Sequence record: OQ973471.1 | Reading direction: 5' to 3' (one strand) | Source: Escherichia phage AV101 | DNA length: 64,000 nt | Shown here: positions 1 to 64,000 of the stretch, one piece after another | How the letters are laid out: the number at the start of each line of letters is the position of its first letter | Position numbering within the stretch: the stretch's first letter is position 1 | The notes under the pieces: model-generated | What the model was told of the DNA's origin: nothing | Database searches by the model: none | Seen by the model: only the letters and a program-made list of their open reading frames with translations | Program-made: the position numbers and the translations under genes

Positions 1-498
1 GGCGCGGGTATTGCCCTGCACATCGGCAACAACTTCCCAGCGCTGCGCGAAGTCGATGCGAACGACCCTCGTGGTCCAGAGCAACGCCTGGGTGGCATGT
101 CCTATGCATTTGACCACAGCACTGGTGTCTGGGGTGCGAACCTCTACACTCAGTTTTATCCAGGTCCGAACGCTCGCATGCCGTCTGTCATCAGTTCTGT
201 TCAGACCCTGTTTGAGCAGGTGCATGAAATTGTGGAAGCAACTAAAGACGAAACTGTCTATGTCGGCCTGCCTGCTATCGGCTGTGGCATTGGTGGCCTG
301 AACCTCTACAGTGTAGTGCGCCATATCAATCGAATCTCTGAAAGCGTGTATGAAGAGACCCGCCGTCGTGTCGTCCCAGTCTTCTATATCAGGGAAGGAG
401 ACGGGTTCGATGATGATCTGATGGAACTTTCTCATCTGGACACAGAAAGTATCATGATTGTCGAAGATGAGCAAGAAATCATCGACGAGGAGGGGTGA
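1..498 (+). CDS. macro-domain-like protein (ADP-ribose binding/hydrolase family), 5' end outside window
   Basis: Frame 1 is open from position 1 (the ORF track's 97..498 is its internal-Met part); motifs GAGIALHIG and VGLPAIGCGIGGL resemble macro-domain glycine loops; acidic C-terminal tail. Confidence 0.35.
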   Translation, partial: GAGIALHIGNNFPALREVDANDPRGPEQRLGGMSYAFDHSTGVWGANLYTQFYPGPNARMPSVISSVQTLFEQVHEIVEATKDETVYVGLPAIGCGIGGLNLYSVVRHINRISESVYEETRRRVVPVFYIREGDGFDDDLMELSHLDTESIMIVEDEQEIIDEEG

Positions 499-501
499 AT
501 A

Positions 502-753
502 ATGATATGCGCGTTTGATCAAGAATTTTATAAAAAGGTCAATATTCTAAAACTTGTCATGTCTGGAACTAGTTCGAAAGAAGTATCAGAAATTTATTGT
601 ATTTCACAGGCCAGGGTGAGCCAGATTTTGAGGGAAACTATAGGGTTACTTTGCCCAGAGATAGAAATTAAGCGCGTCAACAAAAAGTTCATTGATGAAA
701 ATTATTATACAGTAAAAGCCAAAATAAAGTGTTGGGAGAATAAGCATGTATAA
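502..753 (+). CDS. small helix-turn-helix protein
   Basis: ATG at 502 with GAGGAGG RBS; SEIYCISQARVSQILRE resembles sigma region-4/HTH. Confidence 0.4.
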   Translation: MICAFDQEFYKKVNILKLVMSGTSSKEVSEIYCISQARVSQILRETIGLLCPEIEIKRVNKKFIDENYYTVKAKIKCWENKHV

Positions 754-1378
754 ATCAAATTTTTTGGCTGTGGCTGACAGTGAAACCTTGGGGCGCTGGG
801 ATGATGCAGTCATGCTGTCTTGGGCACACACCATCGCTGACTTGACCAAGCGTTATACTCTTCAGCAGCTGGTTGAGGAGCGCACGACGTTCATTAAGCT
901 GAATGTCAAAGAGCAGATCGAACTCGGTCGCGTGAAGGACCAGGGGACGGTAGAATGGTGGTTGGGGGCGGGCAAGCGCAACCCGTGTGATGCGGCTCGC
1001 GCCGTCAGTCTGTATCCCAAGGAAGATGACATCTCTATCTTCCAGCTGGCCGATGAAATCCGCAAGGGTTGTCATCGTCTTGGGGTAGACCCGCGCTCGG
1101 TTGACTGGTGTGACCGTAACTTGTTCGATCTGCGCAAGGCTCAACACATCATTGAGGTGACGTGTAAGCAGGACTCCAACGAGCCATGGGATTACCACCA
1201 CACGTTCGACATCGTGAGCTGGCTGAAGGGTGTCGGACAACAGGATCGCTACGCTGGCATCAAGGCGTGGGAACTGGAAGGTATGGTCTATCATGACCCT
1301 CGTTATGATGCGGCGCTTGACTGGCTGCGTATTCAGAAGACCATGGAAGATCTGATGGGGCTGGAGGTTGTGGGATGA
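746..1378 (+). CDS. dexA: DnaQ-like 3'-5' exonuclease (T4 DexA-like)
   Basis: N-terminal AVADSETLG (Exo I DxE) and C-terminal HDPRYDAALD (Exo III) motifs; size 210 aa. Confidence 0.55.
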   Translation: MYKSNFLAVADSETLGRWDDAVMLSWAHTIADLTKRYTLQQLVEERTTFIKLNVKEQIELGRVKDQGTVEWWLGAGKRNPCDAARAVSLYPKEDDISIFQLADEIRKGCHRLGVDPRSVDWCDRNLFDLRKAQHIIEVTCKQDSNEPWDYHHTFDIVSWLKGVGQQDRYAGIKAWELEGMVYHDPRYDAALDWLRIQKTMEDLMGLEVVG

Positions 1379-1677
1379 TTGTATTCACTGTCATCGGTGT
1401 GATCGTAACAGCTGGGGTGTTCGCAGCCATATTGGGCTACCTGTACTTCATGTTCCTTCATCCGTTATTTCAGGCGTTCAGTCTCACGAATTGGTACTTG
1501 GCCTGCCTAAAGGCCGACGGCGGCGTGAACATGGCCTCTCTTCCTTACTGGCGGCTGGTGGCGCATTACTACTCGGTCGGTGGCTGGCCTGGGGAAAGGA
1601 CATGGAACTCTATCGGTGAGTGGTATGGAATAGGTCGATGGCGTATATTCCCTGATGAAGACGATCAAGCCCCGTGA
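1375..1677 (+). CDS. small membrane protein
   Basis: ATGA overlap with upstream stop; N-terminal hydrophobic helix IVFTVIGVIVTAGVFAAILGYLYF. Confidence 0.45.
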   Translation: MIVFTVIGVIVTAGVFAAILGYLYFMFLHPLFQAFSLTNWYLACLKADGGVNMASLPYWRLVAHYYSVGGWPGERTWNSIGEWYGIGRWRIFPDEDDQAP

Positions 1678-1740
1678 GGGGCTTTTCTATATCCGGGATA
1701 GAGTATCATTGTTCACCAACGAATCCTCGGGAGAGGCGAT

Positions 1741-2082
1741 ATGAAACGTTCGGTTGTTGTAAATGACATCACGAGATTGATAAACCTTGTCAAAGATGTG
1801 TTTCCACAACAGGTGGATGTCGAGTACGTGGGGAAGAACGGGAAGTGTTACCAGGTCGCTCTGTTGTTGAAGCACGTGTACCCTCAAGCAGAGATCCATT
1901 ACAGTCAGATTGAAGGTCATGTGTATACTCTGATTGATGGGCATTACTACGACATCGACGGCATCCACTTCAGTGTCCCACCGGACACGTGTTTGCTCGA
2001 ACACAACAGAGGTCACAAACCACATCGCTGGCATAAAGGGTTTGTGAACGTACCGATTTTAGAATGGTTGAGGAGACCATAA
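1741..2082 (+). CDS. hypothetical protein
   Basis: ORF 113 aa with GGAG-type RBS upstream; no recognisable motif. Confidence 0.4.
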
Positions 2083-2642
2083 TGGCAGGAATTGTAAAGT
2101 ATCTGGGCGACACCCACCTCGGACACAAGAAGATCTTCAAGCCCCGTGGGTTCGATACCCAAGAGACGCATGATGCTGCAGTCATCGACAGTATCTTTCA
2201 GGGGCTGAAGTCTCGAGACGTCCTTGAACTGGCTGGGGACATCTGCTTCATCGGGGCTGAGGGGTTCATTCGCCTGATGCGCGAGGGTGCCAAGCGGAAT
2301 ATTGATGAGTTCAAGCGCCGCCCGGTTCCCGATGACTGGCGACCGAACTTTATCATCAGGGTGGCACAAGGCAACCATGACAGATTCAAGATGTTGATGC
2401 AGCTGTATCAAGAGGGATGGATTAGATCCTTTGGTGCGATGTATGAGCGTGATACTCCAGTTGGTCGTGTATTGACCACTCACGTTCCTTATCAATTAGA
2501 CCGCTGGGTGTATAATATCCATGGTCATCTTCACGAAAATATTCGCGAAGAGCGCGAATACCTGAACTGCAGCTGGGAACAATTCAAGCGTCCTGTAACC
2601 CTGTCTGAGTTGTTATACACAAATTTAGGAATTGTGCTATGA
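2082..2642 (+). CDS. calcineurin-like metallophosphoesterase
   Basis: Motifs GDTHLGH, GNHD, GHLH; ATG at 2082 overlaps upstream stop (TAATG) with GAGGAG RBS. Confidence 0.65.
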
Positions 2643-2971
2643 AAATATTCTTTCCTGGTCAGAAAGTACCCGAAGAAATAGAAAAGGTCGAGTTATTTGG
2701 TTATAAAATCGGTGATCCGTTCCTGCGATTTTCTTCACCATGTATCGTGAAGCGCGATCATGAAGGGTATTATGTGCGCCCAATCATTCTCATGGGTTCT
2801 GTCATGACGCTGAGAGCCAAAACAGACTCCGTCGTTATTACCGGAAGTCCTAACATACCCAATGGGAAGACCACACTCAATGGAAAGCCTATCCTGTCGT
2901 CTTGGGCGTTAATTGGATTTCTGTCTATAATCTTGTTTTATCGTTACCTTACCGACTTGGGGATCTTATGA
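2639..2971 (+). CDS. hypothetical protein with C-terminal transmembrane segment
   Basis: ATGA overlap start; C-terminal [13 protein letters not shown] hydrophobic stretch. Confidence 0.4.
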
Positions 2972-3297
2972 AAAAGCCACGCATCACAGGACATCAACTC
3001 TGCGTCCTTTTAGGAATGTTGAACTTTGAGAAAGGTCATTGCCGTTATGGTGAATGGTACTTTCATCCCAAATCCTGGACCAATGACAAGGGCAACACCG
3101 TCTGGACGTTCCGGGTATGCCCGAACGCTGGTGGTTTCACCTCCGTCAAAGGCAACCCCCGCACTGGGGCTTCCCTGTTGTCCAAAGGGTTAATTGAACC
3201 AGCTGGCTCAATGGTTCATGACGGTTCTTACGTGAACTGGCCGAACACTGAGGTGACGTTCTATCGCCTGACCGAACTCGGTAAATCTTATCTCTGA
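2968..3297 (+). CDS. hypothetical protein
   Basis: ATG at 2968 overlapping upstream stop (ATGA); track ORF 2902..3297 trimmed to this ATG. Confidence 0.4.
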   Translation: MKKPRITGHQLCVLLGMLNFEKGHCRYGEWYFHPKSWTNDKGNTVWTFRVCPNAGGFTSVKGNPRTGASLLSKGLIEPAGSMVHDGSYVNWPNTEVTFYRLTELGKSYL

Positions 3298-3367
3298 ATA
3301 AAGATTCAGCGGTTATTGAAGAAGGGGGAGTATATACTTCCCCTTAGTTTATTAAGAGGAACCGGAA

Positions 3368-3682
3368 ATGACCCCATTAAAAGAAATGTATGAGCGCCTG
3401 TCTGAACTACAGGCGAAGGAAAAGCGCTTCTCAGAAGAAGAGACAGAGCTGTCCGAGCTGAACACTTTGATCGCCACTCGTGAGAAGTACCTGCAGCGCT
3501 ACATTAATCACCCGCCGCGCATGGTAGACCGCGTCAGCACTATCATGGACCTGGATGAAGTTACTCCTGGCAAAGAAATCATTGTCAGGGAAGTCCACCA
3601 GATGGTCGCCATGGGTCAGATCTTTGGTCGTGCAGACCAAGACGACATGATCTTCCTCCTTGAAAAGAAACTGGTGATGTGA
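3368..3682 (+). CDS. hypothetical protein
   Basis: AAGAGGAA RBS before ATG 3368; 104 aa. Confidence 0.45.
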   Translation: MTPLKEMYERLSELQAKEKRFSEEETELSELNTLIATREKYLQRYINHPPRMVDRVSTIMDLDEVTPGKEIIVREVHQMVAMGQIFGRADQDDMIFLLEKKLVM

Positions 3683-4188
3683 TGGCTATCAAACCCCGTA
3701 TGTTGTTTGCGCATATGCGCTCGGCTCATGCATACGCTCTGTCCAGCTATGCACAACGCCTGAAGGTCGGCTGTGTTATCGTTGACCCGCGTGTTGACCA
3801 GCCCCTGTCTATCGGTTGGAACGGGACTGCTCCTGGCGCTCCTAATGTCTGTGAGAAGGAAGTAGACGGTCAACTGGTATCGGTGGGTGTTATCCACGCC
3901 GAGGAGAATGCTCTGAGCAAACTCCCCCAGCACACCGAAGACTGTTGTGGCCTGGTGATGTTTGTCACTCATAGTCCATGCCCAGAGTGCACCCGTCGTA
4001 TTATCGACAGTGGCAAGATCGCTAAAGTATTCTATGACCGACCATATCGTATCATAGACGGTATTATTGAAATGCTGGCTGCTGGGATTGAAGTATATCG
4101 CATGGTCGATCAGATTGTTGTAGTCCAGCATTCTGTGAAGAACGGCGAACTGGTATCCACCCCTGTTTTAGTGAACCCTGACAAATAA
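3682..4188 (+). CDS. cd: dCMP deaminase
   Basis: Zinc-deaminase motifs HAEENA and PCPEC; start ATG overlaps upstream stop (TGATG). Confidence 0.8.
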   Translation: MAIKPRMLFAHMRSAHAYALSSYAQRLKVGCVIVDPRVDQPLSIGWNGTAPGAPNVCEKEVDGQLVSVGVIHAEENALSKLPQHTEDCCGLVMFVTHSPCPECTRRIIDSGKIAKVFYDRPYRIIDGIIEMLAAGIEVYRMVDQIVVVQHSVKNGELVSTPVLVNPDK

Positions 4189-4198
4189 GGAATTTATC

Positions 4199-4606
4199 AT
4201 GCGTTATGTAGATCGTATGCTCGGCAAAGACGAGCACGTTATTGCCTTCACCCGCCCGACTTGGTGGAGCGGTTTTTGGATTTACGTTCTGGTTATTTTA
4301 ACGTTTATTCCAACATTTGGATTCAGCTTGTTATTTCTGATACCAACAATTTTAAATGTATTGACAACTGAATTCGCTGTGACTAACAAGCGCGTCATCG
4401 TCAAACGTGGTTTCATCCGTCGTGATGCTGATGAGTTGCGCATTGGTAAGGTGGAGACAGTGAAGGTTGATCAGTCCATCACAGGCCGCATCTTGGGCTT
4501 CTCAACAATCAGCGTGATCGGTACGGGTGGCACCCGCCTGCTGGCCAAGGGTTGTGCTGGTGGTAATGCTTTCCGTCAGAAGATCTACGATCACCTAGAA
4601 GACTGA
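4199..4606 (+). CDS. membrane protein with bacterial PH-like domain
   Basis: Two N-terminal hydrophobic helices followed by TNKRVIVKRGFIRRD...RILGFSTISVIGTGG pattern. Confidence 0.4.
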   Translation: MRYVDRMLGKDEHVIAFTRPTWWSGFWIYVLVILTFIPTFGFSLLFLIPTILNVLTTEFAVTNKRVIVKRGFIRRDADELRIGKVETVKVDQSITGRILGFSTISVIGTGGTRLLAKGCAGGNAFRQKIYDHLED

Positions 4607-4608
4607 TC

Positions 4609-4821
4609 ATGATCATTTCAGGTTACACCATCGATCTTTATTGTGAATGCTCAGATTGCAAGGCATGCAGTTGGGCTTGGGAAGAGCATCACCCCAAGTG
4701 CGGGTTCAAACAATACACTGGTGAGACTTGGGGTGAGTGTGTCAGGCAGGCTCGGGCTGATGGTTGGAAAATCGGGCGCGACAGACATACCTGTTACGCC
4801 CCTGGCCACAAGAGAAGTTAA
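4609..4821 (+). CDS. small Cys-rich protein
   Basis: 70 aa with CxC...CxxC...C..C pattern; no identified family. Confidence 0.35.
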   Translation: MIISGYTIDLYCECSDCKACSWAWEEHHPKCGFKQYTGETWGECVRQARADGWKIGRDRHTCYAPGHKRS

Positions 4822-5432
4822 GGTAAGAGCAGCCCATCATCCCGCTCCGTTGGGGCGGGTTTAATCTCCTTCCGCATCTGTTCCTTCAGCACCCTGACAC
4901 GTTCGGCATGTCGGCGATCTTGCATCTCCATATCCCGTTTCTTTTTCGACTTCAATTCGAACTGTTTACGAACATCCGGATCTTCACCTGGAACAAGATG
5001 CTCTTCAGTCCAGATAATGAACTTCCAGTTCTTCTTGGCACACAGTTCGCGGGTGGCCTCCCACTTGGCAGAATTGACCAACCAGGTTCGCATCGCATTG
5101 TTGAATGTCGACTCCTTCATGTTCGGAGTCTTCTTCGGCTGCTTGATCTGGTCTTTGGGCTTGATCTCAATGAGGGTGACCTGTAGTTCCTCTTGCCCTT
5201 CACGGCGCGTCCAGACCTTGAGGTCCATGAAGTAACGATGGGTGCGCCCGTCGACTGGGGAAATGTAAGGGATTACGGTCTCCTCACTAGACCACTTCAC
5301 TATCGCGGAGTTCATATCACAGAACTTGAAAGCCACCAACTCCAGCGAAGAGCGGAAGATGATGTTGTTCACATTCCCCTGATACTTCTTGGGATTAACC
5401 GGGGTGTACTTCCCCTGAAGATAGTTGCTCAT
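4818..5432 (-). CDS. head completion / DNA end protector family protein (gp4/gp2-like), tentative
   Basis: N-terminal KYxxVNPKKYQGNxNNIIFRSSLE...VIPYISPVDGRTHRYFMD pattern recalled from T4 gp4/gp2; ATG at 5432. Confidence 0.3.
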   Translation of the reverse strand: MSNYLQGKYTPVNPKKYQGNVNNIIFRSSLELVAFKFCDMNSAIVKWSSEETVIPYISPVDGRTHRYFMDLKVWTRREGQEELQVTLIEIKPKDQIKQPKKTPNMKESTFNNAMRTWLVNSAKWEATRELCAKKNWKFIIWTEEHLVPGEDPDVRKQFELKSKKKRDMEMQDRRHAERVRVLKEQMRKEIKPAPTERDDGLLLP

Positions 5433-5482
5433 AATCTAGTCCTAAATAGCCATAACACTCTATCTATTTAAGGGCTGAGACC

Positions 5483-6451
5483 ATGGCCGACTTCAAGAAG
5501 ACAATCGATAAGATCAAGGTTCTGAACACGAAGGGATTGTCCCAGGCTCAGAAGCAATTGTCTTATCCCCTGGACGTTACTGGGGGTAAAACCTTGGGAC
5601 ACTATGTCCTATTCAACATCAACCGCATCTCCGGTTCATCTTATGGCAACACGGCTACTCAGACTATCGAGAACCCAATACAGAACCCTCTGGGGAATAC
5701 TCCTGTGGTCTATGGGTCCAAGTCTGGTTCCATCACCAAATATGCATGGGCGCGTCACGTTCGTTCAAACGAATCTATTGTTCTGTGTATGCCGGAGTCC
5801 ATTACAACCAACTATGGCGTTGGCTGGAACGGTAGCGAGCTGGGGCTGGCTGGTATGGGGGCACAGTTCCTTTCCCGCGCCGCCCAAGACATGACTCAGT
5901 TTAAACTGGGTGATGCGCTCAACGTCGGGAAGGAGATGGGGCGATTCGCTGCCACCAAGGCTATCCAATCTGCGTCGGAGGCTATTCCATTCCTGCCGAG
6001 CATTAACGCCCATGACACCCTTGAGTTGTTCACAGGCACCATGACCAACCCATATGTGGAGATGATCTTCCAGGGTGTACGCAACCGTGAGATTCCATTT
6101 ACATTCAAATTCACGCCGCGATCTCAGAAGGAAGCCAAGATGGTCCGTGAGATCATCCGCATGTTCAAGATGCACATGTACCCAGAGTACAAGTACAACA
6201 AGAACTCCAGTGCCTTCTATCTGCATCCATCGACCTTTGATATCACGTTCATGGTCAATGGTGAGCGTAACCAATGGCTCCACCGCATCTCCACCTGCGT
6301 GCTGTCCAACATGTTCGTCAACGAAACGCCGGACAGTTCATATGCAGTACACAAGGATGATGGGATCGTGTCTACACAGGTTGACATGACCTTCATCGAA
6401 CTGGAGCCTCTGCATAAAGGGCGCTTTGAAACCGAAGGCGATAGCTTCTAA
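5483..6451 (+). CDS. baseplate/tail-tube-associated structural protein (gp48-like, tentative)
   Basis: 322 aa; beta-rich C-terminus typical of tube-fold proteins; CTAAATA-like motif upstream; precedes tape-measure-like gene. Confidence 0.35.
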   Translation: MADFKKTIDKIKVLNTKGLSQAQKQLSYPLDVTGGKTLGHYVLFNINRISGSSYGNTATQTIENPIQNPLGNTPVVYGSKSGSITKYAWARHVRSNESIVLCMPESITTNYGVGWNGSELGLAGMGAQFLSRAAQDMTQFKLGDALNVGKEMGRFAATKAIQSASEAIPFLPSINAHDTLELFTGTMTNPYVEMIFQGVRNREIPFTFKFTPRSQKEAKMVREIIRMFKMHMYPEYKYNKNSSAFYLHPSTFDITFMVNGERNQWLHRISTCVLSNMFVNETPDSSYAVHKDDGIVSTQVDMTFIELEPLHKGRFETEGDSF

Positions 6452-6462
6452 GAGAGGATGCC

Positions 6463-7017
6463 ATGAAATATTTTGAGAAGTTTCCACTTGTTTGGCATCA
6501 ATTGCAAGATGTCCAAGAGAATGATCAGGTGCTGTTACAGAACTTAACGCGCCGGGTGATGATCTTACAGAAAATTAAGGACATCGAAGGGCTTCTCCTG
6601 CCGTATACGATCCAAGAGGGGGAAACCCCAAGGTCTTTTGCAGAACGCGTTTACGGATCCTTCGAGTTGTTTTGGATACCTTGTCTGATAAATGGCATCA
6701 TGGACATCAATAAGGACTGGCCGAAACCGGAACGCCGTATTATTGAAGAACTGACTGCAGATTATGGCATCGATGGTATGTGGGATACAGCCTATTATGT
6801 CGACCAGTTCAACAATGTGACCGACGCCCGTGCTATCAAATTTGCATATAACCTAGACCTGGATGAGCCGTCCATAATTGCTAACTATGGTCTGACGGCA
6901 GTTTCATACCATGATGATGCAATCAGTAAGAATGAAGCCAAACGGAACATCCAAGTACTCGACCCAGATTATGTGTCTTCGTTTGTCAATCAGCTGGAGC
7001 AGGAGTTGGCGAAATGA
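6463..7017 (+). CDS. structural-module protein, function unknown
   Basis: RBS GAGAGGA upstream; coupled to the following gene (ATGA overlap). Confidence 0.35.
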   Translation: MKYFEKFPLVWHQLQDVQENDQVLLQNLTRRVMILQKIKDIEGLLLPYTIQEGETPRSFAERVYGSFELFWIPCLINGIMDINKDWPKPERRIIEELTADYGIDGMWDTAYYVDQFNNVTDARAIKFAYNLDLDEPSIIANYGLTAVSYHDDAISKNEAKRNIQVLDPDYVSSFVNQLEQELAK

Positions 7018-8402
7018 TCGAAAACAGAGAGACCCAAGACGGTATTGTAACACCGTCAACAACATTTGACCTGAAGTATATGGCGATCCTCCCTCATACG
7101 CCCCAGGGTGGATCACCAACGCCATATGACCTGACGGCGTTGTTTGAGGAGTTCAACGTCTTCCAGGATCTGGGTCTTGAAGGGAAGTCATCTCCATCAC
7201 TTACAGCCAATGTCTTGATAAAAGAGGGGTGGGACATTCTTGACACAATGCCTATCTTGGGTGGTGAAGAAGTTGTGGTGTCATTCAAGAGTCCGGCAGC
7301 CTCGGAATACACCACTCTCTCCCTGCGCGTAGCGCGTGTTGGGCGCGTAGCTGATGAGTCCAACAGCTCGTCCAAGAAAGCATTCTGGTTGCACATGGTG
7401 ACCACCGATGCCTATAAGGACAGCATGATCCGATGCTCCCTCGGTCTTGACGGTTCGTATTCTGACATGGCGAAGACAATCTTCAATCAGCTGGAGTCGC
7501 GCACCAAGTTCGAAGACATCGACCCGTCGTATGGAATTCAAGAGCGGTTCGCCACCCCGCTCTGGCCTGTGCTGCGATCTATTGATTATATGGCGAGCCG
7601 TTCTTATGACGAATTGTTCATGCCATTCGTGTTCTATGAAGACTTCAATGGCTATCACTTCAAGAGCCTGACGACGTTGTTCAACCAGGGCAGCCAGTCA
7701 TTGACAGCAGAAGAGAAGCAGGAACTAGCTCAGCAGAACAAGTTGTTCCGTGATCCTCAGGACGCGCCGCTCATGCAGGATAACAACTTCAACTCTGAGC
7801 GCTTTATGCGCACGATCATCAAGGCAGAGAAGAAGCTGGCGCGTGACCAGTTCATGGCAAACTACCGCGATGTCCTGGCGGTGAACGAGCGCGTCTACGA
7901 CTTTGAGACCAAGACAGTCACCCCAACACAGCGCGTCTACACTGAGTGGTTTGCAGAGACGGCTCACCTTGATCCGTTCCCGATGTTCTCAGATGAATTC
8001 AATCGTCAGAACGTCCGTTACATTGAAGCCCAGCCGGATGGAGCGGAGCAGATTGATTATGCTCGTCGTGTTATCAACTTCAGTCTTGCCAGCACTGTGA
8101 TGCGCGTGTTGCTCGTTGGTGATAACCGCCTGAACGTCGGTCAGGTGTTCTACGTTGAAGACCAGTCCAACCGTCCTAAGAAGAACGAAAACCTGGCAGA
8201 GTTAAGTAAGCTATCGACAGGCCACTATATCGTGACCAAAGTGCGTCACAAGATTTCCCGCCTGACCAAAGATTATCAGTGCATCGCTGAGATTGCCAAG
8301 GACAGTTTGCTGGAGCAGGTGCTTCCACCTCAGACCAATCAGACAACTGCTTCCACCACTACTCCTCAGGCGATTGAGAAAGGCCAAGCACAGAAGGTTT
8401 AA
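7014..8402 (+). CDS. putative baseplate hub protein (gp27-like, tentative)
   Basis: 462 aa; position between structural genes and upstream of tape-measure-like gene. Confidence 0.3.
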   Translation: MIENRETQDGIVTPSTTFDLKYMAILPHTPQGGSPTPYDLTALFEEFNVFQDLGLEGKSSPSLTANVLIKEGWDILDTMPILGGEEVVVSFKSPAASEYTTLSLRVARVGRVADESNSSSKKAFWLHMVTTDAYKDSMIRCSLGLDGSYSDMAKTIFNQLESRTKFEDIDPSYGIQERFATPLWPVLRSIDYMASRSYDELFMPFVFYEDFNGYHFKSLTTLFNQGSQSLTAEEKQELAQQNKLFRDPQDAPLMQDNNFNSERFMRTIIKAEKKLARDQFMANYRDVLAVNERVYDFETKTVTPTQRVYTEWFAETAHLDPFPMFSDEFNRQNVRYIEAQPDGAEQIDYARRVINFSLASTVMRVLLVGDNRLNVGQVFYVEDQSNRPKKNENLAELSKLSTGHYIVTKVRHKISRLTKDYQCIAEIAKDSLLEQVLPPQTNQTTASTTTPQAIEKGQAQKV

Positions 8403-8413
8403 CGAGGTGACCC

Positions 8414-10360
8414 ATGGCACAGGAAGCAACGAACAATGATGTTGTCAAAGTTCTAGACAAGATCAAGGCGGAGATGATGCAGCGCAAACAACTCCGTGCT
8501 CAGAATGAAACCAACAGACAGCTTGACCGGATGAACAAGAATCTGGCCAAGCTGGAATCTGCCACTAAACAGGGCACCAAGGCCGAGTCCAAGCCATTTG
8601 AAATCCGTATCCCGACAGTCAATGAGATCGTCATGGGATTCGCTCGCATGTCTCCGATCTTCACCCGCGACTTCAGCGTATGGATGAAGGATACTGTCGA
8701 TGTGGGTAACGAAGGCAATCGGGAACTGGAGAATATCGCAGGCAAGATTGACCGCCTCGGTGAGATCACCCGCATGCCAACAGATGACACGTCCCTGGAG
8801 TATCTTAACCTGATCTCAGACCAGCTGAAGTCTGCCAATGATGACACCCTCAAGCGCATGGACGAGCAGAGCGTGTCTCTGGTCCGCGTAGGATCATTCT
8901 TGAACATGATCGACGGAGTGATGATCGAGGTTCGTGACGATGTTGCTGAACTGAAAAAGAACTCCGATGACAACCTTACTCGCTTGTCTAGCATTGAAAA
9001 CAAGATTGGGCGCACGGGCGGTCATATCGTTGGAGTTCTGACACGCATCTTTGATGAAGACCAGAAGTGGCGTGAGAAGGACGAGATGCGCCGTGGGGAA
9101 ACCGACAAAGAAACGGGTGGTCACCCTCAGGCGGGTTCTGTTATACCCAAAGACGATGACCAGAAAGACGATTCCTCCGGTATCGGGGCTGCTGTGGCGG
9201 CCATGCTTGGCCTGAATGCACTGAAGGGCTTCTTGCTCAAGCCGTTCAAGATCATCGGTGGTGTTGTCGGGACTTTCCTCGGCATGTTCTCCAAGCTGGG
9301 AGAAGGTATCACCAAACTTCTGGGTCCATTTGGGAAGGTGTTCAAGTTCCTGAAAGTCGGCCCACTGGCTCTCCTGTCTATGATCTGGGACTTCGGTAAA
9401 GGCTTCATTGATGCGAAGGAGATCCTGGGTAAAGGTGCTGTCACGATAGTTGACCGAGTACGGGCGGGGATATCAGAACTGGTTGGTGGATTTGGTGATC
9501 TATTTGACTGGGTGTCCAAGATCTTTGGCTTTGATACCAAGGCGGGAGAAACCCTGCGCAAATACACCCTCATGATCACTGAGGCTCCCGCTCGTTGGCT
9601 GAATGGTATTATCGACTGGATTAGCAACGACTTGTTTGCAGGGATCGGGAGAGACACGTCTCTTACGGATATCCCTGGCAAGTTAGCAGACAACCTACAG
9701 TCCGAGTTGATGAAGCTGGTAGACTGGATCACAGGGGGTATCAGTAGTGTGATCGACGAGGGCATGGGTGTGGCCAACAAGGTTATTGACGAAATCAAGA
9801 AGGGATTTGCCGAAAATGTGAAGAAACCTTTCTTCAACATGCTGAACACAATCACCAATGCGATGTTCGATATCGTTGACAAGTTCGTCAGCATCATCCC
9901 TGACGCTCTGGGTGGACAGGCTGCGAAGCAGAAGATGGATGAGGCTCGCCAGTCTATGCTGATTGACACTGATGAGAATCCGTCTCCTAATGTGACAGAG
10001 ACCCAGCAGCCACAGACGCCAGCACAACCGAACGTTGATCCACAAACGCTGACTCCAATACCTTCTGGTGTGTCTTCAGATTACAAGAATATGACTAATG
10101 ACCGCACCTCTCAGCTGAAAGCCGCGTATGGTTCTATCGGGGGTGGTACTCTGGGCGGGGCCATGCCATCACAAGGGAGGGCGCTGTCTAATATCGAGCA
10201 AGTACAAGGCGGCTATTCACCGCCTCCAGCCAGCGTCGTGATGCCAGTACAGCAGAATGTGGATGCTTCTAAGAGGATCAACACGACCAATAACTTCAAC
10301 AGCTCATCTCTTGAGCCTGAGAACAAAACAGATAATTCCCGCATCCTGTGGGAATGGTAA
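8414..10360 (+). CDS. tail tape-measure-like protein (gp29-like)
   Basis: 648 aa; N-terminal coiled coil, central Gly/hydrophobic repeats (GGVVGTFLGMF, FGKVFKFLKVGPLALL), Gln/Pro-rich C-terminus. Confidence 0.5.
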   Translation: MAQEATNNDVVKVLDKIKAEMMQRKQLRAQNETNRQLDRMNKNLAKLESATKQGTKAESKPFEIRIPTVNEIVMGFARMSPIFTRDFSVWMKDTVDVGNEGNRELENIAGKIDRLGEITRMPTDDTSLEYLNLISDQLKSANDDTLKRMDEQSVSLVRVGSFLNMIDGVMIEVRDDVAELKKNSDDNLTRLSSIENKIGRTGGHIVGVLTRIFDEDQKWREKDEMRRGETDKETGGHPQAGSVIPKDDDQKDDSSGIGAAVAAMLGLNALKGFLLKPFKIIGGVVGTFLGMFSKLGEGITKLLGPFGKVFKFLKVGPLALLSMIWDFGKGFIDAKEILGKGAVTIVDRVRAGISELVGGFGDLFDWVSKIFGFDTKAGETLRKYTLMITEAPARWLNGIIDWISNDLFAGIGRDTSLTDIPGKLADNLQSELMKLVDWITGGISSVIDEGMGVANKVIDEIKKGFAENVKKPFFNMLNTITNAMFDIVDKFVSIIPDALGGQAAKQKMDEARQSMLIDTDENPSPNVTETQQPQTPAQPNVDPQTLTPIPSGVSSDYKNMTNDRTSQLKAAYGSIGGGTLGGAMPSQGRALSNIEQVQGGYSPPPASVVMPVQQNVDASKRINTTNNFNSSSLEPENKTDNSRILWEW

Positions 10361-11020
10361 TCAGATTCCGTGGGCTTGTATTAGCTCACGGAGTCTCTGT
10401 TTTGAATATGTGGTATCCTCATCCGGAACCACAGCATTCGTCTTCCTGAGCAAGAACGCCTCTGAGTTCCAGTAGATGTCATCACGCAGAATCGTATCAT
10501 ATAGATGAATGAAACCAACGATCTTGTTCAGACCGACAAGGAACCAAATCGGGAACTTCTTGATGATGATGTCTGTCAGCAACGGTGGATGGCCTGTACC
10601 CGTCCCCTTGATGTACTCAATGAAGGTGCAGTTGCGCTCCCTTATGGCAGGGATCATCGCCCGCTCGAACTCCTCAAGGAAGTTATATGTGAAGTTCTCG
10701 TACAGCTTACGGTATTCATCATAATTGGCCTGAGCCTGGCGTGTAAGTAATGTCGTCACCCAGGTCTTGGGTGATTTGATGAAGTTGGCAATGATGTAGT
10801 TCTCTACCACTTCACCCTGTGATGACTCGAACCGACGGGCAAGGCGAGCAAACTGTTTGCACACGGCCTCCTTCGCCAAGAACGTCTCGAACTTGTAATT
10901 CATCGGTCCATACAAGCTGTAATCGAAGTCCTTAGTGGTGAAGTGCAGCTTGATCGCCATGAAGACACAGTAAACGTTGAACGCCCGCTCGAACTCCATC
11001 TTCTGCCACTCTGTTAGCAT
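10361..11020 (-). CDS. helicase loader (gp59-like)
   Basis: 219 aa; segment pattern matches the T4 gp59 sequence recalled from memory; AGAGGAA RBS. Confidence 0.45.
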   Translation of the reverse strand: MLTEWQKMEFERAFNVYCVFMAIKLHFTTKDFDYSLYGPMNYKFETFLAKEAVCKQFARLARRFESSQGEVVENYIIANFIKSPKTWVTTLLTRQAQANYDEYRKLYENFTYNFLEEFERAMIPAIRERNCTFIEYIKGTGTGHPPLLTDIIIKKFPIWFLVGLNKIVGFIHLYDTILRDDIYWNSEAFLLRKTNAVVPDEDTTYSKQRLRELIQAHGI

Positions 11021-11268
11021 TTGCGTTCCTCTTCTTTAATAAATTGCAATAACTCTTCCATCAGCCCTTTCTTCTTGATGAACTGTAACACCAGGATGAA
11101 GCGACGGAAGGAGCGGGGGACAACACGATAACCCTTCGCCCAGTAGTTCACAACATTAGAACAATCCAATAAACGAGCCAGCCCAGATTGTGACACCCCG
11201 AGGCTCAGCAGAACCTTGTACATGTACTTCTTGTCATTTACCGGAAGCTCTTTCATTCTTAAACTCAT
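11014..11268 (-). CDS. XRE-type helix-turn-helix protein
   Basis: LLSLGVSQSGLARLLDCSNVVNYWAKG HTH signature. Confidence 0.45.
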   Translation of the reverse strand: MSLRMKELPVNDKKYMYKVLLSLGVSQSGLARLLDCSNVVNYWAKGYRVVPRSFRRFILVLQFIKKKGLMEELLQFIKEEERKC

Positions 11269-11491
11269 GATACTTGTCCGCTAATGTCTTGTAATATTTG
11301 TTAGGATTATACTCCTGTTTGGAATAGTGAAGAGTAAGGGAAGTACTCAGACCTAGGATAATCACGACAACGAGCGCCTTGTGGTTATTGATCTCGGGAA
11401 TAGCTATCCACACCAGCAACAACACGAGCGAGCTGATAATCAAGGACAGCAAGAACGTTAATGTAATCACCAATGCGAATAGCTCGTCCAT
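11234..11491 (-). CDS. small membrane protein
   Basis: Two hydrophobic helices (LVITLTFLLSLIISSLVLLLVWIAI; LVVVIILGLSTSL). Confidence 0.4.
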   Translation of the reverse strand: MDELFALVITLTFLLSLIISSLVLLLVWIAIPEINNHKALVVVIILGLSTSLTLHYSKQEYNPNKYYKTLADKYHEFKNERASGK

Positions 11492-11495
11492 CAGA

Positions 11496-11729
11496 TCACA
11501 CCTCTTTGTGATTCTTCATCTTGCGGACAGTGCCCACAAACCCAAGATCCTTCCCGCAATGGGTGCAGATAGCATGGCAAGCACGGTTCTCACGATAGGT
11601 GCTGTGTTTGCAGCGCCATTGCTTGAACGCCGAACGGGCAACTGGGATCACGGCGATCAAGAAGACGATGCCGGATATCTGAAGTTCAACCAAGAACTTC
11701 GCCCACCAGAAACTTATGTACTCACCCAT
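11496..11729 (-). CDS. small membrane protein with C-terminal Cys cluster
   Basis: Start ATG at 11729 overlaps ligase stop (ATGGGTGA); TM helix then C..H..C.HC. Confidence 0.4.
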   Translation of the reverse strand: MGEYISFWWAKFLVELQISGIVFLIAVIPVARSAFKQWRCKHSTYRENRACHAICTHCGKDLGFVGTVRKMKNHKEV

Positions 11730-13152
11730 TACTCTTCTCCAACAGGAATGCGATGTTTTCGATATACGCTTTCTGTATCGCATAGACTTCATCCAGTGTG
11801 TTGGCCACTTTCTTGTCAATGCGGACTTCTACAAGGCGAGGTAGGAACAAAGACTTCATCGCATCATCTGTCTTATCCTGTACGCCATTGGAGAGCACTG
11901 CGGCGATCTTGCCAATGTAGTCGCCCTGGTTCTCCCACATATGGCGTCTCAGCTCATCTGAGATCCCTGATACACCAACAACAAGCAGGCCGTCGGAAGT
12001 TTTACAAATCAGTGAGCCAAAAGTCTTGGCGTGTTTACCCTTCTTGTCGGCCTCGTTAAAGCCCACGATTTCAAGGTCACACTCAACCTCCATCTTCAGC
12101 TTCAGACCTTCAGAAGAAGTACCATCTTCCCACGGCATGTCTGCGGCCTTACATATCGTGCCTTCTTCTTTGCGAGCCAGCGCGTCTTTGAAGTGGTCGA
12201 CGGCTTCGGCAAATGAGTGAACAACACGAGTTTCCTGAACCTGAACCAGACCGTCGTCTTCATCAAACAGTTGCTGGATGATATCGAAGCGGCGCTCATA
12301 CGGGGTGTCCACGCGCTGGGCGTTGAACCATTGTTCATATGGCACAACATCCCACACCCGGTAGATCACCCGATAACGATCTTCTAGGGGTTCTCCTGTC
12401 TGAATCACGCTGTTGAGTTTACCGTTACCGACAGCACGAGGCAGGATGGTATTCGACTTGAGGTCAACAACGAGAAGTTCACCATGGAACACACTCTCAC
12501 CAATCCCCGCATCGTAGATCAGGTCTTTGAACACCAGTGAAAGGTTATCAACCGAACCACCTGCGATAAGGGAACCGGAGCGAGAGCGAATCTCAGGCTC
12601 TTTATTGTAACGACAGATGATGTTGGCGAACATACCGTCTGACTTCAGCTGGCTGTAGACACCACGCTTGAAGTCCATCTTCTTCAGCAGGTCAATCGTC
12701 ATGTTGTCATAACGATGATATGGAAGGATGTTGATCAGGCGTCCAGTACCTCCGGCGGCGTTGAATGCAGCGTTGATGCCCTTCTCAGCGATACCCGCCT
12801 TGATATCACGGTCTAGGATCATCTGAATGAGTTCGTGGTATTGGGGATCCATCTTCAGGGCGACAGAGGCCAACAGGGCATCAGCCTTTTGGCCACCGAC
12901 AAGGCGCTGCGCCATCTGGTCGAGGACGTCATAGACTTCGCTGATGTCATCAGTCTTCTCACGGACGAGCATGCGAGGATACGCGCTGAGTTTCAACTCA
13001 GTCCGATAGAACGACATCATTGGGTCATAGACATACTGCAGGAAGTCTGCCAAGTCTGGGTTGTTCTTGAATGCTTCGGTCAGCACGGCTTTCTTCGCAT
13101 TGCTGCCTTTGGTTTCGCGAAGTCGGTGGACTGTTTCAAGGATAGGGATCAT
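11722..13152 (-). CDS. ATP-dependent DNA ligase
   Basis: Adenylation motif KSDG (..QLKSDGMF..), 476 aa; GGAG RBS. Confidence 0.8.
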   Translation of the reverse strand: MIPILETVHRLRETKGSNAKKAVLTEAFKNNPDLADFLQYVYDPMMSFYRTELKLSAYPRMLVREKTDDISEVYDVLDQMAQRLVGGQKADALLASVALKMDPQYHELIQMILDRDIKAGIAEKGINAAFNAAGGTGRLINILPYHRYDNMTIDLLKKMDFKRGVYSQLKSDGMFANIICRYNKEPEIRSRSGSLIAGGSVDNLSLVFKDLIYDAGIGESVFHGELLVVDLKSNTILPRAVGNGKLNSVIQTGEPLEDRYRVIYRVWDVVPYEQWFNAQRVDTPYERRFDIIQQLFDEDDGLVQVQETRVVHSFAEAVDHFKDALARKEEGTICKAADMPWEDGTSSEGLKLKMEVECDLEIVGFNEADKKGKHAKTFGSLICKTSDGLLVVGVSGISDELRRHMWENQGDYIGKIAAVLSNGVQDKTDDAMKSLFLPRLVEVRIDKKVANTLDEVYAIQKAYIENIAFLLEKSNG

Positions 13153-13265
13153 GTGGTGTCTCCAGGGTTATATGTGCTGCTATTATAACCCTGGGGACTT
13201 CAATAGATTATTGGCGGGTACGGGATCTTGCCTGGCCGATAATGAGGTCAGTGTGTAGTCCTCGG

Positions 13266-13607
13266 TTATTTCTTCGGGGGTTCAATTGAGGTGAAAGAAT
13301 CCTTCCAACTCTTGAATTTTTCAACCAGAGCTTCTTTACCCAGCTCGTCATTTGACACGCTGTGAATATAGGCGAATGCTCCATAGCCGGATCCTGACAT
13401 AGCCTTGCAGATGCGCAGACTGACCAAAGAATCTCCTACGGAAACAAGATAGTGGTCACGACGATTGTTCAGGGCATAATGGTTGTCGTGAAACTTGTCA
13501 ACAATAACACAGTTCTGAGGTTCGACGTCAATCGGTAGCCCGTTGGCTTCGGATCCGCCGCGCCCAAGTACGCAGCCTGGGAATAATGTTTCTACGAGTG
13601 TGGTCAT
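13266..13607 (-). CDS. hypothetical protein
   Basis: 113 aa; AGGAA RBS; TATAAT -10 element upstream. Confidence 0.4.
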   Translation of the reverse strand: MTTLVETLFPGCVLGRGGSEANGLPIDVEPQNCVIVDKFHDNHYALNNRRDHYLVSVGDSLVSLRICKAMSGSGYGAFAYIHSVSNDELGKEALVEKFKSWKDSFTSIEPPKK

Positions 13608-13859
13608 GGTATGTTCCTTCTGTAAGTTCCCATGTATTATATGGGTGAATCGTTTAATGAATTATTTGTTATGGAAACCCAGAGCCTTGTGGACTTCTTC
13701 ACGATTTTAATTTCGGCCTGAGCCTCTGTGTGATTATCCGGTGCTTGTGATGTCAGACGAGGACTTTGTAAACAGCATTGGCGTCAATGGCATCGATTAG
13801 ACAACGGATCTCAGCGCATCAGGGGCTTACCCAACAGCCAGTTGAAATACTTGCGCATG

Positions 13860-14072
13860 TCACTTCCTCATCAGTGAGAGCAGGTTGACCGTAGCCGGGC
13901 GCGCATCAGGGGCGTAGAAGACGTCCTGAGAGTGCCTCTTACAGCACGGGCAATCCTTCGTGGCGATTACACAGGGAGCCTTGTCCACGGCAAATCCAGC
14001 GGCTTCGGCTTCCTTCACAGTGGTGAACGGCAGGTAAGCACTTGTGCCCTGCCCTCCGCATGAACATTCCAT
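13860..14072 (-). CDS. small Cys-rich protein
   Basis: ATG at 14072 after AAGAGGAAA RBS; C.CGG...C....C.CC pattern. Confidence 0.4.
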   Translation of the reverse strand: MECSCGGQGTSAYLPFTTVKEAEAAGFAVDKAPCVIATKDCPCCKRHSQDVFYAPDARPATVNLLSLMRK

Positions 14073-14188
14073 CAACGTTTCCTCTTAAAGGGGATGACCA
14101 GGGCTATGATGAGAAGCATAGCTGTAATCATCCCACATGCTATCAGACCGAAGGCGAACGACTTCAGAACAAACTCAATCAAATTCAT
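14072..14188 (-). CDS. 38-aa hydrophobic peptide (not in ORF track)
   Basis: ATG overlaps stop of upstream gene (ATGA) and its own stop overlaps next ATG (TGATG); translation MNLIEFVLKSFAFGLIACGMITAMLLIIALVIPFKRKR. Confidence 0.35.
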   Translation of the reverse strand: MNLIEFVLKSFAFGLIACGMITAMLLIIALVIPFKRKR

Positions 14189-15378
14189 AATTTCCTCAAT
14201 TTGGCTCTGGTGACCTGAGTTTGTTTAACGCCGTTGTACTCAGTCAGTTCTTTGACACGACCACGGATGATCATATCGCCCTGCAAGAACTCTGTATCCA
14301 TATAAGAGGTCTTCCAGGTAATTGTATTACCTTCTGCTGTTTTGAAAGTAAACAGGTAGCTATCACCATATTCATTGGAGAAGAGGAAGGTGCGCTTGTC
14401 GAACCTGACTTGCACTTCCAGCATTTCACCGACTTCACCCACCCATTTGTTCTCCGCCTTGCGGTCAGCACGAGGACGATGGATGTAATCGTAATACTTC
14501 TTGGCACCCCAGCGGACTGTGTTGTTATCCTTGATGAGGTGATAACCGGGTTCACACATGCGTTTCAGGCGAACATTGAACTCATTAGATTCGGACAGCG
14601 CACTGATGAAAAGCTTCATATGGTACATTTCCGACTCGGCGTCTTCACAGTATTCGTGTGCCTTGTTTACGAAATACTCTTCATCGGAACCTGCTTTTGG
14701 TTTCTGATGAGACCGGACATAGCCCAGTACTTTGTCAAACAGTTCAGACTTGATATCCACGCCTGCCAGCATCACCTGGAAGCATGCACGCAGGAAACTG
14801 TGGGTGTCAGTGAAGCGCTCATTTTGGACGCGATATATACCCTCTGGGTCGTCCTCGTCTGGCATGAAGAACTCTTGGATTTCCAGATAGTAAGACATAA
14901 TCGCGTCAAGCGATTTCTGATGAGGTACATAATGATGCATACAGGTGCTACCAATCAGCATCTGGGCATGCGTTTCCTCATTTTCAATCACATACGTGTT
15001 CTTGCGACGGATGACTAGATTGCAATGCTGACACCAAGAGACGTTCTCTGTCTCGAAGCGACGGATGAATTCTGGGTTGATGTTGTCAACCAGTTTGTTC
15101 AGAATGACCTTTGGATATTCATGATTGAACTGACCGATGATCTTCCAGCCACCATAAGAGACGGGGCGGTCAATGCCTTCGCCTTCGAGAGTAACAGGTT
15201 TCCACCAGTGAGTAAGGATCTCACCAGTGAAGTCGCGGGTGTGGGTTTTGAAGGGTTCACCATAAGTCACAGTCGGAAACGGAACACCCAACCTTTCGGC
15301 AGTGCGCTCGAGCTTCTTCAGTCGCTCAACTACCAACCCTTCATTGTCGATCGGAATATTGAATGTTTTGACGTTCAT
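14185..15378 (-). CDS. hypothetical protein with putative zinc-binding Cys/His cluster
   Basis: Start refined to ATG 15378 (GAGG RBS); WCQHCN...STCMHH cluster; own promoter and terminator. Confidence 0.45.
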   Translation of the reverse strand: MNVKTFNIPIDNEGLVVERLKKLERTAERLGVPFPTVTYGEPFKTHTRDFTGEILTHWWKPVTLEGEGIDRPVSYGGWKIIGQFNHEYPKVILNKLVDNINPEFIRRFETENVSWCQHCNLVIRRKNTYVIENEETHAQMLIGSTCMHHYVPHQKSLDAIMSYYLEIQEFFMPDEDDPEGIYRVQNERFTDTHSFLRACFQVMLAGVDIKSELFDKVLGYVRSHQKPKAGSDEEYFVNKAHEYCEDAESEMYHMKLFISALSESNEFNVRLKRMCEPGYHLIKDNNTVRWGAKKYYDYIHRPRADRKAENKWVGEVGEMLEVQVRFDKRTFLFSNEYGDSYLFTFKTAEGNTITWKTSYMDTEFLQGDMIIRGRVKELTEYNGVKQTQVTRAKLRKL

Positions 15379-15421
15379 TTCCAGCCTCATGATGTAGTTG
15401 TAACTCTTCAATACAGATTAA

Positions 15422-15450
15422 ATATTAGGCGATTATTTCTTGAAAGTAAA
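15422..15450 (-). promoter_or_regulatory. putative sigma70-type promoter TTTACT-17-TAATAT
   Basis: Minus-strand hexamers with 17-nt spacer upstream of gene starting at 15378. Confidence 0.4.
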
Positions 15451-15462
15451 GTTATTGAAGTT

Positions 15463-15486
15463 AAAAAGCCCAGTACTTGACTGGGC
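15463..15486 (-). terminator. intrinsic terminator
   Basis: Stem GCCCAGT/ACTGGGC with 5-nt loop followed by T-run on minus strand. Confidence 0.6.
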
Positions 15487-15505
15487 TTCTTGGTGTTCTA
15501 TTGAC

Positions 15506-15820
15506 TTATTCGCCACTGGCATTCGGATCTCGATCGGGCTTGGCGTTCGGGAATAGAGACTCGTATAAGTCTTGATATTTCTCGCTCGTTTCGATCGTCT
15601 TATGGTAAGTTCCATTGGCGCGGTCGGATACAACCTTGCGCAAGTCGCTGGCCTTGATACCCGTGTCTTTCGCCAGCTCGGCCAGAGTCTCAGTAATGAA
15701 AGTCTGTTCTGACTTGATGCGGACCTGGGCGGCACGACAGTTTTCAATTGCACCTATCAGCTTGCGACGGGATTCAGGATCAGATGGTAGTACATAAAAG
15801 CCGATTTGTTCTACAGACAT
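15506..15820 (-). CDS. hypothetical protein
   Basis: AGAGGAA RBS; 104 aa; followed by intrinsic terminator. Confidence 0.45.
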   Translation of the reverse strand: MSVEQIGFYVLPSDPESRRKLIGAIENCRAAQVRIKSEQTFITETLAELAKDTGIKASDLRKVVSDRANGTYHKTIETSEKYQDLYESLFPNAKPDRDPNASGE

Positions 15821-15835
15821 TTGGTGTTCCTCTTG

Positions 15836-16171
15836 TTAAGATCTCATACCTTGTGGGATCAGATTAGTCCCGCAACGGCGTAAAAAGAAGTTTACGATTG
15901 AGTGATACTGGAACTTCGGGATGATCTCTACACCATCTTCCGTCGTATACCATTCCACTGTGTTGGTGCGCACTGGAAGGGGAAATGACGGCAGATCCAG
16001 CTGTACGAGTTCACCCTCTTGGCATATCATACCAATTCCATATTCCTCCCAGATTTTACGATTGTTGAAGAACTCCAGAGTCTGCTCCGGACTCAGCTCA
16101 ATCGCTTGTTTGGTGTGGCACACCTGTTTGGCGGCCTGCACCAGGCCAGCCATAAAATCATTGTGTGACAT
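15836..16171 (-). CDS. hypothetical protein
   Basis: AGGAG RBS; TTCAAT-16-TATAAT promoter upstream. Confidence 0.45.
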   Translation of the reverse strand: MSHNDFMAGLVQAAKQVCHTKQAIELSPEQTLEFFNNRKIWEEYGIGMICQEGELVQLDLPSFPLPVRTNTVEWYTTEDGVEIIPKFQYHSIVNFFLRRCGTNLIPQGMRS

Positions 16172-16203
16172 GATGTGCTCCTGGTTTACATTCAGATCAT
16201 AGA

Positions 16204-16231
16204 ATTATACCCTATGACCTGCTTTATTGAA
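16204..16231 (-). promoter_or_regulatory. putative sigma70-type promoter TTCAAT-16-TATAAT
   Basis: Minus-strand hexamers with 16-nt spacer upstream of gene starting at 16171. Confidence 0.4.
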
Positions 16232-16235
16232 TTGC

Positions 16236-17660
16236 CTAGAATTTCCAATTATTGACTGTTTGGGCTTTCTGCTCATCACTGGCAGTAGCCCCGGACTTGT
16301 TGAGGTCATGTTTGATGTGTACGTTTTCGACATATTTGGCCTCAGCCTCAGTCAGGTCCTTCTTAACTTCGTTCCAGTCCAGGTCAAACAGGATCTGTTT
16401 GTCTTGGTCCATACCAAACAGGAATGATTTCAGCTTCTGCTTGTTGGCATAACGGTTCTTGAGTATTGAGGCTCGGGCTTTCTTGACCGCCGCCAGTTCG
16501 TCAGGAGCATAGAATGCCATGATGAAGTCGGCCACCTTCGGAATACCGATAGCATCTGCCAAATCACTGATTCCACCATCAGTGCTATTCTGATTCTCAC
16601 GATTGAACTGCATACCAGTCCATACAGGGACATCAAACTCAAATCCCAGCGCACGAAACTCACGAGCCACAGACGTGTAATAGACGTTCGTGTTCTGCAT
16701 CAGGTGGGCAGGCAGGCGCGAGGAAGCAGCTTCGCCAAGATAGTCAATAACGATAACATCAGGAGCACGACCAGTTGCCTGGATGTACTCAAGGATATCG
16801 CGGCGGAATAAACCTGTGTGTCCGGTACCGGAAGGATATTCCTTGATGACGATATCACCCTTGGGCGCACCATCTTGGCGACTGCGGAGCTTCTCTATCG
16901 TTGCAATATACTCGTGCCTTGTGAGTTTCTCTAAAGACTCAAAGTCACGACGCATGATACGGGCATCAAGACGGTGTCGCCAGACGTTCTCGGCCACTTC
17001 AAGGGTGAAGACAAAGACGTTCAGCCCCTGCTCCGAGTACCCTGCGGTCAGGTCAATCAGCGTTGTGGTCTTACCTGCGTTGATCGCACCTGTTACGATG
17101 TTCAGTGTCTTCTTACCAACGCCACCACGTGTCGCCTTATTGAATATCTCAACTGCGAACGGGATCTTGGCCTCGTTGGAGTTCATGTGGTCATACTGCT
17201 CTGCCGCCATCTCCCAATAGATGTGACCGAGGTATGAATCAAACCGGATCGCCAGGGCTTCCTGCAACATGGTCGGGATGTTGTTCATCTCGTCCTTGCG
17301 CTTCTCGTCACCGTAGATGTTAACGGCGGTCTTGATTGCGTTGTGTACGGCCTTTTGCCGCGCCCAAGCCTCGGTTTCCTTCGCCAGCCACTCTTCATTG
17401 AAGGTGTTGTCGTTGATGTTCTCCAGGGCAGATACCGCCTGGTCAAACACATATTCGTTCAGCTTTGTCCGTTCAAGAATTATAGATAGTGCTTCGACAG
17501 ACGGGCGGGCATTGTACTCTGAGGTATAACTGTCAATCAGACCAAAGATGACCTTTTCGCCTTCGTTGTCAAAATAATCGGCTTTCAGGTACGGCAGGAT
17601 CTTTCTTTGGTAATCTTCATTGTAAATCAACTGTGAAAGCACGACAGATTCGAGTAACAT
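16236..17660 (-). CDS. replicative DNA helicase (DnaB family, gp41-like)
   Basis: Walker A GAINAGKTT, DnaB-like architecture, 474 aa. Confidence 0.85.
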   Translation of the reverse strand: MLLESVVLSQLIYNEDYQRKILPYLKADYFDNEGEKVIFGLIDSYTSEYNARPSVEALSIILERTKLNEYVFDQAVSALENINDNTFNEEWLAKETEAWARQKAVHNAIKTAVNIYGDEKRKDEMNNIPTMLQEALAIRFDSYLGHIYWEMAAEQYDHMNSNEAKIPFAVEIFNKATRGGVGKKTLNIVTGAINAGKTTTLIDLTAGYSEQGLNVFVFTLEVAENVWRHRLDARIMRRDFESLEKLTRHEYIATIEKLRSRQDGAPKGDIVIKEYPSGTGHTGLFRRDILEYIQATGRAPDVIVIDYLGEAASSRLPAHLMQNTNVYYTSVAREFRALGFEFDVPVWTGMQFNRENQNSTDGGISDLADAIGIPKVADFIMAFYAPDELAAVKKARASILKNRYANKQKLKSFLFGMDQDKQILFDLDWNEVKKDLTEAEAKYVENVHIKHDLNKSGATASDEQKAQTVNNWKF

Positions 17661-17666
17661 TGGCCA

Positions 17667-17996
17667 CTACCCCACCAAAAATTTATTATATTCCTGAGCA
17701 TTACGCTGCATGAGGTCTACAAGGATATCCCCTGACACCTCAGTGAACAAGTCATTTTCTTTCAAATTCACAAACATCAGACGCAATGGTTTCTTCAATA
17801 TATCAGTCACGAAAGACAGGCGGGGTTCGCCGTCCACTTCGTTGATGGCCACCTTGCCGAACCGGAATTGAACACCACGGAATTTGCCAGAAGTGATCTT
17901 GATGATCGCCAGCTGTTCAGCACCAGGGTCGATGATTGTGTAGTTATTGGGGGAGTCTCCTCCCCCTCCACTGTTATTCGCTTGTGTTGATAACAT
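17667..17996 (-). CDS. hypothetical protein (position equivalent to T4 gene 40)
   Basis: Between uvsX and helicase; ATG at 17996 (track start 18047 is GTG). Confidence 0.35.
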   Translation of the reverse strand: MLSTQANNSGGGGDSPNNYTIIDPGAEQLAIIKITSGKFRGVQFRFGKVAINEVDGEPRLSFVTDILKKPLRLMFVNLKENDLFTEVSGDILVDLMQRNAQEYNKFLVG

Positions 17997-19059
17997 GGTC
18001 CATTTGCTCCAGCATGTTCGCAGGCATAACAGTACCGTTAGAAACACCGAACATCTTCTTCACGTCATTGGCGAAGTCAACATTCTCCAGTAGCGGATAC
18101 CAGAAATCATCGCCCATCTGGCGCTTCTGATATTTCTTTTCCTTCTCGGGATCGAAACCACCCTTGGCTGTACGCACATACCAGCCGGAAGACGGCATAT
18201 CAACATAACCCAGAGCACGAGCGATCTCAAGCAGGCCGCTCCAGCGATCAATACCGCCGTTGTACAGTACCGTCACAGGGAGCTTGGCTTTCTCTTTGAC
18301 ATGGCGACCTTTCATGATGCTTATGTTGAAGTTCCAGCCCAGCAGATCTTTGTCTTCCTTCACCTGAGAACGGGTGATAAACCAGATCAAGTTGGATGAT
18401 AAGAAGCCCTGCTTGCCGCCTTTGATGTTAGGCTCGGCATACTGGTTGCCGATCTCATCGTAATAGGAGTTGATCCAAACACACACGAGATTTTTGCTGT
18501 TGATTTCAGGAGTCATGACACGCCAGAAGCTGTTGAGGGCACGGGCGCGGGTCATGTCTTGAGTGTCGTTCCCTTTGATCGCATCTTCAACTTCCTTGGT
18601 GGAGGGAAGTTGGCTGATAGAGTCGATGAAGATTATAACATGGTCGCCTTTCTTGACTTCCTGTAGGATCTGCAGCAAGCGGATCTTGGTCTGTTCAACG
18701 TTGTCGATCGGTACGTACAGGACGCGGTCCATGTCAATGCCCATAGAGGTCCAGTAATCAGCGTTGGCACCCTTTTCCGAGTCAGCAAATACACAGATAG
18801 CATCAGGGAACTTGTCCATATAAGCCTTGACGTCCACCAGACCGAACATCGTTTTGAAGGTACGGGAATCACCCACCATCATCTTGATACCGGAGATCAG
18901 GCCGCCGTCAATACGCCCAGACCATGCGATGTCGATCAGGGGAATACCAGTAGAACATATGATAGACGGTTCCAGAGCGTCTGATTGGGACAGTACTGAA
19001 GCCTGGTCGTCATGTTTCTTGGCAACCTTCAGCATGCGGTCCATTAATGAACTGGCCAT
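17974..19059 (-). CDS. uvsX: UvsX recombinase (RecA-like)
   Basis: RecA-fold motifs (MMVGDSRTFKT, IIFIDSISQL); 361 aa; AGAGGAAG RBS. Confidence 0.85.
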   Translation of the reverse strand: MASSLMDRMLKVAKKHDDQASVLSQSDALEPSIICSTGIPLIDIAWSGRIDGGLISGIKMMVGDSRTFKTMFGLVDVKAYMDKFPDAICVFADSEKGANADYWTSMGIDMDRVLYVPIDNVEQTKIRLLQILQEVKKGDHVIIFIDSISQLPSTKEVEDAIKGNDTQDMTRARALNSFWRVMTPEINSKNLVCVWINSYYDEIGNQYAEPNIKGGKQGFLSSNLIWFITRSQVKEDKDLLGWNFNISIMKGRHVKEKAKLPVTVLYNGGIDRWSGLLEIARALGYVDMPSSGWYVRTAKGGFDPEKEKKYQKRQMGDDFWYPLLENVDFANDVKKMFGVSNGTVMPANMLEQMDHVINTSE

Positions 19060-19586
19060 TTCACTTCCTCTTTGTTGTTAATCGTCGTTAGTAAGTCTAC
19101 ACCCATAACCTTCTGGGACAAAATGTTAACCGCCTCTTGGATGCTCTTCAGGGACATTGTCTCAACAAGCGACGATGCGTCATTATGCCGGTCGGTTAGG
19201 TACATATTGCGCAGATTGTTGTAGTTCGTGCGGTTGATGCACGCAGTGTTCAGTGCTATATTCAGGATATACATTATCTGTTCAATGGTTACATCCTTTG
19301 GCATAGCGTGGATGTAATAGATCGAGCCTTCAAAATAGACGTCTACCAGTTCATCTGGTATCTTGATGCCACCACTGGCATACTCTTCGATCATTCTGAA
19401 CAGAGACTCTGGTTGCTCGCTGGCGATCTTATGCGTAACAGTCGCCGAAAGACCGTCGCCCGGTTTAACAGGCCTGTTGTATTCAGTAAGGAATACATTA
19501 TGTCCGCCGCCGATGATGTGCTCGGCGAATTTGGAAGATGCCTGAGCAGCGTTCTCCGCATGGTATGAAACGACGACTGTAAACAT
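19044..19586 (-). CDS. hypothetical protein (last gene of nucleotide-modification operon)
   Basis: Start ATG overlaps upstream stop (TAATG). Confidence 0.4.
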   Translation of the reverse strand: MFTVVVSYHAENAAQASSKFAEHIIGGGHNVFLTEYNRPVKPGDGLSATVTHKIASEQPESLFRMIEEYASGGIKIPDELVDVYFEGSIYYIHAMPKDVTIEQIMYILNIALNTACINRTNYNNLRNMYLTDRHNDASSLVETMSLKSIQEAVNILSQKVMGVDLLTTINNKEEVKWPVH

Positions 19587-20140
19587 TAGAACTCCAGGGT
19601 CAGAGGGGTTTCTGCGGACTTATCGTAATCCGCGCCACCAGCAGCACGCAGGCGATTGCGATCGTTCTTGCGTTTGTGTGCCAGTATGTAAGTCTCAATG
19701 TCGATCTCCATATAAGAACACGCAGACGACAGGAAGAACATGAGAGTCTCAACGCAAGGATCGTTCATGAATTGCCCAAGGCGGTACGTAACATTGCGAT
19801 GCCCTACAACACCCAAAGCAGGTGGGGTGAATTCGCGATTACTAAGGACTTCAAATTCTTCTTCGATCTCACCTTTGGTGCGGTCCACAAGGATGAAGCA
19901 CAACATGAAGTGTACCACGTCCACCAGTTCATAAACTGCGTTCGTATGGTCAAACCCGATGTCGTTGCCATAGACCTTCCAGTCACGGGTGGTTTCATCA
20001 AGGAACTCTGCCCACTCACGATAGATAGAGTTGATGACTGCGTTCTGACTCCATACATTCTTCCACTCTTCCCCAAAGTAGGCCACGTTAGTGGCCTTTT
20101 GGAGTTCGAGCAGGCTTTTGATATGCCCTGCTGTGATCAT
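19586..20140 (-). CDS. MazG-like all-alpha NTP pyrophosphatase (dCTPase gp56-like)
   Basis: REWAEFLDE and YELVDVVHFML motifs resemble MazG/gp56 acidic helices; ATGA coupling. Confidence 0.45.
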   Translation of the reverse strand: MITAGHIKSLLELQKATNVAYFGEEWKNVWSQNAVINSIYREWAEFLDETTRDWKVYGNDIGFDHTNAVYELVDVVHFMLCFILVDRTKGEIEEEFEVLSNREFTPPALGVVGHRNVTYRLGQFMNDPCVETLMFFLSSACSYMEIDIETYILAHKRKNDRNRLRAAGGADYDKSAETPLTLEF

Positions 20141-20706
20141 TTACGTTCTCCGTAGAATTTAACGAACGGCTCCCAACCATCAAATGGATTGAGGAATTCG
20201 TAGTCCACTTTCATTTGGTCAATGAAAGCCTCTATATCGTCCTCTATGATACCAGCACGGTCGGCCTTTGAAATACGGGTGATAGGACATTTCGTACTCA
20301 GCGCCCATTCATATTCCTGAGGGGTACGCAGATCGCTCACGATATAATGGACGTGGGGGTTCTGCTCTACCAGAGGAAGCTGGAAACGCTTGAAGAATGC
20401 CAGGAACAGATCGGGTTGTACGTAACGCAAGCCCGTATCGCTGCCTAGATGAAGCCAGATCTGCCGGGGAGTTAAGCCCTTGGGGTTATCAGGGTGCACG
20501 TAAGGAACGTCCTTCACGGCATCCTCTACCTCCGCTGGCAGCCATGGATAGATGAAGTTGGCAACCCGGCGCAGTTCATCTGAGAACGAAAGGCGCTGGA
20601 TGTCCATATCACCCTGTAGTTGGTGATAGCTGATGAGGGACTCCAAACAGAAGTCCTTGCCGGAACGCTTGCGCCCCGTAAAGAATTCAAGATTTGGGTA
20701 CATCAT
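20137..20706 (-). CDS. deoxynucleoside monophosphate kinase (gp1-like)
   Basis: N-terminal FFTGRKRSGKD P-loop matching T4 gp1 FLSGVKRSGKD; coupled to neighbours. Confidence 0.65.
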   Translation of the reverse strand: MMYPNLEFFTGRKRSGKDFCLESLISYHQLQGDMDIQRLSFSDELRRVANFIYPWLPAEVEDAVKDVPYVHPDNPKGLTPRQIWLHLGSDTGLRYVQPDLFLAFFKRFQLPLVEQNPHVHYIVSDLRTPQEYEWALSTKCPITRISKADRAGIIEDDIEAFIDQMKVDYEFLNPFDGWEPFVKFYGERK

Positions 20707-21749
20707 ACTACACCTTCCAGGAACTTAGGATCAACGATCTTGCGGTCAACCGGAGAATGGGTGAGCGCGGTGTTCAATCCATGATCCTGAATCAGGTCCA
20801 GGTTAATGAGCTTGTTATTCAATTTGCAGTGCAGGCAGTATGCCATCTGCACAATCAGACCGCGATCCGCATCATACTCCTTCAGGAAGGCAACAACAGT
20901 TTCCCAAGGACTACCGAAGTCACAATGAACAAGCACGCCAGTGAACAGATCGCGGATATGGTTCTGGTTGGTCACGTTCGTGAAGTGGATCATGGAGTTG
21001 ATGAACCCAGCTTCTACTTTGGTGTCCTTCGTGATCTTGCCCAGCTGCTTCTGGCTGACTTCATTGTTGTAGTAATGAAGATTGTTGGAGAAGAGCTTGT
21101 ACTGGCCGACGTCAACATCCAACACCCGAGCAATCACTTCCTGAAGAATAGAGAACTCAATGAAGTTGATTGAACTCATACCCCACAGAACATCCTGTGA
21201 GCGATTGATAACCGTCAGGTTCAGGCGACCTTCAACGATGGCGAACAACAGAGCCAGGTTACACACCATGTCCTTGGTCTTTGCTTCGCCACTCTCACTG
21301 AACTTCGCCAGACCAGCATCTGAATCCAGAGCCGGATCATAGATGGTGAGGTACGCCTGGCGAGTGTTTGGATTCTTGCGCAGGCGGTTGATGACGCTAT
21401 CCAGCTGGCCATGGGCGTACAGACGCGGACCATAAGCGGCTCGCCATGTGTGGCCGTTGTCGGAAAAGTTGGCGGCGCGGGGCAACACGCGGGACAGGAA
21501 GCGAACGTCATCGCGCCCGGACAGAACCCAGAAGGTCTCGCCGATGGCGGCGATAGCCGATGAGTTACGACCTTCAACGGATAGCCAGCGGTCACGGATG
21601 TCGGCGACGGTTATGGTCACGCCATCAAGGAAGCGGGTGCTATCAGTATTGATTTCAGCATTACCAGGATCAGATTCGATCCCGAATTCACGGATAGCCA
21701 AGACAGCCTGTTTCAGCATGTCATTGTTGTTTATTGCTTTGATTTCCAT
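20703..21749 (-). CDS. thymidylate-synthase-family pyrimidine hydroxymethylase (gp42-like, divergent)
   Basis: TS-fold motifs: catalytic Cys in DMVCN, NRSQDV matching TS QRSCDV / gp42 MRSNDV; 348 aa, about 100 aa longer than T4 gp42. Confidence 0.7.
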   Translation of the reverse strand: MEIKAINNNDMLKQAVLAIREFGIESDPGNAEINTDSTRFLDGVTITVADIRDRWLSVEGRNSSAIAAIGETFWVLSGRDDVRFLSRVLPRAANFSDNGHTWRAAYGPRLYAHGQLDSVINRLRKNPNTRQAYLTIYDPALDSDAGLAKFSESGEAKTKDMVCNLALLFAIVEGRLNLTVINRSQDVLWGMSSINFIEFSILQEVIARVLDVDVGQYKLFSNNLHYYNNEVSQKQLGKITKDTKVEAGFINSMIHFTNVTNQNHIRDLFTGVLVHCDFGSPWETVVAFLKEYDADRGLIVQMAYCLHCKLNNKLINLDLIQDHGLNTALTHSPVDRKIVDPKFLEGVV

Positions 21750-22408
21750 CAGATACTCCCAAAATCACGACAGAGGAATGCCATCACAGCCTGGTCTACT
21801 GTTAGGCCGTGAGACTTCATCATACCCGCAGCCACCGTAGGGAACAAGTCTTTATGTCGTTGACGATGGTCATGAACTCTCTCCCACTTCTCGACCACCA
21901 GACTTTCATTGAAATCCACACCGCCGTTGCGTGATTTAACGCGGGTGATACACGTTTCAAGAGGAGTGTCCATAAAGAGCACAACCAATTCACGTGGTGG
22001 GCGTGTCAGGCGGGGGATCCAAGAACTCAATAATGTGGATGGAATGATACCTTCGAAAATCACATCATATTTCAAGTATTCTGGTTGGTCAGCAATAGAC
22101 AACGCGAACAACATCTGCTCAGTGTCCTTCAGGGAATCAACCCCCTTGGACTTCGACTTGTCATATTTACCGATACAGACCACGTTGAACGAAGGACAGA
22201 CAGTCAGCATGACCTTGCCGTTATGGGTCACGACATACGCCTGAGGATCCCTCTCCGCCAGCTGAGACGGCACAGTGGATTTACCGCTACCATTGGAGCC
22301 TTTGACGTAGTAGATTTGCCCTCGTGCTGGGTAGATCCCCTTTACGACGGGTGGTTTAAAGAATGTGTGGACGGGGCGCTTCATCAGCCCCTTCAGGGAG
22401 TAGGACAT
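21749..22408 (-). CDS. P-loop kinase, polynucleotide-kinase-like
   Basis: Walker A GSNGSGKST and downstream LFMDTPLETCITRVKSRNGG resembling T4 Pnk kinase domain FDVPWTELVKRNSKRG; no phosphatase domain. Confidence 0.5.
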   Translation of the reverse strand: MSYSLKGLMKRPVHTFFKPPVVKGIYPARGQIYYVKGSNGSGKSTVPSQLAERDPQAYVVTHNGKVMLTVCPSFNVVCIGKYDKSKSKGVDSLKDTEQMLFALSIADQPEYLKYDVIFEGIIPSTLLSSWIPRLTRPPRELVVLFMDTPLETCITRVKSRNGGVDFNESLVVEKWERVHDHRQRHKDLFPTVAAGMMKSHGLTVDQAVMAFLCRDFGSI

Positions 22409-22443
22409 AAACTGCTCCGATAAACAAAAGGAGCTGCTATTAT

Positions 22444-22474
22444 AGCAACCCCTTCATCTATTGAACAGTTTCTG
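22444..22474 (-). promoter_or_regulatory. putative early promoter (TTCAAT ... TGCTATAAT) overlapping 13-bp palindrome TGCTATTATAGCA
   Basis: Minus-strand extended -10 TGCTATAAT; perfect palindrome 22444-22456; sits before the modification operon. Confidence 0.4.
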
Positions 22475-22483
22475 AACTTAAAT

Positions 22484-23323
22484 TTACACAGCTTTCGCTT
22501 CAGCCAGAGCCTGTGGAAGCCATTCATTGATCGCCTTAACCAGAGACTCAGCATCAGACTCTTTGATCTTCTGACGTTTGGTGAAGGACTTGCCGTTCAC
22601 GTACAGACTGAAGCCCCAGCCACCGGAAACGATAGGCGCAACGTCGACATACGTATTGGTGCGGGCGTGAAGGTTTTCAGGGTTAGCCAGTTCGGTGACC
22701 GGGAACTGGAACCAACGCATGTCTGGGTTCACGTAGCTCAGGAACACGCCGGGGACAACACCAGCTTCAATCGCCGCCAAGACCGGACCGTGATTAGAAG
22801 CGCGAGCCACGTCAACCATTTCCTCACGTTTGGTGTGACGGCGTTTACGCTCTACCAGCGCCGCCTGCGGGGTCAGGGTCTTACCCTTCGATGCTTCTTT
22901 CAGCATAGAAGACGCCAAGGAACCGATTTTCGCGTCGGACGGCTGATTGCCTTCTTCCAGCGCCGCGTTGACTGCATCTTTAACTGCGTCTACCGGGGCG
23001 TCGGACACTACTGGGGCTTCACATGCATCGGCAGAGATCGGTGCTTCAGCATCAACGGTTTCAGCGACTTTCAGGGATACTTCAGCTTGGGCTTGCTCTT
23101 GGGCTTGCGCCAGAGCCTGCTGAGTTTCTTCCTTCTCTTCGGCGCTCAGACCTTCAATCAGTTCGAAGCCGTTGGCAGCCTGAAGAACACCTTCAACCAT
23201 ACGGCGCAGGGTAACGTTTCCGATGATCAGACCTGCTTCTTTGATTTCAGCCTGGATAGCCGCAACGTCTTTGCCTTCAATTTCAATTTTGGTTCCAGAA
23301 TCCACATGAAGAATATATGACAT
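22484..23323 (-). CDS. hypothetical protein with Ala/Glu-rich linker
   Basis: 279 aa; low-complexity acidic middle; no identified motif. Confidence 0.4.
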   Translation of the reverse strand: MSYILHVDSGTKIEIEGKDVAAIQAEIKEAGLIIGNVTLRRMVEGVLQAANGFELIEGLSAEEKEETQQALAQAQEQAQAEVSLKVAETVDAEAPISADACEAPVVSDAPVDAVKDAVNAALEEGNQPSDAKIGSLASSMLKEASKGKTLTPQAALVERKRRHTKREEMVDVARASNHGPVLAAIEAGVVPGVFLSYVNPDMRWFQFPVTELANPENLHARTNTYVDVAPIVSGGWGFSLYVNGKSFTKRQKIKESDAESLVKAINEWLPQALAEAKAV

Positions 23324-23512
23324 AATAAAAACCCTTTCGTTATTAAGACCGTATCCGCAGCATATTGTTGTTCTGACTGTGTAGTGAGAACATAATATAC
23401 TGCATTTTCATAGATGTAAACTACTTTTTATTGAAAAGAAAGTTAACACCTTAGTGTTATAAGGTGCGCGACCAAGCGGAGCGCGAACTTGCGTGAATAT
23501 TAACTTTCTACG

Positions 23513-23788
23513 TCAATATAGAAAAACCATTTCCGGTGGCCAACAATTTGTTAGCTCGACTTTTGCGAACCGTGGTTGGCAGTACGCATCAACCGACTCA
23601 TCAAACAGACAGTGTTCTACATTTGCAATCATCAGATCATCATCCACCACTTCAACAGAATGGACAATGATCTTGTGGTCATACGTCAGGCAACCGTCTA
23701 AATGCATGTTGTCAGCGCGGAGGTGTTGCATGATGAAATACTCTATGATCGACTCAAGGACAGTCGTCAGCTTCAGATAACGTTTCAT
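23513..23788 (-). CDS. hypothetical protein
   Basis: ATG at 23788 after GAGAGG RBS; overlaps a plus-strand ORF judged less likely. Confidence 0.3.
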   Translation of the reverse strand: MKRYLKLTTVLESIIEYFIMQHLRADNMHLDGCLTYDHKIIVHSVEVVDDDLMIANVEHCLFDESVDAYCQPRFAKVELTNCWPPEMVFLY

Positions 23789-23808
23789 ACACACCTCTCA
23801 CAGTGGAG

Positions 23809-24558
23809 TTATTTGGACAGATAGAAGTTTGGAACTTCAGGGAAATGCTCTGGTAGATATCCCACCAGAACATCCTGTTTCACCTTCCCTTCGATATCTT
23901 CGCGGATACGACGAATCACATCTTCCTGTTGTTCTGCTGCCATCACTTCTTCCATGGCTGAGTACAAGTTTTCTAGAATGACACCTACGTAGTTGTGGAT
24001 GGCACGACAGGAGTTCTGATCATACTCCATATCCGGATGAATCGCCAGGTCGACCTGATCACGCCCTACCAGCAGATGTCCAGACACCAGATTTATCGGG
24101 TATTTGAATACTTCACTAGATTTGACAGCAACTCCGTCGGCTTGCTCCAGCAGGAATTCGGTTTCAGAGAAGCGTTCAAGTAGTTCCGATGGGAATACCA
24201 TATCGAGATTCTGACGCTTGCGACCAAAGAAGTATAGACAATGCGCCAGCTTCAGGCAAGCCTCTGTCGCCATCTTCATATGCGCTTTGGCATGTTCATA
24301 TCCAGCGATCACATCACGGACATAATCGTACAGGTCGGCATGACCAAAACGAATGTCTTCGCTGAACTGAATTGCGGTTTCGCTGTCTTCTTTCAGACCC
24401 AGCACGTCGAAGATATTGTGTTCACGGACAGATCTGCCGTTTCGATCGAAACCCAGAACGCAACCGACTTCGAATCCACTCTTTTCAAAATTTGGGAGTT
24501 TCATATCAAGGCGAGCTGGGGTAAACTCTAACCCGAACATACGATAAATTTGTGACAT
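23809..24558 (-). CDS. hypothetical protein
   Basis: 249 aa; GAGG RBS. Confidence 0.45.
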   Translation of the reverse strand: MSQIYRMFGLEFTPARLDMKLPNFEKSGFEVGCVLGFDRNGRSVREHNIFDVLGLKEDSETAIQFSEDIRFGHADLYDYVRDVIAGYEHAKAHMKMATEACLKLAHCLYFFGRKRQNLDMVFPSELLERFSETEFLLEQADGVAVKSSEVFKYPINLVSGHLLVGRDQVDLAIHPDMEYDQNSCRAIHNYVGVILENLYSAMEEVMAAEQQEDVIRRIREDIEGKVKQDVLVGYLPEHFPEVPNFYLSK

Positions 24559-24620
24559 GTTATAGCCTCATCATTTAGGATTACCTGTTCACGAATTATC
24601 CCTCGGAACGGGTTATAGAA

Positions 24621-25325
24621 CTATTTCTTCTTATGCATACGACGTGCATCTTTCCACACAGACATCTGGCTCTGTTTCTGGAAGCGGGCAGTGCGCATGA
24701 AGAGAACGATCTCCCAGTACTGTGGCTCAATCTCGTAAAGCTGTGAACGGAACTGATCGGCGCGGTACAGCTTCACACAGTGATTGTACAGCGGATGGTT
24801 GGCGAAGCGCTTCAGGGCTTCCCAGGTGAGCTTCAGACGCGTCTTTGAGCGGTATGCCCGTTCGTTACGCAACTTGATCAGATCCTCAAACACCAACAGC
24901 CTGAGCTTCGGTGGCAGGTAGTGCATGTTGAGTCCCCAGAGGTATGTCACACCCTTCTCTCCAAAGGTGATACCATCACCCTTGACAAAGTTGAAGAAGA
25001 ACACCAGAGGGTACATATCCCAGTAGGGTAGTTCATTCTTCGTCAGAGCATCATATTTGAAATAGAACATACGCCCGACTATATACCGCACACCTTGTAC
25101 CGGACGTTTATGATCAGCGAATGCCTGTTTCATATGGTTGGGGCTCAGGTTGGCGTCCTTAGACACACGCTCCATGAACCACACATGCGAACGGCGGATG
25201 TTACGCTTCGCCTCTGGGCCGAAGTGTTGACGGTACTTGCGGATGTAACGCTTGACCAGCTCGGGGGCGTCCATCTCGGCCGGAAACAGCAACGGATCTT
25301 CTTCGCCAGCTGCATTCTTTGCCAT
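24621..25325 (-). CDS. hypothetical basic protein
   Basis: 234 aa, Lys/Arg-rich; AGGAG RBS; divergent from gp54-like gene. Confidence 0.45.
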   Translation of the reverse strand: MAKNAAGEEDPLLFPAEMDAPELVKRYIRKYRQHFGPEAKRNIRRSHVWFMERVSKDANLSPNHMKQAFADHKRPVQGVRYIVGRMFYFKYDALTKNELPYWDMYPLVFFFNFVKGDGITFGEKGVTYLWGLNMHYLPPKLRLLVFEDLIKLRNERAYRSKTRLKLTWEALKRFANHPLYNHCVKLYRADQFRSQLYEIEPQYWEIVLFMRTARFQKQSQMSVWKDARRMHKKK

Positions 25326-25336
25326 TTGTCAACTCC

Positions 25337-25344
25337 TATAAATA
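25337..25344 (+). promoter_or_regulatory. T4-type late promoter motif TATAAATA upstream of gp54-like gene
   Basis: Exact TATAAATA 35 nt before start codon. Confidence 0.55.
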
Positions 25345-25378
25345 ATAACAGTTATTTTATTTAAGTGGAGTCCTCATC

Positions 25379-26323
25379 GTGGAAGACTATCGCAATTTTA
25401 TCACACAGATGTTACATCGGGGCTTGTCGCGCAAAAACCGCTTCAGAGTGACCATCCCTCTACCACCAGGGATCTTTGACTCCAATGCCACTCTGGCTAA
25501 TGACGGAAAGGCGTACAGAACCAATTCATCTTTTGGTGACTTGTTTAAGCAGTCAGCCCGTATTGTAAACGCTTTCTTTGGAGGGACAAACCAGACGTCC
25601 CGTTCCCTTCAGATGATGTGTATGGTTGCCTCATTGCCAGGGGTTGGTATCGACACCACTCCAATGACAAGCAACGGTAATCACATCAAGATGCCGAACA
25701 ACAAGTCCAACGTCGACCTCGACTTGTCATTCTTATTAGCCAATGACTATTATGAGAAGTCTGTGATGGACAAGTGGAAGAGTCTGATCTTTGATCCACA
25801 CACCACCAAAATGGGATATTACGAAGACTTCGTGACTGACATATGCATTGAACAGCTTGATACCGAAGATCAAGTGGTCCACCGCGTCTACATCGTCGAG
25901 GCTCACCCAATAAATTTCAGTTCTATTGAGCTGGATAAAGGTGCCACAGACCAGTTCAACCAGTACAACATTTCTTTCTCTTACAACAAAGTGCTTTCGG
26001 AGACAGAATATGAAACACGCAGCCTTTCCAGCGATTTTCTTCCTCTCGGCATTGCTGACGCTCTTACCAGTGGTGACTGGGAAACTGCGGCCTCAAAAGC
26101 CGGACAACTTTATCGCAAGGTGAAAGAAGGGAACTTCACAGGAGAGGCTCTCCTGGCTTACAAACAGCTTGACCAACTTGTAAACAACCTGGCTGGGATA
26201 AGCATACAGGACTTCGAGCGCATCTCGGTAGGTATCTCTCGTGACATCATGGGTAACGATAACCTGACGGCGGCGGAGAAGACAAGCCTGTTGGGGTTAT
26301 TGAAAGACGTGATGGGAAAATAA
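25379..26323 (+). CDS. baseplate tail-tube initiator (gp54-like)
   Basis: N-terminus and tube-fold C-terminal strands resemble T4 gp54 as recalled; GTG start with GGAG RBS; TATAAATA at 25337-25344. Confidence 0.5.
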   Translation: MEDYRNFITQMLHRGLSRKNRFRVTIPLPPGIFDSNATLANDGKAYRTNSSFGDLFKQSARIVNAFFGGTNQTSRSLQMMCMVASLPGVGIDTTPMTSNGNHIKMPNNKSNVDLDLSFLLANDYYEKSVMDKWKSLIFDPHTTKMGYYEDFVTDICIEQLDTEDQVVHRVYIVEAHPINFSSIELDKGATDQFNQYNISFSYNKVLSETEYETRSLSSDFLPLGIADALTSGDWETAASKAGQLYRKVKEGNFTGEALLAYKQLDQLVNNLAGISIQDFERISVGISRDIMGNDNLTAAEKTSLLGLLKDVMGK

Positions 26324-26325
26324 AA

Positions 26326-26343
26326 AGCCATCCGAAGATGGCT
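26326..26343. terminator. bidirectional terminator hairpin between convergent gp54-like and gp32 genes
   Basis: Stem AGCCATC/GATGGCT, 4-nt loop, A-run on one side and T-rich on the other. Confidence 0.55.
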
Positions 26344-26349
26344 TGTTGA

Positions 26350-27360
26350 TCAGTTAGACTTGAGATACTGCTCGAATTCGTCAATGGAAGCCGTGTTTCT
26401 GGCATTCGGTTGAGCCTGAGCCTGAGACGGCGCGGCCTGTTGCTGTTTCAGGCTATCTTGAGCAGTTGGCTGATGCGTAGTCTGGGTGCTAGGAGCATGA
26501 GCCATCGTGGCTGCACCACCTTCAACCAGAGGCTGGTCATCAGGGATTGCCAGAACTTTGCGCAGGCGCTTTTCCAGGGAGTCGTAGTCTTTGAAGTTAG
26601 CCGGATTGAAGAATTCAAACAGGCTGTGCTCGCGAGACCAGACGTCTTCCATATACGCTTCGTCATCACTCAGCGGGGCAGGGTTCTCCCACACCACCTT
26701 ACTGAAGTTTGCCACCAGACCTTCCCAGTTCCCAAACTTCTTCTGCTCGCCAAAGAGCTTCAGGTTCAGGTTGGCACCTTCCCACAGATCGAACGGATCG
26801 AATTTAGGGTCGGTTGGGAACTTAGGATTCTGCGCCTGATCCAGGATTTTCTTGATGGCGTTACCAAATTCCAGCAGGAAGACCTTGCCGTTGTTTTCCG
26901 GTACGTTGACATCTTTGATCACCAGAATGTTAGCGTAGTATTTGGTGTCGGGTAGACGTTTCTTCAGGATGTCCTTCAGCTTTTCGTCGTTCGTTTCTTT
27001 CTGCTGCGCCCACAGCGGACGGTCATGGTCGCGCACCGGATCGTCGTTACCGAACGTCTGAGGTGAGTTCTCAATATACCAACCACCAGGTCCCTGGAAC
27101 TGATGCTTCATGATCATGGCACAAGGGGTAAGGATCTGATCTTTATCGATCGTTCCTTCTTCCTGTGCCTTGAGGTCTACCAGCGGGACTGGCAGGAAGC
27201 GGATGATGTTCTCAGAGATACCATCTTTGTTCCAAGTCCATTTCCAGATGCGAGGATCCTTCTGGAAACCGGACTTCTGGCCTTGCTGTGCAAGACGAGC
27301 CTGCATTGCTTCAGTTTGCTGGCCGCGAGACGCTTTCAGACGATCGAATAAATTACCCAT
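26350..27360 (-). CDS. single-stranded DNA-binding protein gp32
   Basis: IRFLP, YYANILVIKD, PENNGKVF, WEGANLNLK match T4 gp32 core; acidic/Gln-rich C-terminal tail. Confidence 0.85.
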   Translation of the reverse strand: MGNLFDRLKASRGQQTEAMQARLAQQGQKSGFQKDPRIWKWTWNKDGISENIIRFLPVPLVDLKAQEEGTIDKDQILTPCAMIMKHQFQGPGGWYIENSPQTFGNDDPVRDHDRPLWAQQKETNDEKLKDILKKRLPDTKYYANILVIKDVNVPENNGKVFLLEFGNAIKKILDQAQNPKFPTDPKFDPFDLWEGANLNLKLFGEQKKFGNWEGLVANFSKVVWENPAPLSDDEAYMEDVWSREHSLFEFFNPANFKDYDSLEKRLRKVLAIPDDQPLVEGGAATMAHAPSTQTTHQPTAQDSLKQQQAAPSQAQAQPNARNTASIDEFEQYLKSN

Positions 27361-27428
27361 TTCTTAATTTCCTCTGTTTCCGCCCCTCAGGGCTATTCTG
27401 TTACATGTATTTTCAGTTTGCTACAAAG

Positions 27429-27446
27429 CGGGGTAATTATACCCCG
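27429..27446 (-). repeat. third copy of CGGGGTAAT(T/C)ATACCCCG hairpin in gp32 leader region
   Basis: CGGGGTA-ATTA-TACCCCG between upstream gene and gp32. Confidence 0.5.
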
Positions 27447-27459
27447 ATCTTACATTGAA

Positions 27460-27699
27460 TTAACCTTTAAGCACTTGATTTGCTGGGTCAATTTCAATAA
27501 TGTCGAACACGTCCGAAAACGTCTTCTTGCCTTCGTCGTGCGTGTGATACTCAACGACATATGAGCGACCATCAGGGGTAACGTAACGAATACGATCCGT
27601 CTGGTCGGCATTCTCGTTCAGACTACCCACACGCCAGCGCATTGCGCCAGGAAGAAACTCGGCAGCTTTCATTGCGCTGTAAATTGATTCTTTGCTCAT
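27460..27699 (-). CDS. hypothetical protein
   Basis: 79 aa. Confidence 0.4.
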   Translation of the reverse strand: MSKESIYSAMKAAEFLPGAMRWRVGSLNENADQTDRIRYVTPDGRSYVVEYHTHDEGKKTFSDVFDIIEIDPANQVLKG

Positions 27700-27706
27700 A
27701 ATAGAC

Positions 27707-27952
27707 CTACACTAATTTCTTAGACTTTAGCGCGTCTTTGATCAGGCGCGCATCGGAGCACTCAGCTGTCAGTCGTGACAACAATGGTGCTGTAATCATC
27801 TTTTTGACTTTGGTCTCGTCTATGTCGTTCTCTTCACAGACAGCTGCCAGAGTCTCAAGGATACTATCCTTGGTTTGGGCGGCGCGTAGTAGGACGATTT
27901 CAGAAAATAATTCTGGTGTCATCACAAGCGCTGGCTGTTTTTCGTCAGACAT
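27707..27952 (-). CDS. hypothetical protein
   Basis: 81 aa; overlaps upstream gene end. Confidence 0.4.
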   Translation of the reverse strand: MSDEKQPALVMTPELFSEIVLLRAAQTKDSILETLAAVCEENDIDETKVKKMITAPLLSRLTAECSDARLIKDALKSKKLV

Positions 27953-28190
27953 CGATTGTGTTCCCCTTACCCGAACCCTTCTTTATCGTACGCAAGACGT
28001 CCTTGAAGCCGTCTGGAGCTGATTGTGGTCCCTTCACCCCAGAGACAATCTTGGGAGCACCCACGATCATTTTAATCTCCCCTCCGCACTCAGTGCAGGG
28101 GTTGGATTCAGGCTCATGGCGATCTGCAATAGATTTACGCAGTGTCATCGCGTTACCACAGCCCTTGCATTGATAATCATACAGCGGCAT
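27945..28190 (-). CDS. zinc-ribbon protein
   Basis: CKGCG...CTECGG two CxxC pairs. Confidence 0.45.
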   Translation of the reverse strand: MPLYDYQCKGCGNAMTLRKSIADRHEPESNPCTECGGEIKMIVGAPKIVSGVKGPQSAPDGFKDVLRTIKKGSGKGNTIDV

Positions 28191-28491
28191 GGAACACCCC
28201 CACGGTTGTCAGCACGAAACGAACCATAATGATAACCAGCAACATCACTGTAGAAAACACTACACGCTTGATCATTTTATCGCGCATGTGGATGAACTGA
28301 TATGAGAGGATAGCCTCGGCCTGTTGATCGGCACGAACGTTCGTGTCACGATGTGGGGACAGTGTGTAGAAGTTGATCTGGTACACATACGCATGAACCA
28401 GAGTGAAGAACGACTTCACCCAGACCAAGACAACCACTAACAACAAAGCGAACGTCAGGAAGTTCGCCAACAACCAATAATCGACCATCAT
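28177..28491 (-). CDS. membrane protein
   Basis: Three hydrophobic helices; 104 aa. Confidence 0.4.
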   Translation of the reverse strand: MMVDYWLLANFLTFALLLVVVLVWVKSFFTLVHAYVYQINFYTLSPHRDTNVRADQQAEAILSYQFIHMRDKMIKRVVFSTVMLLVIIMVRFVLTTVGVFHAAV

Positions 28492-29078
28492 ATACCTCTG
28501 TTGAAGTCTGGATTATTCTCAATGAAGTAAGAGCCACAAGCCATTATCGCAAACGAATCCACGAGGTCATCGATTGGCTTGGGATCCTTAACTTCCAACA
28601 TATCCATTATACCGCGCATGCTAACATTGAACAGTGACTCGAAGTGAGCGATCATGGCATGTTTATCCGCGTTGCCCTTGTCGGTGAACATCTTCTTCAC
28701 GTGTGATGGCGTGACGATCTGGAAGTCGAAATTGTTACGGCGCAGGGCTTGCTTCAACAGTGAGGTATTCTCTGCGGTCTGGCATATGTTGTTGGAGTTC
28801 TTAGAGTTACCCATAGCATACCCTTCAAGAGTGATCGCATCCGGCTTCTCAGTCAACAGGACAGCCTCAGCCCATTTACAGATGTTATAGAAGCGTTCTT
28901 CTGGGGTCTCCCATTTCGGTTGCTTCATGATAAGGATGTTCTGACGAATCTGAGTGCAGTACTTCTCCACAGTATAATATGCGTAGAAGCGCAGATGATC
29001 AAAATCAAGAGGGTCTTTATCATCCCAGAAGCACAGGGATGGACAGCCATAGGAGTAGTCGATTCCGCAATATTTCAT
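28488..29078 (-). CDS. RuvC-like Holliday junction resolvase, tentative
   Basis: N-terminal CGIDYS, central ITLEGYAMG, C-terminal DDLVDSFAIMACG resembling RuvC catalytic acidic residues. Confidence 0.4.
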   Translation of the reverse strand: MKYCGIDYSYGCPSLCFWDDKDPLDFDHLRFYAYYTVEKYCTQIRQNILIMKQPKWETPEERFYNICKWAEAVLLTEKPDAITLEGYAMGNSKNSNNICQTAENTSLLKQALRRNNFDFQIVTPSHVKKMFTDKGNADKHAMIAHFESLFNVSMRGIMDMLEVKDPKPIDDLVDSFAIMACGSYFIENNPDFNRGI

Positions 29079-29129
29079 GTAAATAGCCCATAACGAAGTT
29101 TCATTGGTGTATGGGCTATTTACGCCGGG

Positions 29130-29621
29130 TTAACGGGTGATGATTTTGCTGTCAGGCAGGATCAGACCAGGGTGGTCCAGGTTCTTCTGCATCTGTTGGA
29201 TACTCTGCAGGATCACGGTAGTGTCGATGTGGCGTTTCACTTTGCGCGCTTCATCACCGTAGGAGATCTGCCCCTGAGGATCGATGTAGTGGGCTGTCAC
29301 AACCTGCAGATCATAACCACACTTGATCAGGTACTTAGCAATGTTGCTAACTTCGAGAGACAGGGACTCACCGTCCACACCGATGTTGGCTGAGTAGACG
29401 ATTACGCCATTTTCTACTGCTTTTGGTTCAAACAAAACCATACCAGCGATCGTCTGGATCAAAGGAACTCCCTCGGTATCGAAAGCCACCTGATCGAACG
29501 CACCGATGAACTCATCCGGCACTTTACCTTCGGCATCAGAAACTGTGTGTTTCATAAGGTCCAGGACGTGTTGTTGTACTTCCTCAATCGGAGCACGTTC
29601 AACGGGTTTTTCGTTTTGCAT
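29130..29621 (-). CDS. hypothetical protein
   Basis: Start refined to ATG 29621 with GGAG RBS. Confidence 0.4.
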   Translation of the reverse strand: MQNEKPVERAPIEEVQQHVLDLMKHTVSDAEGKVPDEFIGAFDQVAFDTEGVPLIQTIAGMVLFEPKAVENGVIVYSANIGVDGESLSLEVSNIAKYLIKCGYDLQVVTAHYIDPQGQISYGDEARKVKRHIDTTVILQSIQQMQKNLDHPGLILPDSKIITR

Positions 29622-30123
29622 TACTTTTCTCCAGTTCATAATCGCGCTCCACAACGTATTGGTAGACACGCATCTTAATATAGTCAGCACTGCCTGATGA
29701 AGACAGCACCATCCATCCACTACTAAGGGCATTCATCTTATATTGACCAACACCCTCTTGAAAATAACTTTTAATCTGTTCCAGCTTTCGCACACGATGA
29801 TAATACGAAATGAGTTCGCCGATGACAATACAATCTGGATAATGCTTTTCCAATGTATTGATGTTGCGGTGAACATATACGGGTAGAACTTCTTCATCGT
29901 CGATAGGGCTGTAGTATGGGTCTACGATGACCACTTGTAGACCATAACGCAGCAGGTCTTTGACACCCAGCCGACAGAACTTATAATCTTCGTGTTTCAT
30001 TGCCACATGGAGGATATTCTCTTTCTTGGCATAATCGGTCAGGAAGATAAAGAAGTCTGTGTTGGGATCGGGATATTGTATAGACAGTTCTTTGCCTATT
30101 TCACTAAAACAAAATCCGCGCAT
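29599..30123 (-). CDS. hypothetical protein
   Basis: 174 aa; GAGGA RBS. Confidence 0.4.
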   Translation of the reverse strand: MRGFCFSEIGKELSIQYPDPNTDFFIFLTDYAKKENILHVAMKHEDYKFCRLGVKDLLRYGLQVVIVDPYYSPIDDEEVLPVYVHRNINTLEKHYPDCIVIGELISYYHRVRKLEQIKSYFQEGVGQYKMNALSSGWMVLSSSGSADYIKMRVYQYVVERDYELEKSNAKRKTR

Positions 30124-30172
30124 TTTCATTCCTCGTTATAATTACTCTTACAATATACCGTGGAGATACATT

Positions 30173-30979
30173 ATGAATTTACCATCATTGCCCAGAACAG
30201 AAAAGACATATAAAAGCGACTTTTGGCCTACTGTGATCAAATATCGCGCCTTTACTGCGGGGCAACAAACTTTATTACTTCAGGTGTCAGATCCGCAAAC
30301 GCCGATTGAAGAACGCGCAGCCATGATGGAGAGTCTCTTTAGCGAATGTGTAAATGCAGGCGCACCTTTCAGCAAACTGCCAATCGGCGTTGTTGAAGAA
30401 GTGTTCATCCGCATGCGCATGATATCCATCGGTGAATTGATGAAGATTCGTTATAAGTGCAATAATCAGATTGAAGAAACGATCGATCTGGGAGATGGTC
30501 AAGAAAAGCGTCAGATGGTTCCCTGTGAGCAGGAACTGACTCTACCTATCCCGTTGAACAATGTCAAATGCATTGCTCAGGACGGCTTCCGGGAAACGTT
30601 TGACCTGCCAGGTGGATATCACCTCAAGATGCGCCAACCTTCCTTCTCGGACGCTACGGCACTGTCTGATGCTGCAAGCGTTGAGATGATGCTGGCCACC
30701 TTTATCGACTGTCTGTACGATGATGACGGTCAGGTGTGGAAGGTTGAGAATCCTGAAGAAATCGGAATCACTCCGGAAGAGGCTACTGAGCGCCGCCGTG
30801 TGAAAGAAGCGTTTGGTGGGTGGGTGAAGGATAACATCGAATCAGATGTTATTGACAGCATTACGAAGAACTTCTTCCACAAAATACCGCGCATCCACTA
30901 CAAGAGTTCGATCAAGTGTCCGAAATGTGGTAAGGAGCACAAAATCGAATTCAATAGTATTAATGAAATTTTCATTTAA
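30173..30979 (+). CDS. hypothetical protein with C-terminal CxxC zinc ribbon, upstream of gp5
   Basis: ATG 30173 after GTGGAG RBS; C-terminal CPKCGKEH; followed by intrinsic terminator. Confidence 0.45.
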   Translation: MNLPSLPRTEKTYKSDFWPTVIKYRAFTAGQQTLLLQVSDPQTPIEERAAMMESLFSECVNAGAPFSKLPIGVVEEVFIRMRMISIGELMKIRYKCNNQIEETIDLGDGQEKRQMVPCEQELTLPIPLNNVKCIAQDGFRETFDLPGGYHLKMRQPSFSDATALSDAASVEMMLATFIDCLYDDDGQVWKVENPEEIGITPEEATERRRVKEAFGGWVKDNIESDVIDSITKNFFHKIPRIHYKSSIKCPKCGKEHKIEFNSINEIFI

Positions 30980-31127
30980 TGTTTGAAACTGATTTATTAT
31001 CCTACTTCGTGATGTGTGATGAATTGAAGTTACACGGCTATAGCATATTTGAAATCAACGAGTCGATGCCATGGCATCTTGACTTGTTAACCGAAGCCCT
31101 CAAGGTCAGGTTGTCTAAGAAACAGTA

Positions 31128-31149
31128 ATCCCGCTTCGGCGGGATTTTT
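31128..31149 (+). terminator. intrinsic terminator
   Basis: ATCCCGC-TTCG-GCGGGAT followed by TTTTTA. Confidence 0.65.
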
Positions 31150-31169
31150 ATTGGCTTAACTGTAAAATC

Positions 31170-31207
31170 GGTTAACACGTACTCTCTTTACCTGAAATTG
31201 CTATAAT
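31170..31207 (+). promoter_or_regulatory. putative sigma70-type early promoter with extended -10 (TGcTATAAT)
   Basis: TTGCTATAAT at 31198-31207 in the long intergenic region. Confidence 0.4.
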
Positions 31208-31449
31208 GGGCTTGTTCCCGAGTCATTTGTTGGTGTTTGTCTGTTTTGAATCAGATTGCCAGTAAAATACCATTTTTCAAGGAGTGTTCTGGGGTGTACA
31301 GTTATTGCCTCGCCCTTATGCCTCCATGGCATTGGAATGGTGCTGCCCGCATAGGGCGGTTTGATGAGCGAAGCGAATAGGATCGAATAAAACAAATAAA
31401 ATGAACGGAAGCAGAGCTTCCTATAGTATATAAGGCAAAATCAGCTGCG

Positions 31450-31457
31450 CATAAATA
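31450..31457 (+). promoter_or_regulatory. putative late promoter (CATAAATA) upstream of gp5
   Basis: Near-consensus late motif about 35 nt before ATG 31492. Confidence 0.35.
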
Positions 31458-31491
31458 CCTTCAAATCCTTGTTTGACAACCGGAACTCAAT

Positions 31492-33102
31492 ATGTTAGAC
31501 AATATGAGATGGTTTTACGGCACCGTTGAAGATGTCAACGATCCAGACCAAAACGGGCGCGTCGCCGTCCGCATCTATGGCGTACACACCGACGATCCCG
31601 TCCTCCTGCCTACGGACAAACTCCCATGGGCGAAGGTACTGATGCCTGCTTCAAACGCCTCCTCTGCTGGTTTAGGTTGGTCTCCAACGGGTATCATTCC
31701 TGGCACTGAGGTTATGGGGTTCGCCCTTGACGAAGCATACCAGAATTTACGCATCACCTGGACTTGGACTGGTTCAAGTCCTACTGATGGTGCCGACACA
31801 AACCCACTGGCCCTCGGGCAGGTCGTTCAATCTGTGGAACGTCAGGCGTACAACGCCGTCACTGACGTTCCTGTGAAACAAGAAGACGAACCACAACCAG
31901 ATCCACAACCACCTGTTGGCGGGTATGATCCAGAGAAGTGGATGACAATCGCTCGTGGTGAATTGGGTATCAAGGAGTACGCCGGAAAGTTCAACAACAA
32001 CCCGCGCATTATAGAATATCACAAGACAACCTCCCTTGGTGCTTCTGAAGATGAAGTGTCGTGGTGTGCGGCGTTCGTGGGTTGGGTTATGATACAGGCT
32101 GGATACACGTCTACACGCTCCGCTCTTGCCCGATCTTACCTTACATGGGGCACTCCACTGTCAGCACCACAATATGGCGCTATCGTAGTCTTCCGGCGTG
32201 GTAACAACCCCACATTTGGACACGTAGCGTTTGTGCAGAAGTTCGATGCAAACTATGTCTGGTGTATTGGTGGCAACCAATCCGATTCAGTGAAGGTTAG
32301 TCGTTTCAGACGTTCTTCGGTCTTGGGATATCGTTGGCCTGGTCCTGCTAACACAGCCACAGCCGCGCCTGCGCAGCAGAATGGTAAATGGTCAGAACCT
32401 ATCCCAGATCGTACTCCAAAGGAACAACCGACTCCGGCTCCTACTGGGCGAGTACAGGATATTGACAACACTGGAGAAACCATGGTTCCGGCTGCGGGTG
32501 GATCTAAATACCCGTACAATAACGTCATGGTGTCCCGAGCTGGGCATATTATGGAAGTGGATGACACCCCTGGCGGTGAACGTCTTCACTGGATGCATAA
32601 GTCTGGGTCTTACAAGCAAATGTTGCCGGATGGTGATGTGGTCAACAAGTCCGTCAAAGACCACTATGACCTGACGATGTTCAACAAGCGTTATTATGTC
32701 GGCGGGGACCACAACCTGACGGTCAAAGGAACTGAAGTTCAGCGCAAGACAGGTGAGGTCTATCATTTGCATTCCAACAATTACTCCAACGTGGTTGCGG
32801 GCACAGCGCTGATGAAATTCAGTGACCTAGCGGAAATGCAAGCGCAGAATATTCTGCGCATTATCTGCGAGACTCTGGAGGTCGGTGGGACATTGAAGGT
32901 TCCTAAGATTCTAACGACTGAGATCATCGCTGACAAACTGACGGTTGCTCAGACGATCAATGGTAACATTATATATGCCGAAGGTGCTGGTCGTGCTTCT
33001 TCTCTGTCAGGTGCAACCCCTGCATCCCCTACGGGTCCGGGTGAGATTGACATCAAGGCAGAATTAAAAGACAATGGTGGTAATTTCGGCACCAAAGAGT
33101 AA
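31492..33102 (+). CDS. baseplate hub / tail-spike protein gp5 with NlpC/P60-type peptidase domain
   Basis: N-terminal OB-fold RWFYGTVEDVNDPDQNGRVAVRIYGVH as in T4 gp5; central Cys/His domain (WCAAFVGW...GHVAFV); C-terminal beta-helix-like region. Confidence 0.75.
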   Translation: MLDNMRWFYGTVEDVNDPDQNGRVAVRIYGVHTDDPVLLPTDKLPWAKVLMPASNASSAGLGWSPTGIIPGTEVMGFALDEAYQNLRITWTWTGSSPTDGADTNPLALGQVVQSVERQAYNAVTDVPVKQEDEPQPDPQPPVGGYDPEKWMTIARGELGIKEYAGKFNNNPRIIEYHKTTSLGASEDEVSWCAAFVGWVMIQAGYTSTRSALARSYLTWGTPLSAPQYGAIVVFRRGNNPTFGHVAFVQKFDANYVWCIGGNQSDSVKVSRFRRSSVLGYRWPGPANTATAAPAQQNGKWSEPIPDRTPKEQPTPAPTGRVQDIDNTGETMVPAAGGSKYPYNNVMVSRAGHIMEVDDTPGGERLHWMHKSGSYKQMLPDGDVVNKSVKDHYDLTMFNKRYYVGGDHNLTVKGTEVQRKTGEVYHLHSNNYSNVVAGTALMKFSDLAEMQAQNILRIICETLEVGGTLKVPKILTTEIIADKLTVAQTINGNIIYAEGAGRASSLSGATPASPTGPGEIDIKAELKDNGGNFGTKE

Positions 33103-33174
33103 GTTGGTATAAGTTTAGTGGCAGAGGGCAGCACGTCTCTCTGCTCCTTATAGGCATCCTGAGAGGATCGCGAA

Positions 33175-33555
33175 ATGAAAGAGTACAAAGATGTCGATCT
33201 GAAGTTCGGCATGCATCCGGTGACCAAAGATGTCACCATGAAATCAGGTGTATATGCTGTCTTACAATCCGTGCGGAATATCGTCATGTCTTCAGTCGGG
33301 GACTGGCCCACTTATCCTGGGATCGGCGCAGGGTTGTATAATCTCCTCGGAGAGAACACCACCCCAACGATTCAGGTAGATGTGAAGAACAAAGTAGAGG
33401 ACGCTATCGCCCTGTATGAACCCAGAGCAGAGGTAGAAGAAGTCACGGTGAGTCTGTCAGAGGATTACCATTCTCTGGGTGTGACCATCACATTCTATGT
33501 GGTCAACAATCCAGATCCAATAACAGACACCGTGTGGTTGAAAAGGACGAATTAG
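33175..33555 (+). CDS. baseplate wedge protein gp25-like
   Basis: YEPR motif and overall match to the T4 gp25 pattern as recalled; 126 aa. Confidence 0.65.
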   Translation: MKEYKDVDLKFGMHPVTKDVTMKSGVYAVLQSVRNIVMSSVGDWPTYPGIGAGLYNLLGENTTPTIQVDVKNKVEDAIALYEPRAEVEEVTVSLSEDYHSLGVTITFYVVNNPDPITDTVWLKRTN

Positions 33556-33902
33556 AGTTTCGTCCTGAATGCCGGAGCCACGACTAACATGAAGTGGCTC
33601 AATAACCTGAACATTTCTTTGCCGTTGAAGTAGTAGAGGATAATCATCGGCCTGACGTCAACCACTGATCCCTCCAGCTTCTTGTTCAACATAAATCTGG
33701 AACCGACACTGACCTTCCCGCGCTCTTCGTCTCCTGGTTTGTCGTAGACCACGCAACTGGTGGCATAACCGATCTGAGATCCATCCTCAGACCGCAAGGG
33801 CAGCATATGCCCTTCAGACATCAGATGATGCAGGTTTTGGTATAAACCTTTGTCTGGTATGGGGACTGCCAGCTGCATTCTCAACTCTTTGTAATCTTGC
33901 AT
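33552..33902 (-). CDS. hypothetical protein
   Basis: 116 aa. Confidence 0.4.
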   Translation of the reverse strand: MQDYKELRMQLAVPIPDKGLYQNLHHLMSEGHMLPLRSEDGSQIGYATSCVVYDKPGDEERGKVSVGSRFMLNKKLEGSVVDVRPMIILYYFNGKEMFRLLSHFMLVVAPAFRTKL

Positions 33903-33907
33903 GAGGA

Positions 33908-34368
33908 CTACTCCGCCAGGGTGATCACAACCATATTTAAGACTGTGTCGATAGCTCGGCCTGTTTCCTCTTCATGGAGGGTTTCGGCGCGGAGGTGCAC
34001 GTCGGTGATGAAATTGTCGATGTGCATTGAAGTCAGATACGGGCGGTGTTGACTGACCGGGCGGTTGACCAGAACATAATTGCGCAATGTGTTGAAGTCC
34101 TGATGAGAGCACCCCGTTGTATCGATACGAAGGAAGCGTTCGTTGTGGCTTGTCTTCAACTCAGTCACCTTGCCGAGGTAGGCCAGAGGTCCATTGCGAC
34201 CGATACGGAACATGACATCAACAACAGACTTGAAGATTTCGCGTTCAATCAGTGCGGTGGGTGACCAGCAGATCTCTTCTTTGTCGTCGGCGTACAGGGT
34301 GTCGATCACCAGAGGAAGTTGAATGTAACCGAAGTTGTGCAGTGGGTTGGTGAGTACTTTGTTTGTCA
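33908..34368 (-). CDS. hypothetical protein
   Basis: Start refined to ATG 34368 preceded by conserved AGGAACTATATC cassette. Confidence 0.4.
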
Positions 34369-34467
34369 TGATATAGTTCCTGCTTTCAATTTGTGGCGAA
34401 TGCCAATGAATTACTGGGAAGTATAGGGGAGGGCGTTTCAAAAGTAAAGCCCCTCATTGAGGGGCTT
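34369..34467 (-). repeat. conserved intergenic cassette copy: GC hairpin + CCCTATACTTC + TTGAAAGCAGGAACTATATC-ATG
   Basis: Near-identical in 3' part to copy at 47284-47378. Confidence 0.6.
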
Positions 34468-34474
34468 TGACAGA

Positions 34475-34699
34475 TCAGCGTTTGAGGCTGGCGGCGAGTC
34501 CATTAACGTCGGTCACGGTCTGGTCAGCGAGGACGATTACAGGCATCGACACGCGCGGCTTACCCGTCAACTGCTGAAGTTCTTCCAGCCGGTAATCTTT
34601 GTCCAGCTTGAGGATCTTGTGCTCCAGCCCTTTCATTTTGCACAGATTTTCGGCTGTTACACACTGAGCGCAACCTTGTTTGGAATAGATCGTAATCAT
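34475..34699 (-). CDS. glutaredoxin/NrdH-like redoxin
   Basis: 74 aa with CAQC active-site motif, immediately downstream of nrdB. Confidence 0.6.
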   Translation of the reverse strand: MITIYSKQGCAQCVTAENLCKMKGLEHKILKLDKDYRLEELQQLTGKPRVSMPVIVLADQTVTDVNGLAASLKR

Positions 34700-34708
34700 T
34701 TCTCACCT

Positions 34709-35812
34709 TTAAGCGAATTTGAGGCCATCGGATACCGAACCAGTCAGTACACCCATTAGATAATCAGGAGCTTCCGCTTCCTGCAACGCGTACTGCATTG
34801 CCTTATTATCTAGCCAGTCATTAATCCATGGGACTGGGTTCTCCTTGCGAGGTTCACCGGGATATGGGTGCCCGATAGCGCCCATCCGGTGGGTTGCCAG
34901 CCAGTCTACCATCTGATGAAGGATCTTGGCGTTCAGCCCCAGGATGGAACCGTCTTTGAATAGGTAGTTCGCCCACTCCTTCTCTTGATGAACCACGTCC
35001 AGGAACATCTGGGTCATCTCACCACGCAGTTCCTCACGGATGATTGCAAAGTCGGGGTCCATACCAGGCAGGCGGTTTAGCAGCGTCTGGGTCAGGATCA
35101 GGTGATCCTGCTCATCACGGGCGATCTGTCGAATGATTTTGGCATTGCCTTCCATTTTCTTCTGGAACTGTGTGAATGCCCAAGAGCATGCAAAGGACAC
35201 GTAGAAGCGGATGCCTTCCAGTGTGTTGGCAGCAAACAGAGCACGCCAGAATGCGCGTTTGGCATTCATCAGATCTTCTCGGGTGAAGATGCGTCCGGCC
35301 ATACGCATGCCACTGTACTGTACCATGTCATCGTAGTACACACTGATCTGGTGAGCGCAGTCCACGATCTCTGCAACATCCAGTACGTGGTCAAACACGA
35401 TACCTGGATCGTTCACAGTGTTGCGCAAAATGTGGGTGTACGATAAAGAGTGAATGGCTTCTTGGCGCGTCCATTCAAGGACAGCAAACTGCATTTCAGG
35501 GGTAGACGCCCATGGACCAAACGCCTCGAACGGAGCCGCACCCTGGATAGAGTCCAGCATGGTCTGGCGCTTCAGGTTGCTGAAGTAGACATGTTTCTCT
35601 GCTTCGTTCAGAGTAGCGAAGTCTGCCTTGTCCTTGGTGATGTCCACCTCTTCAGGACGCCAGAACTGGCTGAGACCTTTCTCATACCACTTCTGTACGA
35701 ATGGCCAGGCCACGACATCGTAACGCTGGATGCTCACTGGGTCACCGAAGAACGGTAGACCAGTGTTGTCCGAGCTTGGGTCGAATACGGAGAATTGTTT
35801 CTGTTCGCTCAT
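34709..35812 (-). CDS. nrdB: ribonucleotide reductase class Ia beta subunit
   Basis: Ferritin-like di-iron fold pattern, 367 aa, adjacent to nrdA. Confidence 0.85.
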   Translation of the reverse strand: MSEQKQFSVFDPSSDNTGLPFFGDPVSIQRYDVVAWPFVQKWYEKGLSQFWRPEEVDITKDKADFATLNEAEKHVYFSNLKRQTMLDSIQGAAPFEAFGPWASTPEMQFAVLEWTRQEAIHSLSYTHILRNTVNDPGIVFDHVLDVAEIVDCAHQISVYYDDMVQYSGMRMAGRIFTREDLMNAKRAFWRALFAANTLEGIRFYVSFACSWAFTQFQKKMEGNAKIIRQIARDEQDHLILTQTLLNRLPGMDPDFAIIREELRGEMTQMFLDVVHQEKEWANYLFKDGSILGLNAKILHQMVDWLATHRMGAIGHPYPGEPRKENPVPWINDWLDNKAMQYALQEAEAPDYLMGVLTGSVSDGLKFA

Positions 35813-35882
35813 GTTTCTTTCCTGATTAATAAGGGGTGATCTCTCACCCCTGATGATATAACGGTAGTAGGTTTAGACCAAT

Positions 35883-38165
35883 TTATACAACACAGCTGTC
35901 GCACTGAGTTTCCTCAGCCTGCTTCAGCTCTTCGTCTTCCTTGGCGTCCTTGTTTGTGTTGTAATATAGAGTCTTGCCACCCCACATATAGAACGACAGG
36001 ATATCCTGCATCATCTTGGCGCGAGGGATCTTGCTGTCAGGGTACTTCTCTGGGTCATACCACGTGTTGGTACTAATGGACTGGTCAACCCAGCGCTGGA
36101 TGACAGCAGCGGTCTTCAGGTACTCAATACAGTCCAGATCCCACTTGAGGTCATACATCGGTCCAAGGGTCTCAACGTCCGGGACGACCTGCTTATAAGT
36201 GCCGTCCTTGCTACCCTTGATGCTCACCAAGCCCTTCGGTGGCTCAATGCCGTTCGTTGCGTTGAGGACCTGTGAGGAGCTTTCGGTAGGGGCTACTGCC
36301 AGCAGGGTGGCGTTGCGGATACCATAGGTCTTCAGATTATCCTTCAACTCATCCCAATCCAGCCCATATGCCATCCCTTCCGGCTTCTTGCCATTTGGTA
36401 GGATATCAAGTGGAAGCGGCTGAAGGTCGGCGGTGACCTGCCCATTATTGTGGATGGTTCCGCGTTTACACGCCCCGAACTTCATAGCCAGACGGTTGGA
36501 TGCCTTGACCAGATAGAAGTGCAGGTGTGCCATCCACGCATCCAACATTTCAAGACCAGCTGGTGAGCCATAGCCCGTGAAGTTCTTGGCCAAGAAGTGA
36601 GCCACGTTCACGATACCAACACCCAGAGGACGATAGTCTTCAACAGCTTTACGAGCCTGAATCGCTGGATAGTCCTGATATTCCAACAGCATGTCCAGCG
36701 CAGACACCAACACGAACGCCACGTCTTCCATTTCGGTCGGGTCTTCGAATGCTGTCAGGTTGAAGGAAGCCAGGGTGCACAGAGCCACGCGCCCGTTTTC
36801 ATCGTTGTACTGCTCAAACTCACGGGTCGGCAGGGCGATTTCTAAACAAAGATTTGAAGAATAAATCGTGTCTAGGTTGAACGGGCTGTATTCATTCATG
36901 TGATCGACAAATGCGATGTAGATGCGGCCTGTGTCTGAACGCTGGTCTAACAGCATCTGGAACACCTCTTCTGCCTGCAACTTTTTAGCACGAACCAAAC
37001 CAGCATCAGCGGCCTTGATCATGTTCTCATACAGAGTACGGAACTTGTCAACGTCAGCGAAGTATGCTTCATACATTTCGCGGTTGTCTTTCGGGTCGAA
37101 CAGATACAGAGGCTGCTTGGCAACAAGGCGCTCAAACATCACGCGGTTGATCTGAATGCCATAGTCGATACGGCGTTCGCGGTTTTCTTCAGTACCACGG
37201 TTGTTCTTCAGAACAACGACGTCATCGAACTGGTAATGCCACAGAGGGATGTACGCTGTTGCTGCACCACCACGAATGCCGCCCTGAGAGCACGATTTGA
37301 GTGCCCCAGTGAGATACTTGATGAACGGGATCAGGCCTGTGTGAACCATCTCTCCGCCGCGAATAGGACTACCAATCCCACGGATTGCCCCGACGTCGAA
37401 GCCGATACCCGCACGTTTGGACACATAGTCAACGATGGTCTTGGCTGTTGCGTTGATAGAGTTCAGGGTGTCACCAGTTTTGATCAGAACACAAGAGCTG
37501 AACTGGCGGGTTGGTGTACGAACACCAGCCATGATAGGCGTTGGAAGACTGAACTTGCCTGTGCTGGCGTATTCATAGAACTTCTTGACCATATCCAGGC
37601 GGCTTTCTTTGTCCCAGTTGGAGAACAACGCCATGGCGATTGCCATGTACATGACCTGAGGAGTTTCGTAGAAGATCTTGCTATCCTTCTTGGAACGGTC
37701 ACGCAGCAGATACTTCTCTGTCAACTGGCCCATGGCCGCCCAGGTGAAGTTCTTGTCACGTTTGTGGTTGATGACATCGTTCAGCTCGTTGAACTCTTCA
37801 GTCGTGTAAAGGTCGAGGAACTCACGATCATACACGCGTTGCTTGATGTTCTTGACGAAGATATCCAGCAGGTGAGGTGGCTTGTACTGGCCATAGACAG
37901 CCTTGCGCAGATCATATGACTTCAGGCGAGCAGCCACATACTGGTAATTGGGTTTCTCTACGGAGATCAGTGAAGCCGCAGCCTGGATGAGGATATCCTG
38001 AATGCGATCTGTTCTCATGTTGTCGGTGAACTGAATCTTCGATGCAGCGATCACCTCTGACATTGATACGCCAACCAGTCCGTCACATGCGCGGTCTACG
38101 ACTTCGTGTGGTTTCTCAATATCAAAGGGGACAGAAGATCCGTCCCGCTTAATGACGTTAATCAT
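35883..38165 (-). CDS. nrdA: ribonucleotide reductase class Ia alpha subunit
   Basis: N-terminal ATP-cone (VIKRDGSSVPFD), 760 aa, C-terminal CxxC tail. Confidence 0.9.
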   Translation of the reverse strand: MINVIKRDGSSVPFDIEKPHEVVDRACDGLVGVSMSEVIAASKIQFTDNMRTDRIQDILIQAAASLISVEKPNYQYVAARLKSYDLRKAVYGQYKPPHLLDIFVKNIKQRVYDREFLDLYTTEEFNELNDVINHKRDKNFTWAAMGQLTEKYLLRDRSKKDSKIFYETPQVMYMAIAMALFSNWDKESRLDMVKKFYEYASTGKFSLPTPIMAGVRTPTRQFSSCVLIKTGDTLNSINATAKTIVDYVSKRAGIGFDVGAIRGIGSPIRGGEMVHTGLIPFIKYLTGALKSCSQGGIRGGAATAYIPLWHYQFDDVVVLKNNRGTEENRERRIDYGIQINRVMFERLVAKQPLYLFDPKDNREMYEAYFADVDKFRTLYENMIKAADAGLVRAKKLQAEEVFQMLLDQRSDTGRIYIAFVDHMNEYSPFNLDTIYSSNLCLEIALPTREFEQYNDENGRVALCTLASFNLTAFEDPTEMEDVAFVLVSALDMLLEYQDYPAIQARKAVEDYRPLGVGIVNVAHFLAKNFTGYGSPAGLEMLDAWMAHLHFYLVKASNRLAMKFGACKRGTIHNNGQVTADLQPLPLDILPNGKKPEGMAYGLDWDELKDNLKTYGIRNATLLAVAPTESSSQVLNATNGIEPPKGLVSIKGSKDGTYKQVVPDVETLGPMYDLKWDLDCIEYLKTAAVIQRWVDQSISTNTWYDPEKYPDSKIPRAKMMQDILSFYMWGGKTLYYNTNKDAKEDEELKQAEETQCDSCVV

Positions 38166-38250
38166 AGCGATCCTCGGTTTGTGTTATAAGCAGGTTTTAT
38201 TATACGCCGCCCTCGTAGATTGAAGGCGGCGGGGAGTGTTGGTGAGTTAC

Positions 38251-39093
38251 TTAAATGTCGTACAGATCGTTGACTTCCAGCATCAGGCGGGTGAAGTCGC
38301 CGCGCCCGTTGCGGTCAGACTTGTCGAACTCGATGACACTGAACGGCTGAACCCATTCAGGGTACTCATCACCGACGCCAACACCATCGATCTTCAGGGT
38401 TCCGGCCTCCAGCTTGGCGTTGAAGTCGCGGAAGGAACTGACGTACTTTTCAAGGGCGCTGTCGCGCAGGCGCTTGTTGGACTGTTTGATGTCACCGTTG
38501 ACAAAGATGTAAGTCGAGTCGGATGCGCGGGTCAGTAGGTTCTTCAGCTGCTCCATATCACATTCCTGCGCTTCTTCAATGATCAGGAAGGTGTCGTCGA
38601 AGGTCATCCCCTTGATGGTCTCCAGATCCTGGATCTCAATGATCCGCTTCTCCCACAGATAGTTGAAGAAACCGTCGCTACCTGTGTCAGTCTTCAGCAC
38701 CTTCTTCAGCGTCTGAATCAGGGGCATCAGATATGGCATCAGCTTTTCGTATGTGTCGCCAGGGCGGAAGCCTGCAGTCTGGCCTGTTGGCAGCGGAGAG
38801 CGCGTGATGACGATCTTGCTGACCACTTTATCGATCAGGAGCTTGGCGGCGGCTGAGGCACCACAGTACGATTTACCTGTGCCTGCCGGACCGATTGCGA
38901 TGGTGAGGTTTTCTTCAAGAGCAGATTGATACGCGAGGTTCTGATTTTCTGAGAGGCCATTGAACGGAGCGATTCTGAAGTCACCTTTAGAGAACTTCAT
39001 CCAGTCATCTTCTTTCTGGATTGTCTCTTTCTTACGTGCTGACTTGGTCTTGCCCGCTGGCTTCTTACTTACAACTTTGGTGGCAGATTGCAT
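38251..39093 (-). CDS. phoH: PhoH-like ATPase
   Basis: Walker A GPAGTGKS and PhoH-like architecture. Confidence 0.75.
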   Translation of the reverse strand: MQSATKVVSKKPAGKTKSARKKETIQKEDDWMKFSKGDFRIAPFNGLSENQNLAYQSALEENLTIAIGPAGTGKSYCGASAAAKLLIDKVVSKIVITRSPLPTGQTAGFRPGDTYEKLMPYLMPLIQTLKKVLKTDTGSDGFFNYLWEKRIIEIQDLETIKGMTFDDTFLIIEEAQECDMEQLKNLLTRASDSTYIFVNGDIKQSNKRLRDSALEKYVSSFRDFNAKLEAGTLKIDGVGVGDEYPEWVQPFSVIEFDKSDRNGRGDFTRLMLEVNDLYDI

Positions 39094-39195
39094 GGGAACC
39101 TTCCTATATCTCAGGGTGTCATCACCTCTAATTAAGGTGACAACCCCAGCATACCTGGGGATTGGATAAAGAAAAGGCCGTTTCCGGCCTTTGAG

Positions 39196-39990
39196 TTAAC
39201 TGAAACTCTTGTATGCTGCTGCGAGCTTCGCGTCGTACTGGTTCTTGGCATACGCCGGACCATTATAGCGCCGTGCAAACTCAGCCCAGTTCTTGTCCTT
39301 CAGAGCCTGCCAGAGCTTGGCGTCAGCCTTGATGAACTTCACGAATGCCATCAAATGAGCACGTTCTCCTGTCAGGAAGTCGTTGAACATCTCCTTGGCG
39401 TTGGCATATCCACAGACCTGGCAGTTGAATCCCATGATCTGGAAGAGACCGTAAGAGGCGCTCTCGTACGCACAATCCTCATCGATGTTGATCGCTGCAT
39501 GAAGTCGATCCAACTCCGCGTCGCCTCCCGTGTACCCGCCTGCGGAAGGACTGACCAACGTCGGGTACATATGTCCCATGGCATTCGCCCGAGCCTGTCC
39601 GAACTTCGCCATCAGCTTCTTATACATGATGTGGCGCTCAAACAATGTCTTGATCTTACCTGACTTGGTGAAGCCCGTGCCGCGCGACTCAACCTGATTC
39701 ACCGCCTTGACAGAGGCAAGGTCAACACCCAGATCATTAGCAGCATCAATCAGGTCTGACTCAGTTAGATGATCCTGATGGGCGTCTCCGGCGTTGCGAA
39801 TAGCATAGGAGGTCTTTGGACCCACGATACCATCAATGACAAGTCCCGCACCCGCCTGAACCGTCTTGACGGCGTTCTCTGTTGCCTTACCAAAGATACC
39901 ATCAGCGACGAGGGTGAAGCCGATTTTGTTGAGGCTATTCTGAAGTGCCTTCACTTCAGTGCCACGGTTGCCAAGTTTTAGAATGGCCAT
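39196..39990 (-). CDS. endolysin: peptidoglycan-binding domain plus muramidase-like catalytic domain
   Basis: N-terminal PG-binding repeat (LQNSLNKIGF...DGIFGKATENAV...DGIVGPKTSYAI), C-terminal YGLFQIMGFN motif; GGAGG RBS. Confidence 0.65.
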   Translation of the reverse strand: MAILKLGNRGTEVKALQNSLNKIGFTLVADGIFGKATENAVKTVQAGAGLVIDGIVGPKTSYAIRNAGDAHQDHLTESDLIDAANDLGVDLASVKAVNQVESRGTGFTKSGKIKTLFERHIMYKKLMAKFGQARANAMGHMYPTLVSPSAGGYTGGDAELDRLHAAINIDEDCAYESASYGLFQIMGFNCQVCGYANAKEMFNDFLTGERAHLMAFVKFIKADAKLWQALKDKNWAEFARRYNGPAYAKNQYDAKLAAAYKSFS

Positions 39991-39993
39991 AAG

Positions 39994-40024
39994 AAATACC
40001 TCCACAATGAATGCAGAGGTATTT
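39994..40024 (-). promoter_or_regulatory. stem-loop sequestering endolysin RBS
   Basis: 9-bp stem AAATACCTC/GAGGTATTT; the 3' arm on the mRNA contains GGAGG RBS, ATG 4 nt downstream. Confidence 0.4.
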
Positions 40025-40175
40025 AAAGTGAAAGTGAACTACTCGAGAAACTGAGGGAAAACTTTGTTCGGAATGTGGTCAGCAACCCAGAGAGCGCCTA
40101 AAGAGGATTGAATGGCTGCGATCTCCTCCCAAGACCTGATAGGGGGAGTTGTCTCCCCTATGTTACACGTCGGGA

Positions 40176-40664
40176 TTAGGCCAGTTTGCTCACCAGAGCT
40201 TCAACTGCGTCGGCGCTCAGTTTACCCATTTTGACGTATTGAGCTTTTGCTTCGCCGCCAACTGCTTTCACGATGTCGGTGTTGTCGTACCCCTTCTTAG
40301 GGAAGACCATCACAGAGAAGGAACCGTTGTTCAGCGGGTTCAGCTGGATGCGACCTTTACCGACTACGATGGTGCCGTAAGTTTCGGTGTTTGCTTCGAC
40401 AATGTGGATGTCGTGACCCAGGTTTTTCAGCATACCAACTTTGTCGGCAGTCTTAGCAACCACAGCTTTATCAACCACAACCTGCTCTACCAGGGTGAAG
40501 CCGTTAGTCGCTTTCACTTTACCGTTCAGCAGGTTCATGAAGGAAGTTTTGCCACCAGTGAAGCCAGCTGCCTGAGCGATGCGGAACATTTCAACTTTAG
40601 CAACTTCGGTGTTCAGTTCGAAAGAGATGGTGCCGTTGGTGATCAGAGTTTTGGTAGTAGCCAT
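40176..40664 (-). CDS. hypothetical protein, likely abundant
   Basis: Strong GAGGA RBS, structured leader, terminator on both sides; Thr/Val/Gly/Lys-rich. Confidence 0.45.
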   Translation of the reverse strand: MATTKTLITNGTISFELNTEVAKVEMFRIAQAAGFTGGKTSFMNLLNGKVKATNGFTLVEQVVVDKAVVAKTADKVGMLKNLGHDIHIVEANTETYGTIVVGKGRIQLNPLNNGSFSVMVFPKKGYDNTDIVKAVGGEAKAQYVKMGKLSADAVEALVSKLA

Positions 40665-40802
40665 GATGTAATTCCTCATAATGTAGTTGGTTCATTTCAC
40701 TTTTCATTCGGCGGTGTGTTACCGCCCTATGTGAACTATAATAGTGTATCATTATTGAAGAGTAAAGTCTTTTTCAATAAATTTTTAAATAATTTTGAAG
40801 TA

Positions 40803-40829
40803 TTTTAAAAGGCCTCATTCGACGAGGCC
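40803..40829 (-). terminator. intrinsic terminator
   Basis: Stem GGCCTC/GAGGCC with 7-nt loop; T-run on minus strand. Confidence 0.55.
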
Positions 40830-40858
40830 TGGAGGGAGGTGATGTGAAGTAAAAAGTT

Positions 40859-41065
40859 TTAGCTCGGGCGAAATCTTACAAACTCGCGAGCCAATTCGGC
40901 CTGCTCAGCACTGATAGGAACTCCATGGAAGTCCACCTGACCATTCTTCCAGCCGTGGATGAAACTCGGAGACTCTTCCCCAGATAAGACATACCCCTCA
41001 CGAGATTTCAAGTACCCCCGCAAGATCTCTCCGTCGTCCAGTTTGTTCAGTTCTTCTAACGTCAT
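40859..41065 (-). CDS. hypothetical protein
   Basis: 68 aa; coupled to primase gene (ATGA). Confidence 0.4.
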   Translation of the reverse strand: MTLEELNKLDDGEILRGYLKSREGYVLSGEESPSFIHGWKNGQVDFHGVPISAEQAELAREFVRFRPS

Positions 41066-42120
41066 CGCACTTTCCTCAGTTCAGCGAATTGTAATGATGC
41101 GGCCATACCTTGGTAAACGTTCTTGGCGATCAGCTTCAGGAGGTCTTGTATGGACATGTTGCCCTTTGATGGCATGACCATGTCGTTGATATCCTTCCAA
41201 GGAACGTCTGGTGGGAACAGTACAACCTTGACACCTTTATCTATCATCTTCTGAATACCGTCACACACCTGCGGGTTCCGGTACTGATTATCAGGGATAT
41301 AAATGTCGCCCTTCACGCTCAGTAGATCAGCATCGGCCGATGCAAGACAGTTGGGTAGGAACAGGCTGTCAATCGGACCTTCCACAACCAGCTTGGTCTT
41401 GTGAATGTTCACCCGGTCTTCACCATACACCTTAGTGTCTTCATCCTTGGGCTTGACTGTTGCGTAGCGCAGTGTCGCACTCTTGTCGAATGCACGCCCC
41501 TGAACGATCTTCATGCGACCATCCTGAGTCCAGAACGGAATCACCAGCCGCTCATCGTCGGGGATCTTCAGCTGCTTCTCAGGGTTCGTTTCGAACTGGA
41601 GTAGATCCTGGCGGAAGTGCTGTGTGTAATACAGGAGGGTCAAAGTGCTCTCCGGCAGTCCACGCCACTGTACGTACTGTCGAGCCTTATGGTCAGGCGG
41701 TAATAGATCAAGCCGTAGCATATTGCCGAGGAGGCTCTCGTCGCGTTTCGCCGCCACTGAGCCAATACGGGCGGTCTGTGTTAGCTTTGGTAACGGCTTC
41801 AGGGAAGGAAGTGGTCTGCCCGACGTATCACCCAGCAGACGGAACTTCTCCATGTTGTACTCTGTTGAGAGGCGTTCGTCGAACTTCTTCAGCCAGAACT
41901 CAAATGACCAGCCATTCATCTGGTTGCAGTTATGGCACTTGAACCGGAAGCAGTCATGATCCCGATCATAGAAGAAGTATCCACGGCGCTTGTTAGCAGA
42001 CTTCGTGGAGTCACCGCACAGAGGGCAACGGAAGTTCGCAACAGAACCCACGCGCTCCCACTTGAACTTGTCAAGGCGGGGCGACAAGTTGTTGATAAAT
42101 TGCTCGTCAAGAAATTTCAT
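41062..42120 (-). CDS. DNA primase (gp61-like)
   Basis: Zinc ribbon FRCPLCGDS...CHNCN matching T4 gp61 FRCPVCGDS...CYNCN; Toprim VVEGPIDSLFL. Confidence 0.85.
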   Translation of the reverse strand: MKFLDEQFINNLSPRLDKFKWERVGSVANFRCPLCGDSTKSANKRRGYFFYDRDHDCFRFKCHNCNQMNGWSFEFWLKKFDERLSTEYNMEKFRLLGDTSGRPLPSLKPLPKLTQTARIGSVAAKRDESLLGNMLRLDLLPPDHKARQYVQWRGLPESTLTLLYYTQHFRQDLLQFETNPEKQLKIPDDERLVIPFWTQDGRMKIVQGRAFDKSATLRYATVKPKDEDTKVYGEDRVNIHKTKLVVEGPIDSLFLPNCLASADADLLSVKGDIYIPDNQYRNPQVCDGIQKMIDKGVKVVLFPPDVPWKDINDMVMPSKGNMSIQDLLKLIAKNVYQGMAASLQFAELRKVR

Positions 42121-42391
42121 TTACCCACCCGGTACGGAAAAGGATAGATTTATACTCTTCCACCATGTCCTGGTCGTAATCAGTTTGACGGGAATACGAT
42201 TGGGCTTCAGCACAATCAGCGCCAAGTTCCACAGAAGCCATAGCGGCTTGCATGTTCAATTTATTTTTGTACTCAGAAACCATCCCATGTCTTTCCAAAT
42301 ATTCACTTGCCTGGATAAATCGTTTTTCTCTGGCGAACATTAGACCATAGTTGATTTCTGAAAACTCTCTGTTGTATGCTTTTAATGACAT
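42107..42391 (-). CDS. hypothetical protein
   Basis: 94 aa. Confidence 0.4.
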   Translation of the reverse strand: MSLKAYNREFSEINYGLMFAREKRFIQASEYLERHGMVSEYKNKLNMQAAMASVELGADCAEAQSYSRQTDYDQDMVEEYKSILFRTGWVNEIS

Positions 42392-42400
42392 AATGACCTC

Positions 42401-43012
42401 TTAAATCGCTGGTCTCTGGAACACTTCGGTCACAGTATAGTCTACACCACGACTTTGAGCTATACACAGTTGACGCCAAGCCCCATACAGGATATTCTGT
42501 TCCCCAGCCATGTTGCGCTCAAAGTGGGCGAAGCCGTCGAGGAGTTCCATGTAGCTGCGCATATGCCGGGTAATGGTTCTTCCTCTCTTGATCTGTTCAT
42601 CAAGGTACTTCTGATAATGCTCTGGTGATGACAATAAAGAGTACTTCATGTCTGGCACATGAACTGGCATCAGGGACTTGCGGGGTGTGAAATAGAACAG
42701 CCCCCACTTCGGCGGTAGGTCTTCAACCCTGATCACGTCCTGAGGGCAGACATAAAAGCGGTATGCGCCCATGCCCGTCGTCGGATCCATGCGATGAGGC
42801 TTCTTCTTGTCGGTAAGGAAATCAGAGCGAGACACCTTCACTTCCATCAGGATAGAGCAACCGCCGGAACGGAACCCGATGGCATCAGGTGATTCTTTGT
42901 TGTCAAACGAATTTGGCTCGATGAAGACAGCGCCGCAGTTCATGCGACCGCGCAGGTAGTTGGCCGCGATCTCACATCCTTCGCGGTGTGACGGGATAAA
43001 GATTTTGCTCAT
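42401..43012 (-). CDS. PD-(D/E)xK-like nuclease, tentative
   Basis: D...ILMEVKVSRSD pattern; start ATG 43012 after AAGGAAAGGA RBS. Confidence 0.35.
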   Translation of the reverse strand: MSKIFIPSHREGCEIAANYLRGRMNCGAVFIEPNSFDNKESPDAIGFRSGGCSILMEVKVSRSDFLTDKKKPHRMDPTTGMGAYRFYVCPQDVIRVEDLPPKWGLFYFTPRKSLMPVHVPDMKYSLLSSPEHYQKYLDEQIKRGRTITRHMRSYMELLDGFAHFERNMAGEQNILYGAWRQLCIAQSRGVDYTVTEVFQRPAI

Positions 43013-43069
43013 TGTCCTTTCCTTTTGGTGAATAATGAGCAAAATTATATGCCTTTATTTCGTATTGAC

Positions 43070-43423
43070 TTACGACAGCTGCTTCAGTTTGTAGATCGTC
43101 TGATAGCACAGTGTCTTGATTTCATCAAGCGTGTTCTGAAGGTGGGAGTCACACTGCTTGTAGATGCCATCGACGTCTATCACCACACTGTTGACATAGG
43201 CAATTGGGTCTGGGTTGTAGAGCTTGATGTTCTCGAATGATGGAACATACTGACCACCCGCACCGATGTATGCTTCGGTAAACGTGTCCAGCAAGTCCTC
43301 TAGATCCCCGTAGAACTCCCCGAGTGCCTTGTGCTTGGCATAGGATGTTGTAACGAAGTGCAAGGCATGAGAGTGGGCTATAGCAAGCAGTCCACGGTTG
43401 ATGAAAATACTCGCATTGACCAT
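43070..43423 (-). CDS. hypothetical protein
   Basis: GAGGA RBS; 117 aa. Confidence 0.4.
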   Translation of the reverse strand: MVNASIFINRGLLAIAHSHALHFVTTSYAKHKALGEFYGDLEDLLDTFTEAYIGAGGQYVPSFENIKLYNPDPIAYVNSVVIDVDGIYKQCDSHLQNTLDEIKTLCYQTIYKLKQLS

Positions 43424-43516
43424 GATGTTGTCCTCAGAAAAAGAAATCCCCCTGTATTTAGGGGGATCCAGTTACAGACCAAGTTCTTTCGTCGTGGCGT
43501 CGTCTAGTGCAACCTC

Positions 43517-44095
43517 CTAGACAGGCTTAACACCGAGGAACTTGGCAATGTCAGCAGCCAGGTTTTTACCCTTGCTGATGTCGTGTTCTTTACCGCCGAC
43601 AGTAACGATAACATACGGGTCATCTTCACCACCGAAGTTCACGGTGATCGCCTTGCCGATGCCAGGGATGCCAGGGATGCCAGAGTATTCGAACTCAGTA
43701 CGACCACTCTTGCGAGACTTGCCAGCACCCAGTGCTTTACCGATCATCTTGTCCATGTTCGCCAGTTCCTGAGCATAGGATTCGGTCACCTGGCCTTTGT
43801 CGGCAGACTTGCCAAAGAAGAATTCGAAGCCGTCATGGACAGCAACGACTTCCTGACCTTGGGAAATACCGTGAGTCTGGTCTGGGGTCAGCTTCACCTT
43901 GATGGTGTTGCCGTTGGTTAACTCCAGGTTGTAGACATCCGCCTGATTGTCAGGAGTGATCTGGGTCACGGTAGCGCCGGAACACCACTGGGTGCCGTCA
44001 GCTTGCTTGGTGATGGATACGGTCTTACCCTGGACACCAGCATGTGTCTGAGGTTTAGCGGCTTGTTCTTTAAAGTATTGAAGGAACGGTTTCAT
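43517..44095 (-). CDS. late protein of unknown function (likely virion-associated)
   Basis: TATAAATA late-promoter motif on minus strand (44110-44117) and GAGGAGA RBS. Confidence 0.5.
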   Translation of the reverse strand: MKPFLQYFKEQAAKPQTHAGVQGKTVSITKQADGTQWCSGATVTQITPDNQADVYNLELTNGNTIKVKLTPDQTHGISQGQEVVAVHDGFEFFFGKSADKGQVTESYAQELANMDKMIGKALGAGKSRKSGRTEFEYSGIPGIPGIGKAITVNFGGEDDPYVIVTVGGKEHDISKGKNLAADIAKFLGVKPV

Positions 44096-44109
44096 CTTGA
44101 ATCTCCTCG

Positions 44110-44117
44110 GGATTTCA
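44110..44117 (-). promoter_or_regulatory. T4-type late promoter motif TATAAATA
   Basis: Minus-strand TATAAATA immediately after terminator hairpin, before gene starting at 44095. Confidence 0.55.
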
Positions 44118-44118
44118 G

Positions 44119-44132
44119 TTATTTATAAGCCC
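44119..44132 (-). terminator. stem-loop (GCCCC-CGAA-GGGGC) separating large gene from late gene
   Basis: 5-bp GC stem with tetraloop, immediately before late promoter. Confidence 0.45.
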
Positions 44133-44151
44133 CCGAAGGGGCTTTAGATGA

Positions 44152-46872
44152 TCAGATTTTAATCTGCATGTTGCCGCCCAGGGACTGCTCATACTCACTG
44201 TATGCGCTCTCCCCGTTGCTTGCAGCCCATTCGTCCGACTGCTGAGCACGAGCCAGAGTCATCAGGTTTGGTTCAGTCGGGTTGTATCCCTTGGACTTCG
44301 CATCCTGATACACGGTCTGCAGGTACTGGTTGGCACGGTCGATCTGCCCTTTGAACTCGCGGAAAGCCCCTTCGGTTGTGTTGCGGCGGAAGGTGATATC
44401 CCAATCGACGTTCAGGGTTTGCCCATCACGGCTTGCATAGATCTGCCAATCCAGGTCGCGACCTTTTGGAGCATTGTCGCGGATGGATCCGGCGTATGTC
44501 GCAAGGTCAACGCCAGTCTTCTTCGCAGTACTCGACTCTTTCTCCAGTCTCTCGGTTTCTTTGGACAGGATACCCAACATAAATTCATTAGTGCGGCGAT
44601 CCGCCATGTCGTACCCGCGCCAAAGGACTGAACCGTTGTCGTCAACAGAAATGTCGTCCAAGAATACTTGTTTCGGATTATGCGACGTGCTTTTCAGAGT
44701 TTGCATATTCCGAGATATCATTTCCATTTTAGAAGAAATTTCATCGATCACGGCCTGAACAATATCTTTCTTCAAAGTAAGTTCATATGTCTTCGGATTG
44801 TTCAGGGTACGACCTTTATTGGATACCATAGGCGTGATCGCCACTTTGCCTTTGTCGTAGTAATAGGTCACATTCGTGGTCAATACAGCACCATCATACT
44901 TCCCAGTTTTCGGGAAATTGACGCCAGACCAAGTGATGGACATACCGTTGACAGTCTCACCAAACACCATGGCGTTGCGTGGCATCTTCAGGGTTCCAGA
45001 GTTGACCAGATCAGCGCCTTGGGCATTCAGGTCGATAGAACCATAGATGGCCCCGGTAATACGATCTTTCAGCATCAGGGTCTTGTCGCCCTTCTCTGGG
45101 ATGATTTCCAGCGGGTGCTTGCCACGCGGAGGCTCTTTGATGAGTTCCAGCAGAGCAGTGTTCCCAGGCTTCACACGATTCAGGACAGCGTCGGACACTG
45201 TCAGAGTCCAGTTTGCGGTTTCCACATAACCCCAGCCCCGAGAACGGCGAATGGCTTTGATAGGATATGGAGCGCTTGTTGGCACTGCGCTAATTTCCCA
45301 TTTGCCAGTGTACTGGGTCTTGGCAACCTCAAAGATGGACGCAATTACCGCATTGGCGACGTCACGGGCGCTACCTTTGGCCACGTTCTCCTCTTCAGCA
45401 ATTTCGCTGAAAACTGAGTATTGAACGAAACCAGCGAGGACGTTTGTGAAGTTGACAACGATAACCAACCCGCCTGCCGTCGTGTAACGACCAGCGCCCA
45501 CGCGACGGATGTTTTCACCAGGAAGAATAGAAGTGTCCAGCCCAACGTTGGTATCAATGATACCCAGAACACGAGCGATGAAACCGCTGTCACGTAATTG
45601 ATCAACACTGGTTGCACTCTCGGTCGAATCCGATGCGGATTTAGACACTTTGTTCAACTTGATAGAGACAAGGGTTTCCCCGTTGACACCGATGATATCC
45701 CATTCAGTACCCTGCTCGTTCGAGGTGCGGGCAATCTTGCGCTTTGAATTGATGGCACCTTCGTAACGCCCGTTCTTGACCACAACAGAGGCAGTAGCAG
45801 CATCAGTAGCACTTGCTGCATTTGAAAAGTCTGGGTCAGAAATACTGATGTCGACGTCACCGTTTTGAGAACGCATGCGAACACCGTTTTTGAATCGTTC
45901 CACGTTTACTTCTCGAGCACCAAGTCGTTTGGCATCAATAACAGCAGTTCCAGAACCGATAATGTTGGCTGGGTTATTTCTGTCTGAACTGTTTTGAGAA
46001 CCTTTCCAAAATTTTGTGGACGCCGTGGTGAAATCATTCAGGATACTGATAGGGACTTGCGGTAATTTCAACTGACGAGCAATGAAATCAGCACTTTGCC
46101 CACGCACAGGTTTCTCATTCATGTATGCGCCAACATACACGCCCGGCTCATTGTAGTGGGGAGCGATATTTGCCGTGTTCATGCGGCCTCTCTCCTTACC
46201 AGCCCATAACAACATGGGCTGATCCCCGTTTGAAGTTAATTTCCATCCGTTGGAATTATCAACAGAAGATGACACACCCACATCCGGAGTATTGTTCTGA
46301 ACCGGAACGTCACCGACCTTGTCTGGATCATCCCAGGTGATACCCTGCATCTTCGGACCGTCGAATACCTGAGCCGGATCTTTACCCTTGCGGACCAGCC
46401 ACACATAACCACGGTCAGGGACAGGCGCGTAGGTCAGGTCCATGACATTCAGTTTCTGTTTCAGGCCGGACTGGCGGATGATCTTAGGAATCAGGGTCAT
46501 ACCGCGATCCAGCGCTTTCTTAGAGAAGTTGACAGCAAAGCCATCGATGGTCTTACCCAGAGGAGTCGCCATGAATTGTTTGGTCGCTTCGATCATGGAA
46601 GCGATAACGCGCATTGGGTTCTTGAAGCGAGCGATGGCGTCAGGATAGACGGAGCCGCGCTTCTGGCCGATGAAAACCTGACGAACACTCTTACCCAGCC
46701 CCTGAGGGGTATAGAACTGAATACGGTATTCCTTTTCATCTTCGTCGATGAAGGTGAAGAACACATCGCCTGCGTTCTTCTTGCCCATGGTCAGCTCATA
46801 CGGAGCGGAGTTGAACGCTTCGTCCAACTGATCTCTTTCCTGCATGAACTGGAGGAAACTTAGCTTTGACAT
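44152..46872 (-). CDS. large hypothetical protein (907 aa)
   Basis: Start refined to ATG 46872 with GGAG RBS; no clear catalytic motif. Confidence 0.5.
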   Translation of the reverse strand: MSKLSFLQFMQERDQLDEAFNSAPYELTMGKKNAGDVFFTFIDEDEKEYRIQFYTPQGLGKSVRQVFIGQKRGSVYPDAIARFKNPMRVIASMIEATKQFMATPLGKTIDGFAVNFSKKALDRGMTLIPKIIRQSGLKQKLNVMDLTYAPVPDRGYVWLVRKGKDPAQVFDGPKMQGITWDDPDKVGDVPVQNNTPDVGVSSSVDNSNGWKLTSNGDQPMLLWAGKERGRMNTANIAPHYNEPGVYVGAYMNEKPVRGQSADFIARQLKLPQVPISILNDFTTASTKFWKGSQNSSDRNNPANIIGSGTAVIDAKRLGAREVNVERFKNGVRMRSQNGDVDISISDPDFSNAASATDAATASVVVKNGRYEGAINSKRKIARTSNEQGTEWDIIGVNGETLVSIKLNKVSKSASDSTESATSVDQLRDSGFIARVLGIIDTNVGLDTSILPGENIRRVGAGRYTTAGGLVIVVNFTNVLAGFVQYSVFSEIAEEENVAKGSARDVANAVIASIFEVAKTQYTGKWEISAVPTSAPYPIKAIRRSRGWGYVETANWTLTVSDAVLNRVKPGNTALLELIKEPPRGKHPLEIIPEKGDKTLMLKDRITGAIYGSIDLNAQGADLVNSGTLKMPRNAMVFGETVNGMSITWSGVNFPKTGKYDGAVLTTNVTYYYDKGKVAITPMVSNKGRTLNNPKTYELTLKKDIVQAVIDEISSKMEMISRNMQTLKSTSHNPKQVFLDDISVDDNGSVLWRGYDMADRRTNEFMLGILSKETERLEKESSTAKKTGVDLATYAGSIRDNAPKGRDLDWQIYASRDGQTLNVDWDITFRRNTTEGAFREFKGQIDRANQYLQTVYQDAKSKGYNPTEPNLMTLARAQQSDEWAASNGESAYSEYEQSLGGNMQIKI

Positions 46873-46947
46873 TTTATATCTCCTGATGGAATTATGACGG
46901 TTTCTTCTAATTAGCGAAACCAAAAGAGAGCCGAAGCTCCCCTTATC

Positions 46948-47283
46948 TTATTTTTGAACTTGGGCTACAGACATCGCCCAGAGCGGGAGGGTGTGGGGGT
47001 CCAGGGCTTCCAGTAGATATTCGACGCGCTCTGACATGATACCTTCAGGGAAGTTTACTTCTTCTGGTTCGTTGTTGGCCGTCCAACCCAAGGTCAGTCC
47101 TTCAGCGTGATGGATGATATAAACGAAGTCGCCCGATTCGTAGTCCTTTTCCATCAGGTCGAAGAAATGGAAGATTTCTTCGTCGGAGAAGTAGTAGATG
47201 CGAGGTACAGAGCCGTCAGCAAAGTGCTCAGCACCCTGGAAGGCAAACATGTCATCGGCAGTGAAGTTCTTGAGTTGTGTCAT
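46948..47283 (-). CDS. hypothetical acidic protein
   Basis: Start ATG 47283 preceded by AGGAACTATATC cassette. Confidence 0.4.
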   Translation of the reverse strand: MTQLKNFTADDMFAFQGAEHFADGSVPRIYYFSDEEIFHFFDLMEKDYESGDFVYIIHHAEGLTLGWTANNEPEEVNFPEGIMSERVEYLLEALDPHTLPLWAMSVAQVQK

Positions 47284-47378
47284 GATATAGTTCCTGCTTT
47301 TCAAGTTGGTGTCGTACTGCTTATGGAATGAAGTATAGGGAAGGATATTGAAGAAGTAAAGGGGCGTTTGCCCCTTTT
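47284..47378 (-). repeat. conserved intergenic cassette copy
   Basis: Shares CCCTATACTTC and TTGAAAAGCAGGAACTATATC-ATG with copy at 34369. Confidence 0.6.
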
Positions 47379-47389
47379 ATTGAATTATT

Positions 47390-48025
47390 TTACGGCGTTG
47401 TAACCACCGGGATATGAGACCGAATTCCAGCGATGATGTCCTTCAGCTGAGGCTTCCATCCATCCACCAAACGGGGTAGAGCGATAGCACCAGGCTGGAC
47501 CAAAATGATGTCGCTGCCTGTGATATTGTGCTGAGGGAACTGGGCAAGGTACTGCTCCATGGTGACACCCTCATCAATCAGAACCGCACCGACGTCAGAC
47601 GATGCGTAGGTCGCACCCAGACCGTCAACGCCCCATGCCAAGATACCCCAGTCAGGGATGTTGGCTTCAGATGTGATGGTGAATCCAAACACAGTGTTCA
47701 GGGAGGTGAAGGAATAGACATCGTGAGTTATGTCATACACCAGATACCCCTTGGCCAGCATATCGGCAAATATCGCGTCCGTATCGCCAGCAGCCGGAGT
47801 CGGTACAGTAAACAACAGCTCACCCTCAGGAGGAGCAGGATACGTGCCGAGGGCATAGAGGCACCACGCATCGATGCACTTCTTGATAAATGCCTCCGGT
47901 GCGACATAATCAGCAAGGCGAACCGTACCTGAGTACTCTGATACGATAATGCCTTCCTTCGCACCCTGTAGAGCAATGAAGACCAAGATATGTTCATATC
48001 CGGCCTGAGATGGAGTGATGTTCAT
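47390..48025 (-). CDS. hypothetical protein
   Basis: Start ATG 48025 overlaps stop of upstream gene (TAATG). Confidence 0.4.
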   Translation of the reverse strand: MNITPSQAGYEHILVFIALQGAKEGIIVSEYSGTVRLADYVAPEAFIKKCIDAWCLYALGTYPAPPEGELLFTVPTPAAGDTDAIFADMLAKGYLVYDITHDVYSFTSLNTVFGFTITSEANIPDWGILAWGVDGLGATYASSDVGAVLIDEGVTMEQYLAQFPQHNITGSDIILVQPGAIALPRLVDGWKPQLKDIIAGIRSHIPVVTTP

Positions 48026-48639
48026 TATCTTGTCCTCTTCAGTTTCTCTATTGTGTGCCTGTTCATGGCGATCACCTGAGGATCTACCTCGGAGATGGTC
48101 CGGCCTTCGAAGGACACACATTTCTGAAGATATTTAGCTTTCTTCACGACGTCGGCAGCATAAGCGTTCGATGCAGGATTACGGGCGAAGCCAGCATTGT
48201 AAGAGGAGAGGGATTTGCGGATATTCTGATTGTGATAGGTCAGCCAGAACTGCATCTCATCGAGGGCGGCTTGCGCGGCATATTCTTGGTCGGTCAGCAA
48301 CTTTATGGCGACATTGGCATAGCACTTGCGATTCTTACAACCTTCGCGATCACCAACTGTCTTCACCTTGTTCTGAAAGGCTCCCATGTTGGCCGCCTTG
48401 AGGCCGTATCGCATTGACACTACATCTTCGCCAGCGCGGCTCTCACGCCAAGATATGGCGGCCAGAGTGTAGCCAAGATCTTGTGTCTTGCCCACGTGAT
48501 AGGCGGTTGCCATCGTATTAAGTTGTTGCTCAGAGAAATTATAAACACATTGACTTGTATTTTGGGAAGCGTGCACATTCCCGCTGGCAATGGTAAAGGT
48601 CACGGACAAGGCCATGGCCTTCAACGTTGTCATCGTCAT
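48025..48639 (-). CDS. secreted lytic-transglycosylase-like protein
   Basis: N-terminal signal peptide MTMTTLKAMALSVTFTIASGNVHA; SLT-like ISWRESR...GAFQ...YNAGF. Confidence 0.45.
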   Translation of the reverse strand: MTMTTLKAMALSVTFTIASGNVHASQNTSQCVYNFSEQQLNTMATAYHVGKTQDLGYTLAAISWRESRAGEDVVSMRYGLKAANMGAFQNKVKTVGDREGCKNRKCYANVAIKLLTDQEYAAQAALDEMQFWLTYHNQNIRKSLSSYNAGFARNPASNAYAADVVKKAKYLQKCVSFEGRTISEVDPQVIAMNRHTIEKLKRTR

Positions 48640-48735
48640 GATGGCGTTCCTTATGTTTGTCGACTTGCAGCTCGATTGAGCCTCCTGACAGGGGTTAAAA
48701 GATAAAGGGCACGTGATATTTAGTGCCCTTCAGCC

Positions 48736-49020
48736 TCATTCGTAGATGAGGTGGTAGGATTCCTCGATGCACTCCAGCCAGCCGTAGACGAACTGTAGAG
48801 GGTCATCCCATGCCGTCTTGGTCGCGACGGTAAAGTTGCCGTCCAGGATCTGCATATCTTGGTACTTGTTGAAAGCGAGTACAGCATCAACCACAATCAG
48901 GCCACCCTGCTCAAGATAACGATTCGGAGTGACGGTCACTTGGTAATGAGGATTCCTGCGATTCCATATCTCCACAGCAATGTCACAGGATTCCTGAATT
49001 TCATCTTTGTTTTCTGACAT
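48736..49020 (-). CDS. hypothetical protein
   Basis: 94 aa. Confidence 0.4.
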   Translation of the reverse strand: MSENKDEIQESCDIAVEIWNRRNPHYQVTVTPNRYLEQGGLIVVDAVLAFNKYQDMQILDGNFTVATKTAWDDPLQFVYGWLECIEESYHLIYE

Positions 49021-49331
49021 ACGTTTGTCTCAGATGTTCGGTAAAGGATTTACCCAGCTTGCGGAATAGTTTAATACGACCAATGACTTTGACGTAAACA
49101 TCTCCGTGGCAGGGGCGCGGCTTACACCAGCACCCCAATACCTTCCCGTCAAGATCAAGGAGTTCATCCTCAGTGATATCCCCCTTCAATCAGGCGCACA
49201 TACAGGTCGTCCTCAAACAGTTCGATACAGACGCCTCGTCCATGGTCTTTGACCTCAAACGGGTTTCCCCATTTACCAGGCCGACCAATGTAAACGTCAT
49301 ATGGCTCCTTCTTGAAGTGGACGACTTTCAT
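49001..49331 (-). pseudogene. DUF4326-like gene interrupted by a 1-nt frameshift in a C5/G5 homopolymer
   Basis: N-terminal half (MKVVHFKKEPYDVYIGRPGKWGNPF...) in one frame stops at 49170-49172; C-terminal half (LDLDGKVLGCWCKPRPCHGDV) in the +1 frame; shift at homopolymer 49180-49184. Confidence 0.5.
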
Positions 49332-49492
49332 TTCAGGATTTGACCTGCAAGTAGATAACAGAACCAGACAGAGAACCCGAGATACCCCAGTGCTTTCAGG
49401 TAGTTTTTCCTTTCGACTTCACGAGAAAACGCAACGATGTCAATGATGCATGCAAAGACCAGGATTGCGAGTTTAATTTGTTCGTAGTTCAT
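49328..49492 (-). CDS. 54-aa small hydrophobic protein (not in ORF track)
   Basis: ATG just downstream of gp46 stop; stop overlaps next ATG (ATGA); translation MNYEQIKLAILVFACIIDIVAF... Confidence 0.35.
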   Translation of the reverse strand: MNYEQIKLAILVFACIIDIVAFSREVERKNYLKALGYLGFSVWFCYLLAGQILK

Positions 49493-49494
49493 GA

Positions 49495-51840
49495 TCAATC
49501 CTTCTTGATAACTTCAGTCAGGCCGTTTCGCAGGCCGTAGCGAATGTTGTGTTGGAAGTATTCCTGGAACTCCTGCTCACGCTGGCTGATGACAAACAGG
49601 TTGTTCCCACCGAACTTATGCTTCAACATCTCAACCGATTCCTGCACCCCGCGCTCGCTCATGTTCTCAAGGATCTCGTCCAACACGAACAGGTTACATT
49701 GTACAGACGCCTTGAGGTTAGCCACATCGCGCAGAGCTAATGTCACAGCCAGGTTCAGACGACTGCGCTGACCAGTAGACAGGGAGAAGATGCTCTGTCC
49801 TTTGCGGCCTGCTGCGCTCATGGTGATCTCAAAGGTATCGTCAACAACGATGTCCAAGAACATGTTGAGGGCTTCAAGATACTCGTTGATCTTGCTATTG
49901 AGGAATGGAAGATACAGGGCGATGATACGCGCCTTGGTCTGGTCATCTTTCAAGAAGAACAGCAGGTGCTGTAAGTCCTGGAGTTCCTGGTCGGCATCCT
50001 CGCGGCGCTGGTATAGATCCTCCAGTTCACCCTCCAACGCAGCGATAGAGTTCTCTAGGTCGGTGGTAGGTGTTGGCTGTACAGCCAGTTTACGCTCCAG
50101 ATCGGCAATAGACGCCACGAGAAGAGCACGACGGGCTTTCAGCTCGGCGATCTTATCATCGACGGCTTTAATCCCGCTGACGGCATTCTCTCGCTTCTGT
50201 TGCAGCGACGCAGTGATGTCTTCAAAACGAACGTTCAGCGCCTTGCGGATGTCAAGGATCTTCTGTTGACATTCACGGTTCAGGGAGTTGCATTCAATCG
50301 TGGCAGCGTCATGGAACCCCTGAATATCACGACGCAGCTGCTTGATGTTGTCAACGATTTCGTCGGCCTTCTTGCGCATTGCATCCAGTTCAGCATCCAA
50401 CACAGCAATGTCAGCAACCAGCTTGTCGTCCTGGGCTTTGTGGTCATCGATCAGGACATTGATATCGGCGGTAACTTTGTCCAGTTGATCTAACTTCGAC
50501 TGTAGTTCCTGGATCTGAGGATTGTACTCACTCTCAATCCGCGCCTTGGTGTCATCAGACACCAGTTGGGTACATGTTGGGCAAGTCCCCATGTCGTGGA
50601 AGCGCTTGATGGCCGACTGATGTCCATCCATTTCGGTCTGGAACTTGATGCGGAAGTTCTCACCCTGCTGGCGGCGCTGAATAGCAGCGTTCAGGGCGTC
50701 CAGGTTTGTGTTGCGCTCGGTGAGCAGGGTGTTCTTGCGTTCGGCCACTGTAAAGGCGCGGTCACGCAAGACCTGAAGATCATGCTCCGCAGTAGACACT
50801 TCGATGCGCTCATAATCATCGGCCTTTTCCTGAGCGACATCCTTCACCGCCTGGATCTTGGCATCAAAGTCTTTCTTGACAGCCTCGATTTCCACCATGG
50901 ATTCATCATGCAGGCGGCTTTCTACCGTCTTCATTTCCTGGCTGGCTTCGAACTCAACCGCAGTGAGGCGGGTGCGCTCTTCGTTCTGGGCGGCGATGTC
51001 AGCATCCAAGGAATTCAGGGCTTCCTGTTGCTGTACAAGGATATCGGCCGATTGCTGTTGGATCAGGGCGTTGGATTGCTCGATCTGCTGAAGCTGCGTC
51101 TTCTTGTTGGTGTGGTCAACAACCTTCAACGCACATTCATTCGCGATCGTGTCCAGCTTTTCGTTCGCTTTCTTGATGGATGCCTTGACATCTTCGTTCA
51201 TCAGGCTGAAGAAGCCCAAGTCCCAGATAGTCTCCACCATGGCGCGGCGGTCGGCTGTGTACATCTCCGTGAACGGAATGAACTTCTCTTTGCCCAGCAC
51301 CAGAGAGTTCTCAAACATCTTCTGGTCCACGCCGATGAGGTTCACGATGTACTTGTTCATGTCGGCTTTGGCTGCTTCGTTATCGATCTGCAACCACTTG
51401 CCGTCCACCATCTGGTAGACTTCAACAAAGTCAGGTTTAATACCACGGCGAACCTTCCATTCGTTACCACGGCAGGCAAACTCCACCTCACCCACACATT
51501 CCTTGCGGCTTTGTGAGTTTACCAGGCCTGCCTTCTTCTCCTTCTTACTGTACGTGTCGTTGTACAGTACGAAAAACAGCAGCCATACCAGCATCGTGGA
51601 TTTACCCGCGCCGTTGTCATCAGACGTAACAAGGGTGGCCGGGTTGCGCTGATAATCAATCTCCATGAACTGATTGCCGATGGAGCGGAAGTTCTTGGCG
51701 CGGCCTTTGCGGAAGGTCAGTTTGTGTGTAACAACGTTACGCACTTCAAATGGGACTTCAACCTCGACCGGGGCGTCGGCTTCCTTCAAAAGATTACCAA
51801 ATTTGGTCAAGATATCTGTGCTCTGAGTCATGTTATGCAT
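49495..51840 (-). CDS. recombination endonuclease subunit gp46 (Rad50/SbcC-like)
   Basis: Walker A DDNGAGKST, long coiled coil with zinc hook CPTC, signature SLSTGQRSRL, Walker B LFVLDE. Confidence 0.85.
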   Translation of the reverse strand: MHNMTQSTDILTKFGNLLKEADAPVEVEVPFEVRNVVTHKLTFRKGRAKNFRSIGNQFMEIDYQRNPATLVTSDDNGAGKSTMLVWLLFFVLYNDTYSKKEKKAGLVNSQSRKECVGEVEFACRGNEWKVRRGIKPDFVEVYQMVDGKWLQIDNEAAKADMNKYIVNLIGVDQKMFENSLVLGKEKFIPFTEMYTADRRAMVETIWDLGFFSLMNEDVKASIKKANEKLDTIANECALKVVDHTNKKTQLQQIEQSNALIQQQSADILVQQQEALNSLDADIAAQNEERTRLTAVEFEASQEMKTVESRLHDESMVEIEAVKKDFDAKIQAVKDVAQEKADDYERIEVSTAEHDLQVLRDRAFTVAERKNTLLTERNTNLDALNAAIQRRQQGENFRIKFQTEMDGHQSAIKRFHDMGTCPTCTQLVSDDTKARIESEYNPQIQELQSKLDQLDKVTADINVLIDDHKAQDDKLVADIAVLDAELDAMRKKADEIVDNIKQLRRDIQGFHDAATIECNSLNRECQQKILDIRKALNVRFEDITASLQQKRENAVSGIKAVDDKIAELKARRALLVASIADLERKLAVQPTPTTDLENSIAALEGELEDLYQRREDADQELQDLQHLLFFLKDDQTKARIIALYLPFLNSKINEYLEALNMFLDIVVDDTFEITMSAAGRKGQSIFSLSTGQRSRLNLAVTLALRDVANLKASVQCNLFVLDEILENMSERGVQESVEMLKHKFGGNNLFVISQREQEFQEYFQHNIRYGLRNGLTEVIKKD

Positions 51841-52948
51841 CCAGTTTGTTCAGGCGTTGTTGGGCAGCATTATAGAAGTGCTCTGCTAGTTTACAGACGT
51901 TGTCGGGGCGCTGAATGTTGTTCCCTGCGCGGATATCCTTCTTCAGGACTTCCACCGCATCGGTCGCCACCATCTCTTCGGTGACCTCAACCTTCTCGGC
52001 AGCAACAGTAATCGTCCGGTCGATGAAGTTGTAGTCAATACACTTGCATCGCTTCATCGCATCACAGAACTTTTCATAATGCTTAGCATTGTCACGGTTC
52101 TGTACAATAACCTTAACAATTTGCCCTTCAATACCCAAGCCTGTGTTCAGCCATTCCGGGTCGATCCAATTACCTTCTTCATCAGAGGACAACTTGGTGT
52201 AATCATATTCCACATAGCGGAACAGCGTCTGGTGCTCGGCGTTCGGGATAAAGATCTCACCACCACGCATGTCGTCTACATAGAAACCACGATTGGTGCC
52301 GTCTTTGTAGTCTTCCCAGTTCAGGTGATATGGAGTCCCAATATATTGAATGTTACCTTCCATCGAACGGGTATGGAAATGCCCCGTGTCGACCCTGGTA
52401 AACTTGGAAAGCAGAGCAACGTCGATCTGACCGTGATCACAAGTAGAAGACTGGTACATTTTGAACCCCGCCAGCTCCAGATGCGCAAAACAGTACTCGG
52501 CGTCTGTATCTTGTATCGCTTTAATAGACGCATCATAGTTCTCCTTGTTGATCCAAGGCAGCAGCAGAGTCTTGACACCCTCGATCATCACTTCGGTCGG
52601 TTCGCTGTAATAGCAGTACACATCCGGGTCGAGTTCGTTCAGGTAGGATGGCCAGTTGATGCGGTTGGACTCTTCCAGGGTGATGTCATGGTTGCCCACG
52701 ATGCCATTCCACTTGATACCAGCCGCTTTCAACGCAGGGGTGAGTTCATCCTTCAGCCAGTCTTTGTCGCGCCCGTACATGAATTTGCGGACATCAAACG
52801 TATCACCGAACTGCCAGACCTCTTTGATATCAGAGTCGGCAAGTTCAGGAATGAAATAATTGATGAGATAGTTCTTGATGAAGTCGCGAACGTATCGAGA
52901 ACCATTACGGCTCCCGATATGCAGATCACCAATTTTAGCAATCGCCAT
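51833..52948 (-). CDS. recombination nuclease subunit gp47 (Mre11/SbcD-like)
   Basis: Phosphoesterase motifs GDLHIG, GDTFD, GNHD, GHFH. Confidence 0.85.
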   Translation of the reverse strand: MAIAKIGDLHIGSRNGSRYVRDFIKNYLINYFIPELADSDIKEVWQFGDTFDVRKFMYGRDKDWLKDELTPALKAAGIKWNGIVGNHDITLEESNRINWPSYLNELDPDVYCYYSEPTEVMIEGVKTLLLPWINKENYDASIKAIQDTDAEYCFAHLELAGFKMYQSSTCDHGQIDVALLSKFTRVDTGHFHTRSMEGNIQYIGTPYHLNWEDYKDGTNRGFYVDDMRGGEIFIPNAEHQTLFRYVEYDYTKLSSDEEGNWIDPEWLNTGLGIEGQIVKVIVQNRDNAKHYEKFCDAMKRCKCIDYNFIDRTITVAAEKVEVTEEMVATDAVEVLKKDIRAGNNIQRPDNVCKLAEHFYNAAQQRLNKLDA

Positions 52949-53726
52949 TATTCTGTTTCTCCCGTTCTTCTAATCTTTGTTTGAGGGCTTCCCAATCTGG
53001 TTCCATCGCACAGATATCATCTTCCAGATTGAATTGGGTTTTGCCGAAGTCTTGATCTGAATTGTCTTCGGCCTGCGCTGTTACCGTATTCTTAGCCTGC
53101 GCCATGTATTGAAGTATGCCTTTCGCAATCTTTTTATTCGATTCTGCGAGACGAGCTGCCTCCACCTTCTCTCGCTCCTTCTGCCTTTGAGCGTCCTTTT
53201 TGTTCTCAAAGTTGCCGATACGTTCACGGAAGTCCATGCCAATTCCTGTAGCATCAACAAAGACCTCTTGTTGGAAGTCGGGATCGTCTGCCAGGCCTGC
53301 GAACCCACCCGCCTCTTCAAATGAGCGCAATTTAATGTACGTGTGCTCTTCTTCGATATTCAGTTTACGAGCGAATGATCGATCAGCACACATGGTCACC
53401 CAAGAGAAGAAGTTGATCTTCCCTTTCTTTCCAATGTGTTCGACGTCAAATGTGTGGAGGTAGCGCAAGATGTTGACTATTGCTTCAGAGACCATGTCTT
53501 CACGGAAGGGATAGTCGCGATAGTTGTAGCGGGTGCTCATCTTGGTGATGATGCGCTGGACCTGTAGAGCAACATAGTTGGGGATCTTTGGAAGCCTGGT
53601 GCCTTCAGCCAGAGCCTTCTTACGAGCAGGGATCCAATCACGAAGGATACTGATGACACGCTCGTTATCTTCGTCTGTGAAATATTTGACGACATTCTCC
53701 CCTCTGTCCACGAAGTTCATTCCCAT
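52935..53726 (-). CDS. late-transcription sigma factor gp55-like with C-terminal extension
   Basis: N-terminal 150 aa follow the T4 gp55 pattern as recalled; extra charged C-terminal region of about 80 aa. Confidence 0.55.
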   Translation of the reverse strand: MGMNFVDRGENVVKYFTDEDNERVISILRDWIPARKKALAEGTRLPKIPNYVALQVQRIITKMSTRYNYRDYPFREDMVSEAIVNILRYLHTFDVEHIGKKGKINFFSWVTMCADRSFARKLNIEEEHTYIKLRSFEEAGGFAGLADDPDFQQEVFVDATGIGMDFRERIGNFENKKDAQRQKEREKVEAARLAESNKKIAKGILQYMAQAKNTVTAQAEDNSDQDFGKTQFNLEDDICAMEPDWEALKQRLEEREKQNNGDC

Positions 53727-53737
53727 TATGAAATCCC

Positions 53738-54265
53738 TCAGATACCGATAAATTCATCAAAAGATCCAACAACCTTCTTCACCGAGATCTTGTCATTCTC
53801 AATCAGGAAGTTGCTGTCGTTTTTGGCTGCTGTGGCCCAGTCATCGGCAAGTTCGTTGCCTTCGTGCCCCGCATGACCCTTAACCCATTTTAGTTCAACA
53901 TCACAAATTGAACAAACGAGATCATAGATTCTGAACAGATCTTTGATGAGTTCAACGTTCTTTTCTGGGAAACCCTGATACTCCCACTTCGCTCGCCATT
54001 CGGTGACGCTCTTGATAGCATATTGGCTGTCAGACCAAATTGTTGCCTTTGGTATTCTGCGCTCACCCTTTCCTGAGAATGCCCACAGTAGCTTCAATGC
54101 GTTGGTCACACCCAACAACTCGGCGATATTGTTAGTGGACGGGGGAGGTAGATGACCGAAGAACACCTTCCATTGCATACCCGTTATTGGCCTGATGACA
54201 AATGCCCATCCTGCGGCCTGGTTGGTCTTCGGGTTAGAACCCCCGTCAGAATAAATTTCTATCAT
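53738..54265 (-). CDS. rnhA: ribonuclease HI (bacterial type)
   Basis: IYSDGGS, GWAFV, NNIAEL, IWSDSQY, VKGHAGHEGNELAD motifs; start refined to ATG 54265. Confidence 0.8.
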   Translation of the reverse strand: MIEIYSDGGSNPKTNQAAGWAFVIRPITGMQWKVFFGHLPPPSTNNIAELLGVTNALKLLWAFSGKGERRIPKATIWSDSQYAIKSVTEWRAKWEYQGFPEKNVELIKDLFRIYDLVCSICDVELKWVKGHAGHEGNELADDWATAAKNDSNFLIENDKISVKKVVGSFDEFIGI

Positions 54266-54267
54266 GA

Positions 54268-54275
54268 TATAAATA
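54268..54275 (+). promoter_or_regulatory. T4-type late promoter motif TATAAATA
   Basis: Exact TATAAATA 36 nt before ATG 54311. Confidence 0.55.
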
Positions 54276-54310
54276 TCCCAAACTGGTTTTATAGAAAGAG
54301 GAATGAAACT

Positions 54311-55078
54311 ATGGCACCCCGCGCATATCGTTTCAGTCTCACCGCCCCGCAGATTGAGCAATTGCTCCTCTCTATCTATGATGCTATCAAGTCAGAAGAT
54401 ATCATCTATGATTATGCTGCAGGTGGGACTGCTGGACAAGTCGCAGCAGCTTCTGCTGTCAAGAACATGTGGTTGAAGCTCAACGAGATGGTGACAGGCC
54501 AAGGTCTCAAAGATGCCATCAACGATGCAGAAGACAGCAACGTGTTCACCGACTATTATAAGTCTTTACTGGATCGCGAAGGTTGGAAATTTATTGGATC
54601 TCCAGCAGATGAACTTCAGCGAGGCGACATCGATACCTCGAACTTCAAAGGTGGTGAGGTCATTCTACTTCAGAAGAACGCTTCGGGCAACCCAGAATTC
54701 CAATACTGGAAGCGAACCCCTGTTGCTGGGGGTGATCCTACCTTTGCATGGGCTTCGGTCTATGAAGGGAACTCCAATGATTCCAGCATAGAGATTCCCG
54801 TGGTTGGCACCAGCGTACTCAAGGACATCCCCAAGGCACTCTTCCATATGATCGAGTTCAGAGTGCATGTCTACGATGAGACACTGGGTCATTGGCAAGA
54901 CACCGACGGGAAGGTAGGGTATCGTGGCGAGGATCTGATCTACAGTGTCTACAACCATATTCAGACCAAACCTCTCGCCACCATTGACTTCAGCCAAGAT
55001 ACGGACAATATGACGGTTTCTGTGACGTCGTTGGAACCGAATGTCAAGTGCCATCTGTCCTTCGTTGCGGGTTACTAA
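54311..55078 (+). CDS. late protein of unknown function
   Basis: TATAAATA at 54268-54275 and GAGGA RBS precede ATG 54311; only plus-strand gene in a minus-strand block. Confidence 0.5.
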   Translation: MAPRAYRFSLTAPQIEQLLLSIYDAIKSEDIIYDYAAGGTAGQVAAASAVKNMWLKLNEMVTGQGLKDAINDAEDSNVFTDYYKSLLDREGWKFIGSPADELQRGDIDTSNFKGGEVILLQKNASGNPEFQYWKRTPVAGGDPTFAWASVYEGNSNDSSIEIPVVGTSVLKDIPKALFHMIEFRVHVYDETLGHWQDTDGKVGYRGEDLIYSVYNHIQTKPLATIDFSQDTDNMTVSVTSLEPNVKCHLSFVAGY

Positions 55079-56793
55079 ACCTCAAACACGGCATCAGTGA
55101 ACCAAGCGGGGAAGAACTCTGGGTTGCGCATCATCAGTGATTCGAAAGAAGAATCAAGGATGTACGTCGCAGCCCAGTCATTCACGCCCCTGACCGAACG
55201 CCCACACATCTGAACGATACGCAGTACCGCCATCCTGAAGTACGCCGATGGGTCCACACTGTTGACGTGGGCCACCAGAGGATCACCAAGGTAATCGTAT
55301 GGCACCTTGATCAAGATCTGAAATCGACTATAATCGCCTTTGAAGTCATACCCCTCTTCCATGGCCGGACTGGCGATGACACAAGGTGTCTTCGTCCTGA
55401 ACGCGTGTTCCATGATGTCCATCAGAGCCTTACGAGTACGAGGAACGTGAATCATATTCCGGTACTTACTGAACTTTTGTAGAGCCAGGGCGCGGTCATA
55501 ACTGACTGTGTGAATGATGCCAGACTGCCCAGGGTGGAATGCGATGATTTCATCCACGTATTCAGCCAGCTTCTTCATCTCGTAGTCACCCATGTTCGCC
55601 GTCATCTTCATGATGGGCATGTAGTTGACTTTCCGGTTCTCAATCGGGATAGGGTTGCCGATCTGAATCTTGTGGTACTCACCCTCGCGGATACCCAGTG
55701 ACCTGGCGTACGAGTCAATCCCACAAATGGTCGCCGACATGTGGACGTGGTAGTCACCCTTGCGGAAAAGACCGAACTGGGATACATCAGAGGCGATGAC
55801 AGGCTTGAACTGAATCATACCCTTGTCCTTCTCCTGTACGATGAAAGTGCTGGCGTTGGTCTGCCCCATGATACCACAGTAGTCGCTGAGGTTGTGAAGA
55901 GTATCAATAATATCAGACAGCTTCATCACCTGGGCTTCAGTCAGGCGCTCGTCTTCTACCAGTTCCTCAAGAGTTTCCAGCAGAGATTCAACCTTGCCGT
56001 GTAGTTCATCAAATATCGCATGCATCTCACCAGACAGGGAATACAGCTTGCCCAATTCATAGTTCTCTGTGCGGATGATGATATCCTTGATGGTCTCCAC
56101 GATAGGCACTCCCTCGGGGATCGTAAGCAGCCCTTCCACAGCCTTTGTGCTGTATTCCATGATAGTATGCTCTAGGAGCGTAGAGGGCATTTTATGACAC
56201 TCGTCAAGGATCAGCATATCGGCGCGGTTTTCCGGCTTCATACAGATCGTCGTGCACATCTCCACCATCATGGCGGCGTTGGTGCAGCGCAGGGAGGAGA
56301 CGTCGGTCCACTGTCGACGCGCCTGAACATATGGGCAACGATTCTTACTACAGTGGCCATCACGGCATGCCATACGACACTGAATGGCGTTGTAGTATAG
56401 GTCGGGACTGATGTGGCAACGATAGTTCTTCTTGCCCTTCAGGATGTCTATCGCCACGGCTTTCTCTGCTGCATACTGATCCTGTAAACCTTTGGTCGGC
56501 GTCGTGATAGACGTGCGAAACTGACCATACGGGTTGTGCTCAAGAACCAAATGGCGAAGCACGTTATGGATGGTAGTGCCGATGAGGGATTTACCCACAC
56601 CAGTCGGAGCCTCGATGATCACGTGTTTGAATTTCTTATTCACAAGGGCATCAATGGCTTCAACGATGCACTCCATCTGGCCGGGGTTGGCGGTGTCATA
56701 CGGGAAGAACTCAGTGGCAAGAGACTTGATGCGGTCTATGCTGACTGGTCCGACGCCGCCAAGCGCCTTGGTATATTGGTTGAATGCTGTCAC
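55075..56793 (-). CDS. DinG/XPD-family Fe-S DNA helicase
   Basis: Walker A APTGVGKS, DECH box, four-Cys cluster (C..C..C..C between helicase motifs); GTG start with AGGAGGAAG RBS. Confidence 0.65.
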   Translation of the reverse strand: MTAFNQYTKALGGVGPVSIDRIKSLATEFFPYDTANPGQMECIVEAIDALVNKKFKHVIIEAPTGVGKSLIGTTIHNVLRHLVLEHNPYGQFRTSITTPTKGLQDQYAAEKAVAIDILKGKKNYRCHISPDLYYNAIQCRMACRDGHCSKNRCPYVQARRQWTDVSSLRCTNAAMMVEMCTTICMKPENRADMLILDECHKMPSTLLEHTIMEYSTKAVEGLLTIPEGVPIVETIKDIIIRTENYELGKLYSLSGEMHAIFDELHGKVESLLETLEELVEDERLTEAQVMKLSDIIDTLHNLSDYCGIMGQTNASTFIVQEKDKGMIQFKPVIASDVSQFGLFRKGDYHVHMSATICGIDSYARSLGIREGEYHKIQIGNPIPIENRKVNYMPIMKMTANMGDYEMKKLAEYVDEIIAFHPGQSGIIHTVSYDRALALQKFSKYRNMIHVPRTRKALMDIMEHAFRTKTPCVIASPAMEEGYDFKGDYSRFQILIKVPYDYLGDPLVAHVNSVDPSAYFRMAVLRIVQMCGRSVRGVNDWAATYILDSSFESLMMRNPEFFPAWFTDAVFEV

Positions 56794-56843
56794 TTTCTTC
56801 CTCCTATGGGATTCGCCTATAGTTTACCCGATCCCCAAGAACG

Positions 56844-56879
56844 AAAAAGCCGGAGTACAATGCTCCGGCTTTCTCTTTT
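56844..56879. terminator. bidirectional terminator hairpin between HU and helicase genes
   Basis: Stem GCCGGAG/CTCCGGC, 7-nt loop, A-run upstream and T-run downstream. Confidence 0.6.
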
Positions 56880-56922
56880 GCCATGCCCTGTATTGCAGAG
56901 TCTGGCCGCGCGTCAGATAGAA

Positions 56923-57201
56923 TTACTTGCCGTTGGCAGCGTTCTTCAGACCTTCGCCCACTTTGAATTTCACAACGTTTTTCGCCGCGATCTGAATGGT
57001 CTGGCCGTTCAGAGGGTTGCGGCCTTCACGCGCTTCTTGGTGTTTCACTTCGAACGCACCGAAGCCGACCAGCTGTACAGATGCGCCTGCAGCAACTGCA
57101 GTTTTAACACCGTCGATAAAGGATGCCACTACTTTCTCCGCTTCGCCTTTGGTGATATTCTGGGTCGAAGCAATGTGGGCAACAAATTCAGTACGATTCA
57201 T
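56923..57201 (-). CDS. HU/IHF-family DNA-binding protein
   Basis: Strong HU signature (VQLVGFGAFEV...GRNPLNGQTIQIAAKNVVKFK), 92 aa. Confidence 0.85.
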   Translation of the reverse strand: MNRTEFVAHIASTQNITKGEAEKVVASFIDGVKTAVAAGASVQLVGFGAFEVKHQEAREGRNPLNGQTIQIAAKNVVKFKVGEGLKNAANGK

Positions 57202-57326
57202 CTGGATTTCTCCGTTGGGTTAATGTTTACTTTCATGTTCACTACAAGAGGGCTACAGTTTAACTAACAAATTTTATTGAATAAAGCGGAATTAATAGCC
57301 TTTCACCACGATTACAGTCTTTGTGC

Positions 57327-57767
57327 TCATATTTGCTCCGTTTGTTTCTCAACGCCCAGTGCGGCGGCATAGATACCACGAGCCATGCGATCATCACAAA
57401 ATCCATGCGTGAATAATCCAGCAATGGCATCAAGGCGTTCCTGTGTTGGTGTGACAGGCACAGACGCCGTTTGAACTTCAGTCTTTTCGGTGCCTTCCGG
57501 TTTCATCAAGACCTCCATTTCTTGACGGCTAACAATAATGGTTTCTACCTTATCTTCATCGATCAACATTTCGTTCAGAAGATCGTATCCCAACACTTGT
57601 GTATCGCCGATATATGTTTTCGCGTTCAGTTCTGCTTCGATACTTAACACCCTCTGAGCTGTAAGGCCACCAGAGGAGAACGGTACTGGATAGAAGGCGG
57701 AACGCACTTGGGCACACCCATTTACGCTGTAACGAACCAGCAAGACATCACACCATACGCCAGCCAT
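57327..57767 (-). CDS. hypothetical protein
   Basis: GGAGG RBS; 146 aa. Confidence 0.4.
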   Translation of the reverse strand: MAGVWCDVLLVRYSVNGCAQVRSAFYPVPFSSGGLTAQRVLSIEAELNAKTYIGDTQVLGYDLLNEMLIDEDKVETIIVSRQEMEVLMKPEGTEKTEVQTASVPVTPTQERLDAIAGLFTHGFCDDRMARGIYAAALGVEKQTEQI

Positions 57768-57768
57768 A

Positions 57769-58431
57769 TTACACCTCCACCGCGTGAGACTTCAGGAGTT
57801 CATCAATCTCTTTCTGTCCCATGTATGAGAACGGGGTGCGCTGGTAGAACGCCCAGAGTACTAACTGGACAACAGCACGGGAACGGGTTTCGGCCGTCAT
57901 CACCAGGCCACTGAAATGAGGAGACTCAGCTGTCCATTGTATCTCTTCGCCCAGGTCTTGATTACAGGTCACCGAGATGCGGAACTTGTTGCACAGATTG
58001 TCGACTTCTTTGTACGCATCGGTAGACACACGAAGTTGTTCCGCATGCACCCACGGAGTTGTGATGATTCTTTCACCCATCACTTTATCAGAGATAAACC
58101 AATCAATACATTCGGTAAACTCACTAAAATGGTCGATACGATAAATGCAGTCTCCCCCTTCCATAGAACGCATGGCATGATAGCGAGCGTCAATTTCGTT
58201 GTTATGCATAGCGTTGAAGTCGATGAACACGCGACGCGCCAGCACAACATCTTCTGGTTGAAGTGCCAGGAAATCGTTCAGGCGGCTATAATGGAGGACA
58301 TTGGAACCGTCGTGGCCACGTGTGCAATATGCGTAATGGCTACCGATACGGGCGTGGGCAATATAAGACAACGGGGCGAAGAATAATCCGTCAGGATCAG
58401 GACCGACGATAATAGAATAAAGTTTTTCCAT
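57769..58431 (-). CDS. hypothetical protein
   Basis: Start ATG 58431 preceded by GAGACTATATC cassette. Confidence 0.4.
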   Translation of the reverse strand: MEKLYSIIVGPDPDGLFFAPLSYIAHARIGSHYAYCTRGHDGSNVLHYSRLNDFLALQPEDVVLARRVFIDFNAMHNNEIDARYHAMRSMEGGDCIYRIDHFSEFTECIDWFISDKVMGERIITTPWVHAEQLRVSTDAYKEVDNLCNKFRISVTCNQDLGEEIQWTAESPHFSGLVMTAETRSRAVVQLVLWAFYQRTPFSYMGQKEIDELLKSHAVEV

Positions 58432-58487
58432 GATATAGTCTCTCAAATGAAAGGGTAGCTTTATGATAAGCCGCCCGAGGTTATTGA

Positions 58488-59354
58488 TTATTGGAAATCG
58501 CCAACATACATGTTCAGCTTGTCATCCCAATTCAGAACAACACGGATCGTTCCGGTATCTTCTGGGAAGGTCAGTTTGTCACACATGGCGCGATTAACAT
58601 AAGTCCCGCTCTGGTTGACGTTGTAGTCCTTGCCTTGCATGATACCAAAACGCTTGAAGTCGCGAGTGACCATCATGTTCAACGTGGTCCACGGAATGAT
58701 GTCACGCAAGGCTTTGCACAGGATGATCTTGCCATCCGACCTGAACGACACAAACAGCTCGTTGGCGACACGACGGCGAGTAGGCGGTTCAAGTTCACGC
58801 AGGGAAATGAATTGTGAATTCTTTACCTTTTCTGCCAGCGCCTGTACTTCTGCTGGATCCGGCTTGAACGGCTCCACTGAAGAGTCAGACTTCATCACAA
58901 CGTCACCCTTGCGCTTCTCAACCAATTGCTCCACAGCCTTTTGACTCACGGGAGGGAGGTATTTGGACTTAGGAACAACCGCTGGCTTGATGACAGGGCT
59001 TGCATCTGGTTTCGCCTTTGGAGTACTCCGTGCCGCACGCAGCTTTTCCTGGGCTTGTAGAATGCGCTCTTGACGAGAAAGCGGAGCCTTTGGGGTGATC
59101 TTCGTACTGAAGTCAGAAACGCCGACCCAGTCACCCTGGTCATTACGCTTGGCTACCAGAGTCAGTTTGTGGATGATACCCTGAAGTTTGCTCTCACGCA
59201 AGTTGTCAGCATACCAGAACTTCGCGCCCATCTCGAACTTCTCGGCGAAGATCACGCGAGCGTCTTCGTGTACCAACATAACTTTGGCTGCGTTGGGGGC
59301 AAAAGCCTTATTCTTTTCGATAATCGCCGCAGCGATTGTTTTGGTCAGGAGCAT
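58488..59354 (-). CDS. hypothetical protein with Lys/Pro-rich central linker
   Basis: ATG 59354 after GAAGGAA RBS. Confidence 0.4.
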   Translation of the reverse strand: MLLTKTIAAAIIEKNKAFAPNAAKVMLVHEDARVIFAEKFEMGAKFWYADNLRESKLQGIIHKLTLVAKRNDQGDWVGVSDFSTKITPKAPLSRQERILQAQEKLRAARSTPKAKPDASPVIKPAVVPKSKYLPPVSQKAVEQLVEKRKGDVVMKSDSSVEPFKPDPAEVQALAEKVKNSQFISLRELEPPTRRRVANELFVSFRSDGKIILCKALRDIIPWTTLNMMVTRDFKRFGIMQGKDYNVNQSGTYVNRAMCDKLTFPEDTGTIRVVLNWDDKLNMYVGDFQ

Positions 59355-59393
59355 CACAGTGTATTCCTTCAGTTCACAATGTAGGGCTAAATT

Positions 59394-59720
59394 TTAACCC
59401 GAAACTTTATTTTGAAATCCGACAAAGTCCTGGGCAATCCCCCGGCAATACATCAGGTCTTTCTTCGTTTGTGGACTGTTGTCAGCCGCAGTCAGCATCA
59501 TGGGAAGATCCAGCGCATTCTCTATCTGATCAACACTGAACAGATCAAGGCGCTTCAGCTCTCCCTCAAAGTCAGACAGGAGGATAGATGTGTCTTTGTC
59601 ATCTGGGTGGAACTGCTGATACGTCTCCATCCATGCCACACATGTGTTCAGTTTGGACGGTGGCGCAGCGTTTACACACCCGGCTATCAGTACCAACAAG
59701 AGCAGGATTTTACATTTCAT
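59394..59720 (-). CDS. putative lipoprotein
   Basis: Signal peptide with lipobox-like LIAGC (MKCKILLLLVLIAGCVNA); coupled to upstream gene (TGATG). Confidence 0.5.
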   Translation of the reverse strand: MKCKILLLLVLIAGCVNAAPPSKLNTCVAWMETYQQFHPDDKDTSILLSDFEGELKRLDLFSVDQIENALDLPMMLTAADNSPQTKKDLMYCRGIAQDFVGFQNKVSG

Positions 59721-60406
59721 CACTCGTTCTCCTTCATCATATTGTCGCAGTCAACACGAGTCTGCTGGAGTTCGCGCGACATGCGAGGATCATCAAGGTT
59801 CACGCTCAGATTCGTGGACAGGTCTTTCAGACCGTTCTGAACCCTGTCTTCAAAGTAATAATCGTTCTCAACCAACCAGGCTCTGAGACCGAGAGCGCGA
59901 GTGCGCCATTCCTTCTTCAGGACGCGATCAGAGGTCTGCGTAGCGCTGTATTCGAATACTTTGATGCACTGGTTGCCATCGTTGATGAGGTTCAGGTGAC
60001 GGCGGCCTATCTGCACACCCTTCTGTAATGCCGGAGAAGGGAGCGAACGGCACTGTCTTACGGTCATTCGGCCTTGGGTGCCCATACGCCCAGTCATGAT
60101 TAAATCGCCAGCCTCCATGCCTCCACGGTTAAATTCGTCGTCATTGAGGTAGCCCTTGAGGTTATAGGCTCCCTGTTTGTAACGGTTGAACTCAATTCCG
60201 GCATTGACGACAGCGGTGAAGACGTTGCCTGTGTTCCAGAGTTCAGCGAAGTTCTCTATGGAACCGGACTTGTCGATGGCAACCGCCTGGGAGAACCCAG
60301 CACAATAGGAAAGGTCGGACCACAGTTTATCACCTGTGGAGTTCAGCTTGGCAGCGGCGGGTAATGCCAGACCAGCCAGCACAACCCCGAGGATTAAACG
60401 TTTCAT
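59720..60406 (-). CDS. secreted (periplasmic) protein
   Basis: ATG 60406 after AAGGAGA RBS; signal peptide MKRLILGVVLAGLALPAAA. Confidence 0.5.
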   Translation of the reverse strand: MKRLILGVVLAGLALPAAAKLNSTGDKLWSDLSYCAGFSQAVAIDKSGSIENFAELWNTGNVFTAVVNAGIEFNRYKQGAYNLKGYLNDDEFNRGGMEAGDLIMTGRMGTQGRMTVRQCRSLPSPALQKGVQIGRRHLNLINDGNQCIKVFEYSATQTSDRVLKKEWRTRALGLRAWLVENDYYFEDRVQNGLKDLSTNLSVNLDDPRMSRELQQTRVDCDNMMKENE

Positions 60407-60485
60407 GGTGATTCTCCTTATTTCATTGGATGAAATGATAGGCGGCTCACCATGTTGAGTAAAGGGATTCAATAAACTATCGTAT

Positions 60486-60935
60486 TCAGAAACGGGTATC
60501 GCTGACCGTTCTGTATCGCACACCCTGAAACTGTTTAGCGAGTTTAACAAATTCCATCGCTGGCAAATCAACTTTGTAGACCTTCATGCGCTGTTTGCCG
60601 TCCATGTTCAACGCAGCGACAAATCGGTGAGAACCGTCAACAACGTAATTGTCAGAAGATACCCAAACTCGACCCATAGGTTTCTTATTTCTGATCTGCT
60701 TCATAATCTTCCAGACCTTCATTTTATTGATTTCGTTCTGGGTAAGACGAAGTATTTTGATGGGCACTTGCACAGCATCTATGGACACGCCGTTGTCTTC
60801 AAGATATTTGTGAAAATCTTCTTGTTTGTCGGCATCGATTTGTGGCATAGAAGAACGCGAAAGCCCGAGGTTCCCAACAGGAATCCTCAGGCCGTTAATG
60901 ATGTTCAACCAGTCAATAAAAGATGTAAGGAACAT
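60486..60935 (-). CDS. ParB/sulfiredoxin-like nuclease-domain protein, tentative
   Basis: VPIKILRLTQNEIN and VVDGSHRFVAA resemble the ParB N-terminal domain DGHHR motif. Confidence 0.35.
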   Translation of the reverse strand: MFLTSFIDWLNIINGLRIPVGNLGLSRSSMPQIDADKQEDFHKYLEDNGVSIDAVQVPIKILRLTQNEINKMKVWKIMKQIRNKKPMGRVWVSSDNYVVDGSHRFVAALNMDGKQRMKVYKVDLPAMEFVKLAKQFQGVRYRTVSDTRF

Positions 60936-60967
60936 GACACACCTCGGGATATAGGGTTATCCCTTAG

Positions 60968-61159
60968 TTAGCGCATCCATCGATCCTTTCTCTCTTTCTC
61001 CTTGCGTTCGCGACGTTTCTGGTCGGATCGGAATAACCAATAGAAGAAGTTCCCACCCAAGATGAAAACCACCGCGATTATTACTAGGACACCCTTCACA
61101 ATTTCCCAAACCAATTCTTTATCCAAATTATACCTCGTCTTCTTCAGGTCCACCGTCAA
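60968..61159 (-). CDS. small single-pass membrane protein with basic C-terminus
   Basis: TM helix IVKGVLVIIAVVFILGGNFFYWLF then KRRERKEKERK; non-ATG (TTG) start so uncertain. Confidence 0.3.
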   Translation of the reverse strand: MTVDLKKTRYNLDKELVWEIVKGVLVIIAVVFILGGNFFYWLFRSDQKRRERKEKERKDRWMR

Positions 61160-61415
61160 TCAGGATACGAGCGGTGTCGAAAGTTTCCCCGCCCGTGTTC
61201 AGCAGCTTAGTCAGATCGTCAAGATATCGAACCGTGCCAAGATCAGATGACCGCGATATAAACTCCAGCATACCATACAACGCTGTTTGGAATCGGCTGT
61301 TATCGATATCGTTCTTTATTACCATCAGGCGCAAGATGTTCTCTGACTGAGTATGGCCAACACACGCCTTGTCTCTGATCATCTCCTTGATAGAACTTCT
61401 CTCTGATGGTGTCAT
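61128..61415 (-). CDS. hypothetical protein
   Basis: ATGA coupling with upstream gene. Confidence 0.4.
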   Translation of the reverse strand: MTPSERSSIKEMIRDKACVGHTQSENILRLMVIKNDIDNSRFQTALYGMLEFISRSSDLGTVRYLDDLTKLLNTGGETFDTARILIDGGPEEDEV

Positions 61416-61785
61416 AACGTACCCCCGACAGAGATCAAGAACTCTTCTTGCATGGTCTTGACCGGGTGGTGGTTGCGGGTTTCGATCATGAAGCCCCAGC
61501 CGCCGTCGGCGACGTTGCCAAAGGTCTTGACGCCAAAGGACTTCGTCCCGTTGGAGCAGGAATAGATGTCCAGGACGTATGGGCTACCCTGATTGTCGAT
61601 CCCACGATTCACGTCGTCTGATACGCAGCGCTCAATCATCTTCCCGTTCTTATACAGAACGAGGTCTTGGCCATACGCCTTGAAAGCATAAACACCGTTG
61701 GTAGACACTCCGGTGATGACAGGAGGGGCGGAAACAGCAGCAAAGGAAGCGCCTAGCAGGGCAACAGCGAGGATTAACTTTTTCA
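61412..61785 (-). CDS. secreted protein
   Basis: Start ATG about 61785; signal peptide MKKLILAVALLGASFAAVSA; two Cys pairs. Confidence 0.45.
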
Positions 61786-61832
61786 TGATATAGTCTCTTG
61801 GTTTCAAATGGGCGGGGTAATCATACCCCGCC
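61786..61832 (-). repeat. cassette variant with GGCGGGGTA-ATCA-TACCCCGCC hairpin + CATTTGAAA + GAGACTATATC-ATG
   Basis: Hairpin and flanks repeated at 62346-62392. Confidence 0.6.
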
Positions 61833-61838
61833 GTGGGT

Positions 61839-62345
61839 TTATAGAGTAACAAGTGATACGGTAAAAACCATCGTCCCGTCTGTTGCCATTTTTCTTGAAA
61901 CTGGTATGACGCGAGGCTGGCAGAATATCCATTCTTTCTCCATGGACGCCAAGTCCAGCATATCCATTTCTGATTCATCGCCTTTGTTCACAAATTTTTC
62001 TAGAGAACCATAGACATTAAGCCCCTCCGGGAGTCTGTTTCGATGTTTGTAACAAATGCGGGCAACAGCTTTGGTTCCGTACGATTTAGAAAATTTTTTG
62101 GCCACATGCTTCAGTTCACTGAAGCTAAGACAAGAGTCCCATGTCTGGAACATGTCGCCTCGTTCAAACATTATCTCTAAACGCGCAACGTCCTCTTTAG
62201 GCAACCCACGATAAAGTGTGGTCGTCTGTGGTTCGCGCAATTCTTGCACCAGATCGCGGACGGCAGGGGAAACAGTACCGGGGCGCATGATGTGGGACTT
62301 ATCATGGACGAGGTAAAATAAATCTTGAATTTGTTGATCGGTCAT
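61839..62345 (-). CDS. candidate mono-ADP-ribosyltransferase (R-S-E type), tentative
   Basis: Spaced TLYRG (Arg), SCLSFS (S-x-S) and DESEMD (E-x-E) in order and spacing reminiscent of T4 Alt/Mod-type ARTs. Confidence 0.3.
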   Translation of the reverse strand: MTDQQIQDLFYLVHDKSHIMRPGTVSPAVRDLVQELREPQTTTLYRGLPKEDVARLEIMFERGDMFQTWDSCLSFSELKHVAKKFSKSYGTKAVARICYKHRNRLPEGLNVYGSLEKFVNKGDESEMDMLDLASMEKEWIFCQPRVIPVSRKMATDGTMVFTVSLVTL

Positions 62346-62392
62346 GGTATAGTTCCTGCATTTCAAATAGACGGGGTAATCATACCCCGCCC
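62346..62392 (-). repeat. cassette variant copy
   Basis: GACGGGGTAATCATACCCCGCC hairpin + TATTTGAAATGCAGGAACTATACC-ATG. Confidence 0.6.
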
Positions 62393-62404
62393 AAAGTTAT
62401 AGAA

Positions 62405-62644
62405 TTAACTGATGTGCTTCAGAAGAGCGAAGAGGATCGCGGCCTTGGCCTTTACCTTTCCCACGATGCCTGTCTCGACATCAACTTCTTCAGCAACCCA
62501 CTCTTTTCCCTTCTTGCTGATGATAACGTCACGGCGCTGTGCGTAGACTTCTTTGGTCGCATACACACGGCGGAACCCTTTAGCGCGGAGCAATCCCCAA
62601 TTGCGATCAATTTCTACTGAGGTTTCTACCATTTTGTTCTTCAT
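62405..62644 (-). CDS. hypothetical protein
   Basis: 79 aa. Confidence 0.4.
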   Translation of the reverse strand: MKNKMVETSVEIDRNWGLLRAKGFRRVYATKEVYAQRRDVIISKKGKEWVAEEVDVETGIVGKVKAKAAILFALLKHIS

Positions 62645-62766
62645 GTTATAATCTTACCTTTCAACCCGGTGAACCCATCGTTCGCCAGTTATTGAATAAT
62701 AGGACATTCCTTAGAGGAAGTAAACCCCTAAAAGTAAAAATCCCCAACGTTTGTTGGGGACTTCTG

Positions 62767-63090
62767 TTATTTGCGCAGGGCAACCACGAGTTCAGAGAGT
62801 TCACCCATGGTCGGGTCATCGCCTTTACTACCTAGCCACCCGTCGTCGATTTCGACCTGAAACTCTTCTTCGAGGTCCATTACAATTTCGATAGCGTCCA
62901 GTTCATCACCGCCGAGGTCTTTCTTGGTACGGAGGCCAGCCAGCTTGTCCAGGGCGTCCTCGTTCTGAGATGCCACGTCGTCCAGCAATTTGCGCTTGTC
63001 ATCGTCACGCCACAGATCCATATTCAGATTGTCGGTGGCGTACTGAGCCAGATGACGCATGACTTCAACATATGTTGGTTTACTGCTCAT
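62767..63090 (-). CDS. acyl-carrier-protein-like protein with Glu replacing the phosphopantetheine-attachment Ser
   Basis: KDLGGDELDAIEIVMDLEEEFQVEIDD aligns to ACP [27 protein letters not shown]; GGAG RBS. Confidence 0.55.
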   Translation of the reverse strand: MSSKPTYVEVMRHLAQYATDNLNMDLWRDDDKRKLLDDVASQNEDALDKLAGLRTKKDLGGDELDAIEIVMDLEEEFQVEIDDGWLGSKGDDPTMGELSELVVALRK

Positions 63091-63132
63091 GCTACTTCTC
63101 CCAAAGAAAGGCGGGTTGCCCCGCCCGTTGGA

Positions 63133-64000
63133 TTAGATTTTGATTTCTTTCTCTGTCAGTTCGGCAGTGACCTTGTACTTCACGCCATCCACTTCAACTT
63201 CCATGGTGGACTCTTCCAGGTCGAGGTCGGTGAACCAGCCGTGGCCAGCAACGATACCATACACCACTTTAGACAGTGTCTTGTTCAGGGCACGGACTTC
63301 GGTGATGGCCGCCTTGGCAGCAGCGTCGATCCAGTTTTCGATCAGCTGTTTCTGTAAGGCTTCAGGCACGGCAGTGATCATAGGAGACTTCACGAATGCT
63401 TCGTACTCTTTCAGAGCATTGGCGATGAACAAGTCACCAGCATTGAGTTTCTTGTTCTCGGCAATCTTCTTCTGTACCGCTGCGATAGACGGTAGAGATG
63501 AAGCGCCAGCGATCTTCACGTTCAGCTCACGGCTCATGTAGAAGTCGGTAGACTCTTTGGTCTCAGTCTTCGGTGAGAAGCCGTAATCGCGGATGCCGTA
63601 GGAGGACAGGAACTCGGCCGCCTCAGCGCCGTACTGTACTGCCAGGCCTTTGGCGTTACCCTTACCAACCAGGGCGTCTCGATAGAACTTCAGCACCTTC
63701 TGCTTGCCTTTCAGGGCTTCCAGACGGACATTATCCGCAAAGAACTGAGCAGCACTGATGTTCTTGACCATGGCGCGGTTGACCAGCGGTACGCTTTCCA
63801 GGTTCAGGACAAACACTTCCGGACCACCAAACACGTGGACGCCCATTTCGATCAGCTTTTGTACAACTTCGATATCAGCCTTGAACGGCAGAGTCTTCAC
63901 GTTAATGATACCGTCTTTGACGATGGTGTAGTTGCGCCACTGGAAGGTGTCCAGTTCTTCAGGTAGACCAAACTTCTTCTGTGCGAATTCAGGCACAGCC
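63133..64000 (-). CDS. hypothetical protein, N-terminus outside window
   Basis: Frame open to window edge; track's apparent start is GTG at 63996. Confidence 0.45.
   Translation of the reverse strand, partial: AVPEFAQKKFGLPEELDTFQWRNYTIVKDGIINVKTLPFKADIEVVQKLIEMGVHVFGGPEVFVLNLESVPLVNRAMVKNISAAQFFADNVRLEALKGKQKVLKFYRDALVGKGNAKGLAVQYGAEAAEFLSSYGIRDYGFSPKTETKESTDFYMSRELNVKIAGASSLPSIAAVQKKIAENKKLNAGDLFIANALKEYEAFVKSPMITAVPEALQKQLIENWIDAAAKAAITEVRALNKTLSKVVYGIVAGHGWFTDLDLEESTMEVEVDGVKYKVTAELTEKEIKI

What the first reader, a model, noticed from the sequence alone, without database searches (positions are those of the whole stretch)
1..753. Macro-domain-like protein followed by a small HTH protein at the window edge
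The open frame from position 1 to 498 has glycine-rich loops (GAGIALHIG, VGLPAIGCGIGGL) typical of macro domains, which bind or remove ADP-ribose. In phages these can reverse host ADP-ribosylation-based defence or the phage's own ART activity. The gene is truncated at the 5' end, so the call is tentative. A small HTH protein follows immediately.
Basis: partly seen in the sequence, partly recalled or inferred. Interest (0 to 1): 0.45.

Follow-up and report, generated by a model that had tools for sequence, protein, structure and literature searches.

The report
Phage macrodomain gene plus rare HTH insert
The window starts inside a phage gene for an ADP-ribose-removing macrodomain enzyme related to T4 Tk.4, which protects T4 from the bacterial DarTG2 defence, and it is followed by a small DNA-binding-type gene found in only a few related phages; both are ordinary kinds of phage gene.

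Summary
Window 1-498 (+) is the last 165 codons of a 199-codon gene; the missing 34 codons are present in near-identical Ackermannviridae phages. The full-length protein models as a macro fold (pLDDT 96). Its nearest solved structures are TARG1 and the DarG macrodomains. It is a homologue of T4 Tk.4 (33% identity, E 2e-15). A 2025 preprint names Tk.4 AdfM and shows that T4 needs it to resist DarTG2.

The family has an invariant Gln where DarG and TARG1 have their catalytic Lys. Streptomyces SCO6735 has the same substitution and still removes ADP-ribose from thymidine in DNA. The most likely function is therefore removal of DarT2-type ADP-ribose from phage DNA. This is inferred, not shown.

ORF 502-753 (83 aa) is a sub-threshold sigma-70-region-4/LuxR-like helix-turn-helix protein. 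It lies in a low-GC (34%) insert of about 295 bases, found in 3 of 50,697 phage records. The insert sits in three different flank backgrounds, so it has moved by recombination. Its function is unknown.

This is a new member of a known kind, of modest interest.

The parts
1..498 (+). 3' part (165 codons plus TGA) of a 199-codon macrodomain gene, the Ackermannviridae homologue of T4 tk.4/adfM. The first 34 codons lie outside the window.
   Evidence: dN/dS against related phages is 0.04-0.17.
1..27 (+). GAGIALHIG: the C-terminal part of the first glycine-rich loop (family motif HGaNCwstMGAGIA). It aligns with VMGKGIAL of DarG. The family-invariant Asn (full-length N29, aligned with DarG N22) lies just upstream of the window.
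   Evidence: Alignments; invariant columns; DarG N22/K80 named as active-site residues in PMC13309987.
139..177 (+). NLYTQFYPGPNAR motif. The Gln at nt 151-153 (window residue 51, full-length Q85) is invariant in 46 family members and aligns with the catalytic Lys of DarG (K80) and TARG1 (K84).
   Evidence: SCO6735 has Gln85 at the same site and needs it for activity (PMC9411070). T4 Tk.4 also has NLYTQ.
271..300 (+). PAIGCGIGGL: the second glycine-rich loop. It aligns with PPLGVGNGGL of DarG and PRIGCGLDRL of TARG1, and has Gly where TARG1 has Asp125, as DarG does.
391..495 (+). C-terminal extension of about 35 residues, absent from T4 Tk.4. The last 50 residues hold 17 Asp/Glu against 4 Lys/Arg. 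It is modelled with high confidence as helix, strand, helix.
   Evidence: It is variable between phages: KE31 has a different 3' end.
487..495 (+). GAGGAGGGG, a Shine-Dalgarno-like sequence for the ORF that starts at 502. In phages without the insert the same stretch serves dexA.
493..787 (+). Inserted low-GC cassette. It runs from the last codon of the macro gene to codon 14 of dexA and carries the 83-codon ORF plus a synonymously recoded dexA 5' end. GC is 33.6% for nt 499-745, against 52.8% and 54.2% in the flanking genes.
   Evidence: The alignment with empty-site phages YX22 and ChubbyThor shows TAA-ATG adjacency there. Composition. Mosaic flanks in SilasIsHot and KE31. No flanking direct or inverted repeats.
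502..753 (+). 83-codon ORF encoding a small basic protein (pI 8.9) with one sigma-70-region-4/LuxR-like helix-turn-helix. It is an ORFan outside a few Ackermannviridae.
571..642 (+). The helix-turn-helix itself (residues 24-47, SKEVSEIYCISQARVSQILRETIG).
   Evidence: Best stretches of Sigma70_r4, GerE and HTH_28 and TIGR02937. 59% identity over 37 residues to P0057, a Sigma70_r4 fragment. Helices 25-32 and 36-50 in the model.
746..1378 (+). Neighbouring gene, a DexA-type exonuclease. It is context only. Its start overlaps the end of the HTH ORF by 8 bases.
   Evidence: PHROG 255 exonuclease E 9e-53; annotation in 4HA11 and ChubbyThor.

Best explanation
Window 1-498 encodes the larger part of a stand-alone macrodomain ADP-ribosylhydrolase of the ALC1-like (TARG1/DarG) class. 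It belongs to the enterobacterial-phage Tk.4 family. It most likely acts early in infection as an orphan antitoxin: it binds ADP-ribose attached to thymidine in single-stranded phage DNA by a host DarT2-type toxin, cuts it off, and so keeps replication going (the AdfM mechanism). The catalytic Lys of DarG/TARG1 is replaced by an invariant Gln. The chemistry is therefore expected to follow the SCO6735 route (Gln positions the distal ribose and a water molecule attacks), not the Lys route. The fold, the family membership and the Gln substitution are shown here. The substrate and the anti-DarT role are inferred from homologues. ORF 502-753 is a separate, recently imported accessory gene for a small HTH DNA-binding protein. 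It has moved between Ackermannviridae by homologous recombination of its flanks. Nothing shows that it works together with the macrodomain.
For: Fold: AF2 model of the full-length homologue has pLDDT 96.1. Foldseek top hits are TARG1, Poa1p, Mtb and Taq DarG macrodomains and SCO6735, and phage macro proteins in BFVD, including Acinetobacter phage 133 tk.4. Sequence: the family profile gives 5m3i (Mtb DarG macrodomain) E 2e-18, 5m31 1e-16, TARG1 1.4e-14 and SCO6735 4.5e-10. NCBIfam DarG gives 4e-8 and PADLOC DarG 5e-7, both on the macro part only. Homology to T4 Tk.4: BLASTP E 2e-15, 33% identity, with shared HG(A/C)NC..TMG, NLYTQ.xPGPN and IG.GIG motifs. T4 Tk.4 hits the same PADLOC DarG model. 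Function of homologues: deleting tk.4 sensitises T4 to DarTG2 (bioRxiv 10.1101/2025.11.20.689424). The PhiKZ macrodomain AdfM removes DarT2 ADP-ribose from DNA (PMC13309987). SCO6735, which has Gln at the Lys position, removes thymidine-linked ADP-ribose and protects against DarT, and Q85A is inactive (PMC9411070). Gln in place of Lys here; it is invariant in 46 sequences. Selection: dN/dS 0.04-0.17. The gene is conserved at the same position across Ackermannviridae genera. HTH cassette.
Against: No activity of any Ackermannviridae member has been measured. Identity to T4 Tk.4 is only 33% over 115 residues, and the T4 result is a preprint giving genetics only. The Pfam Macro model is below threshold. 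The active-site Asn lies outside the window and is known only from near-identical phages. Macrodomains of this class also act on proteins and small molecules: TARG1 on Glu/Asp-ADP-ribose, Poa1p on ADP-ribose-1''-phosphate.
Confidence: 0.6

Rival explanations
1. The macrodomain reverses ADP-ribosylation of proteins or RNA rather than DNA. Examples would be modifications made by other host ART toxins or defence systems, or by an ART of the phage itself.
For: TARG1, the top structural match, is a protein Glu/Asp-ADP-ribose hydrolase. SCO6735 also acts on protein substrates (PMC9411070). Macrodomain substrate range is broad.
Against: The only member of this phage family with a phenotype (T4 Tk.4) was the single significant hit of the T4 transposon library screened against DarTG2, a DNA-modifying system. 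By sequence the closest solved relatives are DarG macrodomains. No ART gene was looked for or seen near the gene.
Confidence: 0.15
2. It is a metabolite-processing enzyme, either an ADP-ribose-1''-phosphate phosphatase or an O-acetyl-ADP-ribose deacetylase. This is what the database labels 'phosphatase' and 'A1pp' imply.
For: PHROG 335 is labelled phosphatase. T4 tk.4 is annotated 'contains A1pp phosphatase motif'. Yeast Poa1p is among the top fold matches.
Against: These labels are historical, from before the macrodomain hydrolase work. The profile match to Poa1p (E about 5e-9, N-terminal part only) is much weaker than the matches to DarG (2e-18). A metabolite role does not explain the DarTG2 phenotype of T4 tk.4.
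Confidence: 0.08
3. It is a non-catalytic ADP-ribose binder: a reader, or a sponge for ADP-ribose-derived signals. Loss of the catalytic Lys would be the sign of inactivation.
For: The Lys of DarG/TARG1 is absent. DarG K80A and TARG1 K84A are the catalytically inactive mutants used in the literature (PMC9411070).
Against: Gln at this site is invariant across 46 diverse members, not decayed. SCO6735 with the same Gln is active and Q85A kills it. T4 Tk.4 with the same Gln protects against DarTG2. In that paper's assay SCO6735 inhibited DarT (with the catalytic mutants Q85A, K80A and K84A in hand), so binding could add to hydrolysis rather than replace it.
Confidence: 0.07
4. ORF 502-753 is not a working regulator. 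It would be a remnant: the DNA-binding module of a former mobile endonuclease gene, or a passenger ORF carried along by recombination.
For: It is present in 3 of 50,697 phage records and in one 90% cluster among 5.8 billion proteins. The insert is low in GC. Near-identical tracts sit inside diverged flanks, like co-conversion tracts around homing endonuclease genes. There is a weak match (E 0.01, 41% over 39 residues) to the C-terminal HTH_23 domain of a LAGLIDADG endonuclease in Streptomyces phage Sollertia.
Against: The ORF is intact in all six copies seen. It is tightly packed between the two genes, with a good ribosome-binding site and an overlap with the dexA start. No nuclease remnant is present. 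The matches to sigma region 4 are at least as good. There are too few substitutions (2-6) to measure selection.
Confidence: 0.3

Closest known systems
T4 Tk.4 = AdfM (anti-DarT factor macrodomain; bioRxiv 10.1101/2025.11.20.689424)
   Same: Stand-alone phage macrodomain. Significant homology (E 2e-15, 33% identity). Same signature motifs, including NLYTQ with Gln at the DarG Lys position. Same best hit to the DarG macro model.
   Different: The Ackermannviridae protein is 199 aa against 155, with an extra acidic C-terminal helix-strand-helix. Its gene neighbourhood differs: between topoisomerase II-region small genes and dexA, not next to tk/vs. No phenotype is known for it.
DarG antitoxin macrodomain (M. 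tuberculosis 5M3I, T. aquaticus 5M31/5M3E) and chimallivirus AdfM (PhiKZ gp104, PMC13309987)
   Same: Same fold and same ALC1-like class. The Asn (N22 in DarG) and both glycine-rich loops are conserved. Gly occupies the place of TARG1 Asp125. These are the best profile matches.
   Different: The catalytic Lys (K80 in DarG, K78 in PhiKZ AdfM) is Gln here. The protein has no DarT-binding C-terminal domain of DarG: the NCBIfam DarG match covers positions 6-135 of 338 and scores 32.8 bits against a cut-off of 250.
Streptomyces coelicolor SCO6735 (5E3B) and Bacteroides BT1257 (2FG1)
   Same: Orphan ALC1-like macrodomain with Gln in place of the catalytic Lys. SCO6735 hydrolyses thymidine-linked ADP-ribose on DNA and protects against DarT (PMC9411070). 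Both are hit by the family profile (4.5e-10 and 1.9e-8).
   Different: They are bacterial proteins, more distant in sequence than DarG. The long Lys-rich mobile loop described for SCO6735 was not examined here.
Human TARG1/OARD1 (4J5S)
   Same: Top structural match (E 8e-9, target TM 0.79) and same class.
   Different: TARG1 uses a Lys84/Asp125 dyad. Here these positions are Gln and Gly.
Sigma-70 region 4 / LuxR-GerE tetrahelical HTH domains, and small plasmid or phage HTH repressors such as ArdK (for ORF 502-753)
   Same: One HTH with the SxxEIAxxxxxSxxRVxQIL-type pattern. The best remote relative is a Sigma70_r4 fragment (P0057). Fold hits superpose at 1.1-1.5 A over 38-46 residues.
   Different: All matches are below curated thresholds and no fold hit is significant (best E 0.34). 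The protein has no sigma region 2, no receiver or ligand domain, and an extra C-terminal helical hairpin of unknown relation.

Membership tests
Macro domain superfamily (Pfam PF01661) | Score at or above the Pfam gathering threshold (22 bits) | tested here: not met
   12.5 bits for the window fragment and 16.2-16.7 bits for full-length homologues. More distant family members (P0034, P0035, P0040 and onward) do carry PF01661 in the precomputed table.
Macro domain superfamily (Pfam PF01661) | Three-layer alpha/beta/alpha macro fold | tested here: met
   AF2 model pLDDT 96.1. 176 PDB chains matched at E <= 0.001, and the listed top hits are macrodomains or macrodomain-scaffold designs. BFVD top hits are phage macro proteins. 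The model is of a 90%-identical full-length homologue, not of the truncated window product.
Macro domain superfamily (Pfam PF01661) | Two glycine-rich ADP-ribose-binding loops | tested here: met
   MGAGIA and PAIGCGIGG align with the corresponding loops of DarG and TARG1 and are invariant or nearly so.
ALC1-like class: TARG1/DarG-type hydrolases | Closest relatives by sequence profile and by fold are TARG1 and DarG | tested here: met
ALC1-like class: TARG1/DarG-type hydrolases | Catalytic Lys (TARG1 K84, DarG K80) | tested here: not met
   Gln at this column (window nt 151-153) in all 46 family members.
ALC1-like class: TARG1/DarG-type hydrolases | Active-site Asn (DarG N22) | tested here: inconclusive
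   It is invariant in the family (N29) and present in 4HA11, L008 and L009 at 98.8-99.4% identity to the fragment. The codon lies upstream of base 1, so it cannot be read for this phage. YX22 has Asp there.
DarG antitoxin (NCBIfam NF048014, full length) | Macro domain plus C-terminal DarT-binding domain; score at or above 250 bits | tested here: not met
   32.8 bits; only profile positions 6-135 of 338 are matched. PADLOC DarG matches positions 20-134 of 329. No darT gene is adjacent.
SCO6735-type Gln variant of the ALC1-like class | Gln at the position of the catalytic Lys | tested here: met
   Q85 aligns with DarG K80 and TARG1 K84. The published structural alignment equates SCO6735 Gln85 with the same Lys residues (PMC9411070). 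The link is transitive, not a direct alignment.
SCO6735-type Gln variant of the ALC1-like class | Hydrolysis of thymidine-linked ADP-ribose on ssDNA | not testable with these tools
   This needs an enzyme assay.
Phage Tk.4 / AdfM family | Significant homology to T4 Tk.4 over the macro core, with the family motifs | tested here: met
   BLASTP E 2e-15. tblastn links to RB49 tk.4, rV5 tk.4 and T-even phages. Same PHROG 335.
Phage Tk.4 / AdfM family | Protects the phage against DarTG2 | not testable with these tools
   Shown only for T4.
Sigma-70 region 4 / LuxR-type HTH (ORF 502-753) | Score at or above the curated thresholds of Sigma70_r4, GerE, HTH_28 or TIGR02937 | tested here: not met
   16.6 against 24.1, 16.4 against 23.5, 16.7 against 25; 22.5 against 42.9.
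Sigma-70 region 4 / LuxR-type HTH (ORF 502-753) | Helix-turn-helix fold | tested here: inconclusive
   The single-sequence AF2 model has pLDDT 87, but only one of five models is confident. The listed PDB hits are mostly HTH DNA-binding domains with low rmsd over 38-46 residues, but none is significant. Remote sequence relatives have bona fide HTH domains.

The most novel reading that the evidence does not exclude
The Ackermannviridae protein may be a two-mode anti-DarT factor. The Gln-type macrodomain would remove ADP-ribose from DNA. The lineage-specific acidic C-terminal extension (17 Asp/Glu in the last 50 residues; window 391-495) would mimic ssDNA and block the DarT active site directly, as the C-terminal domain of DarG is reported to do (PMC11481870). 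That would recreate both activities of DarG in a protein of 199 residues with an unrelated tail. A further untested possibility is that the HTH cassette next to it is an Aca-like regulator or an accessory counter-defence gene spreading among these phages.
Probability: 0.12. Interest if true: 0.6.

Novelty: new member of a known kind. Interest (0 to 1): 0.3.

Why it matters
If the assignment is right, Kuttervirus/Agtrevirus-type phages carry a conserved anti-DarTG2 enzyme. These phages are widely considered for Salmonella and E. coli O157 biocontrol, and such an enzyme helps predict their host range on DarTG-bearing strains. The invariant Gln shows that the large enterobacterial-phage Tk.4 family uses the SCO6735-type active site rather than the DarG-type one. 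That is a concrete, testable point about mechanism which the T4 preprint passages read here do not mention. The HTH cassette is a small, clean example of an accessory gene moving between phage genera by flank recombination. Its significance is unknown.

Tried and rejected
1. Pfam and PDB sequence searches with the fragment alone were nearly uninformative (Macro 12.5 bits; 7omu E 0.47). The call needed the full-length homologue, a family profile and a structure model.

2. I tried to get a direct alignment to SCO6735 by querying the PDB with a distant family member. DarG and TARG1 still filled the five alignments printed, so the Gln-Gln equivalence remains transitive.

3. Model coordinates are not exposed, so no superposition of the active site could be made.

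4. For the HTH ORF, the k-mer-indexed search found only its own cluster. The plasmid collection gave no match and PADLOC gave none. Foldseek gave no significant hit.

5. A transposon-like origin of the insert is rejected: there are no flanking direct repeats or terminal inverted repeats.

6. An RNA element in the insert is rejected: there is no Rfam match at E <= 1 in window 1-2000.

7. An own promoter for the insert was not found: no sigma-70-like site in window 1-2200. Phage-specific promoters are not covered by that scan.

8. dN/dS for the HTH ORF was tried, but only 2-6 differences exist.

9. I did not search for phage-encoded ADP-ribosyltransferases or NADAR proteins in the rest of the window or genome.

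Full report
**Observation**

Frame 1 of the + strand is open from base 1 to the TGA at 496-498 and translates to 165 residues. These begin GAGIALHIG and contain VGLPAIGCGIGGL at nt 262-300. An 83-codon ORF starts three bases later (ATG 502, stop 751-753). It is preceded by GAGGAGGGG at 487-495, and its last eight bases overlap the start of the next gene at 746.

**Where the window comes from and what is missing**

Window 1-3000 is 95.7% identical to Escherichia phage vB_EcoA_4HA11 and 89-96% identical to many other Ackermannviridae of the Kuttervirus and Agtrevirus type. It lies downstream of the topoisomerase II genes and a few small ORFs, and upstream of a DexA-type exonuclease. Shigella phage ChubbyThor annotates it as 'putative ADP-ribose binding protein'. 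Full-length copies that are 98.8-99.4% identical to the window fragment exist in 4HA11, YX22 and two metagenome contigs. The truncation is thus an effect of the window edge: 34 codons are missing, and they include the family's HGANC motif.

**Is it a macrodomain?**

With the fragment alone the Pfam Macro model gives 12.5 bits. With the full-length homologue it gives 16.2 bits. Both are below the 22-bit threshold. Other evidence is strong:
- PHROG 335 ('phosphatase'): E 8e-46.
- NCBIfam DarG: E 4e-8. PADLOC DarG: E 5e-7. Both match on the macro part only.
- 53 homologues were found among 5.8 billion proteins. The more distant ones carry PF01661 in the precomputed table.
- A profile of 46 of these proteins hits the M. 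tuberculosis DarG macrodomain at E 2e-18, the T. aquaticus DarG macrodomain at 1e-16, human TARG1 at 1.4e-14 and S. coelicolor SCO6735 at 4.5e-10.
- AlphaFold2 on that alignment, with a 90%-identical full-length protein as target, gives pLDDT 96.1 and pTM 0.92.
- Foldseek against the PDB returns TARG1 (E 8e-9, target TM 0.79), Poa1p, both DarG macrodomains and SCO6735 at the top. Viral and MacroD-type macrodomains follow.
- Against predicted viral structures the best hits are phage macro proteins, including tk.4 of Acinetobacter phage 133.

The gene is under purifying selection, with dN/dS of 0.04-0.17 against five related phages.

**Which kind of macrodomain, and how it probably works**

The protein is homologous to T4 Tk.4 (BLASTP E 2e-15, 33% identity over 115 residues). 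The two share the motifs HG(A/C)NC..TMG(A/S)G, NLYTQ.xPGPN and IG.GIG. tblastn found relatives in 972 phage records, including T-even, RB49-like, rV5-like, Felix-O1-like and Erwinia phages.

Three published results bear on function:
- A 2025 preprint reports that tk.4 was the single significant hit when a T4 transposon library was screened on a host expressing DarTG2. A clean deletion sensitised T4 to DarTG2, and the authors name the gene adfM (10.1101/2025.11.20.689424).
- A 2026 paper shows that a DarG-like macrodomain of chimalliviruses, also called AdfM, removes DarT2-made ADP-ribose from DNA. It names DarG N22 and K80 as the active-site residues (PMC13309987).
- SCO6735 has Gln85 at the position of TARG1 K84 and DarG K80. 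It still hydrolyses thymidine-linked ADP-ribose on DNA and protects Streptomyces from DarT, and it is inactivated by Q85A. The authors propose a water-mediated mechanism in which the Gln positions the distal ribose (PMC9411070).

In the profile alignments the family's invariant Asn29 falls on DarG N22. The family's invariant Gln85 (window nt 151-153) falls on DarG K80 and TARG1 K84. The Asp125 position of TARG1 is Gly, as in DarG. The same Gln-for-Lys pairing appears in a 77-bit pairwise alignment of a distant family member with Mtb DarG.

The Tk.4 family, this protein included, is therefore a Gln-type ALC1-like macrodomain. The best-supported mechanism is enzymatic removal of DarT2-type ADP-ribose from thymidines of phage DNA by the SCO6735-type route. 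Shown here: the fold, the family membership, the conserved loops and the Gln substitution. Inferred: the substrate, the catalytic competence and the anti-defence role.

**What is different from T4 Tk.4**

The Ackermannviridae proteins are about 45 residues longer. After the last core strand the model shows a helix, a short strand and a helix, all with pLDDT above 90. The last 50 residues carry 17 acidic and 4 basic residues. This tail is the most variable part: KE31 has a different 3' end. [quoted passage not shown] An analogous role for this acidic tail is possible, but it is pure speculation at this point.

**The small ORF**

Its HTH nature is supported only at modest level:
- Sigma70_r4, GerE and HTH_28 all score 16-17 bits (E about 0.006), below threshold.
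- TIGR02937 sigma70-ECF gives E 7e-5 on region 4.
- An exhaustive HMMER scan of 1.84 billion representatives found its own cluster plus four proteins. One is a 64-aa Sigma70_r4 fragment of a split bacterial sigma factor gene. Three are tandem-HTH proteins.
- A single-sequence AF2 model (pLDDT 87, but only one of five models confident) has five helices. Its PDB matches are mostly HTH domains such as ArdK, LuxR/GerE and sigma region 4, with rmsd 1.1-1.5 A over 38-46 residues. None is significant.

More informative is its distribution. It occurs in 3 of 50,697 phage records (4HA11, SilasIsHot, KE31), always between the macro gene and dexA. It forms one 90% cluster in the 5.8-billion-protein collection.

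Phages without it (YX22, ChubbyThor) have the macro stop codon directly followed by the dexA ATG. In the window, the stretch from the last macro codon to codon 14 of dexA is replaced by a low-GC segment. GC is 33.6% for nt 499-745, against 52.8% and 54.2% in the flanking genes. The segment also recodes the first 14 dexA codons with ten synonymous changes.

SilasIsHot is 97-100% identical to the window over about nt 300-780, but only 53-83% identical upstream and 73-93% downstream. KE31 has the same insert next to a different macro 3' end. The cassette has therefore moved between diverged genomes by recombination in its flanks.

It has no terminal repeats, no Rfam match and no sigma-70-like promoter. 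There are too few substitutions (2-6) to assess selection.

A weak match links it to the C-terminal HTH_23 domain of a LAGLIDADG endonuclease in a Streptomyces phage (E 0.01). This keeps open the idea that it derives from the DNA-binding module of a mobile endonuclease. I treat it as an accessory DNA-binding protein of unknown target. There is no evidence of a functional link to the macrodomain.

**Comparison with what is known, and novelty**

The macro gene is an uncharacterised member of a family whose T4 member has just been given a function. The searches for 'Kuttervirus' plus 'macro domain' and for 'Ackermannviridae' plus 'DarTG' found no paper on the Ackermannviridae copy. It is not a DarG: it has no DarT-binding domain, no adjacent darT, and its score is far below the equivalog cut-off. 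It does not have the Lys that defines the TARG1/DarG catalytic type. It works most like SCO6735 and T4 Tk.4. That makes it a new member of a known kind.

The Gln observation applies to the whole Tk.4 family. It may be useful to those working on AdfM, but it has a published precedent. The HTH cassette is an ordinary example of phage mosaicism.

**Verdict**

Interest is modest (0.3). Confidence that this is a Tk.4-family macrodomain is about 0.95. Confidence that its role is anti-DarT2 DNA de-ADP-ribosylation is about 0.6.

Noticed in passing
L003:1399-1998 (Escherichia phage YX22, OR776998.1): The YX22 macro protein is 99.4% identical to the window fragment. It has Asp instead of the family-invariant Asn29 (HGADCW), the residue that aligns with the DarG active-site N22. 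This is either an inactivating variant or a sequencing error.
   Followed up: no
P0030 and P0032 (Salmonella phage SenALZ1): The macro gene is split into two ORFs of 98 and 103 aa in this phage and its cluster, so it is apparently dispensable or disrupted there.
   Followed up: no
L004:1898-2809 (Salmonella phage SilasIsHot), against window 1-800: The macro gene of SilasIsHot is a mosaic. Its 5' two-thirds are Kuttervirus-type (53-83% identical to the window). From about window nt 300 to 780 it is 97-100% identical, so the HTH cassette was imported with about 200 bases of upstream flank.
   Followed up: yes
L010:1900-2517 (Salmonella phage KE31): The KE31 macro gene has a divergent 3' end (53-72% identity over window nt 300-480) and is annotated as 618 nt, overlapping the start of the HTH ORF. 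Yet it carries the same cassette.
   Followed up: partly
OR844942.1, 93264-93725: A record named 'Enterococcus phage Efm 3-10' (111 kb, host Enterococcus faecium) holds a Kuttervirus-type macro gene 70% identical to the window protein. It looks like a mislabelled or contaminated record.
   Followed up: no
window 1677-1741: This is a second indel hot spot. ChubbyThor, SilasIsHot and fGh-Ecl02 carry one or two extra genes here ('alpha hydrolase', QueC-like in a Yersinia phage) that the window lacks.
   Followed up: no
window 1667-1684: A terminator-like hairpin (AAGCCCC GTGA GGGGCTT followed by T-rich sequence) overlaps the stop of ORF 1375-1677, a predicted small membrane protein (PHROG 2531).
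   Followed up: no
window 1741-2082 and 2064-2642: A YunG-like phage protein (PF24591, E 2e-43) is followed by an overlapping phosphoesterase-family gene (PHROG 547), annotated elsewhere as Ser/Thr protein phosphatase.
   Followed up: no
L006:5565-6195 (metagenome scaffold, ERZ23491520): The closest remote relative of the HTH ORF is the region-4 half of a bacterial sigma factor gene. That gene is split into separate Sigma70_r2 (93 aa) and Sigma70_r4 (64 aa) ORFs, in the same way in two independent assemblies.
   Followed up: no

Follow-up and report, generated by a model that had tools for sequence, protein, structure and literature searches.

The locus and its annotation

Within a gene cluster that includes a primase-helicase, a small transcriptional regulator, a 397-aa protein, a Cys-rich 70-aa protein and a DNA ligase, the window (the whole stretch of DNA analyzed here, 64,000 nucleotides of Escherichia phage AV101, record OQ973471.1) carries an ORF which translates to MNLIEFVLKSFAFGLIACGMITAMLLIIALVIPFKRKR, a peptide of 38 aa (Table 1). 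The preliminary description of this DNA placed the ATG of the 38-codon frame over the stop of the 397-aa gene and its stop over the ATG of the next gene; the sequence agrees with both statements, and the strand, left unstated there, is minus.

Table 1. Coordinates in the window of the peptide gene, its neighbours, associated signals and other features mentioned in the text
Feature	Position	Strand	Description
Peptide ORF, stop included	14188..14072	minus	predicted single-pass hydrophobic peptide, sequence given in the text; phrog_6569
Upstream 397-aa gene	14185..15378	minus	phrog_2319, family without assigned function; earlier starts give 401 or 408 aa
Downstream 70-aa gene	13860..14072	minus	Cys-rich, MECSCGG...; phrog_4789, family without assigned function; conserved to Vibrio phage K446
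ATGA overlap	14185..14188	minus	peptide ATG (14188-14186) and TGA (14187-14185) of the 397-aa gene
TGATG overlap	14070..14074	minus	peptide TGA (14074-14072), one base common with the ATG (14072-14070) of the 70-aa gene
GAGGA	14193..14197	minus	Shine-Dalgarno sequence of the peptide gene, in the final codons of the 397-aa gene, 4-5 nt 5' of the ATG
AAGAGGA	14080..14086	minus	peptide codons K35-R36-K37; also Shine-Dalgarno sequence of the next gene, 8 nt 5' of its ATG
Hairpin and T-run	15466..15488	minus	between the 104-aa and 397-aa genes; candidate terminator before the promoter region of the peptide's transcription unit
Decayed gene	13608-13860	minus	orf00051 family; ~250-nt 'gap' that separates the 70-aa from the 113-aa gene
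54-aa ORF	49328-49492	minus	strongly hydrophobic, MNYEQIKLAILVFACIIDIVAFS...

The arrangement ttGAGGAaatt-ATGA, in which the Shine-Dalgarno sequence (SD) precedes the overlapping start, is kept in the window, Ag3, A221, LIMEstone1, CBA120, EspM4VN and both Taipeivirus loci. At the other end of the ORF, AAGAGGAAA is conserved whichever gene comes next, that is, the 70-aa gene in the window, Ag3 and Taipeivirus or an inserted 66-aa gene in CBA120, L003 and EspM4VN, and in the arrangement AAGAGGAAACGT-TGATG the codons of K35-R36-K37 double as the SD of that gene. Since the same codons form this SD, the invariance of KRK has two possible causes, the peptide sequence or the downstream signal. Overlaps of -1 or -4 are found at 4 of the 11 gene junctions of the Ag3 cluster; overlaps and coupling are therefore the local norm and no special mark, and by themselves they are weak evidence. 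It had been argued from the double overlap that the peptide is translated; that argument does not carry far when the overlaps are taken alone, and the part of it that stands, the reality of the gene, is supported by the conservation of the frame and the purifying selection described below. An mRNA hairpin hiding the SD gave a z-score of -1.92 in the window, +0.96 in CBA120 and -0.33 in Taipeivirus, with short CUCAG/YUGAG pairing located in conserved coding sequence. No SD-hiding fold was conserved across these genera, and thus obligatory coupling gains no additional support. Further upstream, the hairpin followed by a T-run is probably a terminator; the annotations of KWBSE43-6 and LIMEstone1 show terminators at the corresponding position, and that of LIMEstone1 adds a 'putative middle promoter'.

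The gene was also first described as unannotated, which is true for the ORF track only, as GenBank, UniProt and PHROGs already hold it; the peptide gene is known in public phage genomes and is not new. The window peptide matches the profile of phrog_6569 (PHROGs v4, a family without assigned function) with E 1.5e-26 and 92.9 bits, residues 1-38 aligning to positions 1-38 of 38, and it sits directly after the phrog_2319 gene, as do the deposited members of the family; the junction is the same in Ag3, A221, CBA120, KWBSE43-6, EspM4VN and LIMEstone1. The deposited members are the same gene, with the same position and overlaps, and nothing of substance distinguishes them from the window peptide; they also have no function label. 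Existing entries include orf00054 of Shigella phage Ag3 (ACO94283.1, 'hypothetical membrane protein, one transmembrane domain'), ORF034 of Dickeya phage LIMEstone1 (CCD57595.1, 'putative transmembrane domain present'), a 'putative membrane protein' of Escherichia phage A221 identical to the window peptide (UTQ72665.1), and a protein of Salmonella phage Vi01 (ADQ55828.1; UniProt E1XT59). The exact window sequence is present in NCBI and on 151 contigs. Only two PHROG families, both of unknown function, match the peptide, and scans of the peptide and its neighbours against Pfam (E up to 1), NCBIfam and PADLOC yielded nothing useful. No report on the expression or function of the gene was found in the literature searched. 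The peptide sequence itself is unsurprising and the finding an ordinary one, its significance lying mostly in annotation hygiene, as a 60-aa ORF cutoff conceals a real and strongly conserved gene. The ORF is also intact yet uncalled in other records (locus positions 2001-2117 of CBA120, JN593240.1; ~3204-3338 of CRW-SP2, OR464140.1; 2691-2831 of 0507-KN2-1).

Conservation of the frame and selection on it

Megablast assigns the region, and with it the phage of the window, to the Ackermannviridae (Aglimvirinae), the identity being ~97% to Salmonella phage vB_CECAV_050 and to Escherichia phages PC3, PH4 and A221. When the peptide was used as a tblastn query, the full-length frame was recovered in 218 of 221 phage records, which span Agtrevirus, Limestonevirus and Kuttervirus, at 81-100% identity. 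The comparison with related phages that the preliminary description had named as a check thus comes out in favor of the gene, with the frame kept across the three genera at a dN/dS of ~0.1. Among the three exceptions, two (pertopsoe and D5lw) still have an intact ORF; in these phages a deletion took out the 397-aa gene, so that the peptide is now fused in frame with what is left of a homing-endonuclease ORF. In the third, Salmonella phage 38, one C is lost from a CCC run, which truncates the match, and the 397-aa gene of the same record is frameshifted too; the truncation is probably a sequencing error and not gene loss.

In the pertopsoe fusion (NC_049507.1, locus positions 1537-1911) the ~75 5'-terminal codons of a gene for an F-LimIV-like HNH homing endonuclease are joined to the peptide ORF, and the resulting 124-aa CDS is labelled 'homing endonuclease', with the SD, ATG and 38 codons of the peptide intact inside it. 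The label is rejected for the peptide, as it stems from the deletion fusion of pertopsoe and D5lw, and bare 38-aa ORFs elsewhere look like having received it by transfer from the fusion. For instance, in GEC_vB_N6 (MW006480.1) the bare ORF (1801-1917 of the locus) carries the name 'putative HNH homing endonuclease', and 'putative DNA ligase' is given for both the 70-aa (1917-2126) and the 113-aa (2128-2469) gene of the same record; these labels are apparent errors.

The window and CBA120 differ in the peptide ORF by 15.5 synonymous and 8.5 nonsynonymous changes (Nei-Gojobori), corresponding to dS ~1.1, dN 0.10 and dN/dS 0.095. By codon position the differences are distributed 8/1/15, so that only one of the 24 changes falls in position 2. 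The two other frames of the same DNA contain stops and have a dN/dS of at least 1; purifying selection acts in the peptide frame only. Synonymous sites are near saturation, and therefore the similarity does not come from recent transfer. At the same depth, dN is 0.10 for the peptide, 0.25 for the 397-aa gene and 0.07 for the 70-aa gene, that is, the peptide is more constrained than its upstream neighbour and about as constrained as the downstream one. A smaller synonymous divergence was observed against LIMEstone1 (3694-3810 of the locus), where pS is 0.22 for the peptide and 0.47-0.48 for the flanking genes, the peptide figure resting on a small sample of 6 changes. This halving could be caused by embedded SD or initiation signals or by local recombination.

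As the frame is intact in nearly all records and the purifying selection is specific to it, the 38 codons almost certainly constitute a genuine protein-coding gene of Ackermannviridae phages. Chance alone yields open frames of 38 codons not infrequently, and many short ORFs are spurious, so a fortuitous open frame in an intergenic spacer could be suspected; however, conservation and selection refute it, and its probability is negligible. It could also be considered that the ORF is a translational relay, which hands ribosomes leaving the 397-aa gene on to the next one and holds the SD of the latter, the peptide itself being functionless. The use of codons 35-37 as the downstream SD and the overlaps at both ends agree with such a role. 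However, the amino acids are under purifying selection along the whole ORF, position-2 changes are almost missing, Gly, Ala and Leu positions are invariant, and the helix with its basic tail persists in diverged forms or where the overlaps are lost (KNP4, L018), which makes the relay as sole role highly improbable. That the peptide is translated is inferred from its evolution together with its SD and the overlaps; a literature search for transcriptome, proteome or ribosome-profiling data on Ackermannviridae returned only virion proteomics and reviews silent on the gene.

Beyond the close relatives, diverged homologues or look-alike transmembrane (TM) peptides of 30-46 aa are located at or near this junction in every Ackermannviridae lineage examined, and in most lineages compared a short hydrophobic peptide, basic at its tail end, occupies the slot right after the 397-aa homologue. 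Its length is 37 aa in EspM4VN (MKLIEFVLKSIAFGLVVCGALVALLVLLALADRIKRR), 46 aa in Taipeivirus (gp058 in the KWBSE43-6 annotation; 37% identity to the window peptide), 44 aa in Salmonella phage CRW-SP2 (uncalled in the record), 30 aa in Miltonvirus KNP4, where a 3-nt gap separates it from the upstream gene, and 45 aa in a metagenomic relative whose neighbour is 45% identical and in which the peptide overlaps the next gene by 11 nt. In phiEa2809-like phages a 37-aa look-alike TM/KRK peptide lies one gene further, past an inserted 105-aa gene. The helix and the basic tail are retained at 23-37% identity or without the overlaps (KNP4, locus L018). A profile search of 5.8 billion proteins returned only 21 clusters of 30-46 aa, in which every named match belongs to an Ackermannviridae phage and any long contig on record measures about 150-160 kb, as genomes of this family do; one match, P0049, bridges the 46-aa and 38-aa forms. 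On these data the peptide family appears restricted to one phage family. In Vibrio phage K446 (OZ196324.1, locus positions 2446-3196) the slot, located between a 403-aa homologue and the Cys-rich gene, which is followed by the ligase, is filled by two larger proteins, one of 129 and one of 122 aa, both with a hydrophobic segment at the N-terminus; homology of these proteins to the peptide could not be demonstrated.

Predicted membrane topology and possible modes of action

The peptide had been read as a single-helix membrane peptide, and its hydropathy backs one helix within the 38 aa, the best 19-aa window (residues 14-32) having a mean Kyte-Doolittle hydropathy of 2.74 and the whole peptide a GRAVY of 1.4. 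The net charge is 0 in the N-terminal flank and +4 in the C-terminal one, which ends in the KRKR tail; because the first is uncharged and the tail is basic, an N-out/C-in topology is predicted by the positive-inside rule, leaving a cytoplasmic tail of only 4-6 residues. We regard the membrane nature and this orientation as probable. The Pf3 coat protein, which has 44 aa, is oriented N-out/C-in and depends on YidC, resembles the predicted build, in which one helix is flanked by a short N-tail with an acidic residue and by a basic C-tail. The likeness suggests the same orientation and insertion route for the phage peptide, the analogy being one of topology only; the phage peptide does not belong to the virion and has no sequence relationship to Pf3. 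A peptide of 38 aa is finished inside the ribosome tunnel, so that co-translational targeting would not take place and insertion would proceed post-translationally via SecYEG or YidC (PMC12648545).

One of the mechanisms by which such a peptide might act is the modulation of a larger membrane protein. The gene lies in a DNA replication/recombination cluster, and it is proposed to share a transcript with the 397-aa and 70-aa genes; the promoter is probably a middle one, as the annotation of its relative LIMEstone1 suggests. Translation would start from its own GAGGA SD, probably aided by ribosomes terminating at the overlapping ATGA, and would yield a product of 38 aa with one transmembrane helix at about residues 10-34, placed N-out/C-in according to the positive-inside rule and presumably inserted after translation through SecYEG or YidC (PMC12648545). 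The peptide would then bind a larger host or phage inner-membrane protein by helix-helix packing at G14/G19/A23/A29 and alter its activity during infection, and its last lysine and arginine codons also serve the next gene as ribosome-binding site. As a whole this explanation is considered likely, a judgement that covers the reality of the gene and the membrane nature and orientation of its product. The action as a small inner-membrane modulator through helix-helix contacts is a best guess and is put forward tentatively; it is favored because other proteins this small work in this way (PMC12648545). The bacterial class of AcrZ, MgrB, MgtS and CydX, small inner-membrane proteins which modulate larger ones and are reviewed in the same source, shares with the peptide a size below 50 aa, one TM helix, very short tails and post-translational insertion; however, there is no sequence relationship, and the peptide is encoded by phages and found in one phage family only. 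Were its function determined, the peptide would enlarge the known set of small membrane proteins, which is growing, by one phage example; Ackermannviridae find use in biocontrol and in diagnostics.

Among 18 distinct 38-aa forms, M1, G14, L15, G19, A23, L25, A29, L30 and K35-R36-K37 are invariant, and G14 and G19 remain so once the Taipeivirus and Miltonvirus forms join the alignment. One-sided conservation on the helix was not significant, as 1422 of 5000 shuffles reached the observed moment. A defined helix packing face was therefore dropped, since the conserved positions show no clustering on one face. The fast divergence (down to the 37% identity with Taipeivirus) is as compatible with a membrane anchor under loose constraint as with a specific binder. 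With respect to the partner, the peptide ORF with its SD and ATG is retained in pertopsoe, although the 397-aa gene is deleted there. As this phage lost the upstream gene, the peptide appears to be independent of it, and since the downstream neighbour also varies between phages, neither neighbour is likely to be a strict partner of the peptide. A broader proposal is that the peptide is a core host-interaction factor of the whole family Ackermannviridae, which targets a conserved enterobacterial membrane protein, with variants tracking the host genus and tail codons in dual use as a ribosome-binding site. The target would be, for example, a transporter, a protease, an insertase or a membrane-bound defence component, and the variants would include the form of EspM4VN and the 46-aa one of Taipeivirus. 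We hold this proposal to be rather improbable.

A specific case of the modulator idea is superinfection exclusion or immunity of the kind provided by T4 Imm or Sp, in which an early or middle inner-membrane peptide blocks the DNA entry of a second phage. Similarly to Imm and Sp, which are small membrane proteins among the early and middle genes of a large lytic myovirus, the peptide is a small membrane one located among genes for early or middle DNA metabolism and not among lysis or structural genes; it is confined to one phage family and is kept when the upstream gene is lost. However, no similarity was detected to T4 Imm or Sp, the former being larger (83 aa, with two hydrophobic segments), nor to any Pfam (E up to 1) or PHROG family with such a function. 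Proteins of this kind are also usually accessory and variable, whereas the peptide or a look-alike is present in every lineage examined. Exclusion is thus an unlikely function.

Another debatable possibility is a membrane-damaging peptide, similar to type I toxins or to holins and antiholins, which would depolarize or permeabilize the inner membrane for host shut-off or for the timing of lysis. The type I toxins TisB, Hok, Ldr and Ibs are hydrophobic, shorter than 60 aa and built of one helix with few charged terminal residues, and the size, the single helix and the short charged tail of the peptide match this build (PMC12648545). However, these toxins form stand-alone toxin-antitoxin loci, whereas the peptide gene lies inside a polycistronic phage operon and shows neither an antisense RNA signal nor a conserved SD-sequestering fold. 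A consensus scan of the opposite strand found 4 promoter-like sites, one of them at 14163-14191, against 4.7 expected, which is chance level and gives no sign of an antisense antitoxin RNA, such a scan being unable to exclude one. The neighbours are DNA-metabolism genes, with no endolysin or spanin genes among them, and the predicted promoter is a middle and not a late one (LIMEstone1 annotation). Placement in a holin/antiholin lysis cassette was likewise rejected, since the primase-helicase, the regulator, the phrog_2319 protein, the Cys-rich protein and the DNA ligase surround the gene. Taken together, membrane damage is quite unlikely, and modulation by helix-helix contacts remains the tentatively preferred mode of action.

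Neighbouring genes and their variation in related phages

The start of the 397-aa gene at the ATG at 15378 agrees with relatives whose proteins begin with MDAKTF or MKAKTF. The AlphaFold (AF2) model of the protein has a mean pLDDT of 79.9 and a C-terminal OB-like beta-barrel at residues ~319-396; fold matches to OB-fold SSB are weak (best E 3.9e-3) and cover the C-terminal ~90 residues only. In the alignment of homologues Cys116, Cys119 and Cys146 are invariant and His148 nearly so, which suggests a zinc site. The label 'RecT-like ssDNA annealing protein' (PQ306799.1) was rejected for this protein, as there was no RecT Pfam match at E<=1 and no fold support. A PDB sequence search with the 397-aa protein gave one match only, at chance level. 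Homologues of the 397-aa protein extend to Vibrio Straboviridae (KVP40.0369 family). KVP40-like Straboviridae were considered as synteny relatives and set aside, because the homologue is present but synteny at the junction is not.

The proximity of these genes raises the question of whether the peptide is a membrane tether of the OB-fold-like 397-aa protein, of the Cys-rich 70-aa protein or of both, with tight coupling setting the stoichiometry. Aglimvirinae, Kuttervirus and Taipeivirus all keep the overlaps at both ends of the peptide gene, and the order of 397-aa homologue, membrane-anchored product or products, Cys-rich gene and ligase holds as far as Vibrio phage K446; the OB-like domain of the 397-aa model would also be in line with tethering. 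However, pertopsoe and D5lw have no 397-aa gene and yet keep the peptide, a different gene follows it in CBA120, EspM4VN and L003, the predicted cytoplasmic tail offers little surface for a soluble partner, and overlapping junctions are common in the genome. The tether is therefore very doubtful.

The gene that intervenes between the peptide and 70-aa genes in some Kuttervirus and Agtrevirus encodes a very basic, Cys-containing protein of 66 aa (MKREI..GSCCPGHDKYP..) and is absent in the window. It occupies positions 2117-2317 of the CBA120 and EspM4VN loci and 2041-2241 of L003, and uses the SD in the KRK codons; besides CBA120 and EspM4VN, one IMG/VR contig carries it after the peptide. On the other side of the 70-aa gene, the apparent gap in the window corresponds to a decayed copy of a gene that encodes 115-124 aa in Ag3, A221 and L005. 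The reading frame of the copy shifts by +1 after about codon 13, and the copy has also lost ~150 bp internally and, separately, 1 nt. Further along, relatives (Ag3, 3593-5114; L018, 2449-3051 of the loci) have, after the 113-aa gene, a 200-202-aa 'e.6-like' protein with a weak PspA_IM30 Pfam match on record, followed by three single-TM proteins; the window and A221 have the DNA ligase gene there. In a quick scan of the window, the sole other short, strongly hydrophobic ORF that fills a gap in this manner was the 54-aa one listed in Table 1, which begins 2 nt past the stop of a 781-aa gene and has a 4-nt overlap with the start of the next small ORF.

Follow-up and report, generated by a model that had tools for sequence, protein, structure and literature searches.

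In T4 gp32, RPA70 DBD-C, Mcm10-ID and RecO a structural zinc site cooperates with the OB fold that holds single-stranded DNA (ssDNA), and RecO, which has this zinc/OB architecture, also promotes annealing. Bacterial SSB uses a disordered linker and an acidic C-terminal tip (of the D-D-D-I-P-F type) for partner binding. Mobile elements encode non-canonical OB proteins as well, e.g. PrgE of plasmid pCF10, which binds both ssDNA and dsDNA (PMC11137577). We analyzed a gene for a 397-aa protein in a window of 64,000 nucleotides, i.e. the whole stretch of DNA examined, from Escherichia phage AV101 (OQ973471.1). Judged by its profile match, the protein is the Ackermannviridae representative of an uncharacterized mobile-element family of very large size, PHROG 2319 or KVP40.0369-like (phrog_2319 profile, E 9.1e-158, with aa 1-396 aligned to profile positions 1-398 of 399).

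The reading that we prefer, at a probability of about 0.45, is that the protein is an early-expressed, zinc-dependent accessory factor of mobile elements that binds single-stranded nucleic acids, ssDNA being the likeliest ligand. Under this proposal a T4-early-like sigma-70 promoter would drive a three-ORF unit inside the replication/recombination block, with this gene first; the single strand would be held jointly by the hairpin of the zinc finger and by the OB fold, and a DNA-metabolism protein would be the docking partner of the N-terminal and acidic helical domains. Acting early on element DNA, whether replicating or newly arriving, the protein might either protect ssDNA or pass the strand to the replication/recombination machinery.

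The gene and its transcription signals

The ORF had been called a real gene in the first-pass annotation of the window, and this is borne out by the reading frame, by a start codon shared with orthologues and by strong purifying selection (dN/dS 0.06-0.15; 0.075 against Ag3, 0.058 against phiD3 and 0.15 against Menlow). The start is the ATG at 15378-15376, which is also the start in the GenBank orthologues; the ATCATGAGG block of the Shine-Dalgarno region is conserved in the alignment, and the alternative upstream ATG/TTG, in frame here, is not in frame in PhaxI. The gene has 98% nucleotide identity to cecavS50_042 of PQ306799. The phage genome is Agtrevirus-like (Ackermannviridae).

The gene occupies the same genomic position in five Ackermannviridae genera, with the gp41 helicase and the DsbA-like regulator on one side and ligase on the other, and both of the genes between which it had been placed, ligase and helicase, could be identified in the window (Table 1). 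This synteny and the strong purifying selection count for the ssDNA reading. Against it, the phage also encodes a gp32-like SSB, gp59, gp41, gp61, UvsX and UvsY, so there is no obvious vacant replisome role for the protein to fill. Searches of the window with domain HMMs revealed no paralogues. Members of the Ackermannviridae are used in biocontrol of Salmonella, E. coli O157 and Dickeya, and the gene is conserved inside their replication block.

Table 1. Features at and around the 397-aa gene (window coordinates).
Feature	Position	Strand	Remarks
CDS, 397 aa	14185..15378	minus	includes stop 14185-14187; ORF and translation, PHROG 2319 member
N-terminal alpha/beta domain, aa 1-111	15046..15378	minus	beta-alpha-beta5-alpha; W78, H86, G66 conserved
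Predicted zinc module, aa 112-152	14923..15045	minus	CxHC knuckle, basic beta-hairpin, helix from C146
Acidic all-alpha domain, aa 153-300	14479..14922	minus	G206 near-invariant; (N)D-Y-x-x-N-L-K motif
OB fold, aa 317-397	14188..14430	minus	signature W355, K376, (H378), E380, Y381, K385-Q386-T387, R391
Shine-Dalgarno GAGG	15385..15388	minus	6 nt 5' of ATG, read from sequence
Promoter-like element	15422..15450	minus	TTTACT 15450-15445, 17-bp spacer, TAATAT 15427-15422
Intrinsic terminator of upstream unit	15463..15491	minus	12-bp stem, 5-nt loop, U run
DsbA-like regulator gene	15506..15820		upstream unit ended by the terminator
38-aa hydrophobic ORF	14072..14188	minus	ATG (14188-14186) overlaps TGA of the 397-aa gene (ATGA)
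70-aa Cys-rich ORF, phrog_4789	13860..14072	minus	ATG overlaps stop of the 38-aa ORF by 1 nt (TGATG)
Ligase	11722..13152		flanks region of the 397-aa gene
DnaB/gp41-like helicase	16236..17660		flanks region of the 397-aa gene
gp32-like SSB	26350..27360		separate gene

Conservation supports both the putative promoter and the upstream terminator, as had been proposed from the letters of the window. Ag3, phiD3, PhaxI and Menlow, which represent four genera, keep the hexamers of the TTTACT-17-TAATAT promoter and their 17-bp spacing although the sequence of the spacer has diverged, and the pattern TTTACT-N16-18-TANNAT occurs four times in the window, always on the minus strand, against an expectation of 0.21. 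A generic sigma-70 scan did not report the element, presumably because only 8 of the 12 consensus positions match (hand count). The hairpin just upstream is stable (dG -16.8 kcal/mol, z -5.06) and is conserved across genera with compensatory changes in the stem. The terminator scanner placed this hairpin on the plus strand.

The downstream end of the supposed promoter-terminator unit did not hold up. No terminator was found by eye directly downstream of the gene, nor on the minus strand there in a scan of 13000-17000, and the 4-nt overlap with the 38-aa ORF is also annotated in PQ306799, Ag3, PhaxI and Menlow. As judged from these overlaps, the gene is the head of a translationally coupled three-ORF unit; it is not stand-alone because its stop codon is overlapped by the first of two small, coupled ORFs. 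In Ag3 the counterpart of the 38-aa ORF is annotated as a membrane protein.

Module architecture and candidate ligands

The first-pass annotation had found no motif that it could place, and scans of the protein and up to 54 relatives against Pfam, NCBIfam and PADLOC gave nothing above threshold, while searches with the single sequence and two profiles gave no PDB sequence match; no confident assignment to a housekeeping family emerged from these searches. A Foldseek search of the full model against the PDB returned the OB fold only, and one against BFVD returned uncharacterized family members only. Most of the protein is unexplained, as residues 1-305, three quarters of it, had no informative structural relative in the structure search, which counts against the ssDNA reading.

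The zinc module is the most conserved part of PHROG 2319 and comprises a knuckle (C116/H118/C119), a hairpin (R123/R125, T128, Y129, N133, G143) and a helix (C146 and D/H149), with strands predicted at 127-133 and 139-143 and the helix at 146-149. The Cys/His cluster noticed from the sequence, WCQHCN (residues 115-120) and STCMHH (144-149), is thus only partly a family feature: among 145-150 diverse homologues the three Cys residues C116, C119 and C146 never vary, about 96% have H118, and R125 and G143 are near-invariant, whereas H148 and H149 are not conserved, 72% of members having Asp at position 149. In the model the topology would be treble-clef-like, i.e. C116-x2-C119, the hairpin, and a helix with C146 and D/H149; the likely zinc ligands are C116, C119, C146 and D/H149, with H118 and the basic hairpin predicted to lie beside the site.

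This topology raises the question of a nuclease, since the treble-clef fold includes the His-Me fingers as one of its branches. On such a reading the protein would be a His-Me/HNH-like enzyme with the OB fold as its DNA tether, and the top-conserved E/D117, H118, N133 and D149 do cluster in the module. In HNH enzymes the general-base His ends the first hairpin strand, with a structural Asn and a metal-binding His/Asn in the helix; here strand 1 ends with Asn133 and not His (alignment read by eye), and H118 is replaced by Asp in several Ackermannviridae. The one weak PADLOC match, to the Septu HNH protein PtuB (aa 108-166, E 0.043), was obtained for one of five members and was absent in the four others, and no HNH-type Pfam family was among the matches reported for 54 members. 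Because neither an HNH profile nor the catalytic His was found, an active HNH nuclease was rejected, and we regard the nuclease reading as a whole as very improbable.

A somewhat better, although still quite unlikely, alternative is an RNA-binding regulator or an accessory of RNA/tRNA repair, in which an L36-like knuckle and an anticodon-binding-type OB fold would bind structured RNA. The knuckle and hairpin of the zinc module are reminiscent of ribosomal protein L36 (CEHCKVIRRKGRV), the shared local motif being C-E/Q-H-C ahead of a basic hairpin (RRK..Y-V-I), the OB fold also matches the AspRS anticodon-binding domain, and RlaP and tRNA nucleotidyltransferase genes adjoin the gene in some T4-like contigs. 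However, the third and fourth ligands of L36 lie elsewhere and the 397-aa protein is not ribosomal; the L36 match reached 12.6 bits against a Pfam cut-off of 26.1 bits and the PDB L36 chains gave E 1.6-4.2, so that homology to L36 was rejected and, at the level of sequence, the likeness appears to be a motif resemblance only. The top OB matches are DNA binders, and the RNA-related neighbors are not conserved, DNA-processing genes adjoining the gene on plasmids.

The C-terminus, which had been described as beta-rich, is in the structure prediction a recognizable SSB-type OB fold. Against the PDB, Foldseek matched it to PrgE, hSSB1, S. coelicolor SsbB, Teb1 OB-A and the AspRS N-domain, with E values between 4e-3 and 0.2 and probabilities of 0.97-1.0; target TM-scores were 0.37-0.53 for the first four of these. 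The aromatic and basic residues Y337, W355, Y381, K376 and R391 are kept in the family; residue 378 is Leu in the window protein versus His in 91% of the family. PF23139 (OB_YrrC) gave weak matches in 4 of 54 members. The charge pattern is in keeping with the ssDNA reading: the family median pI is 8.5 for the zinc module and 8.6 for the OB fold, both basic, versus 5.05 for the helical domain, which is uniformly acidic. Against it stand the E value of the best OB match, just 4e-3, the extent of the OB region, only 20% of the protein, and the Leu at position 378.

Family distribution, names and gene neighborhoods

What could not be seen from the window is that the gene belongs to a catalogued family common to other T4-like phages and plasmids. 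An exhaustive HMM search found 8,526 representative proteins at E<=1e-3 (4,357 at E<=1e-10), each representing a cluster at 50% identity, which is unusually large for an undescribed family. Members are almost all about 370-430 aa long, nearly all of the best 150 of the 8,526 are full-length, and distant members, including actinophage and phiCbK-like proteins, match the same phrog_2319 profile, as do all variants tested. The four-module architecture is constant across phages of three bacterial phyla (Pseudomonadota, Actinomycetota, Bacillota) and across large plasmids, at least 68 of which carry a member. Such constancy between phyla points to a universal ligand, for instance DNA, and not to a host-specific target. 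The earlier statement that T4 has nothing comparable holds in so far as no T4-type coliphage was among the 390-460 phage matches, but other Straboviridae do carry the gene, namely KVP40-like Vibrio phages and Cronobacter phage LPCS28.

Names were of little help. In further homologue searches all names were "hypothetical protein" and there were no precomputed Pfam domains; variants with an ankyrin label (Marinobacter), with N- or C-terminal extensions or with a double OB had no Pfam domain, and a literature search found no publications on the family. The one specific label, "RecT-like", is the product name of the 98%-identical cecavS50_042 in PQ306799, and would make the protein a single-strand annealing protein. 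An OB/zinc binder of ssDNA could in principle promote annealing, as RecO does, but neither the protein nor 54 relatives matched Pfam RecT (PF03837), ERF or Rad52, the PHROG matches were all to families without assigned function, the sole RecT entry in BFVD scored E 0.28 with probability 0.08, and the other phage records among the matches listed (390 matching) say "hypothetical protein" or equivalent. Neither the Rad52-like beta-beta-beta-alpha annealing fold nor an SSAP profile was found; the label was rejected as a mislabel in at least one GenBank record, and the odds of a RecT-like function are very small indeed.

We compared neighborhoods in four distant phages, two metagenomic T4-like contigs, about ten plasmids and several mycobacterial contigs, and among these no constant partner gene was found outside the Ackermannviridae. 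There was a loose association with DNA-processing and establishment genes and with DUF6283. On plasmids the neighbors included SSB, RdgC, ParA/B and TraC; a toprim/topoisomerase fragment, Topo III, an ArdC-like zincin, an orphan methylase and H-NS; and a methylase, PcfJ and a DEAD helicase. Outside the Ackermannviridae the gene is often found among small early ORFs without assigned function.

These variable small-gene neighborhoods outside the Ackermannviridae fit host takeover or anti-defense equally well. An effector of this kind would bind or mimic a nucleic-acid intermediate, or sequester a conserved host protein (e.g. SSB, RecA or a nuclease), and so blunt immunity at DNA entry. The occurrence of the gene in both virulent phages and plasmids is consistent with this, as are its location in variable early regions of small ORFs in T4-like phages, the acidic helical domain, which could be a protein- or DNA-mimic surface, and the co-directional small-gene arrays on plasmids that contain orphan methylases, an ArdC-like zincin, SSB and RdgC. 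Anti-defense genes are usually patchy and fast-evolving, whereas this gene is syntenic and under strong purifying selection in five Ackermannviridae genera and its four modules are unchanged across bacterial phyla; there was also no significant match to a PADLOC model. Plasmid leading regions typically carry SSB and orphan methylase genes, methylases and SSB belonging to the set that is enriched there (PMC11541004), which counts for the ssDNA reading as well as for anti-defense, but placement of our plasmid members in a leading region is an impression only. On balance we consider an anti-defense or host-takeover effector unlikely, although it is the strongest of the competing explanations.

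An extension of the ssDNA reading, which we consider unlikely, is that the family forms a new class of establishment factors common to virulent phages and conjugative or mega-plasmids, with two domains of unseen fold. In that case the zinc finger and the OB fold would load onto ssDNA at DNA entry or at the start of replication, and the acidic domain would recruit or neutralize a universally conserved host protein (e.g. SSB, RecA, a nuclease, or a primase or topoisomerase). Should ssDNA indeed be the ligand of the zinc finger and OB fold, PHROG 2319 would be a widespread accessory DNA-handling factor missed by standard annotation.

Comparison with known systems

The closest known proteins are the other members of PHROG 2319, e.g. 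Shigella phage Ag3 orf00055, PhaxI gp04, Menlow gp070 and phiMAM1 gp157, with which the 397-aa protein shares full-length homology, the same four modules and the Ackermannviridae position.

With PrgE, hSSB1/SOSS-B1, S. coelicolor SsbB and Teb1 OB-A the likeness is confined to the OB fold in the last ~80 residues, at 10-18% identity. These PrgE/SSB-type proteins are single-domain (~110-140 aa) and have none of the N-terminal, zinc and helical domains. Unlike the SSB-type proteins, the 397-aa protein has no acidic C-terminal tip: it ends directly after the OB fold with the basic RAKLRKL, with neither the SSB-type linker nor an acidic tail.

A second group, of shorter phage and plasmid proteins (phrog_30451, 3628, 4095 and 27218, and proteins of 230-320 aa on gut MAG contigs), shares the last helices and the OB module, with the common signature K-x-H-x-E-Y-x-G-x-KQT-x-x-TR, and has other N-terminal parts. 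A back-translated pattern of the OB signature matched 23 contigs, nearly all from MAGs. Three of the shorter proteins had weak, sub-threshold matches to DnaJ-type CXXCXGXG or Anti-TRAP zinc fingers in place of the CxHC...C module (the best DnaJ-type match scored 20 bits, E 8e-4, where the cut-off is 32.7 bits), which, if the DnaJ-type matches are real, suggests that a zinc finger and an OB fold of this type may be a functional pair.

Zinc plus an OB fold is also what T4 gp32 has, and a second, divergent gp32-type SSB could be imagined on this basis. The separate gp32-like SSB of the phage is, however, not similar to the 397-aa protein (BLASTP E 1.1), there was no Pfam gp32 match, the basic C-terminus leaves no acidic tail, and the zinc module lies ~170 residues upstream of the OB fold and not inside it. 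With neither the similarity nor a zinc site within the OB fold, a gp32 paralogue was rejected, and we give a gp32-type origin the least credence of all the explanations weighed here. No sequence or fold match to gp32, RPA70 DBD-C, Mcm10-ID or RecO was detected. With these four proteins the 397-aa protein would instead have a design principle in common, i.e. the combination of a zinc site with an OB fold, realized in another module order in which a 150-residue helical domain separates the zinc module from the OB fold.

Family, conserved residues and predicted modules

The 397-aa protein matches PHROG 2319 (function not assigned) end to end (E 9e-158). When 1.84 billion representative proteins were searched exhaustively with a profile, 8,526 family proteins passed E<=1e-3 and 4,357 passed E<=1e-10; of the best 150 listed, nearly all are 370-430 aa long and align over their full length. 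The zinc-type site on a basic hairpin, the basic SSB-type OB fold, the acidic helical domain, the early-type promoter and the gene context together lead us to propose, with a probability of roughly 45%, that the protein would hold single-stranded nucleic acid, most likely ssDNA, in a zinc-dependent manner, would use its other two domains to dock onto a partner, and would act at an early stage on element DNA that is replicating or incoming.

Two predicted models, one full-length from AlphaFold (pLDDT 80) and a second of residues 1-305 based on 150 sequences (pLDDT 90.9, pTM 0.76), divide the protein into four putative modules (table). In alignments of 54-150 members only C116, C119 and C146 are invariant, with H118, R125, G143 and G206 near-invariant; at position 149, where the AV101 protein has His, 72% of family members have Asp. 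The zinc knuckle and hairpin (CEHCKVIRRKGRV) are similar to ribosomal L36, far below threshold. An HNH-like nuclease, read from the same protein, is very unlikely. The zinc module and the OB fold are both basic (family median pI 8.5 and 8.6), and the helical domain is acidic throughout the family (median pI 5.05).

The OB fold keeps conserved aromatic and basic residues, and G314, G338, W355, K376, H378, Q386, T387 and R391 form a near-invariant OB signature. A Foldseek search of the PDB with the full model gave only OB-fold ssDNA binders (PrgE, hSSB1, SsbB and Teb1) and the AspRS anticodon-binding domain, at E-values from 4e-3 to 0.1 and a probability close to 1. That RNA is the ligand seems unlikely to us. 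Two other readings fail direct tests: RecT-like annealing is highly improbable, and a second gp32 is the least probable of all. A BFVD structure search found uncharacterised family members only.

The first-pass annotation could place no motif in the protein, in agreement with Pfam (nothing significant for the protein itself and nothing above threshold for 54 diverse family members) and with NCBIfam scans, PADLOC scans and PDB sequence searches, which also gave nothing above threshold. The beta-rich C-terminus that it described corresponds to the predicted OB fold, and its WCQHCN ... STCMHH cluster holds for the three invariant cysteines and H118, but the invariant set means that STCMHH supplies only C146.

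Features of the gene, its protein and related loci
Feature	Position	Strand	Basis or remark
397-aa ORF (N-terminus MNVKTF)	14185..15378	-	ORF reading; GAGG six bases 5' of start
Promoter-like element TTTACT-17-TAATAT	15450..15422	-	hexamers and spacing kept across genera
TTTACT-N17-(C)CTAnnAT, three more copies	40738-40766; 60435-60463; 62696-62724	-	
Intrinsic terminator of upstream DsbA-like regulator gene	15463..15491	-	dG -16.8 kcal/mol, z -5.1
70-aa Cys-rich ORF	13860..14072	-	phrog_4789, E 1e-44
Gap without a gene	13608..13859	-	
Hairpin 5' of ligase start codon (13152)	13155..13198	-	dG -20.4 kcal/mol, z -5.3
Alpha/beta domain	aa 1-111		predicted model
Zinc module: knuckle, hairpin, helix	aa 112-152		predicted model
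All-helical domain	aa 153-300		predicted model; pLDDT 96-98 over aa 190-300
OB fold	aa 317-397		predicted model and Foldseek
Shorter OB proteins	L030, L041, L043, L044, L046, L050, L052		MAG contigs, mostly gut
DUF6283 gene	L017 18861-19199; L018 12920-13390; L025/L026/L027 16048-16500; L028 16825-17289		

A back-translated OB-signature pattern found only 23 contigs, nearly all MAG-derived, in a collection of 185,579 species, and the same module (KxHxEYxGxKQTxxTR) occurs in proteins of 230-320 aa with a different N-terminal part. Three of these (on L041, L046 and L050) give weak, sub-threshold matches to DnaJ-type CXXCXGXG or Anti-TRAP zinc fingers. This OB fold looks like a mobile module, which may have been paired repeatedly with a zinc finger. 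Longer family members also occur: a 584-aa protein with the RefSeq label ankyrin-repeat-containing (Marinobacter pMAQU01, L020 6962-8716), a 562-aa protein encoded directly 5' of a toprim/topoisomerase-fragment gene and Topo III (Bordetella plasmid, L017 8971-10659) and, among proteins P0036 and P0166, one carrying a tandem pair of OB folds and one extended at its N-terminus by 210 aa. The extra parts of all four had no Pfam match.

Transcription unit and replication gene block

The dN/dS of the 397-aa gene is 0.075 against Ag3, 0.058 against phiD3 and 0.15 against Menlow, which marks it as a protein-coding gene under strong constraint. A longer reading from an upstream TTG/ATG is used by no annotated orthologue, and in PhaxI that ATG does not lie in the reading frame of the gene.

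In an alignment of six Ackermannviridae upstream regions, both promoter hexamers and the 17-bp spacing are kept in four genera and the spacer drifts. The element was not among the promoters listed by a generic sigma-70 scan; a hand count gives 8/12 consensus matches. The window has four copies of the pattern (0.21 expected), each on the minus strand, and this is probably the early-promoter type of phage AV101; T4 early promoters typically have a GTTTAC-type -35. The terminator hairpin shows compensatory stem changes between genera. Conservation supports both the promoter and the terminator of the upstream unit described initially, but the proposed self-contained promoter-terminator unit is not closed: the gene's TGA and the ATG of a 38-aa hydrophobic ORF overlap (an overlap also annotated in Ag3, PhaxI and Menlow), the 38-aa ORF in turn overlaps the ATG of the 70-aa ORF, and no terminator was seen directly 3'.

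The 70-aa ORF has a second, weak match, to the first 67 positions of the PHROG_114 profile (ATP-dependent DNA ligase; E 0.009), and its product may be fused to the ligase N-terminus in some phages. The gap after it holds only a 15-codon remnant (MRKYFNWLLGKPLMR*) directly behind the ORF; in the corresponding place Shigella phage Ag3 carries orf00051, a gene of 351 nt, and the gap therefore looks like a deletion in AV101 and vB_CECAV_050. The hairpin before the ligase is without a U run and has GGAG inside its 3' arm, and may control ligase translation.

Window 13800-15900 shares 97-98% identity with Agtrevirus-type Ackermannviridae (Salmonella phage vB_CECAV_050 and Escherichia phages PC3, PH4 and LHE287) and 88-89% with Shigella phage Ag3 and Salmonella phage SKML-39. 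The phage encodes a T4-like replication set (gp59-like loader, ligase, gp41-like helicase, UvsX, gp32-like SSB, gp61 primase, UvsY, clamp and clamp loader). Within 10361..11268 (minus strand) nothing separates the ORF of the gp59-like helicase loader from the next small ORF; in the 98% identical vB_CECAV_050 (L001 1863-3464) a 696-nt homing endonuclease gene lies between the two.

Distribution in phages and plasmids

By tblastn the gene is present in 390-460 phage records: Ackermannviridae infecting Salmonella, Escherichia, Shigella, Klebsiella, Dickeya, Serratia and Erwinia, KVP40-like and about 157-kb Vibrio phages, Cronobacter phage LPCS28, Aeromonas phages, Caulobacter phiCbK-like phages, Rhodococcus phage Finch and Streptomyces phages. 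Only 28 Escherichia phage records match, and those listed are all Ackermannviridae-sized (about 149-158 kb), so T4-type coliphages appear to have no detectable homologue. The earlier statement that T4 has nothing comparable stands in this narrow sense, but other Straboviridae, namely KVP40-like Vibrio phages and LPCS28, do have the gene. The architecture is unchanged across very distant hosts, which argues for a universal ligand.

Five Ackermannviridae genera share a fixed order of gp41 helicase, small ORF, DsbA-like regulator, 117-128-nt spacer and 397-aa gene; outside this group the neighbours vary. The family also occurs in 118 plasmid records, 68 of them with a full-length member, from hosts that include Xanthomonas (pXCV183), Burkholderia, Halomonas, Marinobacter, Bordetella, Pseudomonas, Mycobacterium, Rhodococcus, Streptomyces and Nocardiopsis. 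The plasmid neighbours include SSB, RdgC, ParA/B and TraC; a toprim/topoisomerase fragment, Topo III, ArdC-like zincin, orphan methylase and H-NS; a methylase, PcfJ and DEAD-box helicase; or a co-directional small-gene array with a MobF relaxase at its end. Plasmid leading regions have been reported to be enriched in genes including SSB and orphan methylase (PMC11541004). On plasmids or contigs of Bordetella, Xanthomonas and mycobacteria a DUF6283 gene recurs about 2-9 kb from family members, and in the mycobacterial ones it is paired with DUF4031.

The main rival, an anti-defence or takeover effector, would fit the variable early-region and plasmid contexts, but in Ackermannviridae the gene is syntenic and under strong purifying selection, which argues against this reading, and we consider it rather unlikely. 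The proposed binding of ssDNA is in keeping with a gene context of a replication block in the phage and DNA-processing genes on some plasmids.

Comparison with known systems

On sequence grounds the protein belongs to PHROG 2319. The gene is already catalogued as a "hypothetical protein", so no new entity comes from the window; the family itself is large and widespread, and its structure is for the most part unexplained. Membership in the RecT, gp32, canonical SSB, HNH and L36 families was rejected. The last 80 residues, as modelled, group with SSB-type OB folds at the level of the fold, and the protein resembles the zinc-plus-OB ssDNA binders gp32, RPA70-C, Mcm10 and RecO in design only.
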